A stretch of DNA of 62,869 nucleotides, the filler included, from Collodictyon triciliatum (Eukaryota), in assembly GCA_043381765.1 (NCBI GenBank). It is 9 parts of 9 records of this genome, joined end to end, with 100 filler letters (N's around TTAATTAATTAA, not from the genome) between each part and the next. Parts side by side here need not be neighbours in the genome. Positions count along the whole stretch, not along the records: positions 1 to 7,171 come from JBHJMP010004029.1; 8 more parts are not named here. One strand, 5' to 3'. Each line of letters starts with the position of its first letter. Within the stretch, counting starts at the first letter, position 1. The notes beneath the pieces are model-generated. The model did no database searches, was not told where the DNA came from, and saw nothing but the letters and a program-made list of their open reading frames with translations. The position numbers and the translations under genes are program-made. Of this stretch, positions 1-62,869 are shown in pieces.

Positions 1-180
1 GAGAGAGAAAGAGAGAGAAAGAGAGAGAAAGAGAGAGAAAGAGAGAGAAAGAGAGAGAAAGAGAGAGAAAGAGAGAGAAAGAGAGAGAAAGAGAGAAAGG
101 GAGAAAAAGAGAAAAAGAGAAAAAGAGAAAAAGAGAAAAAGAGAAAAAGAGAAAAAGAGAAAGAGAGAAAGAGAGAAAGA
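1..180. repeat. (GAGAGAGAAA)n / (GAGAAAAA)n purine microsatellite at scaffold end
   Basis: Directly visible tandem units. Confidence 0.95.
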
Positions 181-731
181 GCCGTTCATTTTCCCTAGGG
201 CTCTCGTGTATTGCCATGCATAATCTAGTGTCTTACACCTAGAAACTGGCAAACATATGTGCCTTCTGCAGTCATTACACCGGAGCACTCGATTCGCATC
301 GCACCCCAGCTTTTTTCAGCTTTCTAGTTCCTTTAAGGGCATTAAGCACAAGGCCCAGTTTGTTTTTAAAATGACTTGTTCCAGATATCACAACCATACT
401 ATGAAAATCTCAGTGAAGGACCAACCCAATATTTTTTTTTGGCGGACAAGACCCCACACCTTACATTGATTGGAAAGAGGATTTTTTTCTATCAACATCT
501 CACGTGTATTGGCTAATCTTTCAAGAGTATCATGTCCAATACTCATGTATCCCGCTGAGTGTCACTTTCTATAAAACAATAGAAACGATGGGATGGAAAC
601 TCTGGACGCCATCCAGGAAAATGACATTGTTTCTTTTCGTATTCAATCCGGGGGTCAACCGTGCTCGAAAGGCGACGGTAAAATGAGGTAACCGGGGATG
701 TTTTTCTCATATCAAATTTATATGGTCCCTG

Positions 732-3700
732 TTATTCCTCGGACGTATAAAATTGCTCTTTTCCTTCTACTTGAATCCCACTTTCAAGAAGAGCCATCAC
801 CCCGGTCGACGTAATCGGCGTACAACCCCACAGGGTCACTTTCTGGACTCGTTTGCAATTTTTCGAAATATAAACCATATGTTCATCGTGGAGAGCACGG
901 CACCAAGAAAAATCTAGCTCGCGCATTTCAGTTCCATATTTGCAAATGTCTAACACTATATCTCCTGTTATGTTTGTTCCGCTAATCTTCAATTCTTCCA
1001 GGGTTGCGATGCTGACTAGGTTGCGCTAAAAATAATAATAACAATAATTAAATTCGAAATAAGATGATAATGGTCTTCTGTTTCATTTTTCTATCACATG
1101 TATTAATTTTTGTTCCTTAATTAAAAAAATAAACAGCGCATGAATAAATAGTCTATGTTGGACGTTGCAATACAATGGATTCGTCTTTAACAGCTTCGCA
1201 GCGATTGATATTCAGCTTGCGGATATTTAAGCAATTGTTTGCAATCAAACCAACTATATTGTCATCCACGCATGTCATCTATATTTGCAGAGGGTAATTT
1301 CTTTGAGATGTAATAAATTTGTGAATAAAAGTACGCTTTTTTGATAGTATTGCTCGAGTACACAACTGTTTCTTTGTTTTTGGTAAGAATAAAACCTTTT
1401 CCAGACACAGATGTATAATCCCCGGTAGATTTTCTAACATTTTTTTCAATCCAGCAGTGGTTATTTTGTTATTCTTTATAAAAGAAAAGTGCAGCAAAGT
1501 TGTATTTGGTGTCGCAAACAACATCTTCGCCCCATCATCGGAAACCATAAGGGCAGCTTATGTAAATTATAGATGAGATCATAAAAAGGTGGTATTAAAC
1601 AGCTATGATTCCATATACTAGCAAAAGTAGAAAACTTTAGAAATATTCGGTTATATGCACCTTCGATATGGAGATGTATCAGTGACTTGATTCTTCCAAC
1701 CACCCCCATGGACTCGTCACTCAAGGCTTCAGGACATTCGTTGAGGAAAAGATACTCTACAGATGGACAACTTTCCAGCAATGCCACTAGTGTTCCCATC
1801 GTGATAAGATTCATCCATTCCATTTTCAATGACCGAAGGTTGGGTCGACTTCGAAGAAACGGAATCATAGACCTGTAGGTCTATATTGTCAGAAAATGAC
1901 ATAGTTCAACCTCCCAATATCCTTTGAGGGGGTGGGTTAGTAATTTAATTATATTTCTTCTCTCTCTGGGTAATGACTAATATATTGCAAGTTCACGAAC
2001 CTGTCCGAAACTAAGTACGCTCCGTGAAGGGAAATCTCAGTTATGAGCGGACAGCCATCAGAAATCATTGAAAAGACGTGATCTGTCATGAATCCACACT
2101 GAGACAACTCTAGTCTCATTAGAGATTGGCATGTCGATATTGAGGAAAGTGACGCTCCATCTAAATCTTATGAATTGTATTGAGTTAGCATTTCAGTCTG
2201 TTCTTTTGAACTCGATTTTTTTTATATAGAATGAGAAGTTTCCATAAGCACAAGTACCAGAGCAACAAAGGAGCTGTAAGTTGGTAAGTTCATCCGATAG
2301 GAAGAGACCCAAAGATTCTGAGTTCAGTCTTCTTTGCCTACGATAATGTATTCAAATGGGTCTATAGTAGGCAATTGTTGGCACTATGTCGAATGATCAG
2401 TAAATGCTTCTAATTTATCAAAGATAATTTCTGCCATATAACGCCTTAAACCTCGCTAATTCGGTTGCTATCAGTTTTTTTACGTCCGGAGGAACACACC
2501 CGAATGATTCAACACAGTCGATGAAATTTGCAACTGTCCTTGCGCATAGAATTTGAAGAGACGGTACTTGTTTTTTCATCTTCTTTCGATTCTGGATGTT
2601 GGTTTTCCTTTTGGGTGCGAGAGAACCTTCTACCTGTCAGTGATAAATGAACTAGGTAAGCAATATGATTTTTTTTTTAGTTTGGTTTGTTTGTTTGTTG
2701 GTCTATTACTTGTAGGTCTGCGAAAAGTTGTATTTTTTGGAATATTAGAAATAGCCCGGTATAGTGATATTTAATACATGGATGGTTTGTTACCCTTTTT
2801 TCAAACTTCTGAGACTCATAGATAGAAGAAAGAGCCTTCGCATTAGCCTTGTTGGCCAAATGAGAGGGACGTGCAAAGGCAGCGACATCATGCCATTTCT
2901 CTGAGAACCGGGGGGCAGGAACATCCTTCAGTATTCAACAGTTATCTCGATGTTATGTATGTATGTATGTATGTATGTATGTATGTATGTATGTATGTAT
3001 GTATGTATGTATGTATGTATGTATGTGTATGATACAGGCATTTATGAATCGACAACGGGGGGTTTAAAGGAAAGAAAAATAGGCAAAATCTAGGTACATA
3101 AATGTCTACCAGCATTTATTTTCCTATTTCTTTCTTTTTTAGATGCTTAAAAATTCCCAAAAATCCGACGTAATTAGAGTGTTTATTTCTCCATTTGTCA
3201 CACATCACTTCGGCTAGCAGGATAAGCATATGGAAGACTTACATCAGGCAGAGGGACGATTTCACCTTCTTCCAAGTCATGATTGTCCAGGTCATCCACC
3301 CCGCCAACGTTATGGAGCCCTGTGGACATGCTGCTGTCGCTATCATCGCCGGAGGCCTGAGCCGGCTCTCCACCTACTAGTCCGTAATGCGGGAGGAATG
3401 TAGGGGCTCTCTTTTTCTTTTCTTTTGAACGCTTGCGTCTACGTTTGGAAACTCGCTGTATGCGTACCTCTTGTGGGCGCATAGGTCGAGACTCGGACCG
3501 TTCATCTCGTCGGCCTTCGCCGCGGCGGTCTTTTGCTGGATGCTGCTTGGACTCTGGTGCTTTTGCCTTTGACGTATGCAATACAGAACGCGCTTCTTGG
3601 GCTTCGGCGACATGGGGCATCCCTGTCTGTGATATAGATTTCTTGTTTGCCTCTGCTTTTTTACGCGAAAGGTTGTCGGGTAATGGGGACTGCGCAGGTG

Positions 3701-4026
3701 GATTTTGAGCTGCTCTTTTTTTCGACGCATGGGGTTTGGAGTCGCCGGAAACTGAGTCTTCAAAGTCTTCCATCCAGTCACTGTGGAAGGAATCGTCTTC
3801 AGAGGAAGAGGACGATGACGAGTCGAGTACGATGGGTTCGCTATGGTCATTGTCCGTGTCCTCCAGAGTCACAGTTTTTCTGTGCAGGGCGAGGGAGAAC
3901 CAATGGCGGGAATAAGAAAAAAAGAAAAAAGAAAAAAGAGAAAAGAAAAGGAGAAAAGAAAAAAGAAAAAAATAAAAAAGACCACATGGTTATTACCGAC
4001 CTTAGCCTCCGTCCTTTGCTGGCCAT
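732..4026 (-). CDS. RAD7: Rad7-like (RNI-type LRR, BC-box) nucleotide-excision-repair protein, multi-exon
   Basis: Manual GT-AG splicing gives a low-complexity N-terminus (probable start MASKGRRL at 4026). It is followed by VPSLQILCARTVANFIDCVESFGCVPPDVKKLIATELARQRRLNSESLGLFL (BC-box/Rad7 signature), HGAYLVSD and Cys-containing LRRs ending ELDFSWCR...VTLWGC...*. Stop TAA at 732-734. Confidence 0.75.
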
Positions 4027-4420
4027 CCTTAGGGTGAATATGGATTAGTAAAGAGTATGCTTGTTACTTGTGCCGTTTTAATATTTCAAGTCTCCACCCG
4101 CCCCTTGGCTCTGCACTTGGCTCGCTCGCGTCTGTTCTGCTTTGCGTTATATCGATAGCAATTCCGGTCGCAGAAAGTCGGCAGCCTGATCACATTTATA
4201 CTTTCGGCCAGCCGCGATTGGCCTTCTTGTATGGGTAAATCCCACAATTTGCAATCAAGAAATATATTATAGATTTGTTTGCTTGTAAATATGTCAGAAT
4301 GTTCGAGCCCAGGTCAGAATTTTTTTTTCTAAGCGCCGTGAAAAAGTGTGGTGATCGCACTGACTGAGAGATGTACTTTAGGGGAACAATAAGAAAAAAC
4401 ACAATAATGAAGAAAAAGTC

Positions 4421-4483
<63 letters not shown>

Positions 4484-5776
4484 TTGATAAACAAGCACAC
4501 TAGCAGAGAAAATAGACACATTCCCAGAAAATAATATTATTACACTGGCGTTCTTTCCTTCTTCTCCCAACCCGCCATATTCTGAAGCGAAAAAAAAAAC
4601 GTGCAATTGATCCCGAGAAGGACGAAGCCGCCCTGCGCAATGGAATGCCTACTGATCGTACGCAAACCGGGAGGCCGACGCAGCCAACGCAGAGAGCGAA
4701 AAGGTCACTTGACCACATCCCTTTACCACACAGGTTATGCACCGAGACACGCCGACGATCCAGATGCCAGCTGCCACCGACCTGGGGTACAACAAACTAC
4801 TAGCAAGACGGAGCGAGCTCTTTGAAACGAATAATAAAGGGATAGAAAATAAAAGACGGATGGAACTCTAGCCATCGACCCACGGGCAGCAAGATAAGTA
4901 TGAACAAAATGTTCAGTATTAGTTGCTCTGATTCATCTTTTTTTCTTTTTCTTTTTTTTCTTTTGTTCTTTTGTTCTTTTGTTCTTTTGTTCTTTTGTTC
5001 TTTTGTTCTTTTGTTCTTTTGTTCTTTTGTTCTTTTCTTTTCTTCTTTTTCGGCCTCTTTCAGCCTGTAAATGGATTAACTTCATTACAAAGGTTGCGAC
5101 AAACTTGGTTTTATCTCTTTCAAGCCACAACACTTTCTTATGCAACGAAAGCGTACTTATATATAGCAGTTTATTGCACAGCCAGCCATCGAATTAAATC
5201 CGGATTGACAAAAGCAGAAGCTTTGATGAATCCAAGAAAGCATCCTGAATAATATAATAGTATGATTAGTATATATAATAAGGTTAAAATACTGCAATAA
5301 TCTCACTCTATTCCTGTAATCAATTCATATTTTACATTCTATCATGTAATTATTGTTTCGGATTAAAATTCAAAAATGACAAACAAGCCCTTGCCTTGGC
5401 CCAGACAGAACCCACCCTATAAACCTGCCACCAAACATGCATTTCAAAAAAGTATACTATCCACACTTGCGGCGGTAATCACGTTGTTTGGAGCCGATAT
5501 GTTGACTTTCAGACGCAATGGCTATACAACCATCTTTTCGAACTCGCCGAATCAGTTCTCAGCGATTCGTCTCAAATCACCTATAAAAATTTTGGAGTGT
5601 TTGATTGCCACAATGTGCACATTTTGAAAGTCTTGGTAGATGCTTAATTTTACATAGTTGATTTTATGCAGTTTTTTTTTTTTATTTATTTATTAAATTG
5701 ACTAATTGACTAAAGTTTTACTAAAATTGAAAACTCGGTGGTTTTCTAAAGGAAAAAGTAAAACAAAGACTTTCAC

Positions 5777-7012
5777 ATGAAGAAAAGAAAACATATTGAG
5801 TTTGAGAATCTTAAGTCTGTAAAACCACCATCGAAATGTGAAAGCATCTCTAAAGTCGGTTGTAAAGAATTTGGATTACGATTACAAAGTCAACAATACG
5901 GTTTTATTGTGTCATAAATTGGTTACTGACACTTATCTGTTTGCATGATGCTACATATTGAAATCACAACTCCCAATAATCGATGAAAAGTTTTTTGTAC
6001 ACTTTAAAGACAGTCGGCGTAGTTTCACAAGATAGACCCGCAAGTTTTTTTTTTTTTTTTAAAAAAAACCAGATATGAGAGAAGACATGATGACTTTTTA
6101 TCTCAATGATTTTCGATTCCTTTTGTCCCGAGAAGAACACTTTCCGTTGGTCGGACCGTCTCATGTATTACCGTACTTGGAGAAGCAAATGTTAACAGCT
6201 TATCACTATAACATTAAGCAGGATTCTGTAAAGAGGTTACTGCGCTTTATAAATCAAGCATTTCCTAAAGATGAGAATATTACGGAAGCTATTAAAAAAA
6301 AAAAAAGGCAGAGTCACGAAAGTTAAAAAAGAAGCCATCTTCAAGAATCTCGAAATACCGGAATAATATAAAGAATGGATTAAAAAGCATTTATATCATA
6401 TCATTCCCAGCGATATTGTAAATGGTATCGAATATGGCGTCAAAGCCAATCCAAACAAGTACATTCCATGTCTGATTTACATGAATCGCATTTTTGAAGA
6501 CAATGGAGCCAAACTGTTTCAACCAATCCCTATAAGAACTAACAATACACCATGTCATATTACTCTAGGTACTACATGTTTGATAGATATATTAGTATTG
6601 TCTGAAAAAAATTATTAAAGACGAATATATCAGGATGCAGACCGACCTTATGGGATGATTTCTCTGAAATGAAGAAGAGGGTCTTTCATCAAACAGACTA
6701 CAATTTTAAATACATGATACAAACAGACGGCTTGGCGGTGTGATTATTGTTTGAAAAGAAAGGTATTTCAAATTCAAAATCCAAATATAATCAAAAAACC
6801 CCCAAGAGTATGTTTATATAGATGAACTTTCCGAAGAGCAGTTATCTTTATTAGCGAAAAAAAATATAGTTGGACTGGGCGCAGGCAAGTTTAATTTGGT
6901 TTACATGGTGGATGAGACAGGTAAGAAATTATGTTATACAGCACACCAAAGAAGACATGACAGCAAATCTCTTAAAAATCGAAATAAACTCTTGCACGAG
7001 AAAGAGAAGTAC
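5777..7012 (+). pseudogene. Decayed, 3'-truncated Fanzor1-like (TnpB-related) nuclease ORF, transposon relic
   Basis: Joining frames across frameshifts and stops gives VKASLKSVVKN...VNNTVLLCHKLVTDTYLFA*CYIL...LPIIDEKF; LPYLEKQMLTAYHYNIKQDSVKRLLRFIN; YGVKANPNKYIPCLIYMNRIFEDNGAKLFQPIPIRTNNTPCHITLGTTCLIDI; DYNFKYMIQTDGLAV*LLF; YIDELS...NIVGLGAGKFNLVYMVD...LCYTAHQRRHDSK. This matches the Fanzor1 motif order as I recall it, up to RuvC-I (VGxDPG). No introns. Confidence 0.8.
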
Positions 7013-7171
7013 GTTGCTTCTGGGATATGTATGGCAACAGGTTTACAAAGTGCTGTTTCTTTTAGTCCAGGACTTTTGAAGAGAATCAGCAGTTTGAGAC
7101 ATCAAGAGCATCTTTAATCGATTTAGACATAATTGAGTAAACATAATTCATGCACGGTCGATTATGAAAAA

Positions 7172-7271
7172 NNNNNNNNNNNNNNNNNNNNNNNNNNNNN
7201 NNNNNNNNNNNNNNNTTAATTAATTAANNNNNNNNNNNNNNNNNNNNNNNNNNNNNNNNNNNNNNNNNNNN
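7172..7271. other. Artificial scaffold spacer N44-TTAATTAATTAA-N44; other linkers at 14475, 21737, 28999, 36253, 43508, 50760, 58005
   Basis: The same 12-mer (stops in all six frames) sits inside N runs, eight times, at ~7.25-kb spacing. Confidence 0.97.
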
Positions 7272-7391
7272 GAAGTTGTATTTGAAGTTGTATTTGAAGT
7301 TGTATTTGAAGTTGTATTTGAAGTTGTATTTGAAGTTGTATTTGAAGTTGTATTTGAAGTTGTATTTGAAGCTGTATTTGAAGTTGTATTT
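7272..7391. repeat. 12-bp tandem repeat (GAAGTTGTATTT)x~10
   Basis: Directly visible; one unit has GCT in place of GTT. Confidence 0.95.
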
Positions 7392-7751
7392 ACTATCATT
7401 ATCTTCTTGCGCTCGTTCGCAACTTCGAGTATTTGTTGTGAGCGCAAGGATCATACCAACCTTTTCGTTGAACGCGTCCAAGCCACCATTTGAAAGCTGA
7501 AGCTCATCTGCCTTCGGATCCAGGCGAAACATCGGCGGGTGCATTGAGGAGGTTTCTTCGGCAGGGATAGGCGCATGCTTTCTTGAAGAACGAGGGGTCT
7601 CTTGTCCTTCGGTTGCAAGTCTGTTTCGCTTCTTTGTGCGTTTGTTACCAACAGCGCTGGATTTCTCTGTTGTGCTTGTAGTTTGACCATCGACTGCGGT
7701 TGCTGAGTTGTCTTCACTTCGCGGGTTCGGAGCTGCCTCAGGGTATCCCAT
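7272..7751 (-). CDS. Hypothetical low-complexity ORF running into the 12-bp repeat and scaffold end
   Basis: Open frame MGYPEAAPNP..., higher in GC than its flanks; no recognisable domain. Confidence 0.25.
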
Positions 7752-8687
7752 GTTGTAGTCAGAGTTGTTTATTGTTTATTTTTATTTGTTACGATCTTTT
7801 TTTCTTTTTTTTCTTTTTTTTTAGCTGCTGACGATGCTGCTGCTGTTGTTGTTGTTGTTGCTGTTGCTATTGTAAGGTATAATAAGTTCTTTATTACCAA
7901 CGCCCATACCAAACTTGATAGTGCAAGCATATTTTCGTGAGGCGTGTTTCTTGAAGGGGGCAGTGAGTCATTATGATCGAAAGTGTCTTCGGAGCTTCTG
8001 GCTGTGTCGCCTTTTTGGTTGCAGGAGAGGCCGAGTCTTTAAGTCGGAGGCGATTGCTGTGTCGTTCAGCAAGTGTATTGTTTGGTAAATAGCGGTATGA
8101 TTGAGTGCGCGATGTCTGAAAAGACGGCGACATTGGCTTTTGCATCTCTTCTGGATGACGGTTACGGGCGGCATTGTCTGTGTGGTTCTATTTCGGTGGT
8201 GATTCACACTTGTATATCTGACATATATCATGCCAAGGGGCTTTCTTGTTCATCTCTTCTACTTTTTGAGAGTGTGTATGAGTGGTTTTTTATGATGTTT
8301 CTTCTGTGCCTTTCAGTCTCAAAGCTTTTTTAACTTGTATCTTTCGATTTTATTTTTTTTAATCTATTTGTTGATTTTTTTATTTATTTTCTGGATTAGT
8401 CGCTAATTCATTTATTCATTTACGCATTTATGCATTTTTTTTTATCTTTTTGTTTCATTCAAACACATGGGATTTTGATAGAGTTTGGTTGACAAATGCT
8501 CAAGGTCGTTTTCCTAGGCGCTCGCTTGTGTGTGGTTGGCAATATCCTCGGAAAAGCGCGGGAACAAAAGTTTTAATCAGTAGGTACGGCCGATATTTAA
8601 AGGGTAAGAGTTGCTGTTAATTTGGCATGTTTGCTTTATTATGGTGTTGAGAGCTTGATTGTGTGTCGCTTCAATCGGAGTGGCATA

Positions 8688-14152
<5,465 letters not shown>

Positions 14153-14530
14153 CTGTTTTGCCAATAGAAAGAAGAAAAGTATTAAGTATACCTACTAATT
14201 CGGTAAAAATAAAATTATAACACATATTTTTTAATTAACAGCAGCAATCTGCTCCCATCTCGTCTTTTTCCATTTTCTTTTTTCTTTTTTCTTTTTTACT
14301 TTTTTACTTTTTTACTTTTTTACTTTTTTACTTTTTTACTTTTTTACTTTTTTACTTTTTTACTTTTTTACTTTTTTACTTTTTTACTTTTTTACTTTTT
14401 TACTTTTTTACTTTTTTACTTTTTTACTTTNNNNNNNNNNNNNNNNNNNNNNNNNNNNNNNNNNNNNNNNNNNNTTAATTAATTAANNNNNNNNNNNNNN
14501 NNNNNNNNNNNNNNNNNNNNNNNNNNNNNN

Positions 14531-14715
14531 ACTTGTTATGACTTGTTATGACTTGTTATGACTTGTTATGACTTGTTATGACTTGTTATGACTTGTTATG
14601 ACTTGTTATGACTTGTTATGACTTGTTATGACTTGTTATGACTTGTTATGACTTGTTATGACTTGTTATGACTTGTTATGACTTGTTATGACTTGTTATG
14701 ATTTGTTATGATTTG
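14531..14715. repeat. (ACTTGTTATG)n tandem repeat at scaffold start
   Basis: About 17 perfect units, then decaying. Confidence 0.95.
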
Positions 14716-14892
14716 TGATTATTTTTTGTGATTATTTCCCCCACTTATCGACGAATCGAAAAAAAATTGGTAGAGCAGGTGAAACACAAACCGAGTCATC
14801 TTTTGCATCAGCATAGAGTATCGGCAGAATGTAAAATGAAAAGAGAAAGGAAGAAAAAAAAACACAAGATATAGGACTAAGGAAAGCGAACC

Positions 14893-17800
14893 TGAACTGA
14901 TGGGTCGTAGATTTCTTTTCGAAAACGAGTGGCGTCAGCCTTTCCAGCCTTCGGAATAATGTTCTCTGCATGTATTGAATGGTTTTGAATATGGATCAAA
15001 TGTTTGGTGCAATGGCCATAGAGGACAGACATAGCAATCAACGAATTAGGTGGGATGAAAATATGGTTATTTTGAGAAACCTTTAATCAATTTCTATATG
15101 GCAGTATTGAATTAGAATTATGCCAAAGTCATGTAATTTAAGATAATTAGTTTAAGCAAACAATATTTAAAATTATTTTTGAAATGAAATGGATTTTCCG
15201 ATATAAATTGTGATCACACAATGAACAACAATAGGAATATTGGATGAATATGTTTCTCATGAGAATCAGTTTGCTATATTTTCATTATCTAACACAACAT
15301 CGCTACTTCTTTTTCTTTTTTTTCAACATTTTGAGTGAAATCTGGTAACTAGTCTTCCTTCTTTTCAGTGCAACGCACCTGCTTGGCCATTAAAATTTGC
15401 AAGATACCTGAAGTTTTCCGTGGAGAGTGAGGTTAGCTTTCGGCCATCTAGATGCACTGATTCGAAGCAGACACTCAACAAATTCATTGGGGATGAGTTC
15501 TTTCTCTGGGTTATCATCTCCCTGATTTTATATGCGTTTGAAGATATTCAAAAGATATACATAGAAAGAGAGAGAGAGAGAAAAGTGTATTAGGTAAATG
15601 CCAACTAACATGCTTCATTCACAGCGCCTGCTTTATAGTGAAATTTTGTTTTCCAATTTTAGCGTTAGTTGTGAATACACTGGATAACTGAAATTATGAA
15701 CAGATGAATTAAGTTGCCTCTTCAGGTGCATCATCAAGGGTCATATTGCTTTTCAGAAATATAGCGTCAATGGCAGCTATGATTCAAATGAAATTATGTT
15801 GAGAGACTTGATAGAGCACTCATGTTTAGTGCAAAGTTATTTACACGATTTGAGAAATCCAAATTATAAGTGGATAGGGTAAATCATATGGAAAAGCTGA
15901 AATAGAAAATATGGCGTCTACATACACGCTGGTAAATTGGAGCTAGGCAATCTACAATCTTTCACAAAGTCCCAAAACTCTGTTGAACTGATCGCATATC
16001 CCTTAGCATAGTGACGAAATACACTCTTAATTGTTGCTATGTAAATTTGTAAATATCGTGGTGAGATTGATATAACAATATCGCTGCCAATACTTTATAT
16101 AAAAAAAATATTCTTTATTGAGAAACCCAAACTGGTGGCTCCTACAGATATATTTTTTACATGAACTAAATCAACGCTTGTAAAAATTTTCTTATCGTTT
16201 GTGAGCAATGACAAAGAAAAATCTCGATATAAATTCCTACAGAAATTTTTGACTAATGTCCCTTCAATATCCATCATCTCCTTCGTGGCGTCTTCTGTCT
16301 TCCCAAACTATAATTACATGACTTGGAAAGTAAGATCTCCTTCTTTTATAGAAAAGTACCTTTTTGCACATATTCCATACATAACGGATAGACTAAATCT
16401 GCAAGTAGACTTCGAATCATTTTTAAGGCATATCTGGTATAAGACATTTATTTAAAAAAAAATGATACCAGATCAGAAATTTTCCGGGGATTGATCTTTG
16501 TATATTGTTCAAAGTCTTTTTGCTCTCGTGGATCCTCTATTGTCACAGGCTCTCCTCTCAGTCTGTGACCGATCAACCGCCGGGAAAGCATCTCTGTTTG
16601 GGTGAGTGCAGACTCAAAGTTTTGTTGAATCTGTTGGAATCATCTTAGTTTTGTTCCAAATCAAATGAAAAAGAAAAAAAGTGGCATCTAAGCAAGGCAA
16701 AAATGTATAAAATCAAAATGTATTGTGATAAATAGGAATATAATAAAAATAAAAATGAATATTCTAATCGATTGTTTTATAAGTTTATTTGTGTGCTTCA
16801 GTGGGACACAACTCGCGCAATTGAATGAATTACCTCTGTAGCGTACTCCTCCACTTTANNNNNNNNNNNNNNNNNNNNNNNNNNNNNNNNNNNNNNNNNN
16901 NNNNNNNNNNNNNNNNNNNNNNNNNNNNNNNNNNNNNNNNNNNNNNNNNNNNNNNNNNNNNNNNNNNNNNNNNNNNNNNNNNNNNNNNNNNNNNNNNNNN
17001 NNNNNNNNNNNNNNNNNNNNNNNNNNNNNNNNNNNNNNNNNNNNNNNNNNNNNNNNNNNNNNNNNNNNNNNNNNNNNNNNNNNNNNNNNNNNNNNNNNNN
17101 NNNNNNNNNNNNNNNNNNNNNNNNNNNNNNNNNNNNNNNNNNNNNNNNNNNNNNNNNNNNNNNNNNNNNNNNNNNNNNNNNNNNNNNNNNNNNNNNNNNN
17201 NNNNNNNNNNNNNNNNNNNNNNNNNNNNNNNNNNNNNNNNNNNNNNNNNNNNNNNNNNNNNNNNNNNNNNNNNNNNNNNNNNNNNNNNNNNNNNNNNNNN
17301 NNNNNNNNNNNNNNNNNNNNNNNNNNNNNNNNNNNNNNNNNNNNNNNNNNNNNNNNNNNNNNNNNNNNNNNNNNNNNNNNNNNNNNNNNNNNNNNNNNNN
17401 NNNNNNNNNNNNNNNNNNNNNNNNNNNNNNNNNNNNNNNNNNNNNNNNNNAATGAGAATGAGAGAGAATATATACAGTGGTTAGACTCGGTAATCCCATC
17501 AACTGGTCGTCCTCTTCCTCCTCAAGTAGAACATCTAACTGCCGACCTTGCTCAAGGCGGGGGAATTTTGAAAACAGTTGAATCATAAACAGCAAGTGAA
17601 TATCAGCGTTTTCAGGGCTTGCCTATAAAGTATCGGAAGTTAGTTCAAAATCGAGTACTTCTTTATTTTCAAAGACTGGTTCATGAGGGAAGATTGAATA
17701 TATGGATAACAAATATCTAGTTAAGATGGTGTTAAATTAGAGACAAATGTGAGGCAAAAACAAATGATAATTTTCTTTTTCCCTGTTTTTTTGTTTACAC

Positions 17801-19045
17801 TTTATTTTTTAAGAAAATATTTGCTTACATTCACTATATTATCAACCGATATGGAATCTACAAAACCAATATTGGATGCATTCTGAATAACTCTTCGGGC
17901 TCTTTCAGCAAAATCAATTTCGTGAAGGGCAGATAAGTTGCAAATATCAGGGCGAATACTGTGAAGTAGGTAAGTGTACACAAGGGAATCCTGAATTAAG
18001 GGTTAATAATAATTTTTTTTAAAGACCATTTATTCCAACACAAAACTGTGGACAGTTGAACAAAAAACATAATCGATATCATACTCTCAGGTCTGATGAA
18101 AAGTTTTCAATTTTTTTCGGCTGCTTCATTTTTTCCAGATGGAAATTGACCCATCTCATAATCAACTTGTCTGGAGGAATCCCAAACAACTCGTCCAGAG
18201 TTTCTCTTCCTAACAAAATCGTAATCCAACGAGATTAGCTGGAGAAAGACAATAAACACATTTCATAATCTTCCACAAGCCCACCTTGCAGTAATGAGCT
18301 TATATTATGCGTTTCTGCTTGACTCGCACGGGTCATGGCACGGATGAATTCTTTTGTTACAGGCTCTGACTAAGTGATTTAGGAATGCAAGACTCAAATA
18401 ACCATCTTCCAACAGTACTTTGAAAATAACTTCACATGAGAGTCGCAATAATTTCATAAAAATTTAAAAGGAAAATCGAACCAATTGTGCTCCAAATCGC
18501 ATATATACAGAATTTGCGCTTTTTTCGGCCTTTATCTCTACGGAGAAAAAAAAAGTACAAAAATAAACGAATTATGCATTTCTGGATAACATTTTCGTGT
18601 TTTCTTTTTGCCCTATCAAATATGGAATACGAGGCAAATTACTTTCTTTCATTAAGAAATCGTTGTATTTCTTTTGCTCTTGGGCCTCTGTGAGTTCGTC
18701 CTGTAGATGAATTTAAGATACAAAGAATGAGATTATATTAAATTTTTTTTATTCTTTCAATTTTGTGTAGGTTGGTGGAGATGTTGGCTTTGGTTCGAAT
18801 AAGATTCTAGTACATTTTTGGTAATAACCTTATTGCAAATGAGTAGGTAGAGAGTGAGAGTGAGGAATTGAGTGATTGAGAGAAAGAGATATTAAGAGAA
18901 AGAAGGAAAGAAAATGAGGGATGAAACCTCCAAAGAACGCAACTTTGTCGACAATTGCTCACAATGAGCCTCTAATTGCGCGGTTGTTAACTGCAAGTCA
19001 TACAGGTCGCTCCTAAAGTTCAAGTCGATCATCATAAAATATTAA

Positions 19046-19103
<58 letters not shown>

Positions 19104-21060
19104 AAAAAAAAAAAAAAAAAAAAAAGTACATGTTAAATGTGACTTTCGTTTAAATTGAATATGTGAAATAGACAATTCGAAGAATCAATTCTGAAAAGTA
19201 AAATAAAAATACTACTCTTTTTTCTCTACAATCCACAAATGCTTGTATGTTTTGACATATTTTGTGCGTTTTCTCCAATGATTAAAAGCCTTGAACATGG
19301 TAAAATTTTTCCAACACAACAAATATCGGGCTCTACTCTATGAATGAAAGGGGTGTAAAGCCCAAATAAAGAGAAAATTGTGTGCGAGTGCTAAAACAAA
19401 GATGTAAACAAGAAAATAATTCGACAAAAACCATGATAACCATGTCATGCATAGTAAAAAAAAAAAATTATTAATGCTTTGAAAACCTTCACTTCTTCCT
19501 TGAATCTCAGATTGGTTTTCCTCCAATGATTAAAAGCGTACATCACCAAGAGTGATTGCCAGCGATTGATGAGAGAGTTGATAGACTATGCAAAGAAAAA
19601 ATAACGAAATAAAATGAGATATTGAAAACTGATGAGTTAAGAAATATATGGATTTAAATAATACTGATATCCTCCTATCTTTTGTTAGTAAACGAGTGAT
19701 AAGATAAGCTGCTGTTATTTGACAGTGTGTCATATATACATTGATTATAAGGAGACTTACCAAGGGTCCTTTTGCTGCAGCCATTCTCAATCGTTCGTTC
19801 ATTCCGATCCATTTGTCTCTGAAGCAAATAGATTAATTTTATAATATGAGCTACTATTTTAAAAAAAATATTAGTAATGGACTATTACATAAAAAAGAAA
19901 CAAATTGAGTGGTGTTTGTTTGTTTGTTTGTTTGTTTGTTTGTTTGTTTGTTTGTTTGTTTGTTTGTTTGTTTGTTTGTTTGTTTGTTTGTTTGTTTGTT
20001 TGTTTGTTTGTTTGCTAACCTCTCTGCTTCCAGTGTTTGTCTTTCGTAATTGACTCTTTTCAAGAGATCAAAGTATGTGATTTGGTTGGATAAAAACGGT
20101 GTTGCCATTGAATCGGTGATCTCGAAAACAGATCTAGTCGTTGTATCCCCGTTCGTAAATAACAACGGATTGACCATGATTTGTGTCGGATCAGCAAGTA
20201 TTCCATTCTGGAGCCATGATTCGTCATAATCGACGTATATCGACTTAAATATGTCGGACCGTATACGCTGGATTACTTGGCTCATAGGACCCCCATGCAT
20301 TATGAGTTTATCTTCCAGGGAGAAGAAAGAAAGAGGATTAAAAAAAAACTTAATCGGTGTTCTTATTTGGTGGTATGAGAACATAAATCAACCATCAAAT
20401 TTAAAAATGATAATGGATTAATACACACTTAGTATGTCACAGGCTGCGGCTGTCATGAATGCATTGGGAATGCCTAGTTGTTCTCCCTTAGTTCGGGCCT
20501 CCATCAACTTCACTTCTGCGAAAAGGGCTGATAAAATTGATCAAGTTAATGTCGGGCCAATAATCAAACACAAAGATAATTAATTTATAGTGATATATAC
20601 ACCAGTGCAAAAATAAACATGCTGGCATTAAGAGTCATTGTTATGAGTGGAATGTAAATGCTTACATAGAGACGTGTAATTGGGCTGTTCCACTCGGTAT
20701 CCTTTGTGGAATGTGTTGAACAAATCCCTGCTTGTTAGTCCGTCAGGGAGGCTTCCTTTCTCATACTGCAAGTTACGAGCGGTAGTGTGCGACGAGGGGT
20801 GAGCTATGTTTGAGTCTTGTACAGACTGCAGTAACGCGATAGAATAAAATTAGACAGGGAATTCACATGATTTGAATTTTTGGATTTAGCAGCACGATTT
20901 AAATATCCAATATATGTGTATTTCTCGATTGTTCTAAAAATGTTTATTCATTTATGCATATTGATACGAATGCGTCTCAAACATAAGTGATCCAGGCTCG
21001 GGGGCTTCTTTTTGTTGTGTCGATTGGTGGCGGTGATGGGCCAGCGATTTGCAATGGTGC
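14893..21060 (-). CDS. Large calponin-homology (fimbrin CH2-like) protein with AFNHWRK repeats and EF-hand-like C-terminal region; ends uncertain
   Basis: Spliced SLLQGRETLDELFGIPPDKLIMRWVNFHLEKMKQPKKIENFSSDLR|DSLVYTYLLHSIRPD...RARRVIQNASNIG...LLFMIQLFSKFPRL resembles plastin CH2. Downstream motifs FGTFVKDC, IDAIFLK and ELIPNEFVECLLRISA. The gene spans the internal gap 16859-17450. Confidence 0.7.
18750..18893. repeat. Dispersed repeat, copy 1 (intronic); related to 46781-47053
   Basis: TTCTTTCAATTTTGTG(T/C)AG....TGGAGATGTTGGCTTTGGTTCG is shared between scaffolds, plus a weaker GAGTAG(G)TAGAGA...AAAG..ATATT block. Confidence 0.7.
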
Positions 21061-21632
21061 CTGATTTTTTTTTGGATGAGACATGAGGAGGTCATGTTGA
21101 TGTAGTGACATACATTAGAAATTTTGCGTGAATATGTCTCAAAATTAGAGAGAAGGATGGGGCTGCTATAAAAAAAACGCGATGATTTAGATGTATGCAA
21201 GTCAGTGAATTCATTCAAGTGTACAGCTTTCATTTACTAATTCATTTGTTGGAGCATTTAATGTTGAGAGCAACCAGTTGGTTTGCTGTGAAAAGTTTGA
21301 CTTTTTTTCTTCTTTTCTTCATAACATTCTACCTTTGGAATTCTACGGGAGGAATTTGGTTGCATGGGTGGCAAAGAGAAAGATTCTGCATCTACCTTTC
21401 GCAGTGGAGGGAGCTTGAATTACATGATTGAAAAATATATAATTAAAAAAAAAAACACTGATGTCAGATTTTTATACACAAAATGAGCGGACCTTTGTGT
21501 ATTAAAATCGAATTGGCCAAGGAAATCGAATATAAAAGCGCAGAGAATATGAAAAAGAGTGGATAAGGTAATAGGCAACCCGAAAAGAAATGGAGTAAAC
21601 AATTAAGTGAAATGAATAAAAAAAAATGAGGG

Positions 21633-21691
<59 letters not shown>

Positions 21692-21792
21692 GNNNNNNNN
21701 NNNNNNNNNNNNNNNNNNNNNNNNNNNNNNNNNNNNTTAATTAATTAANNNNNNNNNNNNNNNNNNNNNNNNNNNNNNNNNNNNNNNNNNNN

Positions 21793-22058
21793 TAAAAAAC
21801 CCATAAAAAACCCATAAAAAACCCATAAAAAACCCATAAAAAACCCATAAAAACCCATAAAAAAACCCATAAAAAACCCATAAAAAAACCCATAAAAAAC
21901 CCATAAAAAACCCATAAAAAACCCATAAAAAACCCATAAAAAACCCATAAAAAACCCATAAAAAACCCATAAAAACCCATAAAAACCCATAAAAACCCAT
22001 AAAAACCCATAAAAAACCCATAAAAAACCCATAAAAAACCCATAAAAAACCCATAAAA
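21793..22058. repeat. (CCCATAAAAAA)n tandem array, A-run of 5-7
   Basis: Directly visible at scaffold start. Confidence 0.95.
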
Positions 22059-22097
22059 ATCGAATTAGAGACCTCAACGCCTCAGAAACTGGTAGGG

Positions 22098-22850
22098 ATG
22101 AGCTCAGGCATAAGCGTCCCGAAAGCGTATGTCGTCCGGAGAGAAGGGTTCAGCTCTGCGCATCGCATGTACAACAACAAGTGGGACGAAGAGACAAACA
22201 AGCGAGTCTTTGGCCAGTGCTACCAACTCCACGGACACAACTACCGACTGGAAGTGTCGCTCTATGGCCCCGTAAGTCTCGACCACGCGCTTTGTTACAG
22301 AGTTCGCTTCTTGATGGAAGCAGACGCTCTCCCTTCTTTTTATACACAGCTAAAAGAGATTTAAGAGAGGCGTTGTTGCCGCTGAACAGAAGCTTGAAGG
22401 AACTCCAGGTGTAATTTACCTTCTTTTCCTCTGTCTTCTGTTCAGATTGACCCAGACACAGGAATGGTGTTTGACATCGGTATCTTGAAAAAGATTATCA
22501 AGGAGCATGTGCTTGACCTTCTCGATCACAAACGCATCGACGACCACCCGTACTTTTCCGAGAAGCCGTCCACAGCAGAGAACATAAGCGTCTTCATATG
22601 GCATCAGTGAGTCACAGAAAAAAAGAAGAAAAGAAGAGAGAGACAACTTTTATTGCGATAACAAGATTTTAGTTGCGATGCTTGCTGCATAACTTCACTC
22701 ACAATATACCACCTCGCATCACCCTAAACCCCCTCTTTTATCGGCAAATACACACAAAATAGGCTGCTGCCGAACATCCCATCCGGTCTTCTTTATGAAG
22801 TCAAGCTGTTCGAGACGGAAAAAAATATAGTTGTCTATCGTGGGGAATGA
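22098..22850 (+). CDS. PTS: 6-pyruvoyl-tetrahydropterin synthase; exons 22098-22271, 22446-22606, 22763-22850
   Basis: FSSAHRM...VFGQCYQLHGHNYRLEV...GP|IDPDTGMVFDI...LDHKRID...PSTAENISVFIW...LYEVKLFETEKNIVVYRGE*. The three Zn-binding His and the catalytic Cys are present; both introns are GT-AG. Confidence 0.95.
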
Positions 22851-23251
22851 TTAAACCGCCCACTGCAAACAAACCCATGTCTTTTGGCGCTGTAGGCAAC
22901 AAGGCAACCAAGCAAGCGACTTGTACGACACATAAAGTACCATACAAAATGTTGCGGTATTTTGTACCATTTAATTCATTTTTTTTTTTAATGTTTTCCT
23001 TCCCAACAACTATCCAAAGAGCTCAAGGAATAAATGAAACAAAACGAAGCAAAAAATAATTGTAAAAGAAAAAGAGAGGAAAGAGTTTAGAATAAAACGA
23101 ACAACGCATTGTACTTCACACAAACCTCCGCTCTTCTTAAACGCCTCCTTGCATAATATCGTAAGCGGGACTATAACGTAAATTCCTTTTTTCTTCTTTT
23201 TCTTTCTCTTCCTTCCGATCGAAAGTTGTTAAGGAACGGATTCCCACTCGA

Positions 23252-24816
23252 ATGGACTTTGACGAAAGAAGGGTCTCAGCCTTGTCGTCTGGCGATCGAA
23301 GTTCGCGTCCCGACTACGGTGCTGAGCCGCAGAGCCGCAAACATGGTTTTTCCTTTCTTTCCAATAGTCTGTCCCCGCCTCGCACAAAGTACACAATAAA
23401 CACTTGTTTTTTCTTTTTCCTTCCTCGGTGACACTATGTACATTTTTCCAACACAGACTGTTTCTCCTTTTTATTTTTATTTTTATTTCTTACTAATTTA
23501 TTCTCCCCTTAATTATATAAAGAACTAAAGAACTCAACAAAATCTATTTCCAATTACCACGACAATAGGAAAGATTGGGAGGCCGCCAAACTCATCAAAG
23601 AGCGGCGTCCCACGGCACTCTCACTCGTCGACCTTGCCAACCGTCCCAAGTGTGCAAACTTCCATGCACGGTTCGGTCTCTGTTTATTCCGACCACACAA
23701 CATACCCAAACCAAGCCATTCAGAGTATCCCACAACAGCACCCTCACTCGTCGTATGCGCACGGATATCAGGGACATGGCCAACCACATTGTAATTTTCA
23801 CTCAATCACCCGCTTATTCTATATACGCAATACATCTCAACCAAATTGATTTATTGTTATTTATTTATTTATTTATTGATTGATTGATTGATTGATTCTC
23901 TTTTGTTTGCCTCAAAACAGACAATTACCCTCAAGTTGTCGCTCAAGGTACAATGACAGGCATATTCGTGTAAAATGTATCATGCTATGAACAACTGTTT
24001 TCCTTCAAAATAATTCATGAATGTCTTGTCATGTCTTCCTTTTTTCCTTCTATTTTAATACAGATAAAAGTATTGAGGGGACTCGAGTAAAGCCAAAGAA
24101 AATCAGAATAAGTCACAATGCAAACAGTTCTATGAACTCTCCATCACTTGCAAACGGTCCTGTTGCACATTCGGCACATTCTCCTGTTTTAAATCATAGT
24201 GGAAATCAACAGGCATATGCATACACAAAAGCTGAGTCTTTGGATGACAATTCTATACCCGTGCCGCGCATCCATGAGAATTCCTCTTCAAAAAGTGAGA
24301 CAAAGAAGAGAAAGCAAAATGAACAGTCATACCCAGCCATCAGGCGCATCGATTTTCAGGATTCTGCGGTCGATAAAAAACAATCTGAACATATTGAAGT
24401 TGGTCGTGGGCGTCCACCGTAAGTTATTTCGCCTCTACTGAAAGATTGTTTTAGTAAATTGTAAGCCAAATCCTTACCTTTTCTCAACTACGCAGGTCTA
24501 TCAAAGCTCCGTCATGTATGCAAATTCCGTATAATCAGGATTGATAATGGAAATAGTATTCACTTCAGAATTTCAATAAGTTTTATTGAATTGCTCTACC
24601 CTTCTTCTTTTTTTTTTTAGTCATCTACTCCCCTCTAAAAGCATATCCGGACCTTGGTAAACACATGAACAGCAACGTGAAATTTAAGATACAGTCATCA
24701 TACCTAATCGCTAGTAGTCAGCAAATAAAAAAACGCACTCTTTGGGGAACAGGAATATACACTGAAGATTCAGATCTAGTGGCTGGTAAATATGGCTCTC
24801 ATGACCTCTTATGGTC

Positions 24817-24869
<53 letters not shown>

Positions 24870-26516
24870 NNNNNNNNNNTTTTTAGTAATAATAAAAAAG
24901 AAACCAAAAACAAAAGCAAAATAATACTGTCAGACATACACATTTGTCTATTTTATTACTTATCCAATTTCACTCACCGAACACATCTTTCATCACATAA
25001 GTATTCATACATCATCCATAGTCCTCCATTCACCAATCACATCACTTTCTAAAGTATCAAATGCCATAAACGATGCAGTTCTTGCGCATAGTGGGCACTT
25101 TATTCCTGGACATAATCCTCCGACCTTCTCTGGGCTGCAAGTTGTTGTTCGAATCCTTCCGGCACAACAAAAATACAATCCGTCCTTCTCAAACGGAATC
25201 ATGTCGAGGAAATGGGGTTTGTATCACGGAATAAGCTTGAGGGTCGAAAAGGTTTATGTGATTGAGGTTTGAATAATACGAATTCACAAAGACCGATTGA
25301 TGTCTGGGAAACATTGGAAATATTCAATTTTATTACAGAATAGCTCATGTTTCATTTCGTCACCCCATTTCATATATCATCATAACACGAATCCCAGGAG
25401 AAGAAATCGGCAGCTTCTACAACCTATCAATTAGTACCCTTAGCCAATGTGGTGTCAAAGAATGATACTAGGAAGGCATCAGATAGGCTGCAACAAATAC
25501 TGAGACAGTCGAATGTATGCACTCCTCATATCCCTTACTTTAAATCAGAAGCTGAAACGAACTCCTTCATGAGTGAAATTTGGGTGAATATTTGTTTCCT
25601 AAATTCTCATTTCTGCAACAGGTCGTAAATAATCTCAGTCTACCAAGTATATCGTTCTTCTTTAACACTCACAATGAGCCATGGTTTATACCTCTTATAT
25701 GTTTGCCATATACTCATGAATTCGGAATTACCATATGTGCACTCAATGTCTCCTATATTTTTTTCTTATGTATCATCGATCTATATGTTCTTAGCCCTTC
25801 TTATAATGTTGCTCTACTTTCGGACCGTGGGATTTCACCCGAACAATCAACAAGCTACCGATTCCTTTCAAACGTCATGTATATTGACACCAATACGAAT
25901 CAGTAAATACTTTATTTGTGATCATTATGTATTTTTCTGTCTTGTTCCAATTATATAGCATATATGTTTTTTTTTTCGGTCGTCGCCATTATTTCGATTT
26001 TGGATTATTATTTTAATAACCATTTACATGCATTCAAATGGATGAAACGTGACTTTTCATACTGAAGCGGTCTAAACCAAACTCTCACCATAACAACAAA
26101 GGCAATACGAACTCTCCCTCGAAACCAAAGATGCAGAGGTCAAAGAACTATCATCTGCTGCCAAAGTGCTAAATGAACCAATGGAAGATGGACCAACAGC
26201 AAGAATAGAATCGAGTATAGGAGTTGAGGCCACCCAGGCCGAGGAGAAGAAAAGCGAATCAGCACTTGGTGCGACGAAACCCCAACTGGCCACGTATCGA
26301 TGGGCTTTGGTGACTGACCCTAAAGTCCGTGATATCCACGGGCTAAAGCAGGTTGATGTCCCACTCAGTACTGAGTATGTGAAGGTGGTCGAGGCTGGAC
26401 TGCAGTGGCACGAAGTTGAATGGGGGACACACACTGTCACCGTGCGGGGATTAGAATACCCCATAGTCACGTTCATTTGGCATTCTATCAACGACCGCAC
26501 CAACCGCATCTTTTAA
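23252..26516 (+). CDS. HDC1/Rxt3-like histone deacetylase complex subunit, multi-exon
   Basis: Rxt3 motif RTLWGTGIYTEDSDLVA|VLAHSGHF, then FNTHNEP, YNVALLSDRG, MYIDT..QYEL, YRWALV and LQWHEVEWGTHTVTVRGLEY, which resemble the plant HDC1 C-terminus. Start codon is tentative. Confidence 0.82.
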
Positions 26517-26774
26517 GTGGCTCATCTACGATGAACCCCAAAGAACAATTTAAAAGCGTGTGTGACTCTTGACTACATGCTGCTCACTTATTTTTATAAG
26601 AAATAATAATAGAAAATTTAAAAAAGAACTCTTTCTTTCCTGGATTGAATTTTACAAGCGGACATACTCATCCTTATCCTGAATATTATTATCATTGCTA
26701 ATATCACCGCTATCATCGCCATCACCATCTGAAGGACTACAATAGGAGGCTGTAGGTGTTGCATGCCAAAGTGT

Positions 26775-28637
26775 TTATGTGAGCTTGGCCTCTTCGATGA
26801 TGCACATTGCAGCCTTCAAATGAACCTTCTTAAACTCTGGAACAAGGTCCTGGAGGCTTTCCACTTCAAGAAGAACAAACTCACGCCCCCTGAGGCTATT
26901 ATCGACGCACGCCTGAATCAGTTTCGGGTGTGCCTCCTTTCGCTCCAGATAGGCGACAAGCTCGGCAGTTGTCAAGTCTTTGACAGATTTGGCAGCCGAC
27001 ACTGAAGCTGAGACTGCGACTGGGTTTGTGATGATGGCATTAAGCTCGTCCTCGACCTGTTGGGCAGTGATGCGTGTCTCATAGGTTCTCTCCCAGCACT
27101 TGCGAACTAGAGCTGCAAGGTTAGCAGGACAAGTAGAGGGAAGAGGTGGGGTTTTGCCGTTAATCACAGACGAGCCGACCTGGCCGTCGTTCATACCCTC
27201 ATAGGGATACTCACCACTCAGCATGGACCAGAGAACCACGCCGTACGAGTAGACGTCACTGGGCAGCCCCATACTTTTACCAATCTCAAAGGCCTCGGGC
27301 GGCGACCAGTTCTTGGAGCCACCAAACTTGCTAACTGAGTTGACGGATGCACCGCTCTTTGCAAGGCCGAAGTCGGTCAGCTTGGCGATGCCGTTCACAA
27401 GGAGGACGTTCTCGGTCTTGAGGTCGCGGTGCTGGATGGGCCTTGGCTGCGTGTGCAGGTAGACGAGGCCCTGGATGATATGCAACCCGTATTTCAGGGT
27501 CAGGTGGTTTCCCAGTGCTCTATGCCTCTTGATGAGTGAGCAGAGTTCCCCGCCGTCCGCAAACTCCATGACAAAGAGCAGGTCCCTGCCTCGGAAGCCA
27601 AAGTCGTGGAGCGTCAGGATGTTTGGGTGCTGCAGCTCGAGCATCATGCTGCCCTCCTTTTCGGGGCCGGAGCCATCCGCAGCCGTAAGAAGAGACGCAT
27701 CACTAATCTTCTTCACGGCAAAGAGGCCCGCTCTCAGCTGAACCTTGAAGACCAGACCGAAGCCGCCCTTGCCCAGGATGTTTTCTTTCTTCTCAAAGTC
27801 CGTGGTCAGAAGGTCCGCGTACTTGCCACGAGCCAGGCGGCTGGTTGGCGCTGTGTTGGTTTTGCGATGATAGGTCAGGAATGCATGTAAAAGTTTTTCT
27901 TCTGATAGTTGGTGGAATTACATGAAGTAGAAGTTCTATGGGCTTCATCGACTGTGCCGACGACCTAGATAGAATGTATTTTTTTTTTGACATGCGTTAT
28001 CTGGAGGTTTGAAGTGGTTGTTACCTTATGTAAATGTATACGATAGTAAGTATTGCCTACATGCTCGTACAACTGCAGAGAGCGAATGCGGTGATACTCG
28101 TCGCTTCCTGTGTTATCCCAGCACGGCAGATCCATGATACCACACGGCGCCCTTTTTATGGTCTGGACGGCCTCGCCACCCTTGATGTAAATCTCCTCCA
28201 GATTCCTGAGCGCAGCAATCTGTAGCGGTAGTTCCTCCATCTACACAAACACACATTAGAAGTTGGCGAGCTCCTCCACCAATATGAATCGATAATGTGG
28301 AGCAGTGTATAAAATCGAGAGATACCGGGTTGTTTTCGACACTGAGCAGTCTGAGATTAATCAAGTGCGATATTTCTGGTGGGAGCGATGAAAGCCTGTT
28401 GCAGTGAAGCTCCAGCTCTATGAGATCAGTCAAGTGCGATATTTCTGGCGGGAGCGATGTCAGCTGATTGAAGCGGAGATCCAGGTATTGCAAACGGTTC
28501 AACAAAAAAACGCCACGAGGTACAGCTGTCAGATTCTTGCCTCGGAGATCGAGTCTCGTGGCGCTTTTTAAAGAAAAGATGTCGATAAAGCCGGTGATTT
28601 CTCGAAGCTCCTCCAAAAGCGCAGTCTCATCGGCCAT
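26775..28637 (-). CDS. LRR - TKL-type protein kinase - SAM-like protein; exons 28637-28326, 28240-28061, 27964-27922, 27850-26775
   Basis: Phase-consistent GT-AG splicing joins LRRs (LQYLDLRFNQLTSLPPEISHL) to a kinase with GKGGFG, AVKK, HRDLKTEN, DFG and GSKNWSPPE. The C-terminus VKDLTTAELVAYL...VDNSLRGREFVLLEVESLQDL is SAM-like. Confidence 0.88.
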
Positions 28638-29101
28638 AGTGTCAGAAGCTAGGCAGAGGCAGAGGCGGGTTGGGGCGGGTTCTTTGGAGTCGTGCAAACT
28701 AGGTTGCGTGCTGGTCTGTTTCTTGCGTTTATTGGAATTGTGGCTGTGGTTGGTAAGTAGCACAGAACGAGGTGCGATCTAGAGAGCAGCGTGGATGCGC
28801 ACAGACAGAAGGTGAACGCGACGTGAATGAGTGGATGCGCACAGTAGCGGAAGAGAGAGAAAGAGAGAAAGAGAGAAAGAGAGAAAGAGAGAAAGAGAGA
28901 AAGAGAGAAAGAGAGAAAGAGAGAAAGAGAGAAAGAGAGAAAGAGAGAGAAAGANNNNNNNNNNNNNNNNNNNNNNNNNNNNNNNNNNNNNNNNNNNNTT
29001 AATTAATTAANNNNNNNNNNNNNNNNNNNNNNNNNNNNNNNNNNNNNNNNNNNNAAAAGCAAATCAAAAAAAAAAAAAAGGTGAGGTGTTGAAATCAAAA
29101 C

Positions 29102-43463: not shown

Positions 43464-44488
43464 NNNNNNNNNNNNNNNNNNNNNNNNNNNNNNNNNNNNN
43501 NNNNNNNTTAATTAATTAANNNNNNNNNNNNNNNNNNNNNNNNNNNNNNNNNNNNNNNNNNNNGTGGCGCACAACGGTGCCGCTCGTCTCATCATCCGGT
43601 CTGCTCGTCTCGACGCTGCCCATGATGTCTCTTTCTCTCCATCTCTCTTCCCGCATCGCGCAAGCTCCGTCCTCCTCCTGTTCTTTCCTCATGCTTACCC
43701 TACTTTTTTATTTCTTCTTCCTCTTATTCGTTTATCCATTGCGCGGATTGCTGTGCTTGGGTGATGTCTGTTGACGTGCTTAATTGACCGCAACCATCTC
43801 CCAGCAGCTTCACAGCAAAACAAAGTCAGTCTTTCCTAAGTCCTAACACACGAAAGCACCGCCATATAAACAAGCCGCATGAAGTCCTCATCCCAGACGC
43901 TCAACGCCCATCCGACTTGTCCACTCCCGACATTGACGCACACAGAACTTGGCAACAGCACCTACTCCTTCGTTTCATTTCCTGCTGCATCACACTGCCA
44001 CACATTAGCAATCGGGTTGATGTTAAGATACGCCTCACGCGAAAGCATGAGCTAGAAAAGCGGCCAACCAACAGAGAAGCGAGATTCTCCGAAAGGACTC
44101 CTCGTTCGGGAATTTTCTACAAATGCGGAATTTAAATATTTACCTCCAAATGCTGGCAATTTGTCCCACATACACCACTTTTGATATAAAAAAATACACA
44201 AATATTCATGACCTACTAGAATCTGGTATAATTAACCCTGCGTGTTGTTACCTCGCAAGACTGGAGAATCATGTTTGCTTCACCGTGGTTCCACACCCAA
44301 CAAAGAGATGCTCAGGCTCTGCAATTGCTATTAATGCCTGCCTCATATTTCTCTTTTCAAGTGGGATGGAACAGACAGATATGGAGAGAGACAAATCCAC
44401 AGGCGAACAAAGGAGATCCACAAATATCCGCTTGGTTCTGTCGCACATCCTTACAGACTTATCGCTCTTGCCTCAGGTTGCACTCTTC

Positions 44489-46010
44489 ATGACAACGCCA
44501 GCTGAGTTTGGAACGCTTCTTGAGCAGGTGCGGGCGATAGTAAGGGATTCGGACATAGCAACACTTCAGAACCGCACGTCATTAAGTCTAAACAGGAAAA
44601 ACCTGCGCTTTATTCCGCATGGAATCTTCCAGCTGACCAGCCTAATACGCTTGTATCTTTCTTGGAATGTGTTGTCTTCACTACCACCAGAAATATCTTG
44701 TTTGACAGGACTTACGTGGCTTTTTATACGTGACAACAATCTTTCATCGCTGCCACAAGAAATATCATGTCTGACCAACCTCAAGGAGCTTAACATAAGC
44801 AGCAATGAAGTCTCAGCTTTGCCACCAGAGATATCGAGCTTGACAAACCTCGAAGAGCTTTACCTTTATTCAAATCCTGTATGATTTTTGGACAAATTAT
44901 GAAAATAAATAACAATCATACCAATAATAAACTACAATATCACCAATAATGTTACAATCATAAAATTACGGCTTCAGTAGAAATGCTACTCACTTTTTAA
45001 AAAAAATATAGATGGAAGAACTTCCCCTCCAAATCACAATGCTGACAAATTTAAAGAAGCTTTGGATACAAAGCAGCCATAGAAAGGTGATTATCAGAGC
45101 ACCACGCGGAATTACAGCTCTTCCATGCTATTCGAATCTAGAGTATATTGACTGCGATTGTATTCGTTCACTGCAGCTGTACGAAACGGTACAAATTAAA
45201 TATTAAGTACACTTAAAAACTATACTAATACAATATGTACAGATTGAATCGGCAGTGAATCCAAGGTGGACACCATCCCAGCATCAAATCAGATTTGTGT
45301 CTCTCAGTTTGTATGGAATGAATCTAACGAAACTGCCAGAGAGTATATCCCTTTTGCAGAGCCTGACTTATCTAAATCTAGCAAGAAATAGAGTAATATG
45401 TTAATGTTACTATCTATCTATCTATTTACTTAGTTACTTATTTAATTATTATGCTGTTTACTTCGGAACTAAATTTGGTTTGCACTTTATCTTATGGTGT
45501 ACTGTCTGAATCGAAATAGCTCCACGAGCTTTCTGAACATGTTTGCTGCATTTCTTCGATTCTTTATCTAGACGTATCTCATAATAAGGTTCTATACAAT
45601 TCTTTGCGAAAAATACATCCAAATCATTTTTTCGCACATTTTGAAAGCTGCATGAGCAGATGAATCCACAAAAATCTTCTGTCACTTATATTTTTCAAGT
45701 ATATATAAAAATAGAATTGACACCTTATACCATCTTGCAAAAACTGAAAGGAAGAATAAAAATCAACAGAAGACTCAAGATTATCATTTTTGTGACGTAG
45801 ATTGCTATAATCCCTGAGACTGTCAACCGACTTTATAATCTTCAAAAATTGGATGTCACTTACAACTCGGTAGGATAAAATAGCAAAGTTGCTTTGGAGA
45901 AAAATCAAGAATGAATGGTTATCAAAATCAGCTTTTATGTATATTATAGTTCTTTTCAAATCATTTTGTGCTAAATAACATAGATAATCAAGCTACCAGA
46001 CTTCTCGTAG
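44489..46010 (+). CDS. LRR-only protein, paralogous at its N-terminus to the LRR-kinase; exons 44489-44878, 45012-45188, 45243-45392, 45520-45588, 45801-45869, 45984-46010
   Basis: All introns are phase-0 GT-AG. Two 69-nt single-LRR exons (LHELSEHVCCISSILYLDVSHNK; IAIIPETVNRLYNLQKLDVTYNS) are absent from the ORF track. The last exon IIKLPDFS* is tentative. Confidence 0.78.
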
Positions 46011-46780
46011 ATTAAACAAACACAATAAATCCATCGGAATTCCATTTATCCTTGAAAACTAGCTGAGTGTAACGCAAAGTCTGACAAAAATACATGTGTA
46101 AAAAAGAAGGGGAAAAGGCCGGATTAAATAGTACTCTGTAATTTTGCTGTGCATTGATGATTTCATTTACAACAGGCAGAGCAGATGATAATATTTTGAT
46201 TTTAAGCGTCATGCATATTATTTTAGTATACACCTCCTCAACTTCTGTTTTGTCCATTTTGTGCCATAATTCGGATTTCACTTATCATCTCAAGCACTTT
46301 ACGGGAGAAAATCAAAGTAACAAAAACATCATTCTATTCGAAACGCGCTATATCTATTCAACAATCGTGGAGTAGAATTATGATGTGATATACTCACTTT
46401 TATATTGAGTGAATTTGATTCACTATACCCTGATGCACTATCCAAGTCGGAAGTTGGCCCTAAAACTAACCGTGGTAATTAAATCATGCATAATTCTCTG
46501 CATTCGCGGAGCAGCAACTACATGTCGGTGGAACCAACTTTCAACCCGAGACTTCGAGTCAGTTTAGAGAGCGATTGAAGAACCCTAAGGCCAAAAATAG
46601 CAGTAAGTCGGATTACAGGACCTAGAGTACGGCCAACTGGGCACAACAGATTGTGTAAGTCATGTGCATGAGGTAACTACATGGCAACAGACAAGTCAGA
46701 TTGAGCAAGTCGGTACATAAGCCTAATGTGGTTTTGGTGGAGGTGAAAGAATCGAATAACTTAACTGTTCTTTTTTATAT

Positions 46781-47053
46781 TTTCTTTCAATTTTGTGCAG
46801 AATGATGGAGATGTTGGCTTTGGTTCGCTAGCCATTGTTGGCATGGATGCTTCTTGTTGACCGGGTGGCAGAGAAGTAGTCGGTAATCAGGAATTACATC
46901 CTGCGGTTTGGCCTGTAGGGGTCTTGTGCTTGCATGAGAGAGACAAGGCGAGGTTTAATATCTTTCTCGGCTTCATTATCACATGTCTCTTCTCACGGGG
47001 TCGGAGTAGTAGAGAACGTGCGGGTGGCGAAGGAGCTGTTGAGAAAAGATATT
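46781..47053. repeat. Dispersed repeat, copy 2 (intergenic)
   Basis: Shares sequence blocks with 18750-18893. Confidence 0.65.
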
Positions 47054-47719
47054 TGTGTGATGTCATTTAACCTGTTATCAGGAATGAGTGGCTGGTTGTT
47101 GAGTCTTGCTTTGCGTGAGTATATGCGTGCTATTCACATAGTCCATAGTTGAATTAAGTAGGATATAACCAGAAAGCTTTGGATACTCAAATATGATTCT
47201 TTTAAGTGAGATGTTATTAAGAAATATTCTGATGAACGAGACACAATTGACACATGTGCTTTCAAAGTTGATTTTGTAAAAGTATAAATGATAAGTGGGC
47301 TATTCGAGATGAATCGGTGAGGGAGACACCGAAACCGTTTATTTTGTATGTATATGGGTTTGCAAACACGATTTCTTCACCCTGTTAATTTTTTTTCAAT
47401 CAAGAAAAGAGAAAGAGAAAAAAAAAGAAGAAAACAAAGGCTCGCATTTTTTTTAAAAGGTGTGGTTGTGTGCTGAATGGATAATTGCTCAATCAGAGCC
47501 ATGATGCCTTGAATCCTTTGCAATAAAGATGAATTAACAAATGAGTTAAATGAGAAAGAAATAGTTTTTTAAAAACGTATTATGTTCCCAATTATTCAGT
47601 TGTTATATCGACATACTCTCACAATTTAAAGATAATTATATTCTTTTAGAAATTAGCAAAATATAGAAAGGGAGGTTTTATTCAAGACGATTTTGATACA
47701 GGCAAACAAACCTGATATA

Positions 47720-49517
47720 TCAGTCCAAACTGAAGTTTTCAGGATATTCAAAAAGGGGAGAAAGTTTGTTTGAAACTTGTGTCATATCCAACATCTTGCA
47801 CATATCTTTTTGTGATCCAGCAGCAGGGTCTTCTCGTGTACAGACAGGAGGTGGGAGAGTGGACTGAAACGTTCGAATCTCTTTCTCTATCGCCTGTCTG
47901 GATTGATACCTGCGCATTAAAAAGTTGATGCTATTGTTATGTTTGTTTACTTGCTATGACATTGAAAATGTTCAAAGTATGCCACCAGCTTTCAAAGAAG
48001 AGAAATGGTATGATATATAACCTTTTCATTAGTCTTTCGTTAAGCTTTGTCTCAACGTATGAATGTAATTTCATATCACAATTAAGCTTTCTAAGGAAAC
48101 ATGTGTTAGCTGAAATACAGCAGAGACCATCATTAACGCACTGTAATTTCTTACTTTTCAACAACAGCGCGAAACCTGGCGTCTATATCCTCAGGTTTGG
48201 TTGCACCTTTCGTCACCTCAATATCACATGTAAAATTAGCTAAACCCCCAATTAAATTATTCATGTATATATGATTTAAATAACTTTCTTGTATATTCCA
48301 TAATACAGCAAGCAATGCAATTTCTCTCATCGGCACATATACTATTAAAGAAAAGTCACTTTCTTTCTATTGTAGACTACTGTGTCTATCTGATATTCAT
48401 CCCTCAATAATAAAAGGCCATAGTCAAACATTTCCGTTGGTATTATTAAGTCAAGAGAGTCTACAATTGTCGGTATATCCTTTTTTATATGAATTAACAT
48501 TAAAAAAAAAAAGCTACGTTTGTACATGAAAATTAACAGATAAAATGACTAAAAAAATTTTTCTTAAAAAAAAAACAAAAAACAAACGTAACGAGATGAT
48601 ATGTAATTAATTTTATGAATGAATTCACGCTAACAAATATTATGGGCGAAGAATTTATTTTTTTTGATGTTCAATTATTCAGACTTACAGACACGTCAAC
48701 AATACCAAGCGAATGACATTGGGTTTCTAGTCCGTTTTTTTTCACAGACTTTGTCAAGTATTTTGCAAATGTCATATGAGGAACAATCCCTTCAGAGGCT
48801 ATTCCCCGATGAAGAAAAAAATAGCTTGACACGAGTCTATCGAATGGATTTCTCACTACACTAAAATAGAAGTACTGGCCGCCTAGTTTCTAAAAACATT
48901 TGCTCGGTTAAAAATGATAAATTCATCACATAGGGTTGAAGCATGTAAAAATAAATATAAATAGAGGAAACCTGACAGATAGTGTATATTATGAATTAAA
49001 TTAGACACAAAACCATGTATTTTCTTGAGAAAAAGTGGAAGGTAATAATCGATTAGTTTTGTTAATATATATAGATAAAAACAGACCTTACGAAGCATGG
49101 GATAAGAAAAATGTCCGTAGATGACATCATATTGTTGGATATATTCCATTTTTTTAATCATGGGAATTAGCTTTGCAGCTTGGAATGCAGGAACAATGCT
49201 GCTGATGTTATTTTTTTTCTAATTCTTTATAGTTTAGTGAATCGCTCTCCTGGCATTATCAAAAACATAACTGCGTGATATATCTCGACAATAATAAGTG
49301 TGTCTGTAGTATTATATGGAGAACGAAATTGGAAGGTTTTTGTGTAGTATTGATCTTGTGAAGGATCGACTTACGCAATAATTCAACAAAATGTGTCTGA
49401 AGGTGGTTCCGTCAGTCTTTTGCAGGTGAGAAAATGCTATTTTCCGTGGAGGAAGCACGCCTACATATCAATTAATCACATGTGCAAACTTTACCCGTTT
49501 CCTTAAAATTAAAAAAG

Positions 49518-49616
<99 letters not shown>

Positions 49617-50183
49617 ACATAAATATTAGACCCGTTAAAGGATAAATAGGTATCGCATCTGATGAAATGATATGATAAAATAAAACAAGATAAAACTATA
49701 AAAAAAAAAAGAGGGGAATGACGGAAGTAGTGGCTGATGATAGTAGATAGAGAAGACATTAGGAGACCTTATTCAGAGGAGATAAAAATGGCTCTCAAAT
49801 GATAGCATATCAAGCGGATTTCAAATAAAGAGTTCCATACGCTTGTCGTCATCCTTTGAAAAGTCGATTCCGTCGTACCAAACACGCCTTTTCTGGCGCT
49901 TGGCTGTCTTTTCCTTTGGAACCTTTGGATTCTTGGCCATGACAAGACCGTTATTTTCTGGTTTGTCTATGAGGTCTTTCTTTTCAACCAGTTTGTTAAC
50001 TCGGTTGACACCATAAGCGAGGCTGTTATTCGTCAACAAGCTCACTTTGGATGGGGCGAATCTCCTCATAACTTCTTGTTGCCTGCCCTCCGGCCCAATG
50101 GGAATAGCGTCATGTACCACTGCGTTATATTCAGTGCAGAGGAAAAGAAAGGACACTAGAAATAGAAAAGCAGCGAGCTGCAT
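47720..50183 (-). CDS. Type II membrane (Golgi-type) sulfotransferase, multi-exon
   Basis: Signal anchor MQLAAFLFLVSFLFLC; 5'-PSB-like IAFSHLQKTDGTTFRHIL; YDVIYGHF; 3'-PB-like MRNPFDRLVSSYFF. Confidence 0.82.
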
Positions 50184-50448
50184 GAAGTTGCCTCTGCAAT
50201 GACGGAGTTTCCAAACTGCGCTTTCCAGGTATGAGGACTTGTCTTTTCGGAAACTACAGAGCCAATAATCATGCATTCATGAAAGGAAGGGTGAGATGTG
50301 TTCACCAAGAACAGGAGAAGCGCTTCATTCCATTTTTGCTACAGAGTTGGGAGGAATTGGGTTGTGCTCTGAAAGTGAAAACTTTTTCCTTCGCCGAGCC
50401 CGCTGATGAAAGTTAGCTTTCAACAAAAAGAAATATTTGGCGTGGCGC

Positions 50449-50541
<93 letters not shown>

Positions 50542-50857
50542 ATCATGAGATTCATCTGGCCTTAGAGATCCGAAAGTCTATTTTAGGTTTATTTGGCTTA
50601 TGCTTCCTGATTTTTTTTTAACATTCTATTCTTTTGTGGTTTTATATTGCGCTAGGTTCTTTTTTGTGCTTTTGCTTTTGCTTTTTGCTTTTGCTTTTTC
50701 TTTTTCTTTTTCTTCNNNNNNNNNNNNNNNNNNNNNNNNNNNNNNNNNNNNNNNNNNNNTTAATTAATTAANNNNNNNNNNNNNNNNNNNNNNNNNNNNN
50801 NNNNNNNNNNNNNNNTTTTTTGCAAGGTCCAAAATCCTTTCTCTTTGTGCCAGACTA

Positions 50858-56797
<5,940 letters not shown>

Positions 56798-58064
56798 ATT
56801 GATTTTTGCACTTATTTGACAAAGTCTTGGCCGACTCCTAATTTTATTATTATTCGTAAATATAGTTAACAAAATAGAATAATACGTGTGAGTGTTTTTC
56901 TATGAAAAAAAATCAAGCAACTTGTATGGCATAAATCTGATTCACTTGATATAGGACTTATCTCCGCCATTAACCGACGAATGGCCCATCTTTAGGTGGT
57001 CCTTACCAAATAAGATTATTGTTACAAAATGTTGCAGTTGAATGGTTTGTCATCAGGGTTAATTTGTCGTTTATTAAAATACTTTGTTTTCTGTAATTAT
57101 CATTTTGTTATTATTATTATTTTTACTATTACTATTACTATTATACGGGTCAACACTCAATGTGCAACTACCAGTTTTATGAATTTTATTGTAAGTTTAT
57201 GTTCGTATATATTGTCGTTTAAATATAATATTATTCTTACTATTCTTAGGAATTGTACTTTAGGTACACAGGCGCAGTTTTCACTCGAAAGTGCTTCGGA
57301 TGGCTGAAATGACAGAATACAAAGATTTTTTTTTTTTTGGTGTGGGTATTTGTTGTTTCACGTGAGCTAGAAAAAGGCCTTGTGATGGATAATTCACTGC
57401 TGCAGTTTTTAACAATAACAATAACAACAATAATAGTAATATTAAAGGGTAAAAATAACTAATACAATAATAACTATTAGATAAGGATAAAGCTGTTCCA
57501 GTGCGAATAAAACACCGTCATTACTTTTCTCTGAATAATTTTTCGAGACAGCTTTCATTTTAATGAAAGAGTTTGCATCAATCCATCATTTTTAGCTTCA
57601 TCTTTTACATTATTTATTTATTAATCAATTTATTTTGTTTTGAGTTGTATGTCGTGTGCCTGTGTGCCTGTGTGTCTGTGTGTCTGTGTGTCTGTGTGTT
57701 TGTTTCTTTACTTATACACTCTCTGCCATCCCCTGATTGTCCTTCGTGGCAACTGTATGGATCAATTTCGATCGAAGTTCATTGAAATTGATATTCTCAA
57801 TATGGTAAAAAAATTGATTGCCATTTGTAGCTTCATCACATAGCGATGTCCTTAAATCCAGCAAATGCATACATACATACATACATACATACATACATAC
57901 ATACATACATACATACATACATACATACATACATACATACATACATACATACATACATACNNNNNNNNNNNNNNNNNNNNNNNNNNNNNNNNNNNNNNNN
58001 NNNNTTAATTAATTAANNNNNNNNNNNNNNNNNNNNNNNNNNNNNNNNNNNNNNNNNNNNTGTA

Positions 58065-58159
<95 letters not shown>

Positions 58160-58253
58160 ATGTGTATATGTATATGAGGCATAGAAACGCATTGCCAAAC
58201 CTGACTCGAATATTTATTTTTTTTACCGCCGGTTCTCACTTTCTCACTGCACA

Positions 58254-60333
58254 ATGTCCTCTGCACGATCCATAGCGCCTGTACGGAGACTCTGCAAAGG
58301 AGGTGAGTGTCCCGCTTCTGGCTCCTCCCCTTTAATCTGCCTTTTCTTCTCTTTCAGCTTCTTCGTAAGTCCACAAGTGCGCCGGTCTCATGACCCCCTC
58401 TGCTCGTTCGCACGTCCTTGTGGGTGGGCGTCTCTGTGCTTGTTAAAACTGCACGCAAAAAGAACTGCATTAGTACTCAAATGCAACGCAACCATGTGTC
58501 TAGCTCCACAAGACCCCCTTCTATGAGGCTCACCTGCAGTACGGCGGCAAGGTCGTCGACTTCGAGGGTTGGGCCCTTCCTGTCCAGTATAAGGACACCA
58601 TCACAGAGTCTGTCCTGCACTGCCGCACAAATGCCTCCCTTTTTGATGTCTCGCACATGGGCCAGCTCAAGTGGGTTCCTCAGCCGCATCCTCCGCTTCT
58701 TTCGCTCCTTGGCCTCTCTTTCTTTCGTATCGGCCGTCGCAGCTACCTTTGCGTGGCAAAGCATATCTAGCCTCACCTTCGTTGTATTAGTACAAAACCG
58801 CCGACATTCTCGAAGCTTTCTTTTCACTCCTCATCGTATTTTCTTTCCTTTTCCTTTTTTTTTTTGGTAATGGAATAAACGATGTTATGTTATTAACCAA
58901 ATGACGGCTTTTTGACTCACCTGCCCACCACGGGATTCTACTCCAGGTTCAAGGGGAAAGATGCTATCGACTTCCTGGAGACGCTGCTACCGCTAGACAT
59001 TAAGAAGATGCAAGTTGGTGAAACTAAATACAACTTTTTCACAAATGAAGAAGGAGGAATCGAGGATGATACAATTGTTACCAAGTGAGTGTTTGCACGA
59101 TTAGCAAGTTTAACATACACAATTGTATTCTGAATGCTTTACATGCGTTTATGTGTGTCTGTGAAACTGCTACAATTTTAACATGAATCGATCATTTCTT
59201 TCCCATTGGCCTTGGTGGTGCTTACAGACATGACGACCACTTGTACGTCGTGGTTAATGCCGGATGCTTCCAAAAAGATGTGCAGCACATAAAAAAGAAC
59301 CTTGCTGTATACACTGCAACGGGCAAGGATGTCTCCTTTGAAATCCTTAGCCAGCATGCACTTCTTGCCCTGCAAGGTTTTTTAAACAGCTCCCCCATAC
59401 TCCGGACACCCTCTTCCTTCTATGATATAACTGTATTTCACAAGCTGCCACACATATTCATACATGTAATTATTTATTTATTTACCTAAGCTCCATCATA
59501 TTGCCCTTGAATGTTTCATTCAGCATCGCTCATGGCGCTGAATCCTTCCCCTTATTTTTTTTTCTTGCTGTTAAAAAAAATATCAATTAAGTTGCGAAAT
59601 TACTTATCTTGTTTGTAGGACCGACTGCCGCCTCCGTTCTTCAGCGTTTTGTATCTGCTGACCTGTCAAAAATGAACTTCATGACCGGAGCTTACACAAA
59701 GTTCCGTGGTGATGTCGATGTTCTCGTAACACGCTGCGGTTATACAGGAGAAGATGGATTTGAAGTATGTTTTCTCTCACATAACGTTCCATAAAAAGAC
59801 ATTTGATTCTTTGGAGGAGCATTACAATTAGTTTCTAACATTGTATACACATATCAAATACGTTAACAATAAGAATATACACATATATGTTAAAAAGGCA
59901 ACTGTAATGAACAATCACCTTGTCAGATCTCTATCCCAGTCCCTGCTGCCAACGATGTCTTCCATGGACTTCTGAAAGAGTCTGAAGTTCGTGCCGCTGG
60001 TCTCGGGGCTCGTGACTGCTTGAGACTTGAAGGTGGCCTTTGTCTGTATGGGCATGACCTGAATCCCAGCATTACTCCAGTCGAAGCTTCTCTTGTCTGG
60101 GCAATCAGTAAGCTGTCATATTCCCACCCAAGTCATAAAGGAACACTAAATCAAGATATTTTGTTGTTCTGACCACCATTTACCCATGAATTGCCCTTGC
60201 CTTGATAGGTGAAAGAAGGAGAAAGGAAGGTGGATTCCTCGGTGACTCTGTGGTTCTGTCACAGTTAAAGGACGGTGTTGGAGTGAAACGCGTCGGTCTC
60301 CTCATCGACGGCCCACCAGCTAGAGGTACATCG

Positions 60334-60388
<55 letters not shown>

Positions 60389-61006
60389 GAAAACCAGCCA
60401 GCACCATCAACCAGCCATATTCTCACTATAAGTGCTACTTGCTCAATCTTTGACGCACTACAGAGATTGTTAGTTCCACAATCTACATTCCCATTTAAAA
60501 CTCAAAGATAAAGTAAATGAATACCATACAATCAATAATGCCCTGGCCACATCCTAACATCATGGCTATCGCAGAAAAGTGTGAAGTGTACAGTGCAGCT
60601 GATTCAACAAACAAGATAGGTGCGTCCCACCATTCCATACATTAACTTAACTATATTAGACACTCCCTCTGAACTTTATGAGTAAAAAAAAAAAATCTTG
60701 TGCACATAATGAAGTTGAATCGATTCATCAATGAAATAGAGACCATGATTACATCTCTTCCATAGAAACGAGCCTCTTTGTCTCATTTTAACTAATCTGA
60801 AATCTATAGGCGAAGTTTGCAGTGGCACTTTCAGCCCCAACCTCAAGAAACCAATCTCCATGGCTTACATCGATTCGCAATCTGCCAAGGTGGGAACAGA
60901 CGTGAAGGTCTCTGTCCGTGGCCGCCTGGTTGATGCCAAAATAACCCCGATGCCTTTCATCAAGCACAAGTACTACAAGGTTCCGAAGCCCGCCGCTTCG
61001 TCATAA
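58254..61006 (+). CDS. gcvT: Mitochondrial glycine cleavage system T protein (aminomethyltransferase)
   Basis: Arg/Ser-rich transit peptide; LHKTPFY...[10 protein letters not shown]...[83 protein letters not shown] at 61004-61006. Confidence 0.97.
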
Positions 61007-61176
61007 GCAGCAAATAACCAGACATTCCAGATGAAAACCTGAAATAAAGCACCCCGATTATTCTAAAATCCTTCACTACCGGCCTATTTTCTTTTTTTTT
61101 TCTTTCTTTCTTTATGTTTTTTTCCCCCCAAACTAAAGTTGATTGAATTAGAGTGATAGACGCGTGATGTGCTCAT

Positions 61177-61225
<49 letters not shown>

Positions 61226-61990
61226 GACACCGGGGAAACAAAAAAAAAAAAAAAAAAACGAGAGAAATAAAGGGAGACCCCTGCCGACCATCTTGCCTTA
61301 AAGCTGAGTTGCTATGAAGCAATTCAGATTACGGGGATTTGATTACTCGTGGAAAAGAAAAACAAAAGATAATAACTGTCGGGTGTATTCCTTTGAGCTG
61401 CGGGCGCCTGAAACAAATCTGCGTCGGGGAAGGATTGTCGGAGGCCGGCGCCTTTGGTGGTTTTTTTTTCTTCAAGGCAAAGACCCGCACCCTCGAATTC
61501 CATGAATGCGCGCAGATACGAAGCCAGTCTGGCGACTTTTCTGTGTTGGCGAGATTTCCGGTGGGGTTGGATGCACCATTCACACAACTGAGATGACTTC
61601 TCCGTTGGACGTGTATAAATGGAGGCATCGCACATGCACATTAGAAAGTGGATGCTGATAACCAATAATCCTGGTCAGCACACCGAAGCAAACCCGACAA
61701 GACCAACGCAAACGCTGGCACACATACATGGGACAGTTTACCAAAGACATCCATTCACACCCTCTGCAAAGTGTTTGCACTACGCGGGAAAAAGACACCA
61801 ACATCTGCTAAAATTATTCAACACCTTTTTTTCTCCCTTTCATGGCGGGCGGAATTCTTAATGGGCAACAATAAGTCGGGAATAAATGCTCGGATGCCGA
61901 TTGTATCTAAGCGCCACGATAAAGCGCGACATTTATGAGTATGAGGCTCACTCTAATTAATCTTTTAAAGACATTTCGTTTCGGAGTAGA

Positions 61991-62728
61991 ATGAGCGTGA
62001 CTACAGACTTGATTCACCAAATAACGGAGCTGGAAAGGGCCAATCGTCTCCAGGAAGCAAAGCTTGGAGAAGAGCGGGATATGAATCAAAGAACCCAAAA
62101 GGAGCTGAATGAAGGTTTCAGACAAAGCTGCCAATATGTAAACTATGATATCTCAACCTACAGCCATTTTAACATCTGTACTCGAGACACATTTGATTAT
62201 ATTGCATGCTATCTTTTTATTTTTTGGATGATGTCAATATATACTTAATATAAAGTATATACTGATATCACGGAATATTTTTTTTATTTTAGCCCTGAGG
62301 AAAATCGACGAATGCAAGCAACAAGAGTTGCACTACTTGGAGAGAGTGGCAAGGGTTGAAAGCGAGCGTGATTCTCATTATCGAACAATCTCGCACCTGC
62401 AGGTAAATCATGTTGGCAAGCAGATGATGAATTCCATCAACAAATATCTTTTTTTTTTTTTTTTTTTTTTTTTGCCTCTTGAAATATCCAAAATTAATCG
62501 ATATGTCCTTTGGAATTATCAAGATGACTCTGAATGACAAGGTCCAGGAGAGCAATTTGCTTCGTCAAGGAGTCGAAATAGAGAAGCAGAACTTGCAAAA
62601 GAAGGTGTAAGTTGTGTGTTTATCCAGAGAAAGGGGATATTCGAAATCCAGAGTTAAATTAAATGCAAGTTTCAAATAAAATCTGAGAGCAAATATACTT
62701 TAGGGAGCAGCATATGCAAATGATTGAG
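61991..62728 (+). CDS. Coiled-coil protein, 3' partial
   Basis: Phase-compatible GT-AG exons with heptad-like E/Q/K/L-rich sequence; no family recognised. Confidence 0.55.
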
Positions 62729-62786
62729 GTAAAGAGATAAACCTGTCCGAATATTTCCAATGCAAACCGCTGCCCAGCCCAAATAC

Positions 62787-62822
<36 letters not shown>

Positions 62823-62869
62823 AAACAATTTTTTTTTAAAAAAATTGATATTAAATTGTGTGAATTTTT

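What the first reader, a model, noticed from the sequence alone, without database searches (positions are those of the whole stretch)
5777..7012. Hidden Fanzor1-like RNA-guided nuclease relic
Seen: an intronless, AT-rich ~1.2-kb stretch in an intron-dense genome whose broken frames join into ordered motifs KASLKS..V..CHKLVTDTYLF, YL..QMLTAY..NI....RLLRFIN, KLFQPIPIR...PCHI, FKYMIQTDG and IVGLGAGK.NLVYM.D....L.YTA.QRR. Knowledge: this motif series is typical of Fanzor1 proteins, the eukaryotic TnpB relatives carried by transposons and large DNA viruses and guided by an omegaRNA. Inference: this lineage hosts or hosted a Fanzor-bearing element family. The protein is still easily readable, so intact copies with their own TAM and omegaRNA may exist elsewhere in the genome.
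Basis: partly seen in the sequence, partly recalled or inferred. Interest (0 to 1): 0.78.

Follow-up and report, generated by a model that had tools for sequence, protein, structure and literature searches.

The report
Dead, truncated Fanzor1 nuclease gene copy
This stretch is a broken copy of the first two thirds of a Fanzor1 gene, the eukaryotic relative of bacterial TnpB RNA-guided DNA cutters; it is one dead member of a repeat family and an ordinary kind of genomic fossil.

Summary
Window 5777-7171 (+) is collinear with residues 1-462 of an intact 648-aa relative, P0151. Of 452 aligned codons, 264 are identical. A profile of 54 full-length relatives matches only the three solved Fanzor1 proteins, at E 2.5e-100 to 9.4e-90, and no Fanzor2, TnpB or Cas12 at E<=1. 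The copy is dead. It has 8 frame switches and 3 clear in-frame stops. It reads Gly (GGC 6878-6880) where the family has the RuvC-I catalytic Asp, which is SpuFz1 D383. At 6364, 6742 and 6879, all or nearly all related contigs in the two richest runs read the intact codon. The relic does not end at 7012. It runs to 7171, where the contig ends: the window is a chain of ~7.2-kb contigs joined by linkers. The C-terminal third (alternative Glu, zinc finger, RuvC-III) and any omegaRNA therefore lie outside the data. Two public runs each lay about 240 related contig pieces on the stretch, so it belongs to a multi-copy family. Giant-virus contigs carry intact relatives followed by a conserved, structured 3' block that ends at a sharp right end. 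This is a new member of a known kind, of low to moderate interest.

The parts
5777..7171 (+). Whole relic: the N-terminal ~70% of a Fanzor1 gene (start codon to just past RuvC-I), cut off by the contig end
   Evidence: Frameshift-aware alignment to P0151 residues 1-462 with 264/452 identical codons. Profile positions 6-446 of 635 are covered.
5777..5827 (+). Start codon and basic N-terminus (MKKRK...), frame 2; a frame switch follows at 5828
   Evidence: Aligns to P0151 residues 1-17. Some related contigs carry one extra base at 5828/5829. That the basic stretch is a nuclear localisation signal is inference only.
5829..6293 (+). Segment matching the N-terminal region of Fanzor1 (domain name recalled, not tested), read in frames 3, 1, 3, with switches near 5988 (beside a T6 run) and 6047 (T16/A8 run)
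   Evidence: One search gives the segments. One search gives the homopolymer runs. One search gives hmm 6-177 at 72.9 bits.
5946..5948 (+). In-frame TGA where P0151 has Arg
6298..6621 (+). Best-conserved block (YMN..LE..G.KLFQP.P.RT..P.HI..T), frame 1; the switch into it is at the A13 run 6294-6306
   Evidence: 123.5 bits to the profile. 338 database relatives. Weak direct PDB hits to the three Fanzor1 chains, E 0.034-0.2.
6364..6366 (+). In-frame TAA; the relatives read CAA (Gln)
   Evidence: P0003 has Gln here. 6364 T>C in 231/231 depth (15 contigs) of X1 and 208.5/208.5 (10 contigs) of X2.
6624..6797 (+). 'F.Y.IQTDG' block, frame 3
   Evidence: 43.4 bits. F328, T334, D335 and G336 are invariant or nearly so in alignment A1.
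6741..6743 (+). In-frame TGA; the relatives read TCA (Ser)
   Evidence: P0151 and P0001 have Ser. 6742 G>C in 261/261 depth (16 contigs) of X1 and 412/416.5 (11 contigs) of X2.
6800..7063 (+). RuvC-I block (IVGLGAGKFNLVYMVDE..YTAHQRR), frame 2
   Evidence: 64.3 bits. Aligns to P0151 residues 338-425.
6878..6880 (+). GGC (Gly) at the position of the RuvC-I catalytic Asp
   Evidence: The profile's 'iDPGk' Asp aligns to chain residue 777 of 8gkh_P, which is SpuFz1 D383 by the DPN motif and by the passage in PMC10432273 naming D383/N385. 6879 G>A (giving GAC, Asp) in 381.2/381.2 depth (18 contigs) of X1, 232.3/235.3 (12) of X2, 2/2 of X3 and 23.1/23.1 of X4.
7010..7131 (+). Subfamily-specific insert (about 31 residues) between RuvC-I and the following segment. 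It is coding, not an intron, and is itself frameshifted (switches near 7065 and 7132)
   Evidence: Present in P0151 and absent from the 8 other full-length relatives in A2. Aligned.
7133..7171 (+). Last readable residues (LSKHNSCTVDYEK), matching 'LS..NSKTV...K' of the family
   Evidence: One X3 contig runs on past 7171 for 255 letters; its first letters, read by eye, translate like the family's next residues.
7172..7271 (.). Contig joint: N44-TTAATTAATTAA-N44 linker. DNA beyond it belongs to an unrelated contig
   Evidence: Eight such linkers lie about 7.25 kb apart.
5700..5776 (+). Upstream non-coding DNA shared with the repeat family. The left end of the element is not defined
   Evidence: Related contigs cover bins 5700-5799 in all four runs. 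Only 5700-7171 was laid.

Best explanation
Window 5777-7171 (+) is a decayed, non-functional copy of a Fanzor1 gene. It runs from its own start codon to about 70% of its length and then stops because the draft contig ends. Its intact ancestor would have been an RNA-guided double-strand DNA endonuclease of the TnpB/Fanzor type, carried by a small mobile element and guided by an omegaRNA transcribed from the 3' end of the gene and the element's right end. What is shown: the homology, the breaks and the lost catalytic Asp. What is inferred from the family: the RNA-guided nuclease activity, the omegaRNA and the mobility. This copy cannot make the enzyme. It belongs to a multi-copy family, and in the two richest runs laid (X1, X2) all or nearly all related contigs keep the intact codon at the three sites checked.
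For:: the 83-aa piece has 338 relatives at E<=1e-3; the full-length relatives match only the three solved Fanzor1 proteins, best E 3.1e-31; the profile of 54 relatives matches SpuFz1, PpFz1 and GtFz1 at 2.5e-100, 1.1e-96 and 9.4e-90, and all 8 other listed sequences have E 0.29-0.97; collinear cover of profile positions 6-446 of 635, with a clean six-frame control; 8 frame switches, stops at 5946, 6364 and 6741, and 264/452 codons identical to P0151. Gly at the D383-equivalent, where 18 contigs in X1 and 12 in X2 read Asp; 238 and 243 related contig pieces in X1 and X2; the nine full-length relatives in A2 all keep D364, E555, C562, C565, C587, C590 and D604 (P0151 numbering); 35 giant-virus loci encode relatives, and 28 of the 30 examined have complete ORFs of 593-671 aa; these loci carry a conserved 3' structured block.
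Against: Pfam gives no family above its threshold for any of the five pieces or for P0151. PF07282 reaches its threshold in only 2 of 15 relatives scanned. The piece carrying RuvC-I finds nothing by itself in the PDB at E<=10 or in the word-indexed search. Five of the 8 frame switches lie at or beside homopolymer runs (5991-5996, 6045-6068, 6294-6306, 6605-6611, 6793-6803). No run holds this exact DNA (best word share 0.13), so some frameshifts could be assembly errors. For several indels only a minority of related contigs carry the frame-restoring form, for example AG after 7124 in 38.4 of 157.3 depth in X1. The C-terminal catalytic third, the omegaRNA and the element ends cannot be seen.
Confidence: 0.9

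Rival explanations
1. The gene is intact in the organism, and the breaks are errors of a draft assembly, namely homopolymer miscalls in a short 7.2-kb contig.
For: Five of 8 frame switches sit at or next to A/T/C runs of 5-16 bases. No public run holding the exact sequence was found to check against.
Against: Three in-frame stops and the Asp-to-Gly change are base substitutions, not run-length errors. Three switches (5828, 7065, 7132) are not at runs of 5 or more. The copy differs from related contigs at many other sites: one search tabulated 376 differences, of which 40 were shown.
Confidence: 0.04
2. The copy arrived as part of a giant-virus insertion rather than by transposition of a cellular element.
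For: 35 giant-virus contigs encode full-length relatives. One of the nearest Atlas clusters is 50% Nucleocytoviricota (a lead only). The relic is more AT-rich than the rest of its contig, 33.8% against 39.4% GC.
Against: The viral relatives are at most 47% identical to P0151. P0001 found no viral locus. Upstream ORF 5367-5627 matches no Pfam family and no viral hallmark was seen; the minus-strand ORFs at 732-2934, which are split into several pieces, give only weak LRR-type Pfam hits. The related contigs in X1 and X2 look like a dispersed repeat family.
Confidence: 0.1
3. The similarity is chance or reflects another TnpB-like family, such as Fanzor2, a prokaryotic TnpB contaminant or a Cas12 relative.
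For: Single pieces match the PDB Fanzor1 chains only weakly, E 0.034-0.2. Pfam is silent.
Against:: strong, collinear matches specific to Fanzor1. No Fanzor2, TnpB or Cas12 chain appears at E<=1, and LaTranC appears only at E 0.29.
Confidence: 0.01

Closest known systems
Spizellomyces punctatus Fanzor1 (SpuFz1; PDB 8GKH and others)
   Same: It is the best structural relative of the family profile, E 2.5e-100 over profile positions 7-614. The motif order is the same up to RuvC-I. S. punctatus also carries full-length and partial copies plus ORF-less 'ghost' loci (passage of PMC10432273).
   Different: The window copy has Gly at the D383 position and is frameshifted and truncated. Its subfamily has a ~31-residue insert after RuvC-I. 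The 30-nt inverted repeats and omegaRNA described for SpuFz1 cannot be looked for here.
Guillardia theta Fanzor1 and Parasitella parasitica Fanzor1 (PDB 9CER, 9CF0)
   Same: Profile matches at E 9.4e-90 and 1.1e-96. They are the top direct hits of piece 6367-6618.
   Different: Sequence identity is distant. No statement about guide or TAM can be carried over.
P0151, an intact 648-aa protein of unknown source
   Same: It is collinear from Met-1 to residue 462 and shares the subfamily insert. It keeps every catalytic and zinc residue.
   Different: It is only 58% identical to the window's reading. Its DNA and flanks could not be fetched.
Fanzor1-type ORFs on giant-virus contigs (IMG/VR loci L002-L036)
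   Same: They are full-length relatives, 28-47% identical to P0151. They show what the missing 3' part probably looked like: a conserved structured block and a sharp right end.
   Different: They are viral and more distant. Their 3' end motif has no match in the window.
Bacterial TnpB (IS200/IS605, IS607) and Fanzor2
   Same: By the literature they share the RuvC/zinc-ribbon nuclease superfamily (abstracts and passages of PMC3627910 and PMC10530073).
   Different: None is matched by the family profile at E<=1.

Membership tests
Fanzor1 | Sequence groups with Fanzor1 rather than Fanzor2, TnpB or Cas12 | tested here: met
   only Fanzor1 chains are matched, at E 2.5e-100 to 9.4e-90 for the profile. 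ties the window to the same profile. No tree was built.
Fanzor1 | RuvC-I catalytic Asp (SpuFz1 D383) | tested here: not met
   The window has GGC (Gly) at 6878-6880. The related contigs and all nine relatives in A2 have Asp. So this is a dead member, not an active one.
Fanzor1 | Alternative ('rearranged') RuvC-II Glu, C4 zinc ribbon and RuvC-III 'RD' in the C-terminal third (motif from PMC3627910; rearranged Glu from PMC10530073) | not testable with these tools
   The contig ends at 7171, at profile position 446 of 635. No C-terminal piece lies elsewhere in the window. The relatives keep E555, C562/C565/C587/C590 and D604.
Fanzor1 | An uninterrupted reading frame | tested here: not met
   8 frame switches and 3 clear in-frame stops.
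Fanzor1 | omegaRNA encoded at the 3' end of the gene and the right end of the element | not testable with these tools
   The 3' end is absent from the contig. In viral relatives a conserved block with 25 predicted pairs, 6 of them compensatory, ends at a sharp boundary. A covariance model of that block finds nothing convincing in the window; the best hit is 19.5 bits at a rough E of 0.041.
Fanzor1 | Carried by a transposon with defined ends, target-site duplication or an associated transposase | tested here: inconclusive
   No transposase domain was found in the ORFs of 1-5776 that were scanned. Repeats in the contig are low-complexity only. The right end is missing and the left end is not defined.
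Fanzor1 | Multi-copy presence in a eukaryotic or large-virus genome | tested here: met
   238 and 243 related contig pieces in X1 and X2, with up to 18 distinct contigs over one site. No whole genome is held for the window, so copies in its own assembly were not counted.

The most novel reading that the evidence does not exclude
The window's lineage, or close kin sampled in runs X1 and X2 and in freshwater and subsurface metagenomes, holds a large and fairly young Fanzor1 subfamily marked by a ~31-residue insert after RuvC-I. This subfamily would be related to elements that also move in giant viruses and that carry a conserved omegaRNA-like 3' module ending in GGTGTAAA. Intact members would then be new programmable nucleases, and the virus-host sharing would point to giant viruses as carriers of Fanzor1 between eukaryotes.
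Probability: 0.3. Interest if true: 0.45.

Novelty: new member of a known kind. Interest (0 to 1): 0.27.

Why it matters
On its own the copy matters little. Fanzor1 genes, partial copies and ORF-less remnants are already described in many eukaryotes: 26 genomes in the 2013 survey, 3,655 nucleases in the 2023 survey, and up to 122 copies in one genome (passages of PMC3627910 and PMC10530073). It is useful as a marker. It flags a lineage with an abundant Fanzor1 subfamily and gives a query (P0151 and the profile) for finding intact members. It also led to a set of giant-virus elements whose right end and 3' RNA module are well enough conserved to define. Intact members would be candidate compact genome-editing nucleases.

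Tried and rejected
**Pfam.** The five pieces gave nothing meaningful. P0151 and P0003 also gave nothing. The family named by the Atlas and by the precomputed tables (PF26935, DUF8286) gave no hit in the local Pfam scans.

**RuvC-I piece alone.** Piece 6791-7117 found no PDB hit at E<=10 and no hit in the word-indexed search of longer proteins.

**Second copy in the window.** Weak tblastn hits at 29570-29722 (E 0.49 and 3.6) are not backed by the ORFs there or by the six-frame HMM scan.

**Intron at 7009-7065.** It has GTACGT...TTTTAG ends, and two joints were seen in X1 and X2. I rejected it because the stretch aligns as coding sequence with P0151 and the related contigs read TTTTGG instead of the acceptor.

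**Metagenome and viral scans with P0001.** The metagenome scan gave one weak 31-residue match, L001. The viral scan gave none. The wide alignment A1 was too diverse to seed a viral scan, so the tighter A2 was used.

**Rfam.** There was no match in the window at gathering thresholds.

**RNA structure on 23 mixed viral loci.** RNAalifold gave 0 pairs. Only the 13-locus subfamily gave a structure. My by-eye third hairpin is not supported, with 52.9% of cells paired.

**Resemblance upstream of the relic.** Window 5655-5667 has a 13-mer identical to part of the viral 3' block. I rejected it: the covariance model gives 8.7 bits (E 7) for 5730-5843, and no match listed at E<=10 overlaps 5655-5667. 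The end motif has 0 matches with up to 2 mismatches.

**Expression.** No RNA holder was listed for the stretch. X1 and X2 are labelled RNA only by guess.

Full report
**What is there.** The window is not one piece of chromosome. Eight linkers of the form N44-TTAATTAATTAA-N44 lie about 7.25 kb apart, so it is a chain of short contigs. The contig that holds the finding is window 1-7171, and the DNA after 7271 is unrelated. No whole genome is held for the window.

**Is it more than chance?** Piece 6367-6618 (83 aa) was compared with 1.84 billion representative proteins. It found 338 at E<=1e-3 and 15 at E<=1e-10, with a best E of 8.2e-30. Many hits are 600-720 aa long, with the match at about residues 200-290. 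tblastn with the 150 listed proteins against the window gave 292 HSPs, and 291 fall in the 5-7 kb bins, which hold the relic. An HMM of the 54 hits that are 560-760 aa long scores the three forward frames at 72.9 bits (profile 6-177, nt 5823-6344), 123.5 bits (170-304, nt 6295-6780), 43.4 bits (274-338, nt 6606-6800) and 64.3 bits (346-446, nt 6728-7171). These run in order along the profile. In a six-frame scan of the whole window, nothing outside this locus scores above 6.1 bits.

**What family is it?**
- Pfam is silent on the pieces.
- Pfam is nearly silent on the relatives. PF07282 passes its threshold in 2 of 15 relatives scanned and falls below it in 2 more.
- The solved structures decide the question. 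P0010 and P0012 each match exactly three PDB sequences: the Fanzor1 proteins of Guillardia theta, Spizellomyces punctatus and Parasitella parasitica. E values run from 3.1e-31 to 2.1e-07.
- The same three are the top relevant hits of the window piece itself, but only weakly, at E 0.034-0.2.
- A profile of the 54 relatives (A1) matches them at 2.5e-100, 1.1e-96 and 9.4e-90, over profile positions 7-614 of 632 for SpuFz1. The other 8 sequences listed at E<=1 have E 0.29-0.97, and none is a Fanzor2, TnpB or Cas12 chain.

**Anatomy of the copy.** The last protein searches found P0151, an intact 648-aa relative. A frameshift-aware alignment places its residues 1-462 on window 5777-7171, with 264 of 452 aligned codons identical (58.4%). 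There are eight frame switches, near 5828, 5988, 6047, 6294, 6623, 6799, 7065 and 7132. In-frame stops lie at 5946 (TGA, Arg in P0151), 6364 (TAA) and 6741 (TGA, Ser in P0151). A fourth stop at 6616 lies at a switch and is ambiguous. P0003, a 137-aa fragment, is 77% identical (105 of 136 codons) and reads straight across the break at the A13 run.

**The stretch after 7012.** The stretch 7010-7131 looked like a short intron. It is in fact a ~31-residue insert that P0151 shares and that the eight other full-length relatives in A2 lack. The last codons before the contig end still match the family. One contig of run X3 continues beyond 7171 for 255 letters. Its first letters, read by eye, translate like the family's next residues.

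**The catalytic residue.**
- The most conserved column of the RuvC-I block, the Asp of 'DPGK', aligns with residue 777 of chain 8gkh_P.
- The 'DPN' at 777-779 corresponds to D383 and N385, which the SpuFz1 paper names as metal ligands together with E541 and D606 (passage of PMC10432273).
- The window reads GGC (Gly) there, at 6878-6880.
- The other two catalytic residues and the zinc ribbon lie beyond profile position 446, outside the contig.
- All nine proteins in A2 keep them: D364, E555, C562, C565, C587, C590 and D604 in P0151 numbering.

**Is the decay real, and is there a family?**
- No public run holds this exact DNA; the best word share is 0.13.
- Laying four runs at 85% likeness or more shows a repeat family. 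X1 and X2 lay 238 and 243 contig pieces, and two metagenome runs lay 40 and 83. Likeness classes for X1 are 24, 53, 90 and 71 pieces at 99% or more, 95-99%, 90-95% and under 90%.
- At three sites, all or nearly all related contigs in X1 and X2 differ from the window in the direction of an intact gene.
  - 6879 G>A gives GAC (Asp): 381.2 of 381.2 depth in 18 contigs of X1, and 232.3 of 235.3 in 12 contigs of X2.
  - 6364 T>C gives CAA (Gln): 231 of 231 in X1 and 208.5 of 208.5 in X2.
  - 6742 G>C gives TCA (Ser): 261 of 261 in X1 and 412 of 416.5 in X2.
- These are substitutions, so they are not homopolymer artefacts.
- For the frameshifts the picture is mixed. Five of the eight lie at or beside runs of 5-16 identical bases. 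The frame-restoring indels are seen only in part of the related contigs. Examples are one base after 5829 in 41.6 of 41.6 depth of X1 but 21.4 of 77.1 of X2, and AG after 7124 in 38.4 of 157.3 of X1. Some frameshifts may be assembly errors, or many relatives may share them.
- Contig pieces are short and their number is not a copy number. It only shows many distinct variants.
- Only 40 of 376 substitution rows and 12 of 57 indel rows were shown, so the state of 5946 in the family is unknown to me.

**How it most likely works.** Nothing here can act: the frame is broken, the RuvC-I Asp is gone, and the rest is missing. The function of the ancestor is inferred from the family. Fanzor proteins are RNA-guided DNA endonucleases guided by an omegaRNA encoded at the 3' end of the locus (abstracts and passages of PMC10432273 and PMC10530073).

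**Relatives with DNA context.** To see whether this branch fits that picture, I looked at relatives for which flanking DNA is available.
- A scan of IMG/VR with the tighter alignment A2 found 35 giant-virus loci. Full-length matches are 28-47% identical to P0151.
- Of the 30 loci examined, 28 have complete ORFs of 593-671 aa. One is cut by the contig start and one runs off the locus.
- Downstream of the stop there is a non-coding block that stays 85-100% identical between loci whose proteins are far apart.
- The block ends at ...GGTGTAAA, 46-147 nt after the stop. A simple pattern search found a match in 26 of 30 loci; one of these, in L017, was a false first match, and the real end lies 30 nt further on.
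- Beyond that point even near-identical elements (L028, L029, L032) have unrelated DNA, as expected at a transposon right end.

**RNA structure in the viral relatives.**
- On 23 mixed loci RNAalifold found no structure.
- On the 13 loci of the central subfamily it predicts 25 pairs, 6 of them with compensatory changes. They form a hairpin near the stop codon and a 12-bp helix that pairs the invariant 3' end with an upstream TTTTACA stretch.
- Counting gives 89.5% of cells paired, against 50-59% when partners are slid. The covariation score is 0.215 against 0.156 +/- 0.012, reached by 0 of 500 shuffles. The count of pairs changed on both sides (8) was reached by 12 of 500 shuffles. A third hairpin that I drew by eye failed, at 52.9% paired.
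- A covariance model of the block recovers it at the ORF 3' end in 5 of the 12 viral loci not used to build it: L005, L012, L004, L007 and L002.
- The model also finds an inverted partial copy about 400 nt upstream of the L005 ORF, which may be a left-end inverted repeat.
- In the window the model finds nothing convincing. The best hit is 19.5 bits at a rough E of 0.041, with many broken pairs, and 5730-5843 upstream of the relic scores 8.7 bits at E 7. The end motif has no match.
- So the family-level mechanism is supported in relatives but cannot be tested in this copy.

**Surroundings.**
- Upstream in the same contig, minus-strand ORFs at 732-2934 are split into several pieces and give only weak leucine-rich-repeat Pfam hits.
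- There is also a low-complexity ORF at 3198-3989 and simple repeats.
- No transposase domain was found.
- Related contigs cover at least 5700-5776 upstream of the ATG, but the left end of the element is not defined.
- The relic is 33.8% GC against 39.4% for the rest of the contig.

**Host.** The host could not be named. The Atlas puts the nearest clusters of P0001 mainly in Mucoromycota, with one cluster half Nucleocytoviricota. That tool gives leads only.

**Comparison with what is known.** Fanzor1 was defined in 2013 in 26 eukaryotic genomes and 18 large viruses. The hosts include Spizellomyces, Rhizopus, Phycomyces, Mucor and Allomyces, and the elements are carried by Mariner, Helitron, IS4-like, Sola and MuDr transposons (abstract, Table 1 and passages of PMC3627910). 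The 2023 surveys report 3,655 Fanzor nucleases and up to 122 copies per genome (passages of PMC10530073). In S. punctatus they report 19 full-length genes, partial genes and 134 ORF-less 'ghost' loci (passage of PMC10432273). A decayed partial copy is therefore an expected sight. I did not open the supplementary tables of these papers, which may already list this family.

**Verdict.** The feature is a new, dead member of a known kind. Interest is low to moderate. The more promising by-products are the abundant subfamily seen in X1 and X2, and the giant-virus elements with a well-defined right end and 3' RNA module.

Noticed in passing
window 7172-7271, 14431-14530, 21693-21792, 28955-29054, 36209-36308, 43464-43563, 50716-50815, 57961-58060: The window is a chain of ~7.2-kb contigs joined by N44-TTAATTAATTAA-N44 linkers that give stops in all six frames. 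Features on either side of a linker are not neighbours in the genome.
   Followed up: yes
L002-L032, 46-147 nt after each Fanzor1-type ORF: Giant-virus relatives share a conserved non-coding block ending sharply at GGTGTAAA, with unrelated DNA beyond it. It has 25 predicted pairs, 6 of them compensatory, and is a likely omegaRNA scaffold and right end.
   Followed up: partly
L005 1562-1617 (-), L004 1127-1173 (-): Partial inverted copies of the 3' end module lie upstream of the ORFs (28.3 bits at E 0.0012, and 19.3 bits at E 0.08). They may be left-end inverted repeats of the viral elements.
   Followed up: no
L002-L032, 150 nt upstream of each ORF start: A short motif (GCGTTAAAA... or AAAACTACTTAAAGATTATTTTCT) recurs just before the ATG. 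In many loci 200-600 nt of upstream sequence is 65-75% alike, which may be a second conserved ORF. L025 has four tandem ~26-nt copies of the motif.
   Followed up: no
window 7272-7390: A tandem array of a 12-nt unit (GAAGTTGTATTT) sits at the start of the next contig, ahead of a 183-aa minus-strand ORF.
   Followed up: no
window 26775-27917 (-), 28113-28778 (-), 44051-44884 (+), 52677-54032 (-): There is a protein-kinase ORF (Pkinase, E 3.1e-47) with a leucine-rich-repeat ORF just upstream of it on the same strand, and two more LRR ORFs on other contigs. LRR and kinase genes seem common in this genome.
   Followed up: no
window 41162-42901 (+): A 579-aa open frame with no Pfam match.
   Followed up: no
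window 18513-18637 (-): This is the best window hit of the viral 3' RNA model (19.5 bits, rough E 0.041). It has many non-standard pairs and is probably chance.
   Followed up: partly
window 1-320, 3900-3990, 4380-4480, 4920-5060: Long purine/pyrimidine and trinucleotide low-complexity arrays flank the genes of the first contig.
   Followed up: no
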